The notes under the pieces were generated by a model. The model did not search any database and was not told the DNA's origin. It worked only from the letters and a program-made list of their open reading frames with translations. A stretch of 64,000 bases of DNA from Octopus bimaculoides (Eukaryota): assembly GCF_001194135.2 (NCBI RefSeq), contig NC_068982.1:37392680-37456679 (forward strand), given 5' to 3'. The translations under genes and the position numbers were made by a program. Below, piece after piece: positions 1 through 64,000 of the stretch (position 1 is its first letter; each line of letters begins with the position of its first letter).

Positions 1-627
1 CCACAGGATTTTGCAATTCTCGTTTTTGGGCACTCCTTCTGGAGTTTGCTCATACCACATCTTTGCTCTTTGTTGGCCATTGTTTCCACAGAGCACCCAA
101 TGGATCATTCTTGCCACATTGTCATGGCGTCTTTTGGATTTGCATTGCGCCAATTTTGGGCATTTGCTAATGATGTGCCATACCATTTCACTGTATTGGC
201 GTTCACATCTCTTGCAAACTGACCATACATTTTCTTTTCCTTCCATGCTTTTTCTTTTTTTTTTATTCATTTCTTGTTTAAATTTTTTTTTAGTTACTCA
301 ATTTCAGTGTTTTTTATATACCGCCCTAGGCTGTTTTTCTCTGCTTCGATACAGTCCTGGCAACTGATTAAACCTCTCACACCCTTTCTTCTGGACAAGT
401 ACAGCCTATCTGTCACTGTTAGGGTGGAAGGCTCTGTGTACTGTCAACATTTTTCTGGTTCTGGTATCCATTTTCTTCACTTCGCTCTTTTGCCATTTTA
501 TAGTTCTCGTTCCATACCAAAGTAATGCTATCGCACACGTATTAACTGCTTGGATTCTATTCCGTCCAGTCAATTTTGAACTCAACACCAACCTCAGTCT
601 TCAGAAATACTCCATCCTCAGTTGCTC
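1..627 (-). mobile_element. Decayed 5'-truncated R4/Dong-clade non-LTR retrotransposon (post-RT region, CCHC knuckle, start of restriction-like endonuclease); runs off the window
   Basis: Minus strand reads [23 protein letters not shown]...[34 protein letters not shown]...HIISKCPKLAQCKSKRRHDNVARMIHW...ENCKILW, with frameshifts and deletions. Confidence 0.8.
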
Positions 628-650
628 TATTATTATTGTTATTATTATTA

Positions 651-681
<31 letters not shown>

Positions 682-708
682 CATTATTATCACTACTACT
701 ATTATTAT
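628..708. repeat. (TAT/TAA)n microsatellite abutting the Dong-like element
   Basis: Directly visible imperfect trinucleotide run. Confidence 0.95.
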
Positions 709-1501
709 TTTTAGTTCCCGGACAGGAAAAGTAAGAGTTTTGTCTTTCAAAATTGGAGTTGTTTTATTGTCAAAGGCTCATCTTGAAGAAAAATATCGTT
801 GTAAGTATTAATGTTTCTTTAAACAAATTAATATATTTTATGTGTTGGCTTAACCAAGCATTTTAGAGAGTGATGTGTGTAAACATGAAAAAACTTTTTG
901 GAATTCTTTTAATTGAAACTTAGTTCTAACAATTAATCATTCTGATCTTTTGATATAAAATGGCTTATTCAATAGAGTATCCAAAAATCATATAGTAAAA
1001 ATAATTTTACTTTCATAGTATAAAAAAGGAAATACCAAGTAAAATACAACTAAGGTAGTTTCTGTTAGTGAGTTAAAATTATGAAAACACCTGAGTGACT
1101 GGTTCAATCCATTGGTCTCTATGTTAGTATGTTTCCTTTCTTTCTGTTTTTACTATAAGTAACTAGTTCATTACTGACAGCTTTCATTGTTTGTAGGAGT
1201 GGGTTATTCATTATGTTCTGTTTTAAAGTTGTTTGTTATTTGAAACATTGTAAGTCACTATCAAATTTTAATCATTATCTCTGTTTAAATTTAATTGTTT
1301 TAAATTTCTAATAGATATTTTTCTTGACATTAGTTAAGCTGTCAACTAGGATTTGAACTCTTTTCTGAGAGTTAGTTGATCAATGTCTTTTTTTAGTTAA
1401 TTGTTTTGTTATGCACAGTTCTTTAATGTTTTTTTTTTTCACTTATCATGTGGCTTGTCAAATACAAAATAAGAAATGAAGAATTGTACTTCTTTCAACA
1501 G

Positions 1502-1659
1502 ATTTGTTTCGACTAATTGCTGATGCAAATGGATTTGCAGACCAGCGGAAACTTGGCTTGTTAATTCATGACTGTATGCAAATACCACGCCAACTTGGTG
1601 AAATTGCCTCATTTGGAGGAAGTAATATTGAACCAAGTGTCCGCAGCTGTTTTGAAAAG
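1502..1659 (+). CDS. DMD: Dystrophin exon (EF-hand region; human exon 67 equivalent, 158 nt, phase 1-0)
   Basis: ttcaacag acceptor, AAG|gtaagt donor; [52 protein letters not shown]. Confidence 0.96.
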
Positions 1660-1980
1660 GTAAGTGTCTTATCTCTCATTGCCGATTAATATACACGCAT
1701 ATTTTCCAATTTAAGTTTGAATTTTGATTATTTCATGCCTCTCCACCTTTTCCACTTATATCAATTTTGTTCATACTTGCATATAAGGATAATCATTTTA
1801 TGTCTAGACAGCAATGTTATATCATCATAGTGTTTTTGTTACCAGGCACACCTAATCAGCAAAACATGCATAGTTAGAATTTCATTATGGAATACTTAAC
1901 ATTTTCTTTCAAAATTTAATGCTTCCTGATGTTTACCTGTATGTGCATATGGTTGTATTTGTGTGCATATACATAGTCAT

Positions 1981-2026
1981 ACATACATACATACATACAT
2001 ACATACATACATACATACATACATAC
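1981..2026. repeat. (ACAT)n microsatellite
   Basis: Directly visible. Confidence 0.95.
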
Positions 2027-2189
2027 AGTTGTCCCTCAGTTAACATAGTATATCTATATATATATCATTCTATCTACCAGACTATCAGATGTCCTTATAC
2101 ATCACTGGTCACAATGTGCTTCCATTCTTCCCTTTATTGTACCCTTCTCTTTCATTTGTGCCCCCATCTTTTTTTTTTCTCTCTCTTTT

Positions 2190-2720
2190 ACTATGGCATC
2201 TTCCCAGTCCAACTGGTCTTTTCTGGTCTTTTGAATGCCATTAGACAACTGCACAGGTCTGTTTGTTGTCATTCAGTTTTGTGACATGTTTGGCCCAGCA
2301 GAAGTTGTGCTTTCAGTATTTTGCAGTCACTTCTTTACTTCTCTCTCTTTTCAAATTACCTCATTTCCAATATGCTTCCACAACAATATTCTTAGTATGG
2401 ATCTTTCCATAGCTCTGTATCATAGCTTGCAGGTGTTCTTCCTTCTTTATGTAGCCTATTCCTCACTTGTATTTAGGTGCACAGGTTAAAGAGACTGGCA
2501 TGCAGAGTCTTGTCTAGCTGTGCATTGAGTGTATCTTTAATCAAGGCAAATGCCTTCCATCATACTCTTATGCAGCAGAAAATTTCAATTTCCATGTTTC
2601 AGCATATATTTATTGTCAGTCCCAAGTAGATGCACTCCTTCACCTCCTCATTTTCATTATTTCCCACAATATTCAACCTTGTGCTACATTTATTAATATT
2701 AATATAATACTAGCTGACTC
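2190..2720 (-). mobile_element. Decayed RTE-clade LINE, 3' part of ORF
   Basis: Minus-strand remnants EEVKECIYLG, WKAF..KDTLN, AMERSIL, WAKHVTKLNDNKQT, KRPVG, which fit the RTE C-terminal pattern; many stops. Confidence 0.65.
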
Positions 2721-2816
2721 CATTGATATTCCACCAATTAATTAGAAACAACCACTAAGTATTGAGGATCAATATGACATTTTAAATGTTTAACTTATAA
2801 TAATAATAATAATAAT

Positions 2817-2997
2817 NNNNNNNNNNNNNNNNNNNNNNNNNNNNNNNNNNNNNNNNNNNNNNNNNNNNNNNNNNNNNNNNNNNNNNNNNNNNNNNNNNNN
2901 NNNNNNNNNNNNNNNNNNNNNNNNNNNNNNNNNNNNNNNNNNNNNNNNNNNNNNNNNNNNNNNNNNNNNNNNNNNNNNNNNNNNNNNNNNNNNNNNN
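2817..2997. other. Assembly gap (N run) between microsatellites
   Basis: 181 N. Confidence 1.
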
Positions 2998-3409
2998 TAT
3001 ATATATATAAAACCTAAGTACATACATACAACACAACAAAATAAATCAAATGAATTAAACAAATAACTAAAACTATTGAAATGGAATATTTTACTCATTT
3101 ATAACTAGATAATAAACAATACATATACAAAAACAAAGTAAAATGAACAATGCTTTTTGTGAAAGTCCTTTTTTAGTTCACACATATATGAATGCTAATG
3201 GTGCACATTCATATACACAAACCACCCCAACTCTCTCCCACAAACATGTACACACTGCTAATTGTTGTATGTGTGTTTACACATCAAAGGCATTCATATA
3301 TATGCATGTGCTTGTAGCATTCACTCTCTCTTGAACACTTTTACCATTCCCTTTCCACAGCATGACAAATTTTTTTATACCACTTGAACTTACCATTAGC
3401 ACTTTAATA

Positions 3410-3860
3410 CAATACATTCTATCAAGACTTGGAAAAAAAATGCCACTTCACAAATCTACTTGCATTGTTGTGATGGGAGATTTCAATGCAAAGGTCAGAA
3501 AAGAGTGACTGAGCAGGAAATGTGTTAGAAAATTTGGATTGGGAGAGAAAACTGAAACAGGTGAACATTTTGTCACCATAGTAGGAGAAATGAAGACTTC
3601 CATCAAAATCCATGTGATACACCTTGGCAGATAGTTGGTTTGGAGTTAGGCAACAGAAAGTATGTGAAGAAAATCAGGAGCAACAGCTAATGGAGGAGTG
3701 AAAGAGGAAAAAAGGGAGGGAGTGAGAGAGATATAAATGAAATATAGAGAGAAAAAGAAGATTTAAGAAGTCACAGTAGCTGGATAAATCTCTTAAGATG
3801 ACAAAATAGGCTGTGTGTACTAGAATTATAGATAATTCTAAGTAAAAAGATGTGAACACC
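3410..3860 (+). mobile_element. Decayed LINE apurinic-like endonuclease fragment (RTE-like)
   Basis: FYQDLEK...IVVMGDFNAKV...KFGLGEKTETGEHFV; GDFNAK is the APE motif. Confidence 0.7.
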
Positions 3861-3884
3861 AGTAAATCGGAAAAAAATCATTAT

Positions 3885-4560
3885 CATCATTATTTAATAT
3901 CCATTTTCCATACTGGCATGAGTTAGATGATTTGACAGGAGCTGGCAAACCAGAGGATTGCGCCAAGCTCTACTGTGTGCTCTGTCATGTTTCTATGGCT
4001 GATGCCCTTCATAATGTCAACTCTTTACAGAGTGCACTAAGTGCTTTTTACATGGCACTGGTGAGGTCATCAAGCAACTTGTAAGATAAAGACTTCTCAA
4101 CTGAGAGGAGGAGAGGTACCGAGTGATAGGAGGTTAAACTATGAAGAGGGATGGAAGAAGGTGTTTTGCTGTTGAGGAGGTACGTGGTTACTCCACTCAG
4201 ACAGAGAGAGTATGGTGGTGAAGATATGCCAGAGCATACCTTCAAGGTACAAGGAAGTGAATGTGGACTTGTATGGAGGATTAGACCAGGTGAGTGAGAA
4301 GAGAGTTCATGAGAATACAAAAAAACAGTGATGGGAGTAGGAAGTAGAAGGGAAACACAGTGAGTGGTGAACACATGCAAAATAAGAATGGTGGGAGAGG
4401 GGAATGTGGCAAATGATGAACACTGGTATATAGGGGAGTGGCAGGATAGTAATGATACAGTTGGCAGGATAGGACAGGAAATAGAGCTTCCAAAGCAATG
4501 TTGGGCTGCGGGAGGAGGGGTTAATAAAAAACAAATTAACATGATAATACTCCTCATCAG
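3885..4560 (-). mobile_element. SINE-like repeat with (ATG)n tail; diverged inverted homologue of 5250-6010
   Basis: Reverse complement of the recurring tail aagggcatc(c)agcc...ccagyatggaaaa..gay.ttaaa(t)gatgat, plus a purine-rich body. Confidence 0.55.
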
Positions 4561-4879
4561 TCATGTATCCTGGATTCATTACAGTTTCAGCACTAAACAG
4601 TGTTGTTCATGTTCATCCATAAAATGCCAGTGGTTGTAAACAATCACTTGGATGAAAGATGGAACACTTTACTTAACACTTAAAGGATAGTGTCTTGTAA
4701 TTAAAATGAAGTAGTCAACCGATACAGAGTCTTATGACTCAAATAAAAGGATAATATCTTTTAGCTAAAGATAAAATGAAGTTGATGCCAATACAGATGT
4801 AAAAAGAAATGATTACTTTGTCAAAATAACTCCTAGGACAAACCAAGATATACTTATGCATACACAGGTGTGGGTATAG

Positions 4880-5200
4880 ATGCAGGCATGGCTGTGTGGT
4901 GGAGAAATTTTCTTCCCAACTACAAGCTTTCAGGTTCAGTCCCATTACATAGCACCAGTCACAACCTTGTGAGTGAATTTAGATGGAAACTGAAAGAAGG
5001 CTGTTGTATGTTTGTGTCTCTTCGTCTTGACACTACATGGTAGTTGTTAGCGTCACTACAACATCATACATGCAGTGTGATTCATTTCCAGTATTCTGTA
5101 AAAACATGTCCCGCCATGGGGAAATATTACTTAACTAGGAAGCAGGTGAGTGTTGGTGACAAGAAGGGCACCCAGCTGAGAAAATCTCCTTAACACTCAG
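4880..5200 (+). mobile_element. tRNA-headed SINE
   Basis: Head ggcatggctgtgtggt...ggttcagtccca (box A/B-like) and gtgagtgaattt...ggaaactgaaagaag core, which recur at ~26950, 36615, 36995 and 50790. Confidence 0.65.
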
Positions 5201-5249
5201 CGCTTCCTATTTACTACATTATTTTGCTACTATAAATAATGAAATTAGA

Positions 5250-6010
5250 AACTGTTACTGCAAACCATTTCATATCACCATTTCTGTAGTGTCAGTCACT
5301 ACTCTCTCTCTCCCCTGACACCTGTCTATCATTTCTTTCCCTCCTACCACTCATATTTACCATCAGTCACCTCTTCCCCTGTTCACCATTCACTATATTC
5401 ACCACCTTTATACATCTAGCCACTTCCAACTCTCTGCCCCACACACACACTCTTGCAAACTCACCCACCCCTGCTGATTCTACCCCCATGCTCTATTCTG
5501 TTCAACATCTAAGTCATATGTTCTAACACCTATGCACCACCACATTTACCTCTTTGTGGCACCACTTCAATCACACCCACTCATGCAAAATGTAAAAAGC
5601 TATGAATCTCCTCCTCAACAAACTTATCCCAACTCCTCCCATCTTACAACACCTTGTATAAAGTGACTGCTCTGTCTCCTCTCCTCCCTTTCAGACAAGG
5701 GAGCTCTTTAGTCTTGTAGCTACACTAATGCTGGTAGTGCAATAAAGGCCCCCAGCAAACTCTGTAAAGTATTTAGCATTAGGAAGGCATGTGTGTAGAC
5801 ATGTGTGATATGTGTACAGGTACATGTATGTCATGCAAGCAGTGTCCTTCATTTCAAATCTTCCATGAAAACAAGTCTGGTTGTGGGGAATATTACCATA
5901 CATGGAAACAAGTGATGGTTGATGACAGGAAGGACATAGAAAATCTGCCTCGATAAATTTTGTCTGACCCATGCAAGCATGGAAAAGTGGGTGTTAAGTT
6001 TGAGGATGAT
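5250..6010 (+). mobile_element. SINE-like repeat with conserved 3' tail
   Basis: Ends in aaatctgcctc...tctgacccatgcaagcatggaaaagtgg..gttaa..gatgat, the same tail as at 27300-27380. Confidence 0.55.
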
Positions 6011-7991
6011 TATTATATATATGTATAAACACAACTATATTTAAGTTAGATTTTTTTTTTTAATTTCATTACTGATCCTTTGTCTTTGGTTTGGAACAAT
6101 AATGTTCCTAAATCCATTAATCTGATGTTTCATGATCTTCAGAATTTCATTTGTAATGGAGTGTAGTCTGTATATTTTGTAGTAAATCACAAAGGAACAG
6201 GGGAAATATTTTTACAACAAATCAAATCATCCACACCAGGGTTACAATTATGTAATGGTAAATAATCCTGGTAGTTTTCATGATATCATGGTATATCTTT
6301 TGTCAGGTATAAACTTATCACCTTGTCTAGGGTATGTGTTACAATGGGTTTGTGAGGAGGTTAAAGATTATGGCTGAGTGTTAAGGAGTGCTGAAGAACT
6401 ACAGACAAAAAAGATTAGGTGAACTAGGAGCCTTTATAGGACATTCATGAAATATGGGAGAAGTGGTGATGTCTGAGTGAACAATCTAGAAAGTGTTGTC
6501 TAGAAAGTACTTGGGGGCTACAAAACCGTGTATAGAGATTTGGTATCTAAAGTGAAGAGGAGCAGGGATCAGGCAATGAGTGAGGAGAAAGCTGAAAAGA
6601 TGAAGAGCATGATTAGTGTGATGAACGTGGAAGAGGAGAGCAATGACTTATGGTTGGAAAATTCTAGTAAAGATACTTAGAAATTATTGAGGTGGACAAT
6701 TGCAAGCAAGGTAGTTAGGTTTGTGAATTTGGGGAATGAAATAGACAGAAGATTACGACAATGAAGTTGACAGTGGAGGATTTTTTGTGTGTGTGTACAC
6801 ATGCACACTACATAAAGGGTTCTAGGAAGTATGTTTACTTGTATATACAAAGTACATACAGAGAAATAGATAATATGTGTAATTGTTGAACCTCAGGTCA
6901 GCCTGAATCAAACAGACTTTCCAGTTTTGACCATCCTCTCTTTTTATGGATATCTTGGACTACAATATCGTAATGTTTCCTTCTGTTTTGTAAGGTGGGG
7001 GAGTGTGTTCTATAAAAACTAACCATATGCATGTAAGAATAGTCAGTTGGCTGAACCTCAATATTTGACTGGGGTATTTCTTTTGTTGTTGATGACAAGG
7101 ATCAGAACAATGAAGGAGGATGCTCTGTGTAGTCACTACATTGCTAGAAATAGCATTTAAATTTTCCTCACGTCTCACCCTACCATTTTCAAAAAATAGA
7201 CTAGGAACATTGCTGAACATGTACTTTGATGCCAAGTACCTGGAAAATGTATAGAAAAGGTTAAGATGATCATATCTGGAATGTCTTTTAATCAAAATAT
7301 TGTTTGACCTGTGCTTACCTGGGACTAAACAATGAAAACAACCTTGGAAAGATAAAAGGAAAAGTTATTTGTCCAAAATTTGGACTCAGAAGCTGAATAT
7401 TGTATGGCATTTATTGACACTCCACTCTTTCTGTAATGTTTGTGTCCTTGAGATAAGCATTTATTTGAGTTTATATCATGCAAATAATATTCCAGTAGCA
7501 TGGTTGAGCATTGGTTCTTTCGTATCCCTTTAAACTATCCAAACATTGTAAAATAAAAAAGAATATTTCACTTTCCACTGTCCAATCTATTATATATAAG
7601 TTTAGCAAATATGAGAGGTAAACAAGGGTAGTCAGAAGAATTCTTAGGCTCATAATGGTGTTCAGTAGCATGAGTGTATAGGAAATAAAATCAGAAGTGG
7701 ATATCTGTAGTAGTGACACCATTGTATGATTTTATATACACTTAGGTTTTTCACTATTTATCTCATGTTATTGAAATTGGTAATAAAACTGATGTGAATT
7801 GAAAATTACTTGCATTGTTTATATTCCGAAAAAGGGGAGGTAATCAGTACTAACTCTCACAAATCTTATCCTTTTTTTAATTCTTTATGATTCATTTCAA
7901 AAATAAAGGTGTTCCCTAAATGTAATATTCTGTTTTCATAAAGATTTTTTTCTAATGTTTTTTGTTTTGTTTTTTTCCCTTCACATTTCAG

Positions 7992-8158
7992 GCAAGTAGT
8001 CATCCTGAAATTCAAGCCGCTCAGTTTGTTGATTGGATGCGACTAGAACCACAGTCAATGGTATGGCTACCAGTTCTTCATCGGTTAGCAGCTGCTGAGA
8101 CTGCCAAACATCAAGCCAAGTGTAACATATGTAAAGAATTCCCCATTATTGGCTTCAG
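7992..8158 (+). CDS. DMD: Dystrophin exon (end of EF region and start of ZZ; exon 68 equivalent, 167 nt, phase 0-2)
   Basis: catttcag acceptor, AG|gtaaga donor; [56 protein letters not shown]. Confidence 0.97.
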
Positions 8159-11100
8159 GTAAGATAAAATTTTTCAAGATAATTTTTGTTTCATTTTCTA
8201 TTACATTTTTTTGTACACATGGTGTAGGGTTTTTACACAGATTCTAGAGATATAGTATTTGATAGAAAAAATCTTGTTGTTGCCATAAGGATATGGATAC
8301 ATGTAGTTACAACTTTTAGGTTTATTTTTAAAATTTACTCATGTTAAGCATATATAAAAGTTTGTTAGGGTGTTTTTTTTTCTTTACATTTTGGCTCTGA
8401 GAAGGAGATATTTAGCTAACATTGCTTCATATACTTTCATTATTCTCGTTGTGCTACCCTAACTTTTTTGAAATATTCAAAGATTTCACCCTTCATATTA
8501 GACAGAATGAAGAATTCTAAATTAATATTGGACTCAAATCACACATATACATCACTGCTGAGCAATTGCAGTACTAAATATTATTTACATCAATCTATTA
8601 AGCTGATTAATAATGAGATTAGTTTGTAGCTTAAATAAGGAACAAAATTTGTTTGATATTAACTGGTTAAATTTTAAAATCTGAAAATATCACAATATGT
8701 GGAAAAGAAGTTGTGTTGATTAAGTCTTACACCGCATTATTATCTTATGTTTTATAGTTAGAACAACAGTTTAATTGAAAATCTATAAGACTTTATAGAT
8801 TTTGTGTGGAACCTATTTTCCTTTTTTTTTCCCACCATTGCTATAAAATGTTCTGTTTTGAAAACTAGCTTATAACAGTCAAGATTATTCTATTGATGGG
8901 AAGTAACTCAGTTGACTTTAGATAACCTTTTTTCAAACATAGAAATTTGTTATCAAGAATCCATAAATGAGCGTCTACATAAGTTACTTGACTTATTATA
9001 CTGACAATGACATCTTTGAACGAAAATCCTGTCATAAATATCAAGATTGCATTTTTGAAATCTTAACCTTGATGTATCTTTAGCACAGAAAAGTTATTAT
9101 ATATAGTTGTGCTATATATAATCAATGAACTCTTAATTTGATAAGTAAAAATAATGTGGGGAAAAAATGTTATTGTAATCTTATGATTTAACTTTCCTAT
9201 ATGGAGTTATAGATAACAAGTTTAAATCAAAACTTATAATGGTTTGATTTGTACTTTTTAAAAGATTTTCAAAATAGAAACAAAAATTCATAATGTTTTT
9301 TCTTACTAGTATCAGTCATTGAACTGCAGTTATGCTGGGGGACCACCTTTATGGGTTTAGTCAATGCAAACAACCCCAATACTTATTTTTAAGTTTGGTG
9401 TTTATCATGTCAGTTTTCTTTTTGCCAGACTGCTTATTTAAGGGAGTATAAACAAAATAATGCTGGTTGTCAGTAAGAGCCAATGCACACACACACAGAC
9501 TTACCAATATACTTACAATGGGCCTTTACACAATCCAACCAAGATACTGAACCCTAAACCCAAAGATATGTGATTTCCAAACAAAATTGTTAACCACACA
9601 GCTGTAGCATCACCGTTGTTTATCACTAACTTAAAATTTTACTAACAACCATGGTTTTTACATCCAACCTATATCCCATTTGTTTGTGGCATCTGACTGG
9701 TTTCACTTACTTTGATTCAAATAATAAACATACTTACCTCAAACTATGAATCATAGCACTTATGTTTGGTCCATTTAGTTATATTGTGCATATTATAACA
9801 CCTAAGTGGTCATTAGAAAACTTGGGTTTTCTAATAGGAACTGAGTTGGGGATGAAATAAAAAAATTTTAATCAACTGTCGAATTATTAAACTTTGATTT
9901 GATGGGTCATAAATGGAAATCTGTTTTGGTTGTCATTTAGTGGGGTCCACTCAGTCATAACTTTCTCCCTACCAGTTGTGGACAACGCCCAGAAGGAAAA
10001 AACAGCAAACAGCACTACTCTTCCTCTGTTTTTTTTCATACTTTCATTTCTAGATTGAACTTGAAGAGGCGGGAAAATTCATGTTCAAAAATAAAGTTTG
10101 ATTTTATATTGATATGTTAGATAACCAGAAATGTTATGTGAATGCAATAGATGTGCCAGTTTTGAATGTGGCAAAATAAGTGATAAAATGAAAGTTATTT
10201 TTATGAGAAAGAACACTTTAGTGATTTTCTCTAGATGGAATTGGTGAGAATTAAGTAAATAAGTACTGTTGGCTAGAAGTGGATTAAAGTAGAAATAAGT
10301 TTTTTAAATGTTGGTCTAAATAAACTACAGTGTTTTTGCTTTGAAAAACATTAAGAAGTCACATTTAAATAGTCAAATTTTAATGTCAAAACATGATTGG
10401 TTTTATAAATGTTATTTTAATCTCCATTCTCTTACAAATGTGCCACAACCTATGTTTAAGCAAAAAGTTAATATAGAAAATACTATTTTAAAATTTCCTA
10501 TCTATAGCAGTTTACACAATTTGAATAAAATATTTCTGTATATGAGCTCAAATAAATGGTTGTCCTGCAATTTAGTTTTTTCCTTTTATTTAAATATAAT
10601 GGCAATATTTCTAAGTAAATTTAACGTTGTTCCATTACTGATTTAGTAATTAAGCTAGTTGCTACTTCATTTGATACTATTGTTCTTACTTTTGCTATTG
10701 ATGTTTTTTAGCTACATTTACTTCTGCTGTTTGAGATCATCATTTCATACAATATTTCTTATGATGAAAATATTGTTTTCTAATTTTAGCAACCAATGTG
10801 CTTTATTTCATAATTATTTTCGCTAGTGACTTTTAATAGAAATAAATTCTCCATCATTGTGATTTTAAAGTGCTCTAAGTAAATAAAAAGAAATGATTTT
10901 GTTCTTTACTCTTTACATTAAAATCATTTATTGTTTATGCAAATAAAATTCTTGATATTGGAAAATGTATTCTTGCTGTTTTGATAGTATTGTGACCTTA
11001 AGAAAAACAAATAATGTCGTCTTAGTTTTCCAGATGCTGAAAACACAAACTTTCTGATTATTTGCACTGTTTGAAGTTTATTTTGAAATAATTTAGTCAG

Positions 11101-11971
11101 GGAAGGAGAAGCAGTGTTGGTGACCTTTGCAAGTCTTCTCAGATTGATGAAATTGATGCATCCTTTGCCTAACTTGAAATTCTAATAAAAACAACATGGA
11201 TGGGGAAGTAACTAGGGGTTCTGGTTCAGATGCTTTCAATAGACGTTGCTAAGGCATTAAGGTAGTCAAATAACTATCTTAACTTCCTCTACCCACAGAA
11301 GCTTGTAGCCCATGGCAAGTTAACGCTTCATTGTGCTAGGAAATCTTTAGCTTAGGTTAAGTGATAGCTAACCTACTCAATGTGACAGTTTCCCTAGTTA
11401 TCCATGTTTATCTGTTATACCAGATGATGTAGGCATACCAGTCATAAATTGTTTCCTTTTTTAGTCTGATGTTCTGTATGGTGGCACTGCTACTGGCTTG
11501 TATGTTTTGTGGCAATGATTGAATACAAAACAAGGTATCCTGAGACTAATAGCATCACTGAGCTTTCTTGCTTTTTACACTAGCCTGGCCTTGTGAATTA
11601 TATGGAAAATGGTGAAATTTCCAAAGATCTACTATACAGAGAACTTCCATGTAGCACCAATCTATAAAATCTATGCAGTTGTAGACAAGAAAATGAGAAG
11701 CTAAAACATTTTTTTTTTCTCAAAAGTGGCACTGCTAGAAGTAGATGTGGTGAGGAAATTCACATTAGAAAACAAAATTGGATGACATAATTTACTAAGA
11801 TTGTAAAGCTTTGCTGCTCTTCTTATATTAAAAGCACTCTGTCTATTTCAGAAATTAAGACATATATTTAAATGATTTTATAACAAGAGTGCTTAGTCAA
11901 GTAAGAAAAATATAATACAATAATATATATACATGTGTATGTGTGCATATATATATATATAAATAATATAC

Positions 11972-11989
<18 letters not shown>

Positions 11990-12006
<17 letters not shown>

Positions 12007-12810
12007 TGCATATATGGGTACATTACCAACAGTAAACAACGTGAAATATGAAAGCAAATGAGTTCAATATGCAAACAACGAAAGAAACAAATAGAAAACA
12101 GGGCAAGTATCATAAAGAACGACCCTTCATCAGTTGTCAGCTGTCTATCTACTCCTCATTTCGAGCATTGAACGACAATATGAGTCTTCAAAGACAGTTG
12201 CTTCCGTAAGTACCAAAATAAAATTTAGGATTTATGGAGGGTCAAAGTTGGGAACAAAAACAGGACAGTGGAGACATACAAGGAAACCGAACAAAAACAA
12301 ACATGGTGGATCATTAGACCAGAACAAGGATAAAATAACAAACACTGGAGAAATATTTTCTTTGACAACAGAAAAGATAGAAGAGAGAGATTGGATACGT
12401 ACTGTCCTTAAGACAGTCCTGAAAGAAAAGATGATCACATGAGGAAGATGGACGATGGTCATGTGTGTGCAACGAGAGAGAGAACAGAGAAAGAGGAAGA
12501 GAGACAGGGACAGATAGAAAAACGGTGAAGGGGATGAAAAATGGGAATTAGAGGAAGGATGAGAGAGAAAACAGTATAGAGTAGAGTCACATCAAAAAGA
12601 TAAAGATAAATTTACTTGGAAATGGATGCGTGGTGTTCAATCAAATAACAATATAAATAATATACACATGCATATATGGGTACAGGATGTCACCAACAGT
12701 AAACAACATGAAATAGGAAAGCAAATGAGTTCAATACGCAAACAATGAGAGAAACAAATGGAAAACAAGACAAATAACATAAAGGATGACCCTTCATCAG
12801 TTGTTGGCAA
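11990..12810. repeat. Two direct copies (~12000-12140 and ~12660-12805) of an interspersed repeat; class uncertain, possibly Penelope-like
   Basis: cacatgcatatatgggtac...caccaacagtaaacaac...gcaaatgagttcaata...gacccttcatcagttgt occurs twice; a related inverted copy lies at ~13520-13630. Confidence 0.7.
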
Positions 12811-13719
12811 GCGAAATTCTGTCTGTCCATCTGGAACCACTATACCTCAGTCTACATTTGCTTTGCATAGGCATATTATATCTATTTAGAATCAGGATAA
12901 TTGAAAATTTGCCCTTCATTTGGTTCTTGAACATCCAGCATAAGGATCTGATTTAGAAGCATTTGGGTTGCTATTTCTAGCAGGTAAAGCTTGGCTGATT
13001 CATGCCATCTCGGTTGGCGTTTGTCAGATGACATCAGAAATCAAGAGAGAGATAAATGACATTCGCTTCATTAATTTTATGTCAAAATAAGAACTTTGGG
13101 ACAAATTGGTCAACGGTTGGAATTCAACTTGGGACTGGAACTATAGAATGATAGTATTACAGAATTAATTCTCATCCATCTTTAACCTCTGATCAAGCAC
13201 CACCAGGGCATTTAGTCATTATAGACATATTATAGTCATGCAATTTAGCTGTCTTTAGTTTTGGGCTGCAGGCCCAATTAGCCCTCTACAGGTGCTATTT
13301 TAAAAGTCGACACAGAGTGTGGCTTTTGGTCTAGTATATAATAAATGAAGAATGAAATAGCTAGTATTGCATTCATTCAATGGTTTACAGTTATTTCTAA
13401 AGCATTTAGGTGATAAATCTTATATCATATATGTAGACTTGGATGAGTGCTGCCTGAGATAAACGTTGAATTATCTGATCACTTCTCAACTTCTCACTAT
13501 ATATAAACGTCTAGTTAGAATAGAGACAGCTGATGAAGGGATATTCCAAGTGGCTTTCCGTTTTCCTATGTGTTCATTCCGTTGTCTGTAGTTCATTGTT
13601 CTAACGTCCTGTACCCTGATATGCATATATATACACATGTAGATGTAAGTATGTACATATATGTGTGTATACATGTATATATATTCTTTGTATTATATAT
13701 ATATATATATATGTATATG

Positions 13720-14586
13720 TGAAATCTGATCAATAAGTATCCGGACCGTTGCCATAGTAACAAGGCTGAAGCATGCAGAGTGAAGCTGCTTGGCACAGAT
13801 TAACCTTGAACTCTGCTGTGCATGCACACTAAGTTTTAACATTCTAGATCACTTCCGCTGTTTATAGCTGTGCTTGGAAGGAAGGTATGTAGTGTGTGAC
13901 CATGACAGAGAAAGTTGTCATGGTGATACCTGCTCAGAGCCCTACACAAAGTTACAGAAAGTGTTTGGAGAGGAGTGTATAAGCTTCACACAAGTGTATG
14001 AGTGGTTCAGATATTTCCAAGATGGCTAAAAAATGTCAATATTGACGAACATTCTGAGAAGCCCACAACCAGCAGAACTGAGAAAAACATTGCAGCTGTA
14101 AGGGGAAATTGTCGAATAACCATCCGTGAGTTATCAGAGGATGTGCAGATTTGTTATTGTCCAGTTCAGTCCATTATCACTGAAGATCTGGGTATAAAAT
14201 GCATGTCTGCCAAGTTTGTGCCAAAACTGCTTTCAGCTGACCAAAAAGACACTTGGGGTTTCAGTTGCACAAGATCTCCTTGATTGTGTCAAGATTGATC
14301 AAACCTTTTTGGAAACTCTGCATAGGTCTCTGAGCAGGTATCGCCAAGCTTTTGGCAAAATTTGATGCAGATTCTCTGCTCAACTTTCTCTGTCATTGTC
14401 AATGCAATGATCACATGCTACACACCTTCCTTCCAAGCACAGCTGTAAACAGCAGAAGTGAGCTAGAACATTAAACTTAGTGCACATGGATAGCAGAGTT
14501 CAAGGTCAATCTGTGCCAAGTAGCTTCATTCTCCATGCTTTAGCTTCATTACTATAACAACAGTCCGGATACTTATTGATCAGACC

Positions 14587-14589
<3 letters not shown>
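13720..14589 (+). mobile_element. Non-autonomous mariner derivative with ~250-290-bp terminal inverted arms
   Basis: Ends tctgatcaataagtatccgga / tccggatacttattgatcaga in TA-rich flanks; decayed transposase N-terminus (VYEWF..F.DG, RITIRELSEDV, SAKFVPKLL); no catalytic domain. Confidence 0.9.
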
Positions 14590-14624
<35 letters not shown>

Positions 14625-15616
14625 GTGGGAGGACTGTATAATCTGTGTTTTTTGAGAATTTTATCATTAGATAAGCTTGGTTTGATGTATGACAATGTAT
14701 TTTCTATGTTCCTTAAATAGCATGTAGCATTCAAATTGAAAGATTTTTAATGCTCATTTGATCTAGCACATCACCTGGTTTTAATGTATTGATGTTTTAA
14801 AATATCTCCTCTAAAGTTACTTCATTTTATTTTTAAAGTCAGTAGAAAAAAAATTTGAGCTTCTTCAAATGAAAGAATTTTTTTAGCAATTTCTAACTTT
14901 TCAACAGCCATTAATCTAATTAGCTGACACACATGGATTTAATTTAATAACTTGTAGTACAAAAAAAGTGTTTAAATTTTTCATTGCTATCACTGTCTTT
15001 TATTACATAATTGCCCCTGCTGTTAAGCATATCTTTTATCATGTTTAAACGCTTAATTAAATCTAACCTACAATTATTGAAACTGAACTTTAAATAGTTC
15101 AGATCTAGAAACACATGCCATATAAATTGCTTTTATTAGTGGATTTTTTTTATCATGCATGCCTTACTATTTTATTTCTCTTCTGACACCTATTAGTATA
15201 CCATCTGCAGTTTAGCTATTAACAAAATGATATTCTTTACTAGGTCTTAAAATGTTTCTCTATCAGAGGCCATCTGTTTAATTAGCTACTAAAACAACTG
15301 TACAAACTCTCTACTGTTATCATAGCTATATCTAGCCCCTTCTGTCACTGACTGACTCTAAATTACAAGCAAAATCCTGGTAACATCAATTTTAAACAAA
15401 CTTGCTTCATTTCAATCATTCTTTAGTTATCTGAAAAACTTTATGCTTCTCTTTTGCCTCTATTAATATAAAACTTTTTATTTTTTCTTCTGAAAAATCT
15501 AAAAAGTGGGTTTGTTGTTGTTCACTATCCAAAATATATATTGTTGATCTTCCCAATCACAATATTATTTGCTTCTATGTAATTTTTCTCAAAACAGTTT
15601 TCATAAAATATCAACT

Positions 15617-15618
<2 letters not shown>

Positions 15619-15660
<42 letters not shown>
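15619..15660. repeat. (TA)n microsatellite
   Basis: Directly visible. Confidence 0.95.
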
Positions 15661-15665
<5 letters not shown>

Positions 15666-15754
15666 CATAAGTATGTATTTATATGAATAATATGTAGTCT
15701 ATTGACCACTGGTAGCAAATAGAATTTCTAACTTTTTTGCTACCCTGAGATTTA

Positions 15755-15790
<36 letters not shown>

Positions 15791-17649
15791 TCATTTCTTC
15801 ATTTACTAGTCAGATAACTCATTTTCACTTCTAAAGTAGATACAATGGCTGATACTTCATATATCATTATCATTTGTTTGCTTTTTGTTTCCTCACAGAT
15901 GGTATCATTTAATATATATCATTTTCTTGAAAGTAACTGTATAGCTTCTCTTCCTCAAAAAATGTTACTCCATCCTAGTCTCCTTTGCATCTACCATTCT
16001 AGCTAAGTTCTTTAGTTTTGATAAGTCTGTTAGTCTTGTAATTTTAGGTTGACCAATAGCTTGCGAGTAAAATTTGCTGGACAGAAACTGTATAGAAGCC
16101 AGTTTGGATGTGTTCTTTTTGTGGTCTTTATACAGTGATCAAGGAAAAGAATGTGACTTAAGTTCATACCAAGACCTTGCTGGTTGTGCTTATGTCAAGT
16201 GCTACTAGAAAAGTCCTAGCATGAAATTTAAGTTGTATTCTGTTCCCTGATCACTATATAATGACCACATCAAACTCTTCCACAAACTGTCCAACCTATG
16301 CCAGCATTGGAAACGAACATTAAATGATGACTACTCCATAAAAATGAAAGGCAAACTAGACCTCCAAGTGGATTCAAACTCAGAACATAAGGGATATCAT
16401 TATATGCTATAAAGCATTTTGTTCATCACTCTTTAGATTCTGCTATTCATGTTCATATTCAGCATAACATTTTTTTTTTTTTTGCTTCATCAAGTAAGCT
16501 ATCACTAACACTAACAATGGTCAACAAGGTTGCCTCTACATGATGTCTTCAGCTGCTAAAAACTGCAGCTAAATTTTCTTCAGTTTGTATCCTGTTATCT
16601 TAAAAAAGGATACATTAAATAAAATAGCCCAAGATACTTTATACCTTAGAAAAAAGAGATTATCAGAACTAGAACACCATTGATTATCGGTCTATTCAAT
16701 CAGTCATGGTTAATCTAGCTTGCACAACAACAATAGTATTCACTTGATCTGTTAGAAATAGTAGCAAATTTCACACCCTACCATCTCAGTTTTAATAATG
16801 TAGTGATATGTGTGTAAACTGTATTTTTCATTGTTCCCTTCCTTCATCTCTGCCCACTACTAGAAGATTATTTCACATTAAAAAATACATATGCATTGGT
16901 TTCTTTGAACCAGCCATAAAACTGAATATAGCCAATTCAATTTAATCTTTACAGTACTTATTTCATCAACCTCAGATCAATTCCAACAATATTTTGACTC
17001 AGAAGTGGGAACTTGTGATCTAACTGCTACAAAGTAGTTAGTCTTGTATATAACTGCCTCAACTTAATTATTTTTAACCAGAGAAGAAATCTTTGACTTG
17101 AGTTTTACCACATTTTGAAATGGGTAAGACGTGTGTTTTCAGGATCACCAACCTGTTAACTAACCTACCTAAAACTACCCCTGTTTCTGAAAAACAAATC
17201 CTAGTATTTTCAAGTGTTCTTATTTAAATCAAAATTTTCCAAGTAATTTTATACAAGATCTCTTTTATGTTCCAAACTCCTTCTTACTTCATTATGTGCC
17301 AAATAAATTCAAGTTATAAACAATGTATTTCATTGGAAATATGGCTACAAATGTGTTAAGCAAATAGAACTGGTTGGATGATATATATATCCTTTCAAAA
17401 ACCATTACAATTCAGTAGTAGTAAGTAGTAATGGTGGTGGTGGTGATGATGACAATGGTAATGGTTCTGATGGTGGGAGAATCAAACAAAATGTCTAAGA
17501 ATGTTTGGTTTGGATTTTATCCAGTTTATAATCCCAAATTTTCTTAGGGATTCACAGCGCATTACAACTGTATTGATGAAGAATACTGCCTATAATGATA
17601 CTTGGAAGAAATCACCCACTGTCATTCTTGCCAAATAGTTCTTCACTAA

Positions 17650-18900
17650 TTGCCCATATAGAGCAATTAAGTTATTGAAGCATAGAATGGACGTATTGGA
17701 ATGAGTATAAGAGAGGAGGATAAGGAAGAAAGTAAAGAGTGATTACACATAGTTTGGATTTATTGGATTTACGCTAGTAATTTTTATTGTGAGACATTTA
17801 CAGAAGAAATACAATGACAAGAGGAAGAAATTGTATCCTGGGTTTGTTAATTTAGAGAAAGCTTTCAATAATGTTCCACATAAGGTGGTAACATGATCAT
17901 TGAGAGAGTTAGGTGTGGAGGAATGGTTAGAGTAGTGATATCAATATATGAGAGAGAGTACACAGTCATAAGGACAAAGTACAAGAACAGTAATGAGTTT
18001 GAAGTGAAGGTTGGAGTGTGTCATGGGTCAGTACCAGACCTACTGCTATTTGTAATCATGATGGAATTTCTTGTATGGAGATGATCTATAGTCATTAATA
18101 GAGTATTAATAAATCAACAATAACTACGTGAAAGAAATATATGAAAGCAAAAGGTATTTCAGTGAATACTGGAAAGATGAAAGTTATGGCGAGTGAGAAG
18201 GTAGAAGGAACAGAGAAATGGCTGTGTGCAATGTGGAAGAAAATTATAGTACACTCTATTAAAGAAACAATATGCACTGGATGGCTTCATAATGTGAGAG
18301 AGAGTTATTAACTAAAATAGCAGCAACATTTAAGTGTAAGGTGACAGGAGTTGCAGATGAAGAACACATTGAACAGGATCTTGGAAATGGCACGAAGGTA
18401 GAAGTTCAGTGGGGAAGGTGGATCACAATGGCTAGAGTGAGGTGCACTTAGAAGTTTGGAGAATTGAGTGGTGTACTAATGAGGAAGGGAATGTTGCTGA
18501 AATTGAAGAGGAAAGTGTATGCTTCATGTGTGAGAAGTACTATGGTTTATGGGAGTGAGACATGGCCAATGAATTCAGAACAACAGAGATAGCTGGAGAG
18601 GAGGAAAATGAGAAGAGTTCAGTGGAGAGAGGGGAAGGCAAACAATGAAGTGTTGAGAATGATGGAAATAGAGAGAGTGATGCATATTATGAAGGGAAGT
18701 GGAATGATATGGCTGGGCCATGTGCTGAGGAAGGGAAAAAGTCACAAGGTGAGAGAAGAGTGATGACTATGAAAATAAATAGAGGAAGACCAAGAATGAC
18801 ATGGTTAAAGATGATGAAAGAAGAAATAAGAACAAGGTTATGAGGGTGAATGTACAGGACAAGGCAATATGAAGACTGCCATGGAACCCACAAGGCTAAC
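17650..18900 (+). mobile_element. Decayed RTE-type LINE: reverse transcriptase and C-terminal region
   Basis: YRAIKLLKH, QFGF, FVNLEKAFNNVP, FEVKVGVCHGS..LLLF, YGDDL, VNTGKMKVM, KGKVYASCVRSTMVYGSETW, WLGHVLR, GRPRMTW; stops and deletions throughout. Confidence 0.88.
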
Positions 18901-19332
18901 TATTACCTACTTTACAGTCTTTCTCTTACTAAAATAACATGGGGTGATATATTAATAGATATCTGAAAACATGGTTATTCTCAGATATCTTTTATTTAGT
19001 GTTGTTTGAAGGTGATTGGCCTAGAGAATTTAGTCAAGCAAAATTTCCATTCACATGTTAGTCAAATTTATGATTTGGTATATCTTGGAGGCTACACATT
19101 TCTGTTAGATATGCATACATCTATAAACACCAGCATCTGCACCTGCAATTGATAGTCTTTGGTGCCACAAATTACATCATTTGCATGATGTTTCCTGGAT
19201 ACTATATCAGTGCTGAGGATTTTTAAAGAATGTTTTTTTTTATAAATATTTCAAATATTTTTCTCTCCTTCAACAGAAGGCTTTTGCGTCTGAATTATAC
19301 TGGCACCTAGTAAAATATTATGAAAAGGACTT

Positions 19333-19335
<3 letters not shown>

Positions 19336-19372
<37 letters not shown>
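19336..19372. repeat. (TAA)n microsatellite
   Basis: Directly visible. Confidence 0.95.
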
Positions 19373-19374
<2 letters not shown>

Positions 19375-19971
19375 GCAACAGCAGCATCAAAAAATAACAA
19401 GATACCCTTCTGACATGTGACCCTCCCCAGATATTATTATTTAAAGGTAAAAATCAACTATCTTTTATAAATACAGTCACTTACTATAAACAAAGGATTC
19501 ATACAAGAAGTGCAATTAAGTTCAGAGGCGGTTATTTCAAGTGTCCAACTAAGAAATTATTCAGACTATTCTGGAATAATAAAATTTAACTATCATACTT
19601 ACCATGAATTTTTTTCCCCTTTTTCTCATTTTACATAAAAAGGACATGTATCAAGTATTTAACTTGAATTTTGTGGGGTAAAGTGAAAATGGTCAGTTTA
19701 TCGGCTTTGTAAAAGACAAGTGTATTTGAAACTTTGTATATCCAGATAGTTTTCAGAACTCTTGTCAAAACATATGCATTTGTTTATGTATGTGCATTTT
19801 TGTTAAATGGATCATTTTGATATCTTTCCTGCAAAATAAACAAAAGGATGAGTGTACAGGCTACCCTTCACCCCTTCTTCAGTCAGTATTCAATCAGTAT
19901 TCTCTATTCAAGCCTTTCTGCCATCACTCATTTTTTTATTTCTACCCATCTCTATCATGTGCATATATATG

Positions 19972-19974
<3 letters not shown>

Positions 19975-20012
<38 letters not shown>
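19975..20012. repeat. (CA)n microsatellite
   Basis: Directly visible. Confidence 0.95.
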
Positions 20013-20014
<2 letters not shown>

Positions 20015-23000
20015 CTCCTGCTATCATTCATTGTTAGCATACATCAAATTCTCTTTCTCACTTTATTACTCTCTCTTTCATTACTTTGTTTCTTCCCATC
20101 ACTCTCTTTGTCTATGTCATTTTATTATTCAATTTCTTTACCAACAACCAACATGTAGCTGTCTGTCACTCTTCCATTATTCACTCATCTAGCATGCGCT
20201 TGCTTCTTATCACCCTACTTTTCCGATCATGCTCTCTCTCTTTTTTATCCCTCTCTCTTCCAATCATTTTCTCGCCTTTACTTCATTGAACAAATGGAAA
20301 CAACATAGAACTGTTTAGCCTTTCCAGAGACAAAGCAACACCCTAGAACTGGTTTCAAAATAAAATACTGTACACCCTGTAAATGATTGACAAATGAATA
20401 GTGACAATGTAGAGAGAACTCTTTACTTTTGCTAGAGACAAAATACCCTCTCTAGTGCCGGTGCCATAATAAAATGTACTCAGTACGTTCTGCAAAGTGG
20501 TTTTGGCTTTAAGAAAAGTACCTACTTGTAAAAACCATGCCAAAATGGAATATACCAGCAATGCAAAGTGTCTTGGAAGGCAGTAATTCCAATTAAGAAC
20601 TGGCTCAGACCTTGGTGATCTGTCCAACTCACATCAGCATTAAAAGTGGCCATAAAATAGCAGTGGTAGTGTGATGGTAATGAAATTTCAGTGTAAAGTT
20701 AATGTAATAGTGTTTCCTTTTTCAAAGCCAATCGGAAGGTTAAAAGCCAAAGTTTACCTTTTAGAAGTTCACTTATTGAAATTTGCCAATTATTGCCAAG
20801 CTCTGATCATATTATTGTCTAACATTTCATATTTTAACTAAAAATTTCATAATTACATCTGTGTGTATTATTCGTCTTTTTCTCTGTCTTCATGCCTCTT
20901 CCACTTTCTGTGTCTTCTTTGTTTTTCTGTTATTAACACTTAATATTTACTCATGCATTACTTTTCTTAGAGCTCTATAAGATAAGAATCTTTGTACTTT
21001 ATTATATTCCTCTTGCAAAGCACATGATATCCATTATTAAGGTTTTTTTTTTTATCTCAATTGTATGAAATTTATTCACAAATTTTATTGATATTACAGC
21101 ATTATTTGCAGATTTTGCTTTAAGAATGACAATAAAACTGAATGTACAGTGCACCAGTGTGCATTTATAATCAATCAATATTTTGAATTAACTGTACTTT
21201 ACCTAGCAATAAAACAACATATGTGGTATCGAAGTCAGTTTTCACATTCACTTTCAGTGAACAATTAAGTAATGAAATTAAGTAATGTGTTTTGTGATTT
21301 ATTTAGGCTGCTTAAGGTTTTCTCTTCATAATACTAACTCTTTAGATTTTAGAAAGTAAAAACCTTTATCATTTCTTTAAAAATGCCTTAAGTGTATAGA
21401 ATTAGTCTACTTAGCTTCATGTAATGAGATCTATTTACAAAAAACATAAATGCATTTTATTAAAACATTTTATTCTTATTTTCATTATTAGTATGAAATT
21501 TATTTTTATTTACATTACTCATATTTATATATAAGTCATCAATCAAATTTCTCTACCTGCTTTTATCTTCTCTGCTGAATAACACTAGTCACAGTTAGAG
21601 GTTTGATGGTCAGGGGTTAGCTCAGAAGAGCCACTTGTAGCAGTACATCTACTTCTCTTTTGTCAAATCTCACAGACACTTCACACCTTAGCTCTGCTGT
21701 CAATAAACATACAGTACCACTAAGGATTGCAGCTGAGAGGTATTAGCTGGAAAAGACTGATAAACAGATACATATAGATAGACGAACATTTAAAAATAGA
21801 TCTGTGCCAGTTCTATGGAGCCTGCAACTGAACTATTCTGGTATAATATTTTCTTATTGTCTGGCATAAAAATTATTAAATAACCATGTCATGTTGTTTT
21901 AAATGCTACAAATAAAAAAAAAACACTAGTTTTCTTTCTGGAAACAAAATATGCACTTTTTAATTTTTCATCACACACAAATATTAGGTGTATTTTTTTT
22001 AAACTTCACTTAGCTGCTGCCACTAATGCAATTCTTGTTGATATTTACAATATAATATTGGTAAGGGGAAGGTGTATTCTGATAAGGGTTATGTCTGTAT
22101 ATTTTTGTAGCATTTTTCTTACTTGTGGATAATTTTTTTGAGTCTATATTTGTGTGTGTGTGTGATACATATTAATATATGAAGGATATTTTTATTAGAT
22201 ATCTCCCAATTCAAAATTAATTCAAATAAAAGAAAAACAATCTATTTTTATTTACCAAAGTTGACTCTGATTTCTGTCATTCTTATTGACTATATATCTA
22301 TATATATATATATAATATATATATGTATATATATATTGACCATTCATCTTTGTCTTTCCATCTCTCCAGATATCTATCTCATACTTTCTGTTTCTCTCTC
22401 TGTCTCTCTCTCACACACATCATATCTAATTGTTTCTTCTGTCAATCCATCCACCATTTCTCTAAATCTCAGATACTTTCTATTTTTCTCTCTCATTTAA
22501 CGGTTGCTATTTATACTTCCATCTATCATAAATTATTATTTAGGTAAAATTATAATCTTTTGTTTGAATGTGAAATTGGCTGATAAACCTGGCAGCAAGC
22601 TCTTTCTTCCATTATGAAACTTAACAGGTAGAACGAAATAAACATAATATTGTTGTTTTTTTCCCCGTGTCTATAGAAATATTGCTGAGTTTGGAATATA
22701 AGCAACCGAGAAAGTTCTTTGAGTGTAATTAACATACAATTGCATTATTTTATTAAAGAAATTAGGATTGAAATAACTTGGAAAGTGGAAAAATAAAGCT
22801 TCTTATACAATTATGTTGAAGTAAAATTAAAACAAACAATTTAGTCAAATGATATCTATCCATATAAAGAGAATTGGTGGTCCACCAGAAGGCAGAGCAT
22901 TCTGTCAAGTTTTGTTTTATGTAGCAACTATCTTACTATATTTTTGACTCTCTCTTACTGAAAGACATCAATAGATTTAAAAGTTGTGTTAATGTCTTCC

Positions 23001-23873
23001 ATTATACAACAGATTCAGTTTTTTGAGAACACAGTACTTTTGGCAAACTTATACATGAGTTAAGGAGAATAATATCTTTTAGGTAAGGTGGAAAGCTGGC
23101 AGAAACATTAGCACTCTGGGCAAAGTACTTAGCGGTATTTTGTTTGTCTTTATGTTGAGTTCAAATTCCACAATTAAGTACCAGTTGCATACTGGGGTCA
23201 ATTTTGGGCCTTTTGCCTAGAGTAGATAAGAATATCTTTTAGGTTAGTTTCTAGCAAAATGGTGAGCATTAACTGAGGTATTAACTTTGTCTTCAGCAAC
23301 TTAACATAAACAAATGAATAGAATTACAACACTACAATAATCAAACTGTATTGTGTATAAAAAAACATAAATGATGATTGACAATCATGACCTCCATACC
23401 AAAATCTGAACATCTATGATGTTTTATGCTGGAAAAACATAGCAACATTGCCTGTTAGTCTTCCACTCTCCTGGACAGGTGAACTATTTCACACAATGTC
23501 AGGGTAAACCTGTACACTGGTGAAGCTGTGTAATAATTGTGTAGGATCTTGCACTCCTGAACCTTGTATGTCTTGACTACAGGAACATCTTCTGCTATCT
23601 ATTTAATCTATAACTAGAACCCTTCAACAGATATCACTACCCCAGCTCAATACATACCTGGGAGTAGTAATGACTAAGGAACAGAGCTCCTGAATTCTCA
23701 AGACATAATCTATGCATTTTATTTTATAAGCATTAAATTATTCTGATAACCCTTCTAGTTTTTCATAGCAAAAGCTACATCTCAAGATCTTCATATTTGT
23801 GTCTTGTGATGTCTCTGTTCATTTGCAGTCTACCATTAAAGATATACTTTAACCAAAGCCCAACCCAGTGTCA

Positions 23874-24314
23874 TCCTATTATAAATATGAGTGATGTTTC
23901 TTTGTCCGTTACATTTTTATGTTCGCTAACTCCTTCTAGACCGTTGGTGCAAGGACATCAAAACTCAAACCAGCAACTCCCCTAATCCCAGGGAATGTCG
24001 TAAGGGGGTCTGTTTTTTTAAGGGCCACCTAATTGGGACCCTACTGTCCACCCCACCCACCCCATTTTGACTGCATTTTAAACTAAATACATGGCATTGG
24101 TGACAAAATCAGAGCAATGACAATGAATTTCATACCATGAACTCCCAGGGAGTATCATAAGGAGATTCAATTTCTGAAGGGCCACTTAAATGGGGCCCTA
24201 CTAACCCTTTCCTCCCTATTTTTACTGCATTTACCTCGCTCCTACGCTTATTGGTTAAACTATGATCAGCATCAGTGCTTAGCACATTTGCAGAAATAAG
24301 TTTGGGCATTCTAA
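23874..24314 (+). mobile_element. Possible non-autonomous Helitron-like element with an internal direct repeat
   Basis: Starts TCCTATTATAAAT and ends gggcattCTAA after a short tgcttagca hairpin; internal ~90-bp repeat (23987-24078 and 24144-24232). Class is inferred from end motifs only. Confidence 0.35.
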
Positions 24315-24773
24315 ATACCTTCACGTACATTCAAATCAAGATAAAGAGTTATAACAGGTATGTTTCAAGTGTGGTAGTGTGGATATTTATATTTGTAGTT
24401 TATAAAACTTATGTCTAGTATCCCAAATAAGCTTGGTCGATTAGGAGACAATGATTTCTTTCTATCTCTTCTGATCAAGCTCATAACCTATCTGACTTTT
24501 GAAAAACGAACTTGGCTTCAACAGGATTAGAAATGGATTTGGTATGGAATTAAATTGTGTACAATGCTTAATTTTATGAATGTAATTTTTATTAATTGAA
24601 ACTAATGATTACTTTAGATATAATCTAGTGATTGTTATATGTGGCAATTTTTGACATGTCAAGTGACTACTATAACTTTTGCCATTTTATTTCTTAGGAA
24701 TAAAATATAAATCTGTTGTGTTTATATAACGTTTCTGACTTAGCAAATTTTCTTGGCTTTGTTTTTTCTCCAG

Positions 24774-24885
24774 GTATCGGTGTTTAAAATGTTTCAACTT
24801 CGATGTTTGCCAAAACTGTTTTTTCTCTGGGAGAAAGGCTAAAGGTCACAAGTTGAGCCATCATATGCAAGAATACTGTACTTCT
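24774..24885 (+). CDS. DMD: Dystrophin exon (ZZ zinc finger; exon 69 equivalent, 112 nt, phase 2-0); missed by the ORF track
   Basis: ttttctccag acceptor, TCT|gtgagt donor; [37 protein letters not shown] continues the ZZ domain in frame. Confidence 0.97.
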
Positions 24886-25029
24886 GTGAGTATAATTTAA
24901 GTAAAATGGAACTTTTTAAAATGAGAAAAATTTTACCTAAAGTTTTAGGGTCTATTTTATATATCCCACAACCAATGCATGTTAGCAAATATATGATGAT
25001 AGCATGTACCATGCATTCACTGATTGTTT

Positions 25030-25290
25030 TAAACCAGACATCTGTGTAGTTGCAGGTAGAATATGGACATCCTTTCAGACCCTCCACCCTTGACTTAGCA
25101 GAACATCCAAGATGTGACTGCTAGAAGTAGAAAGAATTGTACCAGCACTTGACTGGTATTCATCTTAGTTGAGAGTGGAGCAATGTGAAATGAAATGCCT
25201 TTCTCAACAACATAACATGCCACCTAGTCCAGCAATTAAATCTTATGACCTTACGGTCATGAGCCCAGCACCCTTAACCAGTAAACTACA
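25030..25290 (-). mobile_element. tRNA-headed SINE (second family)
   Basis: Reverse-complement head tggttaagggtgctgggctcatgacc; the gagtggagcaatgtgaaatgaaatgc..ctcaa segment is shared with 58262-58573. Confidence 0.55.
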
Positions 25291-25301
25291 TGTTTTCAGT
25301 A

Positions 25302-25344
<43 letters not shown>

Positions 25345-25682
25345 ATGAGTTTAGCATCTTTATGCTAAGCTTGTTAATTAAAGGGTTTGTGATATTGGCC
25401 TAGTTAGTTGTCAGCCTTTTCAAATTCTTAGTTGTTTGGGTGTACTATTTTCGATTTAAAATCTTTTGTCAACATTCCCTATTATAAAGAGGATTTAGTT
25501 ACTGATAGAAACTCTGATGTACTCTCAGTTGGTTACCCTATTCCAGAGATGTACTTGAACAAAACTCATTCGGGCTATCTAACATCAAGAAAAATATTTT
25601 GAAATCTTTGATGCCTGTAAAGATTTATTTCTTACAAAATTTACATCCCTTTATTGAGTTAATTTTTTTCTTTTCTTTGCAG

Positions 25683-25819
25683 ACAACATCAGGGGAGGAC
25701 ATACGTGATTTTACAAAAGTATTGAAAAACAAGTTCAAATCAAAAAGATATTTCAAAAAACATCCACGACTTGGTTACCTTCCTGTGCAGACTGTATTAG
25801 AAGGAGACAGTTTAGAGAG
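25683..25819 (+). CDS. DMD: Dystrophin exon (exon 70 equivalent, 137 nt, phase 0-2)
   Basis: tctttgcag acceptor, AG|gtagat donor; [45 protein letters not shown]. Confidence 0.96.
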
Positions 25820-26589
25820 GTAGATATCTTTTTGTTTCAAATTTCCTTATCTAATATCAAGAAACATACTTAAATCTTAACTCCTAATGTTTTTGGTTAG
25901 TTCTTTTATTTAAATGTAATAACTTCAATTCTTTAACCCTGTTTTCAAAATATAGTCAAACCATAGTGTGAAATTAAATCATTTAAACTTGAATGAAATT
26001 ATTGACTTCAAATGTTTTCTCTAACATTTTAAATTACCCCAAAAAAGTTTTAAAATATAAACAGAGTTAAATCATAGCTGAGTACTTGGATTAAATTTGC
26101 TTACTTAAGCAGAAGATCAAGATTATCAAGTTAATAAAAAATAACTTGATATTCTTGTGCTTCTGTTAAATAAGTAATAGTTTTTATACAAAGCTTCTAT
26201 GCTCTAGCTATGTTATATTTTATTTATATTTTGATCAATATATCCCATTTATTTTCTGATTGTGTATGAGGGAAAATTTACAAAAAAGCAAATATATCTA
26301 AACCCTCATTAGGTTATTGAATTAACCTACCTCTACTCCAGGATATTAACCTCTTCAAATATAATAATTTTGCTATCCATTTTTCAGCTAAGGAGACCAA
26401 CACAAGCGGGACATTTTACTTGAGGACATACTGCTTTGATCCTCTTTTCTATTTAGGGAACTTTACAAAATTGGTTGGTCAGTTGATTGGTTGCTTGTTT
26501 GTTTTTTTTTAGTGGAGGTGCAATGCATAGTAGAATTGCAGAATATTAAATATTTCTGGTTTCTAAATTCTTTACATCTGTGACATAAC

Positions 26590-27380
26590 TATGGAATGGG
26601 TTGTTGGGTGCTTGAGAAGACATGTCAAGTCAAGTGAAATCGTAGTTGTGACCAGTGCTGCTGATATGTAAAAGGCACCCACTACACTCTTAGTATAGTT
26701 GGTGTTAGGAAGGGCATCCAGCCATAGAAATTAAACTAAAACCAGGCTGGAACCTGGTACAGCTCTCTGGCTTACCAGTTCTAATCAAACCATCTAACCC
26801 GTGCCAGCATGGAAAACAGACGCTAAATGATGATGATGATTTTGTACCTTAGTTGAAAATGTTTCTGTGTGAAAGCATGTATACTAATACAAATACAAAA
26901 GACTAGTTTAATGTATGCATAAGCCTATGTAAAATATAAATAGATTGTCAACAAGGTGGGCATAGCTCTGCATTTAAGATGCTTGCTTCCAACCATGTGA
27001 TTGCAGGATCAGTCCCACAGTGTGGAACTTTGGGAAAGTATCTTCTACTATAACTCCAGGCCAACCAAAGACTTGAGAACAGATTTGATTGACAGAAATG
27101 GAAAGAAGCCCATCATGTATTTATGTGTATTTGGGGTGTGGGGGCTACCCTCTATCATAACTTCACATAATGATTCTAAATGAGCATCAGAGAAGCAAGC
27201 TTGTTCGTTTCTTCTTTTCCATGGAAAATGTGTCTGATCTTGGGGAAATATTAACATACTTGGAAATAGGTGAGGTTTGATGACAGGGAGGGCATCTGAC
27301 CATAGAAAATCTGCCTCAACAAATTTTTTCTGACCCATGCAAGTATGGAAAAGTGAACGTTAAATAATGTTGATGATGTA
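26590..27380 (+). mobile_element. Two adjacent SINE copies (26590-26840, 26945-27380)
   Basis: gtaaaaggcacccactacactc..ttaggaagggcatccagcc..ccagcatggaaaacagacgctaaatgatgatgat tail; the second copy has a tRNA-like head and the same tail type. Confidence 0.75.
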
Positions 27381-29364
27381 GCTCATTGCTTTCTCCTTAT
27401 CCATTATTTGTGTGCACATTTATGAATCAAATATTTAATGGGTGACAGGTCCTATACATTGCAATAAAATTTTGAATTTAATTATCTACTCACTGATTTA
27501 TTCTTAGGGGTCATCCTAAGTCAGGAGATTTTTCAAAATATAAATGATATGATCATGTGATGTGCAAAATGAATTTTTTTTTTCTTTCTTTCTTTATTCT
27601 TTATAAGAAAAATGTTCTGCTTCAAAAGTTTTGCTTTGAAAGTAATTCTTTTGATCTACAATTATTTATGAAATGTCTAAATACAATGATGCAAGTGTTT
27701 GGCACTTTAGGGAAAGGCATATATTCTTTCTTATTCTCCTTAGTTCTCACTTTTCCCTTTGCCCTCCAGGTTTCATGTTGGTGTAAATTTTTATAACTAC
27801 ATTATTTTATTCCGCTCACACCTCAGTTATAGGTTATATTTTAATTAGTTCTCTGTTTTCATCTCAATTTCATCAACTCGGTCAATACTATCTCTTCCAT
27901 CCTTCCTTCACTCTTCCCTTCTGCATCTCTCTATTGCCCTTTCCTTTCTCTTTCTGTCTCTCCTAACCCCAAATAAACTATTTCTGCATCATTTGCCACA
28001 TCATTGTCAGACAAGTGCTTTGCAGAGGAAGTGAAGCAGTTCACTGATCAAAGTGTTCTTTGTTAAACTAAAGACAGCTACATCACTTTTAAGACAACTA
28101 TTGTTGCTTGTGTAATTAATGGGCAAAGAAACCAAGCAGTTACTATTGACTAATTCAACTTTCTCCCCATCCTTACATAGCTCTCTTCTTTCTCTCTATT
28201 TTGATTGTCTTTTGAAATATTCTGCTCTTTCTGTCTTCATATTTCTTCCTCACCTCTCATGCTTTTTTTCTCTTTCTCTCCATCTCTTTCTCTTTTTCTC
28301 CCTCTCTCTATCTTTCACACATACACACACTACTTATGCATAATATATGTATGTGTAATGTTATGAATATTTGTATATTGAATAAAGCTAACATTGTCAT
28401 GAATGTTCTTTCTCTATAATTCCTTAGCACATGCACGTGCACACATACAATATGCACACACACATACACACACAAAACACCTATCGTATTAATTATTTTT
28501 TTTTTTCTTTTCTTTTCTATCATCGTTGTTTTCCCAATAGAATCTATTGACTATAGAGTGATTTTATCAGAGTGCTAGCTGCTTCCACTACAGCCACACT
28601 AACTGAATGAAGTGGCAGCAGCTATTGAATATGTGTGTGTTGTCAGTGGTGGTGACATGGTGGGGGGAATCTGAAATAAGAAATGGTGTATTGAGATGAA
28701 AACAATAAGCTTTCATCAAACATTAGAGGCTTCTGAAAACAGTCAGAAAATATATACACACACATATGTAGTTCAGTAGCCTAAATAATTGCTCGGAGAG
28801 GGGGAAAAAAAGTACTATCGATAGTGTTAATTAGCAATAGCATTAAAAAAGGAAAAGAAAAAAAAAGGAACCTACGGGTGTTACTAAAATACTTATTAAT
28901 GTTACTGTTGAGGCTTTTAGGTTAGACCTCTGCTGCTATCATATGGATAATAGGGAAATGTATTACATTTCTTGTTCATCTTGTCAGCTTTGTCTTGTTG
29001 CCAGTCAGCATCATCTGTTGCCGTTTTGCCGTTGTGGCAGTAGCTGCTTCTGTCACTAGAGCCAGTGCTGCTACCATGCTGCGGTACTCTGTGCTAATAG
29101 TATGTGTTGTTGTACTGACTCTATAAGTGATGCTAGTCACTGTTGACACTTCCTCCTTAAACTGGATTTTCTGGGATCAAACATGGCTCTTGGAAAGATA
29201 GCAGTGGAGATAACGATAGTGACAACAACTACAAACTTGATGTTTTCAAAGTTCTGGTTTCATTCATCACTGTTACCAGAACCTCGGTGTATTCAAGTCA
29301 TTTGTACTAAAACATTATCAAAGACGTGTGCTTGTGATCATCTTTACTAGTAACCACACTCACA

Positions 29365-29367
<3 letters not shown>

Positions 29368-29400
<33 letters not shown>
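29368..29400. repeat. (CT)n microsatellite
   Basis: Directly visible. Confidence 0.95.
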
Positions 29401-29405
<5 letters not shown>

Positions 29406-32400
29406 CCATATTACCTGTCATTTAATGTGGACCGCATTATGTTATATGAATTATGCTCATCTCCTGTTCAACTATAACTTGGTAAGTAAATCTCACCTCT
29501 TTCTCCCTCCCACTTTCTCTTGTTTACTCTCTCCTCTCTCTCCATACAAACACACACACACACACACACAGCTATCTAGCCACCAAACTTTTTTATCTTT
29601 TCATCATCTGAATCCCTCTACCACCACTCTCATCTCTTTCCTTTACACAACTTCAGCTTGTTGATTTATTTATATATCTATGTTTTCAAAATACTAAGAG
29701 ATAATGATTGTCTCTCTTCAATGGATTAACACGCTAAAATAAAACATTATTAAAACATATATTCAAGTTTAACAAGACTATAATTTGTTCCCTTTTCCTA
29801 TCATCATCAGAATAAAATATTTTGAACAAACTGATAAGAGTGACCTGCTGCTGACAAGTTGATCTTCCAGAATAGTGGCTAAAGGATAAATTAAACATGT
29901 AAAGAAAATCAAATTAAGTCTCTACTCATAGCAGAGGTTTCACATCATTCAGCTGTATTTTATCTGTGAACAATTGAATAACTGACATGTTATTAAATTA
30001 TCAACATAAGTTTCTAAAGCCCAGTATGCTTAACCTGGGGCTGTCAATAATGATTAAAAATCTGACACCTCCTAGGTGTCAGGTTCACATGTTTAGTTAA
30101 GCTTCAACTGAAGATAGCTCAATACCTACAGATAGTTATATTGATATGCATACCCTTACTCTATCAATTTTTAATTTATAACTTAGAAGATTATAGATTA
30201 ATATAATTATTAAATATGTTAATCAAATATTTTTGTCTATTTAACAACCAGCTGACTTAGTTGTCTAACCTTTCAAGAGTTACATGGCTGGCACTGACAC
30301 ACTGATCAAGTCTTACTTCAAAACTTCATGACCAGTGATAGTGTAATATTAATCTGCTGAATTATTGTATCACATGACTTGTACTTATATTGTTATACAT
30401 ATATGTGGATATTATATATCTTAGAAATCATACAGTACAGAAAGTACATATAGCAAAAACGAAAAGATAATTATAATACCAATTGTGATGAAGTTAATAC
30501 TCTGAATTTGAAGACTATCTCAGAAATATAATCAATGAAAGAAAATGTCAGATTGTAGAAGATTCATCTGACATCTATAATCACTGATTGTAAATTATTG
30601 TTTAGAAAACATGAGTGATGTAAATGAATGCGAAATTTGAGTCAAAGCCGTTGCATGCTTATATATACTTTCATTGAATGGATTCTTATTTGGTAACTAA
30701 CTTTTGAGAATAGTTGTTTCAGTTTAAAATTTTCTTAGTAACTAACATTGAATACACACACACACACATCCATTTCTGTTTTCTTTTTATTATGATGACA
30801 TGGAGGATTTTGCAGTCTGACATGTCATCAATCATCTTAATCATATACCATGAAAATGAAAATATCTTCAGCTCTGATTTCATAAATTTTTGAAGTACTT
30901 TCTCTGCCAGTAAAGGTAACTCATTTTAAAAGGTAAAGATTGGTGTTAGTGGTTTTTTGTCACATCTAACCATGGGTCTATGTCTCTATCATTTGGCCAT
31001 AATGTACTCATTTTCTCCATAATATACTAATAGTTTCCTATGTGGTTGCACTTCCATCTTTCAATTTCCACAAACAAGTTGCTTGGTATGATGCCTCAAT
31101 GTCTAATTACCTGTCCATTCCACTAGGTAGCCCAGCTTTTTTCAATAATCTCTCATACATTAGGTAAATTGACATGCCTTACATCAAATCCCACCAAAGT
31201 TTCTATACCACTGAAAGTGACCCATGTCAAAAAGTAAACACACCTATTAAAGGATAATCCCCAACACAAATACTGTGACAGCAACCCATCTAGGAGAGCA
31301 ATTGCTCTGAAATAAACTGAGAAAGAGCAGGGGAAGCTCTTTGGCAACACCATGATATCTATAGATCATAAATGAAAACTTGGTTTACAGTTTTATCTTG
31401 CACTCATGTTTAGAATACTCATTTCCTCCTCCTCCTCCCCTTTTGGGGTGGGGAAATTACCTTTTTTTTTAGGAGGTCAAATGACATCCCTCTTTGGTAT
31501 AGAAAGTATCAGTCAAAGACTGAGATTGATACTTCATTCTCTTTGTCCTCACTCTCAGTTATACTTTATTGTGAGAGGGTAACCACTCACAATGCATCTT
31601 TCCTTCAAGAAATTAAGGAGGATTAGGTTAAGGGCTAGTAACCTCTTCTCATTTAGCATACTACAGAAAAGACACCTTCAAAGAACCCATAATACAAAGC
31701 AATTGTGGACAGACCAAGAAACCCCATGAGTTTATTTCTAAATTCTCACAAGGACCAAAATTTGTTCACATATAACCGACTTACCATTTCTTGTTTCTTA
31801 CATAGAAAAAATATCAAAAGGCTTAATAGTAAATAAGACATAATAAATATTTGGTTTTCATTAAGTTATAAGAAATAATAACAGAATAACACTCTGTTGA
31901 TGAAAGAATAAATGGAGAAATCACAGAAACCTGTTCTTGATATGAGATTATAATAATCAATCTTAATATTATTAACATTTGAAAAGTTGCCAAACAAGAT
32001 TCTAATGATATCTTAACATAATGACATCACTATCTTTTCAATTATGGTAACTTATGATCTATAATGTAATGCATTTGATGACTGGTCAGAAATTTGGTAT
32101 ATTAATCACCTTTCACAATATATTGAGTTGTCAGCAACAATACATGGAATTGCCAATATAGAGCTTCAAGATAAAATCTACTAATAAGTCATAATCTCAG
32201 CAGTACAAAAATGTATTTTCTTCTTATACAAAATAACACTTAGTTCAAAGAAGATTATTTTATATAGTTAAAAGATCAGATTTACAAGAGGATGAATATG
32301 AGATTGTTTGACATTCATGCCTTTTACAACGAATATAATTACTGCTTGTCTATACTTATACTCTACTCCATATTGGGTTTCAGATTATTAGTATATTAAT

Positions 32401-33239
32401 AGTTGAGATTGTAACAAGCTAATATTTTCAACTTCTCTAATGCTTCTTGCTTCCAGTTTGAAAACATTCAATTTACATTCAATGGCATTAAATTGTGTGA
32501 TTATATAATTGCAAAAGGATACCAATTTAGCAATCTATTTTGTACTGTGTATGAAAGAGAACTTTATCATTAGTGAGGACAATGGAATTATTTCTTCATA
32601 AAATAAATTTGAAGTTTTGCTTGCCTGAGATATTAACATTAAAAATAGAAGATATGCAAAACAAAAAAGAAAAAGAAGGATTAATATAATGCACCTAATT
32701 ATGGACATTTGAAGATTTTCTCTCCATGTACTGTGTTTAGGATAATTTTTGAAAGGTTTTTCATGGCATAGTCAGAGGAAGAATAGTGTCCAAGACCTTT
32801 TTCAGAACAACTGATACAAGTAGAAAGTTATTTTCAGACCAGGGATCCAGCCAAATTGCTTGAAACCAAGTAAATTCTGCCAAAGGCATCCAAGGACTGA
32901 TAGTGGGGGTAAACCAAACAAGAGATTAAGTAAACCACCAAGAATAGGATTGGTACTTCCAACAGGTTTCCGCACAATTTCCATCTGTTAACTTTTATCT
33001 ATAAGCCTTTGGTCTACCCAAGACTTTGGTAGAAGACACTTGCTCAAAGTTCTATACAGTGGGATCAAACTTGTGACCATGGACTTGTAAAGCAAACTTC
33101 TTAACCATACAGCTATGCCTGCGAACCAACAAAACACATCAATGTTTTAGAACTGCTTTAACTTAGAGCAATGAACATTCCACTTTATGTTGTTTGCTTT
33201 TGATGGACTGAGTTGCTGTAATTTAAGTGCTAGTAACTG

Positions 33240-34489
33240 TCAGGTCATTAAGAATGAAATGTCTGATTTTCTTATGCTCCAAGTTTGACAGTCGTTAACT
33301 TTAATGTTTTATTCTGACAATTCTTTGTTTTACAACATTGAAGAGTTACATCATCACTTTTCAAAATGCAATTCATGATGTCTGATTATATTGTGAGTTT
33401 TCTCTTGTAAATCAATTTTTGTGAACCCATGGATAGATAAAAAATTTGTGTTGTTTATGAATATGAATTCCATCACTGAACCAATGCATCCCAGACAGCT
33501 TGAAACATCAATGAGGTGTTTGGTGAAGGTGTGGTGAATGAGCACACTGTATGTCATTCGTTGAGAAGTTCTGGTTTGGTGACTTTACACTTGAAAATCA
33601 GCCCTAGACTAAGGTGGATAATGATAAGCTGGAAACTGTAGTGGAAGCAGATACATCTCAAACTACACAAGTTAGCAGCAAGGTTTGATGTTTTGATTCC
33701 AACTATATTGGACCATGTGAAACAAATCGGCATGGTAAAGAAGCTGGACAAGTGAGTACCGCATGAAGTGAACAAGCATCAAATGAGGTGTCATCTTGAA
33801 ACTTGCTGTTCTGTGCTGTCACGGCATAAAAGTGAACCATTTTTTGCATCGTATTGTTATGTGTGATGAAAAATGGATTCTTTTCAACAATACAAAGCGT
33901 TCTGCACAGTAGTTTGATAGAGATGAAGTATCAAAACACAAACCAAAAAAGAATATTCACCAAAAAAACTAATGGTGTCTGTTTGATGGTCCAGTGCTGG
34001 TGTCATCCACTACAGCTACATGAGGCGTGATAAGTCAATTACAGCAGATGTATACATCAACCAATTGGATGAAATGATGAGTGAACTTGCAATTAAACAA
34101 CTGAGATTGGTCAATAGAGACAGACCAATTCTCTTGCAAGACAAATCTCGAACACATGTTGCACAAAGAACGCTATTCGAGTTACAGGAACTGAACTCGG
34201 AAGTACTCTGTCATCCGCCATATTCACCAGACCGACTGACTATCACGTTTTCCAGGCATTAGACAACTTTTTGCAAAGAAAAAACTTCAAATCTGAACAG
34301 CTTTTCAGGATTTCATCACCTCTTGCTCTCCAGAATTTTTCACTGCCGGCATAAATAAGCTAGAGATAAAATGGCAAAATTGTGTTGATAATTTAGGTGC
34401 ATACTTTAATTAACTGCATTGCTTTTTGTTGAGATAAAGTAAAATAAACTTTCAGTTCAAAATCAGACATTTCATTCTTAATGACCTGA
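33240..34489 (+). mobile_element. Full-length (1250 bp) mariner with pseudogenised DD34D transposase
   Basis: Identical 31-bp TIRs tcaggtcattaagaatgaaatgtctgatttt; TA on the right and TG (mutated TA) on the left; motifs (W)VPHE, CDEKW, LLQDKSRTH, HPPYSPD; multiple stops and frameshifts. Confidence 0.95.
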
Positions 34490-36505
34490 TAGATATGAAT
34501 TTTTGTCTGAAATCTACTCAATCTTTATCACTTTCATAGCTTGCATTAGATCTAAGGATTAGACTGAATGACAATAACTTAGAAAATAGATATATGGTTA
34601 AATGCTAGTGAAAAGAGATTGATATGTATGGAGAAGAAAATTAAAAAAAGGATTCTAGTTTTAAGGTCAAAGAAAATTGGAATTAAGATTGTACAACCCA
34701 GACTGGAAGAGTCAGAATTAAAAGGTGAATGACCACAGGGCATACTAAAAAAAAAAGATTAGTCCAGGAGATATGAATGTTGTTTTAAGCAAAACCCTTC
34801 TTTAGGGACAAAAAATTGAGTATTTAAAGTATTACTAAGCAAAACAGTAATATGTAATTTTTGTGAAAACAGATATTTGTAAATAAGAACAATAACAAAC
34901 ATGTAGTTTGCTTTATTTATGGGAGACCAACATTATTATATTGCTGAAAACCATTATTACTTTGTCTTGGTAGCACTGATACAGTGTACTTGATTGTTTA
35001 TGTATATACAATAAAACTCTATCAATGATTATTAAAGAATGAAACTCCTTTGGGAAACATGATATTTTATATGAGATTGTGTATTAATTATTTAGATAAA
35101 ATGTATATATCAGTCCCACATAGTGGACAATAGTTAAATTAACATAGTGAGTGAGAACTCATTAGGTTATACTGAACATTGATTGATAGGCTGTCTAAAG
35201 CTGTACATATCTTCACTTAGAGATCATGTCTTGTTTACACAGGTTTGTTGAAATTACTAGCCCCAAAAATCAATGATTTACATGAGAATGAGATTGAGTT
35301 TGTATGTGTGTGTCCCTGTGTATTTATTAGGGATTAATATGGTTGTGTATTTTATAGATTTTTGTATGCAAAAGTGCTCTCTTTCTCTTGCACACACACT
35401 TGTGTGTGTGTGTGTCTGTACATGCAAATATATATATATATATTATTTATGCATTTCTGTGTAACCTGAGTATACTTAGTAATGTGTATATTAACCCCAC
35501 CAAACTGAATGTTAGTGTGAATGTGAAATCTATAATTCTTTTCTAGTATTATCTCAGATTGTATCACTTCCATAGCATGGAGTTAACTGACCATTTAAAT
35601 ATATTAATAAGTAATCAATCAAAATATAAATGCTTTAAAATGTACTGCTCATGTGCTACATGCATATTCACTAAGAAAAATGTTTTTTCCCCCCTCTCCT
35701 CTTTAAAATCCTTATCTCTAGAATGCACACACTAAATTCTACAAATAGGTTCTTTGTGAAACAACACAGTAAAAAAATTAACTATTCTAATGCATTTATC
35801 TATCCAATTTCTAAAGAGCCAAATTCCATTGTTATCTCAAGAAATCCCACCAACACTGCCTCCCTCTTAGTCAAGTAATGAAAAATTGATTGTTTTCACT
35901 AGTTTCAAATTTGCTTCTTTGTTACTTGTGTTTGCGATACTTGTATGTATAATGATACAAGTATACTGAGGTACTATTTAAAGTATCTATTCATTTTAAA
36001 ACACTAACAAAGCTTGCATTCATAATTTTCTTAAGTTCTCTTGTGGAAAAAATAAAACACTTATCATGAATTATGTGTTCATTTCTCATCACCCAGCTAT
36101 GTAATCATTTACAAATTGCTCTTTTTTCTAATTCCTGTGTATTTATCTTACTTCCCAAAATGGTTCTCAGTTAAACAACCATTGGCTTTGATAAGCTTCT
36201 CTCCCTTTTCCTCTCTTCCCATCCACATGTATGCACATTCATTGTGATATTTATATCAGGGAAGCCAAAATGAAATATTAATATAATAATCTTGAAGTGG
36301 CTATACTTTGTTGCTAATCGTCATGTGGCCAGCATAGATTATTAGGTATCAGTCTACTACATTTGACAAGTTAATTGTTATTTATGAAATTCAAATCTTT
36401 CTTTTATTCATTTATTTTATTGAAAGCTTCAGACCATTTTTTTTATTAATGGTAAATTTTGTGACAGCATATCTTAAATGAGAATTTTCCATTTTCTCTT
36501 TACAG

Positions 36506-36574
36506 TCCACAGCCCTCCCCCCAGCACAGTATATCTCAGGACATGCATTCTCGGCTGGAACTTTATGCAAACAG
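36506..36574 (+). CDS. DMD: Dystrophin exon (exon 72 equivalent, 69 nt, symmetric phase 2-2)
   Basis: ttttctctttacag acceptor, AG|gtttgt donor; (S)PQPSPQHSISQDMHSRLELYAN(R), matching SPQLSHDDTHSRIEHYASR. Confidence 0.92.
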
Positions 36575-36609
36575 GTTTGTTCATTATTTTATTTTCCTTC
36601 TATTAAAGG

Positions 36610-37360
36610 ATAACTAAATAATTTGTGTGTTATTGGCAAAGGCATGGCTTGTGGTTCAAAAGTTCATTGTGCAATTTTGTGGTCTCAGGGTAAGTTTTGT
36701 CTTCTATAATAATAGTATCAGGTTTACTAGAAAATTGGTAGACAGAATCTGTACTGAAACCCATTGTGTATGTTTGTCTCCAAATGTCTTTGTATTGACA
36801 CCACATGGACAGTGGTTGCCTTTGTTTACTTCTTGCTTAAACAATATGTCCTGCAGCTTCCGAGTTCAATATAGAATGAAGTACCTTACTTGAAAACAGA
36901 TAATGGTTGGCATCAGGAAGGGCATCCAGCCAAAGAATACTGGCTCAGGATGTCTTACCCAAATATGTGCATGTGTGTGTGTTATGTATTGACACTGGCA
37001 TGGCTATATGGTTTAAGAAGTTTGCTTCAGGTTACCCCCACTGCATGGCACCTTAGATAGTGGAGGGATTTAGTAAACTGAAACAGAATGTGGCTCGTCT
37101 TGTATGTGTTAGTGTGTGTGCATGTGCAACGTTTATAATCCATGCTCGTCCACGTTTGAGCAAAGGAGTGGTGACAATGACATTCCTTGTAAACATTATG
37201 GCTGTCACTCAATGCTTTCAATCTGTGCAATAAAAAAATATCCCTGCTTGCAAAACAAATAAGAATTAGTGATAGGAAGAGCATCCAGCCATAAAATCTT
37301 GCTTTATGTAATTCTGTCCAAGCCCATGCTAGCATGAAAAAACACAGGCTTTAAGTGAAT
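36610..37360 (+). mobile_element. Two decayed SINE copies just downstream of the 69-nt exon
   Basis: Heads ggcatggcttgtggtt / ggcatggctatatggtt; tails aggaagggcatccagcc and cccatgctagcatgaaaaa. Confidence 0.65.
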
Positions 37361-37819
37361 GAACAATAATATGTAAATTTATGTAAAAACATGTCAGTGT
37401 GAAATACAAAAATGAGAAAAATTTGGCAAGGATATTTAGTACTTAGAAGTTATATTATAACAGAATATATTAAAAATCTTTAGGATATCATTTGCATATT
37501 GATTTTGACAATAACTTTTTTAATCCCCAAAAAGTTCCATTGATACTAACCTGAGACCTCCCCTAGTTCTTTGATACAAACTTCTTGCTTTAAAGTGACC
37601 AAGTTAAACCTTTCCAATAAAATTTCATGTTAATTTATGTTTCAAACACCAGTTTAAAAAGTAACAAGGACAAGGTTGTTTCATTAATGTTTTAGTTTCA
37701 AAATCAATTGAAACAAAGGCAGTTTTATTTCAATAGAAATATGGTTTAAAGTAATGTAACCCACTTTATTGTCAGTCCAACAGAAACTAGTGATTGATTA
37801 GTTATATTTTGATTTCCAG

Positions 37820-37864
37820 ATTAGCAGAAGTTGAACAAAGACAAGGATATTCAACTCCAGACTC
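37820..37864 (+). CDS. DMD: Dystrophin micro-exon (exon 73 equivalent, 45 nt, symmetric phase 2-2)
   Basis: gatttccag acceptor, TC|gtaagt donor; LAEVEQRQGYSTPD(S) continues the conserved RLAE motif. Confidence 0.9.
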
Positions 37865-39851
37865 GTAAGTATTTATGAATATTTTTCTCAACATTGACGT
37901 TGATTTCCTCGCATTTTTTTTAGACATGGCCCTCATTTAGAATATTACTTGGGAAATATTTCAAGTTCAGAATTGGTGCAGGATTGTATGAAGGACATTT
38001 ATATTTTCAAATTAAGTGTAGATGCAAGCAGGATGATTCATACAATACAGAAATAAAAACAGTAGACACTTGATTTTTTTTTTTTATTCTCTATCATATG
38101 GGTCATTTCTATATGTATCTATGTATGTCTTTTAATAATGACCTAATTACTACTTTCACAAATTCAGTGAGGTCTATGTTTTGCAAGGGAGATTTAATAA
38201 AACCAAAATTTCTTTAGATTTGTCTGTTGAACTTGATAAAATAATTAAAATTTTATTAATCATAATATTGTCATTTTTTTACCGCATAGTCATTCTTAAT
38301 TTACTTTTTAATGCTCACTGTATTAAATATAAATGTGAAATCATAGTCAATGGCTTATGCCAGTGACATGTAAAAAGCACCGTTGGATGAAAAGCAAAGT
38401 CAACCTCAGCCAATATAGACCATAGATGGTTGAAAATTCAAGTTACTGGATAACCAGTGGGAAGCTACTGAACCAACACTGTCTGTGGTGTGTAGTCAAG
38501 ACTTTTAACATTCAAATAGTGTAATCAGTGTTTCCCATGGATTGGGGTGGTCCTGGGGCAGGTAACTTGCCGTGTTTAATAAAATTGGTCGGTTTTTAAA
38601 GTTTTAAACTTGTCCAACACTGGTGTAAAAAAGAGATATGGATGCAAAATCTTTTGTCTTGATAATGAGAAAGAAGACAAAGTGAGCCAAAAAAACTAAT
38701 AATTGGATAGGGACTGATGTTTGTCACTTTGAGACTAGGTAGGTTAAACTAAACCACTGCTGGGCCTACTCTACTTAACTGAAAATAGGTAACACAATGT
38801 AGGAATATCTCTGCTCTAAACAGCAACATCACTATACAATTGGTTTGCTGGATATGGGTGTGTATGGCTTTTCACTGATTGCAGGCTGTGTATAGTGGCT
38901 CATGTGTTATAACCCTGATAGCCAATTAACTCATCACATGCACGCATACACACACACACAGCCGTTCATGTTGACATTTTCTGTGGCCATAAAGCTTAAC
39001 CAGCATATCCAGTCAATGAATCATCTTTATGTTAGGTTCTGTTATTTTTACTTTTTTTCCCCACATCTCTGGCTTTCTCAGAGAAAAACTGGCAACACTT
39101 TTCAGGATTTCCAAGACTGGTTGGAGGAAATTATATTGAAATCTGAGCTGAATGTGTGCAACAGAACAGATTCTGCTAAAGGCTGTTGGTGGTGTTAAGC
39201 AATGGTTTAATTTAGAATCTTGAGATTAAAACTTAGATGCCCATTGTTATAGTGTGTCAATTCATTAGGTTTCTTTTAGAATATTTAATTTGTACAATGT
39301 TTTGCTTAGTTTTTTTTTTTTTTTTTTTTTTTTTTTTGTGAGGTAAAAATGTTTAAAGAACTCCTGTTTGTCTATTTCATTACTTGTGTTACTGAGTGAT
39401 AGTTACAGTTGTATATGAAACCAGTTTAGCTTCACAACTATAAGACTCTTAACTGAAATATGATGTAATATTACATTGAAAATAAATTCTAAAAGGGCTG
39501 TTATAGCCATCATAACAACAATACATTTAATGATTAGCTGGCTGGCATATCAAATCATTCTAATCATGACTGGAAATTAGATATTCCACAGGTTACTTGC
39601 CATTATTTGTTTCTATTCTAAAGAAGCAATGACAATTTGAATTACTGAAAATATTTAAAAGATCTAATAAATATTTTAGTCTTAATGCATGTTAAGATGC
39701 TTGTTTGTATTTTATACATTTTTTTTTTTTACTTTACAAAGCTCTAAATCTAATTTTTCAGTGCCAAATAAGGTTTTTCTTCAAAATATTTGCATAGAAT
39801 TTTTATTTGATAAATTTCTCATTACCATTTTATTCATTCCACTTTTATTAG

Positions 39852-39918
39852 AGAAGATGAACATCACCTTATAGCCCAATATTGTCAAAGTCTAAATGGA
39901 GATACTTCATCTAATGTA
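39852..39918 (+). CDS. DMD: Dystrophin exon (first part of exon 74 equivalent; syntrophin-binding motif; 67 nt, phase 2-0)
   Basis: ttttattag acceptor, GTA|gtaagt donor; EDEHHLIAQYCQSLNGDTSSNV, matching DDEHLLIQHYCQSL. Confidence 0.93.
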
Positions 39919-40033
39919 GTAAGTAATCCTTTCATTTTCTTATAGGAATGATTGTGTGTGTGTGTGTGTGTGTGTGTGGTAGGTAGTCCTCACCAGAAGT
40001 ATTAAGTTTATAAGAACAGTCTGTTAGTTTAAA

Positions 40034-40192
40034 TCATCATCATCATCATCATCGTTTAACGTTCGCTTTCCATGCTAGCATGGGTTGGACGATTTGACTG
40101 AGGACTGGTGAAACCGGATGACAACACCAGGCTCCAATCTAATTTGGCAGAGTTTCTACAGCTGGATGCCCTTCCTAACGCCAACCACTCAG
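40034..40192 (-). mobile_element. Young 5'-truncated SINE/LINE tail with (ATG)n end
   Basis: Same tail family but with CpGs intact (cgtttaacgttcgc, taacgcc), unlike older copies in the window. Confidence 0.8.
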
Positions 40193-40661
40193 AAATGCTT
40201 TTATAAATTGTTTACTTTATGATTTCTGTGTATTGTTTTGAAATTGATTTTTAATTTGAGGAGTAATAGTACTTATAACTCATGAAAGCCTTTAAAGACT
40301 GGCTAGGTTAGTGTTTTTGTTGTTCAGTGTGGTTGATACATTTAATGTTCAGTTTGAGTTTATGCTTTTGAGTATCCATAGAGAGGATAGGAGTCCATGA
40401 GATTTCAATCCTGATGAGGTTGGGAGTGGAACTTAGACAAAATCTGGAGAGTGAGGTTCCTTAGAAACACTAGCTTATAAAAATGACACATTGTGTGGAA
40501 ATGTGTTGAATATGAAAACATGTATAATTTGTAATGGTAGTAATTTTGATAACAGTATCAAATAACACATTCAAACAGACATTGTTTTCTTTCAACATAC
40601 TATGATTTATTCTTCACTTTGGAAAGAAAATAATATATAAATACAATTTGATTAAATTGTA

Positions 40662-41065
40662 TTTTTATCCTGCATGCGCAAACGAAAGCTGGGGTATTGT
40701 AATCACTCGTCTTTGTGTGTTTGCAAAATTACTGGAAAACGGTTGAATGGATTTGCACGACATTTGGCAGAAATACTCATTGGGGGAGTGGCTCGAAATG
40801 ATGGGCATTTGGTTTGATTATCTTTTAAAAAAAAGAAAAAAAATCTGCATGTGTATAGATCATGGTATACCTATGCACATAGACACATGTGCATACATAC
40901 AACTCTGTGTGTGTGTGTGTAGATCATGGTGTACCTATGCATGTAGAAATGCATGCATACATACATAGATATGTGACTCTGTGCATATGTGTGTGTGTAC
41001 ACTGATGGATATGAGGGTTTCGTTTATTTACAAGTTGATTTCTTAATTTCACCGGAGTATAAATA
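40662..41065 (+). mobile_element. Possible Helentron/DINE-like non-autonomous element
   Basis: TTTTTATCC start, CpG-retaining core (gcgcaaacgaaagctggggtattgtaatcactcg), internal (TG)n tract, ccggagtataaat end. Class is inferred from architecture. Confidence 0.4.
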
Positions 41066-41243
41066 CCTATAATGGTGATACTTAAAAAAAATAATTAATT
41101 CAGTTCAATTAAAAAGCATGGGTAAGCAATGCATTGTAAGCCACACTATAATTTACAAATAAATTTCTCTGTGCATCACCCCTCCAATACCTTTTTTTCA
41201 TTTCATTTTTAAATGTTTTATTTCATGCTTGTGTTTTCATTAG

Positions 41244-41335
41244 CTAAAAAGTCCTATGCAAATAATGATGGCAGTGGATGCTGAACAACGGTCTGAACTT
41301 GAAGCTATGATAAAAGACTTGGAAGAAGAAAATAA
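41244..41335 (+). CDS. DMD: Dystrophin exon (second part of exon 74 equivalent; coiled coil 1; 92 nt, phase 0-2)
   Basis: ttttcattag acceptor, AA|gtatga donor; [30 protein letters not shown](K). Confidence 0.93.
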
Positions 41336-42702
41336 GTATGAAGTAACTTCTTTTTTTTTTTTGTTGTAAATTTTAATTGTGTTACCAGTATCATCAAGCC
41401 ATGTAGATTTTCAGGTCTATATCAATAGCATTTAACCAACAAAATTTTTGTTAATTACTTCATTTATCAGAATCACCAGATGTTTCCTCTTTGGGTTACT
41501 AATGATCAGTTGAATTAGACATCAGTTGGACCTGTTTTCACTGGTCCCTGTATTTTTATATGGTACTTTTCAACTGAATCCGTTAATCTGTGTTTCTAGT
41601 TTAAGAAAGTATACTTATCTTGGTCCATGCCTTACTTAACATTGAGAGTCCTCTGTCTTCACAACTTATTGCCCAAGTGTGCAATTTGCTCTTACTAAAG
41701 TCATTTTATTAATAAACCTTTTGGACATTAGTGGAAGTTTTCAATCAAGAAATATTTAATAGGGAAAATTCAAATATTCAGAACAGTTTCTTATTTTACT
41801 GTGTTAAATGAAGGGGTATAAACTGAATTATAATATATTTTTATTTTAAAAACTGAAAATAGTAGTTAGTCTTTTTTAATAGCATTATAATTGTACAAGT
41901 GAGGAGTGATAAACTCTGTAGAATAATAAGATATATTTCTTCTGTTGTTTAATTATATATCTTTATAACCTGAATTTAAATTTAACAAATTAGTTTTGCA
42001 TGTCAATCCTCTAGGAATGTTCCCCTGGGTCAAGATACTAGTACTGCATAGACACCTAAAACAATTAGCCAAGGCATGGTACATGCTACCAAGAAATACT
42101 CACTTGCAAATGATAGCTATAATTCGTTTATAACTCTTTTATCTATGTCTTTACTACTATATTGATGTTTCATGTGATATGTTGTGTGTTATTCTCTGTA
42201 GTAACAGATTGTGTAATCTTGATATCATATTTATGTCAGTCCTAATGTACTTATTTTTATTATCATTTTTTATACTTTCAATTCCTCAGTCATTATATTT
42301 AGTTTCTCTAAATCTTTGTCAAAAATATTTTCATCCACTGGGAATCAATATTTCTATTAACATGCTCTTTAACTATAATATTTGGATAGTTTACTTTTAT
42401 TTTATCAGTATATACAGCTATGTCCTTAATATTATTAGTCTGTCATTTTTAGCTACAGTGGTTGATATGTTTACACCACTTGTTTTTGTATCAGTTCAAT
42501 TTTGTCTGCATAGTTTCCCATGTACATACTTAACTACTTTGATATCTAAGACCTTTTTTCATGTATGGGAATGGTTCTTGATTGTCTATGTTACCTGTTT
42601 TGACTGACAGAGTATTGACCTGTCCAAAGAATGTCTTCTCATACTTCGTATGTGTATTTTGTGTGCAAGATTCTTGATGTGGATATGTGTGTTGAAAGAA
42701 AT

Positions 42703-43003
42703 ACAATTAAACCTTGGGAGAGGCATTATGCCGGTAATAAACACACGTACTGGTTCAGTCCTTTATTAATTTATATAGTTTTTTGTTAAATTATTTCATT
42801 GCACTCTTGCAATCTCTTCAGTAACTTGTCTCTCAACTTCCATTTATTTTATTTCAAAATAAATGGAAGTGGAGAGACAAGTTACTGAAGAGATTGCAAG
42901 AGTGCAATGAAATAATTTAACAAAAAACTATATAAATTAATAAAGGACTGAACCAGTGCGTGTGTTTATTACCGGCATAATGCCTCTCCCAAGGTTTAAT
43001 TGT
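42703..43003. repeat. 301-bp near-perfect palindrome (148-bp arms, 5-nt loop, 2 mismatches)
   Basis: Arms 42703-42850 and 42856-43003 compared base by base; loop atttc. Confidence 0.97.
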
Positions 43004-43514
43004 CTTCTCATACATTTACCTGTTATTACCTTTTCTTTTCAAGCACATTTTTATTCTATATTTCCTATTGTTTCCTTTTGATTTAGCAGCAATTTCTAGC
43101 TGTATTACATTGGCTTGTGATAAAACACATTTACAGTTAAGGTGAACCAATTATTTTCATTCAGAGAAGAGTTTACATTTATCACAATTTTCTGATTCTC
43201 TATATTTTCACTAAGATCTCTTGCTTAAACTTCTATCATTTGCAAAATTTATTTTAGTGTTATACTATATTTTTCTTTTACATATATCTGGCACTATTTA
43301 TTTGGTCCCACTTCTATCTGGTATCTCATTAATTTGCAAAGAATAAAGAAATCATTTCTATTTCATGCTAGCTTTTCCATTTTCAGTTTGGACCTTTTGC
43401 AATTCCTTAAAAAATTTTCTCCTCTTCTCACATCTATGTGGTTGTTACTTTATCCACTGTTGTATTTTTAAAGACTCTCTTTAGTATCATTATTTATTTA
43501 TTATTATTATTATC

Positions 43515-43660
43515 TAAGGTAACAAGCTAGTTGAATTGTTAGTGGGTTAGACAAAAAAATTATTGGTAGAATTTCTACCAGTTCTTTCTGTTCTGGGTTC
43601 AAATTCTGTCGAGATTAATTTCACCTTTCATCCTTTTGTGGTTGATAAAATAAGTCACAC
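43515..43660 (+). mobile_element. SINE of the aagg..agctggcagaa / gagttcaaattc family
   Basis: Box-B-like gggttcaaattc followed by ttcacctttcatcc..gttgataaaataag; other copies at ~23080, 49945, 50172 and 57280. Confidence 0.6.
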
Positions 43661-43774
43661 CTCTCTTTTTTAAATCCTTGTGTTAATCATTAATATCTTA
43701 GATTCCTATTTCCTCTCCCATACAAAACTAAAGCTTCATCTGTTATATAAGAAGTTATCAATTATTAACTTCAG

Positions 43775-44003
43775 AAATCTTCAAGCGGAATATGACAGAC
43801 TCTGTCAATCTCAAAATTCCCGCGAAAGTAGCCAAGGAAGATCTGATGAAGAGGCTGCTGCTAACAGAGATGCTGAGATGGTTGCTGAGGCTAAATTACT
43901 ACGACAACACAAAGACAGGCTTGAGGCACGAATGCGCATTCTTGAAGATCATAACAAACAACTTGAATCACAACTACAGCGACTGCGCCAACTTTTAGAA
44001 CAG
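43775..44003 (+). CDS. DMD: Dystrophin exon (exon 75 equivalent; coiled coil 2; 229 nt, phase 2-0)
   Basis: aacttcag acceptor, CAG|gtgagc donor; NLQAEYDRL...[45 protein letters not shown]. Confidence 0.96.
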
Positions 44004-44114
44004 GTGAGCAAAGTTTTTTAAAACAGATATTTTGTACAAAATATTCTCAGCAACTATTTTTGATATTGCTCTTGTTTTGAAATGATTTATTAAAAGTAAA
44101 TTAAACACTTTCAG

Positions 44115-44277
44115 CCACAACCAGATCGTAGTACAGTATCTGTCAATTCATCTGCTCGGACATCACCACTGACTACTCCATCTTCATCAGTCAGTTCCCT
44201 TCCCTGCGGTCCTGTTCGGTATCGTTTTAACATGCAAACAGAAACAACAACATCTTTGTCAAATGGTCGAGATCATT
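44115..44277 (+). CDS. DMD: Dystrophin exon (Ser/Thr-rich; exon 76 position; 163 nt, phase 0-1)
   Basis: actttcag acceptor after a 111-nt intron, T|gtgagt donor; open frame PQPDRSTVSVNSSARTSPLTTPSSSVSSLPCGPVRYRFNMQTETTTSLSNGRDH; phases fit both neighbours; low sequence conservation. Confidence 0.82.
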
Positions 44278-45006
44278 GTGAGTATTTTTTTTTTCTTATA
44301 CTTTGTCTATGCTGAATTATATATTTTGAAGAAATTATGTTCTTACTCACTATTCTAAATAGAATGCTATCTTTTACTTTAATATCTCCTTTAAAAAATT
44401 AAAGTTGCACTATCTAGCTGGGATGGGAAAAAAAACAAATATTAAAAAAAAACAGTAGTAAGTTCTTAGAATTTGGATTGTTTCAAATTATTTTAATATG
44501 AAGAAAAGCAACATAAATTCCTCAAGGATTTGGTTAAAACAACTCTATATTTTGTACATGTATATTAAATATATAAATTGAGTAGCTAACTAGTAATGAA
44601 TTTAACTACAGTTTTAATGGAGACTCACAGCTGGCTAAGTTAATAAGTGTCTAATTATATTATACATCAGTACCCTTAATAAAATCACTTGTTTTCTCAA
44701 TGTTCAGTCCATCTTACTTGTAAATAAGTACTAGGAAACATCGTTATAAAGTGTCTCTGTTGTAAGCTGTTGAGACACTTTATTGTGATGTTTCATTAGT
44801 CTGCATTGCTCAGATAACTGCTGTCAAGAAGACTATGAGGAAATCTTGTACACCATTATCTAAATCACTATATAAGAATGAAGCCTTTAGTGGTAGCTAA
44901 ATAATAGGTTACAAGGCATTGTAGTATCAATATTATATGTGAAAGTTAAATTATTTCTTACAAGTGCTGACATAACAACAGCTTCTTAATTGTTATTCTC
45001 TCACAG

Positions 45007-45084
45007 CAATTGATGGGGCACGCCATAAAAAAGAAGAAGAAATCATGCCTGAAATTCCAAGTCCACCTACTTATGAAGCACGTT
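45007..45084 (+). CDS. DMD: Dystrophin penultimate exon (78 nt, symmetric phase 1-1) carrying a PPTY motif
   Basis: Strong acceptor ttgttattctctcacag, consensus donor T|gtaagt; (S)IDGARHKKEEEIMPEIPSPPTYEAR(S); phases fit. I recognise no homology, so support is from splice signals and frame only. Confidence 0.75.
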
Positions 45085-45431
45085 GTAAGTAAAGAAAATT
45101 AATATTTCTTAATGTTTTGTTGTTGTTTTTATTTTGTGGGGTGGGGAGGGTTATAATTTAAATTTAAAAACCAGATTATTTAAATTCAGAAATTTAATTA
45201 TTTGCAAAAAAATTATATTAAAAACTTCCTTTAAATGTATTTTCATTTTATTAATTCTATTTTATATTTGAATCAGTTTGATTGTTGTTAATACGAGTCT
45301 CATATTTTCACCCATTATTTTTTGTTATTCAATGATGTTGAAATTATTCACAAGATAATACTTCTCGTATAAAGTCATTTAAATCTTAATACTGAATATA
45401 CTTTTTAAAGTAATTTTCTTTTTAATTGCAG

Positions 45432-45547
45432 CATCTAACAGTGTTGGCAACCTCTTCCATATGGCAGGCCAAGTTGGCAAAGCTGTTGGAACACTTGTGA
45501 CTGTCATGACAGATGAAGATGGTGTTGAGGAAGAATCCAAACAGTAA
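45432..45547 (+). CDS. DMD: Dystrophin last coding exon (ancestral hydrophobic C-terminus)
   Basis: tttaattgcag acceptor; SNSVGNLFHMAGQVGKAVGTLVTVMTDEDGVEEESKQ*, matching the human exon-78-skipped tail HNVGSLFHMADDLGRAMESLVSVMTDEEGAE. Confidence 0.94.
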
Positions 45548-47060
45548 ACTTACATCATGATCATGATGGTGTTTTCATCTTGGAAATTAAAATCCACAAT
45601 CAGAGAAAGCAGACAATGTTTCTGTTAGAAACGCATTGTTATATACTTTGATCCAAACTTTCAGTATCTAATGGAACCATTCTGTTGCTGCTCAAATCAA
45701 AATTTGTTGTCTAGTTTTAAGAGATTTAAACTAGAAAGAGTCTTCCATTCAATTTGACTAACAAACCCTGAAATATTAGTGCCACTGATGTATGTGATTA
45801 ATCAAATGTGACCATTTTCATTATCAATAACCTAAAGGAACTTCAAGCAATGAAGACATCTGTTTGTTTGTTTGTTTTTCTTTTAGTGATATATCAGGAC
45901 GTAGTTATGGTACTGAAATGATATTGAAAAATATTATTACTCCAGCAAGAATAAATATTGCTTTAAATTGACAACTACTGCTATCATAAACCCCATTACC
46001 ACTACCAACATTACTACTACTGTTACTAATATGTTTATCACTCCCACTTCTAAAAACAATGCACATCAATATTCTTGGTACTTTCACTTCCATCAAGCTA
46101 TTATAAAAATCCTACTGAGACAGCAGTTTAACTAATTTGACCAACTAAAGTAAAAAGAAAAGCCTTTAGCAATTTAATCTACCCTTCTGGTTGTTGCCAA
46201 AAAGCATAAAAGTTATGTGCCAAGATGAATGCATTAAGCTTTCTATTTTATGTTTCAAAAGTTAAAACCAAGTGTGGTTTTATATGATGCTATGAATGTG
46301 TGTAGGTTTCACACATACATTGTTTCCCAAAGTTATCCAAACTAATGTAAATTCTTGTGTATATTTTCGTAAAGAAAAAGCAGAGAATATTTTATAATGT
46401 AGGATTAAGAAAGAAAAATTAAACTGTTTGAAATATGATTACAATCCCATCTACTAAAACTACTTGCATTTTAGACCAAGCAAAGCTTTTAAACATCTTA
46501 AATCTTTTATTTAGTCAAGATTCAAGAGTTCTCAAAAGCTAAATGAATATTATGGATAGATTCATAATGTATCTTGGTAACTGCAATTAGAAATGATTTC
46601 TGCAAAGATATGGTGCAATTTATAGAAATCTAGCTTTTTTTTTTTTATTATTTAATTTTTTTTTTTTTTTTTTTCATCTAAATGTTCAAAAAATCTGACT
46701 GAAATAGTGTCTTCAGTCCTCGGAACTGGTGCTACTGTTACTATTAAAAGAATATATTTATGTTGTGTATATTGAGTCCTAATTGTTATTATATACGTAT
46801 GTTAAACACTGCTGGCACAGATAAGTTCACGTCATCAATGGCCCAAATATTCCAGTGGCAGTGTTGTGGCAACTAATGTTCTGTAGTGGCTGTCATGTCA
46901 GTCAGATGTATTCCCGCGAGTACACTCGGACAATAAGCAGCTTAACAACCTGAGCTTCATCCATTATCTGCACAAGGACGTGTGAAAAGAAACAAAATTG
47001 TCGTATATCTGACTAAAGCTCAGTTTTTATTGAAATAAAAAAGTTGATCTATTCTAATTA
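45548..47060 (+). other. Probable dystrophin 3' UTR
   Basis: Repeat-poor sequence after the stop; AATAAA at 45950-45955 and 47034-47039, the latter followed by a T-rich tract. The true end cannot be fixed without transcripts. Confidence 0.45.
47034..47039 (+). terminator. Candidate polyadenylation signal AATAAA
   Basis: Canonical hexamer with downstream T/GT-rich sequence. The hexamer is common by chance in DNA this AT-rich. Confidence 0.35.
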
Positions 47061-48154
47061 TTTTGTTTAAAGCATTTCATTTCTCTGTGATACAAACATT
47101 TTTTCTCCTTTATGTTGTATTTATTGAACTCTAGAAATATTGAACCTATTTCATTATATGCCATTTCTTATATCATTAAGTTTATTATTTTGTGAACTCC
47201 ATTGAGGAATGTAAGGTCCTAGTAATACCTGGTTTCAGTTTCCAGTTACAGCCGTTTCAGTTCAATTATGTTGCTAATGCTCTTGAAAAGGCCTAAATGT
47301 TATACTGCTCATTCTACTCTCCTTGGAATTTCTGACTTCATGCTTCTGTAGGAAATAATTGGGTAAGTAAGAAGCAGTAAAGTGATATTTAGTTGTGTCT
47401 GTTTACATTTTAAGTTGAAATTCCACTATATCAGCTTTGCCTTTCATCCTTACACAGTGAATCAAATGAGAATTAGATTTGTTTTAAGTCAGTTTCTGTG
47501 AATTATTTGCCTTCTACCTAATGTGTGGCCTTGTATCCATGTAATAAATCTATATTGTTATTGTCAGCAATGGTAAAGCATCAGACTAAAATATTTATCA
47601 GCATTTAGTTGTATCACCCCTTGACATTCTGACTCCAATTGAGTTGAACTTTACCTTTCATTTCTTTTGCATGTACTGGATTCATTTAATCAGTTATGTC
47701 CTTATGCAATTTGTGACCTTATGCCAATTAAAAAATATATAACGATGTGGAGGAAGAAATGGATCAGTAGTACCCAGTTGAAAAATACCTTACAGTATTT
47801 GATTTACATTCTGGGTCTAATTTCCATTAAGGATCATTTTATATATGTATCCCTCTGGGGTAAACATCTCAGATGATTCTGTGGCCTTGTGACAATCTAT
47901 TTAAATAATTATTACTAAAGCAGTAGACTGACACTAACTATGAACACTGAATAAAATACTTTGTGGTGTTCTATGGATACCCTTTTACATTCTGAGATGA
48001 AATCCAAGGTCAGTTCTGCCTTTTGTACTTCTGCAGTCAATAAAATGCAAATATCAATGAAGTACTGGAGCAACATAATTAACTACACTCCTCTCCCAAA
48101 CATTGTGATAAATTAGAAATCATTATTATTGTATGTAAAACAAATGAGTGGGAA

Positions 48155-48300
48155 ACTGGACTAGGTGCTTTATGATAACACATATGGTATCACACTGGAC
48201 TAGGTGCTTTGTGAGAGCTCATATGGTGCCTTACTATTCTTAGAACAAGTAAGTGGGGCACCAGACTTGGTGCTTTATGATAGCTCATATATGTGGTGCC
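48155..48300. repeat. Three imperfect copies of a ~37-39-bp unit
   Basis: actggactaggtgctttatgataacacatatggt at 48155, 48194 and 48260. Confidence 0.85.
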
Positions 48301-49379
48301 TGTTCTCAATTAAATCACATTACAGTTTCTGCTGAAGCTGATTGGTATTAATACATTGGGTTCATTTATATTATATATACCTTTTTTCTTAGAATGGATA
48401 ATGCCTCTAATCAAAAAGAAATCATTATGCCAGTTGCAGCCATTTCATTTATATGTTGCCAAATTACTTGAAGAAAAAGCACAGGCATCACAAAATTTGT
48501 ATCTTCACTGCTCCTGTAAATCTGAAAATTTTTTATGTAATAAATCCCTATCACTATTTATAGGGCAATGAAGTAGATAGGCAAAAAAAAAAAGAGACTG
48601 GAATATCTGGGTTCAAATTCGTAAAAGTCGAATTTGTGTTTTATGCACATATGGGCATGCATACATACATACACTTCAATGAATAAAATATAAGCAACAT
48701 ATTGAGAAAAACTTACTCAGCTTTAGCACTTTTCCATCTAGGAGAGAGGATATTGTTAATTAATCAGCCTACAGATTAGACTAAGTATTTTGTTGTTTTT
48801 TTTAATTTCATCTCATTTTGTTCCAAGTTCAAATCATTTTGAAGTGAATGAAATGTTCATATAATACTTTGGTCAATTTTTATCAACAATACTCTTTCTT
48901 TACAGCTTTTAGTTTTGTGCTTTGTGCAGAGTTTTGTGCTTTTGTGCAGACTTATTAGAGCATGAAACAAAATGTCTTGCATTATTCAGTTACAACTCTT
49001 CATATTCTGAGTTCAGCCCTGTTGAGATCAACTTTGCTTTTTGTCTTTCTGGGGGTTCAAATTCAAATTTCACTATTCATTGTGCAAATGACAGTATTAT
49101 TGGCAAATATCAGCATGGATCAGCAAAGTTTGCTGAAATTAGAAACAAGACCATCAGCTCTTGTTAGATTCATTGGTCTTGGTACTTCTGGTCGACAAGA
49201 CACAACATGTTGAAATATCAGTGTCCCAATATACTTTGTAAATACCTTGTACTAGTGAATCATGTTATGAACACATAGTTGTCATAAAGGAGAAGCTCTT
49301 CTCTTGTGACAAACACAACAGTGATAAGCATATCTGCATTCAAATAATATGCAAGTCATCATTTCAAATCTTGCTATCC

Positions 49380-50480
49380 ACTGTTCATATGATATATAAT
49401 AAAATAAAGTACCAGTCAAATACTGGGGTCAATGTAACCAACTAACCCCACTGCCTAAATTCCAGGTCTTATACTTACATTAGAAACAGTTATTACTATT
49501 AGTATCATTTACATTATTAGAGGACTAAAAGACAAAGAAAAAATAAATCCAGTAGAATATTAACTTAGTTATACTAATTTACATTCTGAGTTCAAATCAT
49601 GCCACAGCTGACTTTAGCTCTCTCAACCCCAACCATACCTCCAATAAAATAATTAACAAGTCAAGTACTAGAACTGATTAATTGACTAATCCTCCATCAA
49701 ATTTGTGAATTTGTGCCTAATTCAAAAATCATTATTATTATCCTGTAGGATTTTAATTCAGTTTTGTTGTTTTACATTCTGAGTGTAAAAATCCCACCTG
49801 AATCAACTTTGTCTTTCATTTGTATTTACTTGATATGTACCTGTGTTGATTTAATCAACTTTATCGCTTACCGGCAGATTTGTTGCCTTGTATCAATATA
49901 AAAAATCATCACCATCAATAATATTATTATTATTAATAATTATTAAGGCAGCAGACTGACAGAATCATTGCCGTGCCAGACAAAATGCTTAACAGTATTT
50001 CTTTCAGCTTTATGTTCTGAGTTCAAATTCTACCAAAGTCGACTTCACTTTTCATCCTCTCTGGATCACTAAAATTAGTACAAGTTATGCAATGGGGTTG
50101 ATGTAATCAACTAGTACCTTCCTAGCCAAATTTCAGGCTTTATGCCTATAGCCAAAAGAATTATTATTATTAAGGTAGCAAGCTGGCAGAATCGCTACCA
50201 CACTTGGTGGCATTTCTTTTGGTTCTTTTTGTTGTGAGTTCTGATTCCGCCAAGGTCAATGTTGCCATTAATCTTTTCAGGGTTGATAAAATAACCACCT
50301 ATTGAACATTGTGATCAAGGTAATCAACTTACTCCCACCAAATTGCAAGCCTTGTGCCTATTGTAGAAAGAATTATTATTATTATTATTTGAATGTTAAA
50401 ATATTGGAGAAAATACCTTGAAATCTTTTCTCTGGCTCTTTCCATTCTCTGTTCAAATCCTGCTAGGGTCAACTATTCTG
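49380..50480 (+). mobile_element. Head-to-tail array of about 5-6 copies of one SINE family joined by (ATT)n tails
   Basis: Best copies 49945-50171 and 50172-50389; each has ttctgagttcaaat-like, tttcatc, aatcaact and gcct..tgcct..agaattattatt segments. Confidence 0.75.
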
Positions 50481-50646
50481 TGGTTCCTGGAAAATATTAG
50501 AAAATAATATCAGATGGTAGCTTGAATGACTTCAGAGTGAATGATTTTTGCTCAGAAACTGTTAAAACTAATTGTCTAACTCAGAAACAAATATAAGCTG
50601 CAGAAAATATGTTACAACAATAGTACAGTGTGTGTGTGTATGTATG

Positions 50647-50652
50647 TATATA

Positions 50653-50745
<93 letters not shown>
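50647..50745. repeat. Long (TA)n microsatellite
   Basis: Directly visible; source of the YIYI ORFs. Confidence 0.97.
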
Positions 50746-50746
<1 letters not shown>

Positions 50747-53700
50747 GTGTGTAAACAAATATATACATATATGCACATACACACACACACGAACATGTGT
50801 TGTAAGTTTGCCTCCCAACCCTATGGCTCTGGGTTCAGTCCCACTACATGGGACCTTGGACAAGTATTTTCTTCTATAGACTTGGGTCAACCAAAGCTTT
50901 ATGAGTGGATTTGGTAGACAAAAACTAAAAGAAGCCCATTGTGTGTGTGTAAATGTCTTTATAAGTACCGGTATCAATTTGTTCAACTAAATATTCTTCA
51001 AGGCGGTTGCCCCACCATATCCACGGTCTAAAGATAAAAAATATGTATATATACATACAAGTGCAAATGTATGTGTGTGTGTATACATACACATACATGT
51101 GCACAAAATTACACATTTATGAGACTATATCTCACCATGAAGGTTTCTGTAAGCCTTCTGAGATCAACATATGGACCTGCACAGGAAGTTCCTCTCCTAG
51201 GTGCAGGTCTGGGCAAAATTTTCTATGGAAGACATGTAATTATCCATGTATGCCTATCCCTCATTTCCACACCAACCAATGCTCTATTTGCTTTGCCCTT
51301 CTCATGGAGAATGGAAGAGGAGGGCCAATAGAGCTTAGCACCAGTATCATTTTTAGGCATTGACATTAGAATGTGAAGAGCTGTTAACAAATAATACAAG
51401 ACATCTCTTCCAACACTCTAACAATGTCCTTGCTCCACTACTCTGGGCTGGTACTGTATTTATTGTCTCCAAAAGGATAGAAAACAGTTGATTTCAACTT
51501 GGGGTGCAGAGAGCTAGAACTGGAATAAATACAGCCAGACATTCTATCTGACTTTCTAACAATTATGCTAATTAATAACCTTACACCTCAACATACAGAA
51601 CAGAAATATAATACACACTTGCACATGTATAAAATAGTGGAATCATACATAAAAGTTATTATACACATTAGACACTATAAATCAGGCATGGCCGACCTTT
51701 TCCAAGAAACAGGGTGCATGAGACATGGCTCGTCATCATGCAAAACACATTACTAAAATTATTCTAGGTAATTTTTCATTTAGGTATACCATTCAGAACG
51801 TCTATAGACAGCCTTATTCCCATGAGTATTTTAAATAAACGATGATGATGATGATGATATGGAAACGTGCCAAGGGATTCAATGAATAAACCCTCACCAC
51901 AATTAAAGGTAATGAGAGTAAGAAATTGTTATGACAAAGAATTAAATTCAGTTTATTATTATTAATTACTCTGAGAAAGAAAACTATAACCTTAGCTTCC
52001 TACAATAATGTTTAATACATTGACTATTTCCATTAAATTCTTACTCGTTGGGCTTGTGGAAATGATGGGGTATGACAAGGAAGGGTGATCTTCTGAAGAA
52101 AGGGTTGGAAAGGAGTGTTTAGGGAGTAGTTTTACAGTTGGAAAGATTAGAAAAGGAGAGATTGCCCAGTATTTATTAGATTTTGTGTGTGTGTGTGTGT
52201 GTCTGTTTAGCCCATGTCACCCTTGATCAAGTAGGCCTATGGTGATATTGGTGGTGAAGGACAAAGAAGTGCACAGTTTAACAGGATTTAACAGGTATTT
52301 GGTGAGTGATGGCATGATAATCAGACAGACAGACTGTTTTTTATGCAGTTCAGAATATATGTGTGTATGCATGAAACACTGAGATGTATAAGCACTTTTT
52401 CAGTGTAAGGCATATGTATTCTTCATAATGGGTCAGCAACTGTTTTGTATTATTTCTGGCTCTAAAAAGTAAATTTAACTTTGATGTACAGTCTTGGTAG
52501 CATAACATTTCTGGTTGCCATGAAAATTTATCCTAAGTTTTAAGAAATGGGTTTAGGTATTTGTTGTTCATAACTAATGAGTAAATAAGTGTTGTAAGTG
52601 TGTTTTCTTGAGATATGTGGTAACTCCATTTTGTGTTGTGGAATGAAAATAAGGTGTTGACTCCTGGTTGCAAGATTTTAAACTGTCAGTTTGATACTGG
52701 AATTTATATTTTTTTAATTCTTGTAATGACAGTACTACATCAAACTGCATAAGGAAAACAAACGTATATTCTGAAAGTTCTGAAGGTATCACACTATCTG
52801 TTCATTTGTTTGAGAATTATAACCTTCAGTAGCATAATGTCATTTGATTTTCTCATATGATGACTTTCAAATCTTCATTTAATATAAACTTATATGAATC
52901 TGTTTTTGAAACAAAATGCTGCTGAACCTCTTCAGTAATTTTGTGCTCAAGTAAACATTTGATGAAGCTCTTCAAATTGTAAATGTTAAACCTTCTCCAC
53001 AAAGATATATGGATTATATTTCTCTGTGCCAACAAAATGAAATGAATCAACTCCATGTTTACAATTTTAACTTTTTCACATTAAATTTGCTCCAATTAAA
53101 TATGGAGCTGACTAGGAAATACGTCATATAATTACTTGCTTCTTTTGAGCTCTATGGTTTAAATCTGCACCTCTAGGTGCTTAATTACATAAGAACTTAA
53201 TCACACAGGAACACAGGACTAATAATTAAAAAAAAATACAATATTGTTTCTTTTATTTTTCTGTAAAATTTTTTCAAAAAAATATTTCTCAACTGGTTGT
53301 CTTTATATTATTATTTTGTAACAAATGTCTTTTGTGTAAAGATATTTTATATGGAATATTGAAAATATGTTTAGTAATTTTTCAAGGTTTTATTTTAAAA
53401 GAAAAAGATGTATCTAATTTTTTTATTTTCTTCTTCATTTAAAAACTGGAATATAGCAATAAATCCTACATAAATGATGGCTGTTTTCAGTTTTAAATTT
53501 TTTCCCCTTCTAAGACTATATTACATTCTAGAGCATGTGTTTACTATATAAAAATATTGTAAAAATTGAACTAGGTGTTACCATGTATAAAATGACATTA
53601 GATTAGTTAATTCCTGAAATAATTATGGAAACTAAGAATTAACTTCAAATTCGGATTTTTTTTCCCCTGTGCTTTTTTTTTTTTCTGTTTCTATTCATTT

Positions 53701-55190
53701 AACTCTCCAAACTGAAATGATTTAATCCAAATCAGTGTTCACAGATTTCTTAAAATATAATATTTAAAATATGAAGTTCACTGAGATTGGCTGTATCTAT
53801 TTTCCTATAAACAGGTGAAGTTTTTTGTTTACATGTTTTTTTCAACATGTAACCTTTCCTTTTCAGTTACCTTGACAAAATGATTTCAAAGTGTTTATAT
53901 ACAGTAATATATATATATATATTGTCCTTGTCATCATTTTTAGCATCCACTTTTCCATGCCCATATAGGTTGGACAGAATTTGTTGAGGCAGATTTTCTT
54001 TGGCTGACTGTCCTTCCTGTCACCAACCCTCAACTGTTTCCAAGTAAGGTAATATTTCCCCATGACTAGACTGAGTTCAAATCTCACCAAGGTCAACTTT
54101 ACCTTTCATCTCTTTTGGTGGTCAGTTAAAAAAACGTACCAATATAGTGCATAATATTGGCAGAACTGAAAAAATGTTGGACCAGATACCTTGTCCTATT
54201 TGTTCCAGCTCTTTGTATTCTGAGTTCAAACCCCACCATGATCTACTTTAGTAGCAGACTTAATCACTTAGTTTAACTCCACCACTTGATACCTTGGGTA
54301 GCTATCATTAGCAGAGTTTACTCTGCTACAAGCATTCAGGCTAGGACCAGTTAAAGCTACCTTCCTCCCTCCAGCTTGACTAAAAAGGCTTTTAAAATAT
54401 GTAGAGGTATCTCTTCTTTAGTTAATATCCTTTTTACCTTGCAAACATAAGCATAACAATGCTTGAACAATATTGCCTTTGTAAAAAGAAAAAAAAAGAA
54501 AAGAAGCAATAACATCACTACCCAATTATCTAGTGTTAAGAATAATTATTGAACTAAAGCTGATAAACACTCTCATAACCAAGTTATTACAAAATAATTT
54601 CAACATATGCCATGCAGTGTGGATTACAGTATTATAATGACAAAGTAATCTTTTTGCATCTGTAGAATGTAATAATTCATTCTGATAAGTGAAGATGATT
54701 TTGCTCCAGATTAACAATACATCTTCTTATTCCAGCACTTTAATTGTACAAACAGAGCAACTAACAATCTTAATCTTCAGCAGTTTCTTTAATCATTTTA
54801 TTAGATGCTACATGTGCAATCTGATGCTATTATCAGCTATTATGGATTCCTGATAAAATTGCCGTATGCTTAGTCAACCTAATCAATACTTGCTAACAGT
54901 AATACAGTGGCTATTTGCCAGTGTAAATGGGATGAAGTTTAAAGAAATTGTGCTTATTATTAATGAGTAATAAAAAGAGCAGGTTATGCAGTGTATGTTT
55001 CTCAGAGGGAGTGTGTTTATATCTTTAAGATTAACAAAAGTTCAAATAAATCTCATGAATTGGATCTTTTGGATATGCAACATGAAGTCAGTTTAACTGA
55101 TTGAATCTAGATTATCTAAACAGGATGGGTGTAAACCAGGTATTATTTGAATGAAGATAAAAATAAACAACATTGACAATTAGAAATTTA

Positions 55191-55417
55191 TTAAACCTTT
55201 AGCATTCAGATTACTTTGTCAACTGTAATACATATTTATTCACATTCTTTTGAGTTCATCATGCATTATCTCATAGCTTCGAGATTTTGATGATGTAATT
55301 ATTTATTTTAAGAATGACATTGTCATGTAGGTGAGAGGCTGGACCTAACTAGGCTGAACATAAAGGAGGTAGAATATTTGGGCCAGATATGGCTGGTTTA
55401 AATGCTAAAAGGGTTAA
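55191..55417. mobile_element. piggyBac-like MITE flanked by TTAA
   Basis: ttaa|acctttagcatt ... aatgctaaaaggg|ttaa; ~220-bp non-coding body. Confidence 0.75.
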
Positions 55418-58261
55418 AGAGTTTGAACATTGACAAAGATAAAAATCTAGGTTTGTGCACATATGTTTTGTGTTTCAGTCAACTCTGGCTAGGGCAGAGA
55501 ATGTGTAGGATATTAAAGTAAGCTGAGAAGGATGGCAATGGGCCTAACTTGAGTAGGACATTCCATCATAGACTTTTATGTAGCTGTAAATTTTTTCAAG
55601 AAGCATCTTCATCTCTGAATACAAGCATCACCTTATGTCAGATTTCATTCATGGAAGGATCTGAGCTCAACACTACTACCTAAAAAAAAGACTTCGATTG
55701 TATTATTTTTCCTCCCCCACTCCACTTCAGTTACTTGCTGCTCCCATACTCTTAAAGCTCTTTATTCACTATTTATAATTTGGTGGATTGAGCATTTGAA
55801 ACTTATTTGACGAGAGACATGAGGTATCAATCCCAAATACAATCTGTATATTTTTCTGTCAGCAAAATGACATCTCAATAACTCGTGAAAAGAATTAGCT
55901 AAATGAGCCATTGTTGTATCAAATATCTTTTTCACTGGCAGACAGCTTTTACAAAAGCTGTCTAGCCATTTGAAAAGGATATTTGATGTTACATTATTTC
56001 GAGAATATTGTTTCATTGATTACATTATTGCTGTTTTCCTTCTTCTGTGTAACCATAGAGATGGACATCATTATTTGATTATTCTGTGTCAGTTTACATC
56101 TCAGAGTGACAGCTTAGCAATGAATTTAGTAGGACTCAACTTCAGATTAAATTGCCCACTTATCATCTCTCACTATCCTGACTTTTTTTTTTTTAATATT
56201 ATATGCTGTGCATGTTGATAGGTGTACAACATTAAATTTTATCTACAAATAAGAAAACCAGCTGTCTATATCTTATTCAGTCATCCAATACTAGGAGGGT
56301 ACATAACCCCTTTAATAACGTTTCTCTTTCTTCAAGTTTTTTTCTATTTTTATACTCACTAAATGTTGAAATTAATTAATTCCTATTAATAAAAACCCAG
56401 TTAATTAATTTTGACAAATGAATTACATCAAGACAGCAAAAACTTCTATATAGCTACTTAATTAACTCAATATGAATCTGTAACCAATTTGAAAATCTTA
56501 GGACAATACAACTATAGCTAGCAATACTAATCGATTACATCTTTTGAGCGTCTTTATTTATGTAATAGGACTGCTTAGTATGCTTGACTAGGGATAGCTG
56601 CTGTTTCCTGTTAACTTTGGTGTCTTGCTGTGTTTTTCCTGTGTACTCTGCATGTACCTTTAGCTATCATTACTGTCTTTCTTTATTATTACTGCTTTGT
56701 CTGTTTCCTCTTACCTTTTTGTGATGGGCAACTGTAATAAACTCTCTAATTTTGACATAAGACCAATAATTTTGAGGGAAGAGGGAAGTTGATTACATCA
56801 ACCCCAGTGCTAATTCGCCGCATAAGAATGAAAGACAAAGTCAACCTTGGTGGATTTTGAACTCAAAATGTAAAGAACCAGAAAAAATGCTGGTAAGCCT
56901 TTTGACTGGCATGATAATGATTCTTCCAGCTTGCCACCTTACTCATTAGTATATTAAATAAAAAACAATAAATTATAGGTTAATTGTATGAGGTTATAAC
57001 TTGGATCATAGCCAGGATTATGGTTAGATGAACTATGACACTTTTACCACTGTGCTTTTGTGTAACATCATGCATGGATTTTGGACTGTTGGTTCGTTTT
57101 TGTTTTTTTTATTGTATTAGCTGATTCCCAAACAGTAATCATTTTAGAATTAATAAAACTATTCTTAACTCCAGCAACAAGGTTTCCATGAATGTCTATG
57201 AGTTCCTTTAGTGCAAATCTACAACCTATATGTGGTTCAATTAGTTACATACTAAGTATAATTGGTTCTGTATTATCAACAGGTCAGCAAACTGGAAGAG
57301 TATTACAATATTTGTTCCAAATTTCTGTGTGCTGAGTTCAAATCCTGCTATGGCCAACTTTAACCTTTCATCTTTTCAGTATCAATAAAATACTAGTCTA
57401 CTACTGGGACCAATTCTGCCTCTCTAGAGTGAACTCATAATTGAGAGCTCCAGCCTTGTCACATTGTGTGATACTGATTTGATCTGAACAGTACATTAAA
57501 AGTAAAATGTCTGTGAAATATTCATTTATTTGCATGTCAATTTCAGGAGTAGGAATTAGTTGAATGCTCATTGTTGAAACCAGCAGAGAATCTGCTATAC
57601 CTGCAGCCCTTCTAAAAAAAAGTGCCTTTGGTTCCACCCACCCCTCCTTTTTTCTTGCTCATCACAAGATCTTTTTTTATCTACTAGCAAGACCAAATGC
57701 ATATTTATATAACTTTATATATTTATTTGTTCATGACACATTTTGTATTGGTCCTCTATAACCTGTCTGGTTGTCAATTGTGTACCGTTATGAAAATATG
57801 TTGTGTCATCAGTTTTTGATTATATTTTAATAAGTTGGCTTGGCTCCTGCTGCATGGCCATTTGGTAAAGAGAGATGAGAAAATTATTAAATAACAATGA
57901 AATAAGTTTGTTCAATCCCTATCTTAAGCTATGGAGAAGTCCTACATGGAGCCTAATTTGACAGCAAGACTAAATACATATGTATAAAATTGTACATTTA
58001 TTTATTGATTCACTTGGAATTTATATTTTCCTGATATTTATTAACAGTCTCAGAATGAGGAAACATGAAGCACAAATATTTAATTCATAATCAGTTATGT
58101 TGACAAGTTTCCTGATCAGTGAAAGGGTGTTTGTGACATTTATGCCTTTTCTAAGGATATTAGCAACAGATGTAGAATGAAACAACATTCACTTGGTGTT
58201 TAATTTTTTTTTCTCTCTATTACATAATTTTCTAATTATTTCTTTAACAAAACCCTTCAAA

Positions 58262-58573
58262 TCTGGCACTCCATTGGTTATGACAGTTCCAGTTGATCCG
58301 ATCAACAGAACAACCTGCTTGTGAAATTAACATGCAAGTGGATGAGCACTCCACAAAAATGCATACCTTTAACATAGTTTACAAGGAGATTCAGTATGAC
58401 ACAATGTGACAAGGCTGGCTCTTTGAAATGCAGGTTCTACTCATTTTTGCCAGCTAAGTGGACTGGAGCAACATGAAATAAAGTGTCTTGCTCAAGAACA
58501 CAGCGCACCACCATGAATGAAACAACTTTACAATCATGAGCTGAATACCCAAACTACGAAGCTACATGCCTTC
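58262..58573 (-). mobile_element. tRNA-headed SINE
   Basis: Reverse-complement head with ttcttgagcaagacacttt..ttgctccagtccact and conserved body cagttgatccgatcaac..gtgaaattaac. Confidence 0.65.
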
Positions 58574-61500
58574 CCTTCTGATCTGTATACAGGGAGAAGT
58601 AATTATAGTATGGCATCTGTATTTCTCAGTAACTCATAATAAAAGTAAAATTTCAGCAATCAGGAATGGAAAGCCGTGTGTTAACTAAAATTCATTGAGA
58701 GCTTTTTTCTATTGTCTTGATAAAATATTTTTTTCAATCTACTTTGTTTGGTAGCTAAGGCATTATCCATATATCAACTACCCTAAGACTCAACAGTCTT
58801 GATATTTAATTTTCCAGTGGTTGGAAAAATTAGATCTTAATCTAAACCTCTTTCAATGTGATGAATTTAATATGTAACATTTGCCGTGCCATCTTTTGTT
58901 ATAAACTTAGGAATGTGCTTTATTCAGTTTCAAAGGGAGAGATTAAGACAGGTTGGGATATTAAAGATAACTATATTCTTTTATATGATTAACACAGCAA
59001 CTTGAATTAAATTGATAACGTTAATAAAGAAAATCTGTATGAAATTTACTTTTGTCATTATCCTGAGATCTAAATCAATAAACTAATATTTCTTCTTGAC
59101 TGATAAATCTATATCTATTTCAGATAATAATCGTTAGGTGCAATTCAGCGAATCATATGTTGTAGCACAATGGAGTTGTTCCTAATAATTCATATACAAT
59201 TTACTCTGATAAAATCTTTGCAGCTGTTGGCAAAAGATGAAAGTATTATTGTAACCTATATACTGTTATCTGCAGAATCTATTACTCAGCTAAACATTAT
59301 TGCTTGCTAACTATTCTTAGATAAAGAAAACCATTAAGATATTAAACATTAAATAGGAGTTTTAACTTGTATTTCAAAATACTGCATTATCTGCAATATT
59401 GCATTCTAAATAATTTACTATTGACAAAGCTTTCTAATGACTGTATTCTGTACATCAGTGAGACCTGAGGTCTACAGTCTCTAATACAAAACCTGTTGTG
59501 TTGATCTGTTGAATAACTATGTGTACAACACAACAGACACTCAAATGCTGTTGCTTTCATACTTGCCATGTTACACACCCAATAATACATGAGACTGATG
59601 ACTTGCACAAGACAGTTTTCTTTGGTAAAATGTAATCATTCACAATGTGCTTAAAGTTGAATGCAATGTATGAGGAGGGCCATCATTTTGTAGAAAAATA
59701 ATTGTTTCTTGTATGGTACTTGCTGTTAGTTATTCTCTCGTCTGTTCACTTTCAATACATTTGGGTAGTTATTAGCTAAGATTTACACATGCTAGTCAAG
59801 AATGTAATTAAAATATTTGGTGGATCTAACTCCAATAACGATATCACATTGGATGCTGGCATTTTACTATCCACTATTTAACTTCTGTTCTTTAGTACCT
59901 TCAGTTTGGAAATAAAAATAAATAAATAAAACCACTTTTTGGCCCAGAAAATACCTACTATTGAGAAAGTGAATATTTTAATTTTCATATTGCCCTGAGA
60001 ATAAAGAAGCTTAACAAAATTATATTCTATAAAAATGAAGGATCTGTCATAGAGAAGAAAGGTGTTCGATATATTTATGTGTAAAGAATTGAAACACAAA
60101 ATTCCTGGTTATCTCCTAATTCAGGATTCACAGATAAAAACAGAAACACATTGGCAAAAGGCTACACATTTTTGCTGATGAAGAATAGGGTTCATTACAT
60201 ATTTTATCAACCCCTGGTGGATAAAGTAAACTGTTGGAATTTGAACCCCAAATGTAGAAGGATGGATCATGTTGCTAAAATAAATTTAAAAAATAGGACA
60301 TTCTTTTAATTTGTGGATCACAAAATAAAAGGTTGACACGATCCAGCAATGTCCAGGCAGACATGTCAAAAAGATAATCCAGTGCTTTTTTAAAAATTAA
60401 ATAATAAATTCTTCAAATTCCTTAGATTTCCAACAACGAATTTACCAAAACATTTCAATTCCTTCCTCCTCCAATATTTGTTTTTTTTTAATTCATCATC
60501 CCCCGAAATTTTGTGGGGTGATTCTGTTTAAAAATAGAGATTATGATTCTGCAAAGCAAAAACAAAAAATTCAAAACGTCAGACTTTTTTTTAAAAATTA
60601 ATACTGATTGTTTACGATAATTAACTACCTTCATTTTGTGATCATAAGCCCAAGCAATGCCTAAAATGGTTATCTTATTTCAAAATTTACAATTTGCGGT
60701 GTTTTTTTCCTTGAAACATTATTACTGTCGCCGCTTCTCTCGTTGTGTAAACTTCTCTGCCTTAGCAATAAAAACACTTTTTTCCTAATGTTAAATATTT
60801 TAATATGTTTATATATAAGGCTACTGTGAAAGAATTTCTTATGAGGGAGAATATATGAAGAAATCAAATTAAGCTTTGCCTCACGTAAAAAAAAAAAGAA
60901 CAACTGCTTTGTAGTTGTATGGGTATCCCCTTAAGAGACTTTTCCTACTTTCATTTATAACAATAGCAAGTTAACACCTGTTGTGCTAGCACACCCGGAA
61001 ATCATATCATCCGCTTATTCCCTTGCCCATCTCTTTAATATACCGTCACCTTAACCAAAAGATTAATTGCATCCTTTAACTGCAGTAAGCATCTGTTTGA
61101 AGTAATAATATACAACAACTAGATTCCCCTGTCTCGTGTATCGCTTCCTTTGTAGTATGACATTAACAAATTGTACGTTATTGTTGAATGATCTGAAATG
61201 TAGTCTCAGTTAATAATTACCCGTTAGTATACAGTGCTAATGTATATATATATATACACTCTCGTTCTAGACTGCCTTCTCAAAATAAGTTGTTTCATCG
61301 TAAGGTAACTAAATTTCGAGAAATTAACTTGCCAGAAAATCGATGCAATTCCAAATTGTGAACAGCTTAGAGACTAGCTATAAATAGATTCTGCAAACCA
61401 TTATGTAGGAAGGTCGTTTTTATTTAGTAACAATTGTTATCTTTATGAGGATGTGACTCAATATTTTTAAAGACGCTTTCAATATAATTATAATCACTTC

Positions 61501-62041
61501 TATTCGTAGTAAATCTAGGCTAGAGTATGCTTAGTTCTCTAACACAACCCCCTGCCAATCGATAATGTATTTATCCAGATCATGAACAATCATTATTCAA
61601 TGTTATATTTCCTTGTGACTCTATCATCATAAAAAATTTGTCTCAATATCTTCGTCTTAAGTCTTCTATTACAATTCTGTTAGCATCTAGAATGCTCCAT
61701 AGTAATATTTAAATCAAGAGACGGAAATAAAATCACTCAAAAAGTCATAATTTTTACTGGAGAAAAAGTTATATTTTATTAAAATAACAATGTCACAAAT
61801 AGTTGAAGTAATTAAAACCAATATTTTTAGTTGCTTATTAACTATGTATGTATGCTTGCACATAATTTGGATCTTTTTGGTTTGACGGGCAACATTTTTC
61901 ATTTATGTTTTACATAGTGTTTTTGGTACCGAAACACTTTCAAACTTCGTATACTTGTATATTTTGTGTTATAGAACAGATAAAAATTTTTGTATTCGAA
62001 GTTATTTCATGTTAAAAATTGTCTTATTTCGATAATTTCAA

Positions 62042-62056
62042 CCAATCACTGACGTC
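62042..62056. promoter_or_regulatory. Adjacent CCAAT box and CRE-like TGACGTC inside the CpG-retaining zone
   Basis: ccaatcactgacgtc seen directly; function is inferred only. Confidence 0.25.
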
Positions 62057-62286
62057 TATTCAGTTGAATACAGTTACTGCTGTGGCGGTGTATATGGTAT
62101 TAATCCCTTGTTGACATATTCCATCCGGTTTTTTGGTTTGTTTTCTTTTAAAGCAGACAAAATTATAGAAAAATGGTAATTTATACGCTTATATTTGTTT
62201 ATATGATAAATTACGCTGTGCGTATCTGTGTTTGTAACAATTTTTCGCTAGTACTCAGTAACACATTTTCTAAATGATGGTAGAGT

Positions 62287-62465
62287 NNNNNNNNNNNNNN
62301 NNNNNNNNNNNNNNNNNNNNNNNNNNNNNNNNNNNNNNNNNNNNNNNNNNNNNNNNNNNNNNNNNNNNNNNNNNNNNNNNNNNNNNNNNNNNNNNNNNNN
62401 NNNNNNNNNNNNNNNNNNNNNNNNNNNNNNNNNNNNNNNNNNNNNNNNNNNNNNNNNNNNNNNNN
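62287..62465. other. Assembly gap (N run)
   Basis: 179 N. Confidence 1.
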
Positions 62466-62994
62466 GCAGCCAAATCTTCTTCAAATCAAAAAAGGACGAT
62501 AGCGTAACAACGGCAAACAGGACAAAACACGATAGAAGGATCATTCGCAGCCAATTACCTCTTCAGTCGGAGTCTGGAATGTCTACGTAGTTTCGGCCAG
62601 TTATCTCCGATACTACTCAAAACCGGCGTGGCCAGGGACTTAAGCTAAAAGCATTAAGCCTCTGGGCAAGGCAAACAGATGTACGTATACAGGAAAAATA
62701 AGTAAACAACAGAAAGGATCTTTCGCCTATCGGAACGAATTTAACATACAAAATAGAATTATATGATGGACAAACGTCTTTAAGCTATACAGCAAAAGGA
62801 AAATTATTATAGAATTACAACAACAATAAAAGAAAACAAACAAGGTCTTTCGACTATCAGACAAGTGCGGTAAGTTAGCACAAGGAAAAGTCATAACAGA
62901 CCGGGTGGTAGGACAGAACAGATGCGAACAACCTCAAAGGCGGCGGGCCCAAACAGGACGACAACGCCTGAACTGGGCAGTGATCATGTGGTAG

Positions 62995-63311
62995 GGAGGG
63001 GAGGAGCAAGAGAGAGAGGAGCGAGCAAGAGAGAGGAGCGAGACAGAGAGAGAAGAGCGGCAGAGAGAGAGAGGAGCGAGACAGAGAGAGAAGAGCGGCA
63101 GAGAGAGAGGAGCCAGAGAGACAGACGACCGAGAGAGAGAGAAGTGCAAGAGAGGAGAGGAGCGAGAGAGGAGTATACATACCAATGTTGGCACGTACGT
63201 ACATCCATACATACGTACGTAGGTACGTACGTACATCCATACATACGTACATGGGCATGTACGTACATCCATACATACTAACTTAGGCACGTACGTACAT
63301 CCATACATGCG

Positions 63312-63347
<36 letters not shown>

Positions 63348-64000
63348 GAGAGCGGGAGAGGGAGAGGAGCGAGAGAGAGAGGGGATCGAGTGAGAGAGAG
63401 GAGGAAGAGAGGGAGAGAGAGAGAGAGGAGCGAGAGAGAGAGGAGGAAGAGAGAGAAGAGCGGGAGAGAGAGGAGCGAGAGAGAGAGGCGATCGGGTGAG
63501 AGAGAGAGGAGCGAGAGGGAGAGAGGAGCGAGACAGGGAGAGGAGCAACAGAGAGAGAGGATGAAGCGAGAGAGAGCAGCGAGAGAGGGAGAGAGGAGCG
63601 AGAGAGATGAGTGAGAGAGAGATGAGCGAGAGAGAGAGGAGCAAGAGAGAAGAGCATACATACTAACATAGGCACGTACGTACATCCATACATACGTACG
63701 TAGGTACGTACGTACATCCATACATACGTACGTAGGTACGTACGTACATCCATGCATACGAACGTAGTTACGTACGGACATCTATACATACGAACGTAGT
63801 TACGTACGTACACCCATAAATACTTACGTAGGTACGTAGGTACGTCCATACATACGTACGTGTGGACGTACGTACATCAACACATACTAACTTAGGCACG
63901 TACGTACATCCATACATACGAGAGAGAGACAGAGAGGGAGAAGAACGGGAGAGTGAGAGAGAAGAACGAGAGAGATTTGGAGAGAGAGAAGAACGAGAGA
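62995..64000. repeat. Compound satellite: GA-rich blocks alternating with TACG/TACA blocks
   Basis: gagagagaggagc-type units at ~63000-63170, 63330-63650 and 63920-64000; ggcacgtacgtacatccatacatac-type units at ~63190-63310 and 63660-63920. Confidence 0.92.

Follow-up and report, generated by a model that had tools for sequence, protein, structure and literature searches.

A PPxY motif retained among distant molluscs on an ancestral exon of the dystrophin tail

Introduction

Little is understood of what the far C-terminal end of dystrophin (the stretch of exons 77-79) does, and mis-splicing there matters in vertebrates. Near the 3' end of a dystrophin-family gene in the 64,000-nt stretch of genomic DNA analysed here (the window, to which positions refer unless a contig is named), a 78-nt exon encodes PPTY, which raises the question of whether the tail of this dystrophin carries a WW-docking site of its own and whether, as an initial annotation had proposed, alternative splicing could switch that site on and off. 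In beta-dystroglycan, the PPxY motif is a known target of the dystrophin/utrophin WW domain, which has a competitor for this site in the ligase WWP1 (PMC10739765).

Results

A molluscan dystrophin gene in the window

The gene in the window is the 3' part of a molluscan dystrophin gene, so called because its spliced model contains the Pfam domains EF-hand_3 (3.4e-36) and ZZ (9.1e-18) and its best annotated relatives are Aplysia dystrophin isoforms. The combination of EF-hand (PF09068/PF09069) and ZZ that marks the dystrophin/utrophin family is present in the model, with EF-hand_2 lying mostly upstream of the window, and tblastn and tail alignment recovered the coiled coil and the C-terminal amphipathic helix (VG.LFHMA…LVTVMTDE) of the same family. 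A 501-aa window model aligned with four of the five Aplysia californica dystrophin isoforms at 66-71% identity and 99% coverage, and with the fifth in a local alignment (60% identity over 76%); the Aplysia protein in turn matches the PDB dystrophin entries 9c3c, 8yt8 and 1eg3. The WW domain, spectrin repeats and CH domains would fall upstream of window position 1, and orthologues carry these upstream domains (WW in Aplysia; CH, spectrin and WW in Patella).

The window sequence is mollusc-type, possibly from a cephalopod, and not that of a heterobranch gastropod. Searching with the tail alone gave 13 candidate homologues, none of them a close relative, and an annotated cephalopod dystrophin was absent from all homologue searches run. 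A third search, with a profile of mollusc tails, found a 222-aa ORF (P0286) on a 1766-nt JGI metatranscriptome contig, L006, which matches the window exons between 24768 and 45548 at 78-90% nucleotide identity, collinear and intron-free, and continues into part of the 3' UTR. We laid out the gene by tblastn, initially with a human dystrophin C-terminus and later with Arion dystrophin from the database, giving the following features:

~713-800, + strand: EF-hand exon (tblastn)
1504..1662, + strand: EF-hand_3 exon (tblastn, Pfam)
7992..8158, + strand: exon in which EF-hand_3 ends and the ZZ zinc finger begins (tblastn, Pfam)
24775-24886, + strand: ZZ exon (tblastn)
~25668-25819, + strand: further exon (tblastn)
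~36.5 kb, 37.8 kb, 39.85 kb and 41.25 kb, + strand: further exons (tblastn)
43775..44003, + strand: coiled-coil exon, donor GTGAGC at 44004 (tblastn; L006 618-845)
44115..44277, + strand: S/T-rich linker exon, PQPDRSTVSVNSSARTSPLTTPSSSVSSLPCGPVRYRFNMQTETTTSLSNGRDH, phase 1 end, donor GTGAGT (L006 842-1005)
45007..45084, + strand: PY exon, 78 nt, phase 1-1, (H)SIDGARHKKEEEIMPEIPSPPTYEAR(S) (sequence; L006 mRNA alignment)
45048..45083, + strand: conserved core of the PY exon, PEIPSPPTYEAR, in L006 PEIPSPPSYEPR (Nei-Gojobori comparison)
45063..45074, + strand: PPTY, codons CCA CCT ACT TAT, a class-I WW-ligand consensus (PPxY)
45432..45547, + strand: last coding exon, SNSVGNLFHMAGQVGKAVGTLVTVMTDEDGVEEESKQ, stop TAA at 45545-45547 (tblastn, tail alignment)

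The S/T-rich linker exon, which ends …GAT CAT T before gtgagt, has homologues in the genomic contig L001 (GCA_013332975.1), the ENA contig L007, Aplysia, Arion and Elysia. Its otherwise variable sequence includes a second conserved island (44160-44235, TTPSSSxSSLPxGPxRYRF), also found in L006, L007, Aplysia, Arion and Elysia. The last exon is the ancestral amphipathic C-terminal helix, and a helix is predicted at this place in the Aplysia orthologue.

The exon and its junctions

Lying between the S/T-rich linker exon and the last exon, the PY exon proved real when its borders, frame and translation were re-read from the window sequence, in agreement with the initial annotation of a phase 1-1 exon at 45007-45084. 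The acceptor falls at 45006/45007 (...ttattctctcacag before the first exonic base, C) and the donor at 45084/45085 (T before gtaagt). One base from 44277 completes the 5' junction codon (T+CA, Ser), and base 45084 is passed to the last exon for the 3' junction codon (again T+CA, Ser). Skipping the 78 nt would indeed keep the frame, as had been claimed, with 44277 joining 45432 as ...NGRDHSSNSVGNLFHMAG....

The mRNA of a relative uses both exon junctions, because L006 aligns across them without introns: L006 842-1005 corresponds to window 44111-44277, 1010-1081 to 45011-45082 and 1086-1206 to 45434-45548, with the flanking exons directly adjoining the PY exon (L006 peptide, SSEGPRHKKEEDHLPEIPSPPSYEPR). 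Further upstream, L006 452-530 is an extra segment of ~79 nt with an in-frame stop, placed between the exons that match 39852-39917 and 41250-41339. Nothing in the window matches this segment, which could represent a piece of retained intron, an alternative exon or a poison exon.

An ancestral exon before the C-terminal helix

In mollusc dystrophin, the 78-nt segment is no novel cassette but a genuine coding exon of ancestral age. It corresponds to the conserved exon that precedes the C-terminal helix (vertebrate …LEEVMEQLNNSFPSSRG), and we identify it as the local version of this ancient exon because its position, 1-1 phases and alignments match in other animals. The exon order in L001 is that of the window (coiled coil, S/T linker, short exon, last exon), with a short exon of 111 nt and phase 1-1 at 9748-9858 (…YDEQELEDVMREIHDSFPPEPSK), and Elysia marginata (L009) has a 72-nt, phase 1-1 counterpart at 1526-1597 (DDPDLSGITAEINSPPHYSAVKAR). 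Position between the S/T linker and the last exon and phase 1-1 hold in all three, and the symmetry of the phases dates from the ancestral exon and is no special adaptation of this gene.

At the level of sequence, the window's EEEIMPEIPSPPTYE aligns with DVMREIHDSFPPE and KVMKEIQNSFPSE (MAFFT, tblastn), a short match that is non-significant without the positional evidence, and vertebrate EEVMEQLNNSFPS aligns with the same window residues. The pre-helix segment compared (…ELE.VM.EI..SFP…) is conserved across animals, appearing as LEEVMREVNSSFPPD in amphioxus, LDEVIRELNNFPDE in a crinoid, LEKVMKEIQNSFPSE in the metatranscriptome protein P0001 and LEEVMKEIQHSFPPE in the Logan contig L002; the tail of mouse Dp71f runs …LEEVMEQLNNSFPSSRG and then HNVGSLFHMADDLGRAMESLVSVMTDEEGAE. 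The vertebrate counterpart, which we take to be DMD exon 77 (93 nt in human), occupies the same position: its sequence (…EEDLLSPPQDTSTGLEEVMEQLNNSFPSSRG), followed by the alternative-frame tail of exon 79 (HNVGSLFHMADDLGRAMESLVSVMTDEEGAE), stands directly before the exon of the amphipathic helix. Both it and the window exon have an acidic E-[VI]-M-x-E-[IL] stretch and then S-(F)-P, and the acceptor of the last exon lies at the same place in vertebrate DMD and in the window, three codons before VG.LFHMA. The two differ at the motif itself, where vertebrate DMD reads NSFPSS, with no PPxY, and the window reads PPTY.

The helix downstream is the constitutive, ancestral C-terminus of invertebrates, which corresponds to the alternative frame of DMD exon 79 and which vertebrates translate only from transcripts lacking exon 78, an exon specific to vertebrates (PMC1790709). 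Vertebrates inserted this frame-shifting exon, whereas the window intron at 45085-45431 holds none of the kind and L006 joins the two neighbouring exons directly. We rejected exon 78 as the equivalent of the PY exon, since it is vertebrate-specific and frame-shifting (PMC1790709) and the PY exon aligns with the segment that precedes it. Chain D of PDB entry 9c3c (3696 aa) ends in the exon-78-skipped tail (…SSRGHNVGSLFHMADDLGRAMESLVSVMTDEEGA), that is, in the ancestral helix form.

Retention of PPxY among molluscs

Chance could account for a single PPxY in so large a protein, but not for its being kept at the homologous site of other molluscs. The site reads as follows:

Window: PSPPTYEAR
L006: PSPPSYEPR
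Aplysia: HAPPTYSAAKMR (APPTY)
Arion: NSPPHYSAIKAR (SPPHY)
Elysia: NSPPHYSAVKAR (SPPHY)
L008, a bivalve-like metagenome contig: NTLPPYTADRAR (LPPY, an LPxY)

The class-I WW-ligand consensus ([LP]PxY) is matched by PPTY at 45063-45074, and P, P and Y are conserved with a variable x and variable flanks (PPTY, PPSY, PPTY, PPHY and PPHY, plus LPPY). PPxY occurs at the same place in three heterobranch gastropods (Aplysia, Arion and Elysia), and the remainder of the exon is not alignable between these and the window/L006 pair. Loss of PPxY beside conserved flanks, named in the initial annotation as evidence against the motif, is not what we found: L006, the one relative available at a cephalopod-like distance, keeps PPSY while 8 of the 26 exon residues have changed. 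Because it is retained across distant molluscs, the PPxY docking motif probably does something.

Substitution patterns between the window and L006 point the same way. Synonymous sites are saturated (dS ~0.7 to >1.4, with the coiled-coil exon beyond correction), and in a Nei-Gojobori comparison the 12-codon core PEIPSPPxYExR showed six synonymous and two non-synonymous differences (dN/dS ~0.04), compared with a dN/dS of ~0.46 for the first 13 codons, the N-terminal half of the exon. Small as these numbers are over 12 codons, they suggest purifying selection on the motif core, a pattern typical of a short linear motif.

A count of PPxY motifs over 157,206 residues of retrieved dystrophin-family proteins, each 400 aa long or more, revealed 15, all of them (15/15) in the C-terminal tail; these comprise the mollusc site and a separate …[SA]PPQYTNGKP in seven Lepidoptera. 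The vertebrate tail has no PPxY, as the initial annotation had noted for human dystrophin, with mouse Dp71f and other vertebrates reading ...LEEVMEQLNNSFPSSRGHNVGSLFHMADD... instead. It is likewise absent from other, presumably lophotrochozoan transcripts (P0173, IPNSSYSTPK; P0198/P0294, with TSTSFSEEK in P0198; and P0290). The PP pair at the site is older than molluscs, occurring as SFPP[ED] in several phyla and within RPPPPP in arthropods. It may have been inherited from the older SFPP[ED], which would leave the Tyr and the loss of Phe as the steps specific to molluscs. In this lineage an old …E-[VI]-M-x-E-I-x-x-S-F-P-P-[ED]… sequence was probably remodelled into a PY motif ([SA]-P-P-x-Y).

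Inclusion and loss of the exon

The initial annotation suggested that the exon could be splice-switchable, a cassette whose inclusion or skipping by tissue or stage would toggle the PY site and leave the helix in frame. Its symmetrical 1-1 phases and 78-nt length do make in-frame skipping possible, and evolution has made exactly this join, from the S/T exon in phase 1 into the last exon, in Patella and L007; the protein model P0017 also lacks the PY segment. Alternative splicing is moreover known from the C-terminal region of dystrophin elsewhere, with Arion and Aplysia isoforms varying in syntrophin-binding repeats and vertebrates skipping exons 71-74 and 78 (PMC1790709). Against this, visual comparison with the consensus puts the GTAAGT donor and the long pyrimidine tract followed by cag level with the splice sites of the neighbouring exons, in contrast to the alternatively spliced DMD exon 78 with its atypical +3 pyrimidine donor (PMC1790709). 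The 1-1 phase, being ancestral, is no mark of this gene, and the PY segment is fused to a neighbour in L002 (the last exon) and L008 (the S/T exon), where it is not skippable alone. The sole mRNA of a relative, L006, includes the exon, as do all eight gastropod isoforms (5/5 from Aplysia and 3/3 transcriptome-derived isoforms from Arion), and no exon-skipping transcript was found among these transcripts of exon-bearing relatives. Given strong splice sites and inclusion of the exon throughout these transcripts and isoforms, the proposed switch is unsupported and we judge it unlikely; inclusion is all that L006 and the gastropod isoforms reveal of an exon that is ancestral, and on the available evidence it is constitutively included.

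The gastropod isoforms themselves (Arion P0013/P0157/P0158 and Aplysia P0168-P0172) differ only by repeated DEHxLIxxYxxxL units, which are syntrophin-binding-like, and these differences parallel the alternative splicing of vertebrate exons 71-74.

The exon-less, in-frame join occurs as evolutionary exon loss, not as demonstrated alternative splicing. In Patella caerulea (L010 72712-73236), the S/T exon ends in phase 1 and is followed by an intron of ~520 nt and then the last exon, without a PY exon, and both RefSeq isoforms of Patella vulgata show the same S/T-to-last-exon join. L007 has the same arrangement (10478-12455). Because a scan of the L007 and Patella introns found no hidden PY or SFP exon, the sequences indicate clean genomic loss of the exon in both, and because Patella and L007 lost the whole exon, the segment is dispensable in some molluscs.

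Candidate functions of the motif

The best reading of these data, and one we favour with somewhat more confidence than doubt, is that the exon provides a constitutive WW-docking site on the dystrophin tail. The PPxY, under purifying selection in a disordered linker before the helix, would act as a short linear motif that docks a WW-domain protein on the tail. Candidate partners would be ubiquitin ligases of the Nedd4/WWP type, Yki/YAP-type or other WW adaptors, or the WW-EF-ZZ module of dystrophin itself, with a Nedd4/WWP-type ligase or Yki-type adaptor as the generic expectation. From the PY tyrosine to the V/I of the helix motif (V/I)GxLF is a distance of 9-14 residues, and the helix is predicted to begin ~4 residues later.

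For structure, the Aplysia orthologue stood in for the window protein: we ran AlphaFold2 on P0168, a 681-aa isoform with a WW domain at ~28-58 and a single PPTY at 623-626, using an alignment of 121 sequences. WW-EF-ZZ was modelled with high confidence and the tail helix (637-666) with pLDDT of ~60, whereas residues 553-640 fell below 50 and the motif region was at ~25. The low pLDDT at the motif fits an exposed, disordered linear motif.

The initial annotation had also suggested that the tail mimics dystroglycan: its SPPxY would bind the protein's own WW-EF-ZZ module and compete with beta-dystroglycan, leading to autoinhibition or head-to-tail oligomers. SPPTY, SPPSY and SPPHY do resemble the SPPPY core of beta-dystroglycan (structure 1EG4), the short Aplysia isoforms combine an intact WW and a single PPTY in one 681-aa chain, the aromatic residues of the WW are conserved relative to dystrophin in 1eg3 and 9c3c, and the Aplysia model places PPxY in a flexible linker. 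On the other hand, AlphaFold2 gave no sign that the Aplysia motif docks onto the WW and no rise in confidence at residues 621-630, where pLDDT stayed at ~25 (a read-out of pLDDT without contacts, and as such a weak negative), and dystrophin's WW needs extended EF-hand contacts that a tail peptide may fail to provide. Self-binding of the dystrophin tail was also not reported in the full-text literature searched, and we consider the mimic improbable. A minor but real chance remains with a neutral origin, in which PPxY is a chance elaboration of an old proline linker and its conservation stems from a constraint other than WW binding, for example a role in capping the helix or in proline-directed phosphorylation of the Ser in S-P. 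The PP pair or a polyproline run is widespread at this site outside molluscs, several lineages have lost the exon, and the Aplysia motif has no Ser before PP, all of which would fit such an origin. It sits less well with the Tyr at +3, which is kept in five mollusc species over saturated synonymous divergence while x and the flanks change, with the independent PPQY conserved in the same tail of seven Lepidoptera, and with the lack of PPxY elsewhere in the sampled dystrophins.

Discussion

Relation to known WW ligands

Gene, exon and motif class are all of known kinds, and the conserved PY motif of the mollusc tail is apparently undescribed: a limited full-text search turned up no account of such a motif in either molluscan or lepidopteran dystrophin tails, nor of intramolecular WW binding there. 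A close relative in kind is the C-terminus of beta-dystroglycan (…RSPPPYVPP), which shares the S-P-P-x-Y core, a potentially phosphorylatable Tyr and a place in the disordered cytoplasmic tail of a dystrophin-complex protein. The mollusc motif differs in that it lies in dystrophin itself and not in the receptor, is internal and not C-terminal, and is a putative ligand. On the PPxY of mollusc dystroglycan, Adams & Brancaccio (PMC4582122) were of no help. Autoinhibition in Nedd4-family ligases, in which the LPxY of the HECT domain binds the ligase's own WW domains, likewise joins WW and PY in one polypeptide, as in the Aplysia orthologue, but the architecture is wholly different and no contact is evident in the Aplysia AlphaFold2 model.

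A WW-ligand motif before the ancestral helix provides a testable handle on this part of dystrophin, in the form of a peptide (HKKEEEIMPEIPSPPTYEARSSN), a point-mutant control and candidate WW partners. Binding to the WW module of dystrophin itself would put the motif in direct competition with dystroglycan; binding to a Nedd4/WWP ligase or to a Yki-type protein would link the tail to dystrophin turnover or Hippo signalling. Should the motif bind nothing, the finding would amount to routine annotation of the last exons of mollusc dystrophin.

A second PPxY in Lepidoptera

Seven Lepidoptera (P0203, P0206, P0207, P0211, P0213, P0214 and P0228, from Spodoptera exigua, S. frugiperda, Colias, Ostrinia, Leptidea, Pararge and Manduca) share …VMTED…[SA]PPQYTNGKP in the last ~15 residues of dystrophin. 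Both lineages thus carry PPxY in the C-terminal tail, the lepidopteran one being kept in seven species, but it lies after the helix and the mollusc one before it. Because of this location, the lepidopteran PPQY looks like an independent origin, and it offers a second natural test case.

There is a small chance that mollusc and, independently, lepidopteran dystrophins bear a functional PPxY that engages their own WW-EF-ZZ, in cis or in trans, or a WW protein of the Hippo/Nedd4 kind. If so, the dystrophin-dystroglycan link would be self-regulated or coupled to signalling, unlike that of vertebrate dystrophin, and repeated gain and loss of the motif (lost with its exon in Patella) would make it an evolvable regulatory handle on the complex.

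Other features of the window

Searching the window with Rfam at the gathering threshold gave no match. Assembly gaps appear as N runs at 2817-2997 and 62287-62465. Two ORFs, at 1-297 (- strand) and 3335-3505 (+ strand), resemble fragments of non-LTR retrotransposons, with a zinc-knuckle-like tail (…HIISKCPKLAQ…) and a GDFNAK endonuclease motif among their features, and have no Pfam match at E <= 0.01. Another ORF (14002-14280, + strand) resembles the HTH part of a mariner-type element, also without a Pfam match, and an intron holds the remnant of a mariner-type transposase (33987-34259, + strand; PF01359, E = 5.5e-10). At the end of the window, 62870-64000 is a purine-rich, low-complexity block of higher GC (41%), with RERERE/SLSLSL in all frames and interspersed (TATG/TACA)-type repeats; rather than a gene, it is probably a satellite or microsatellite.
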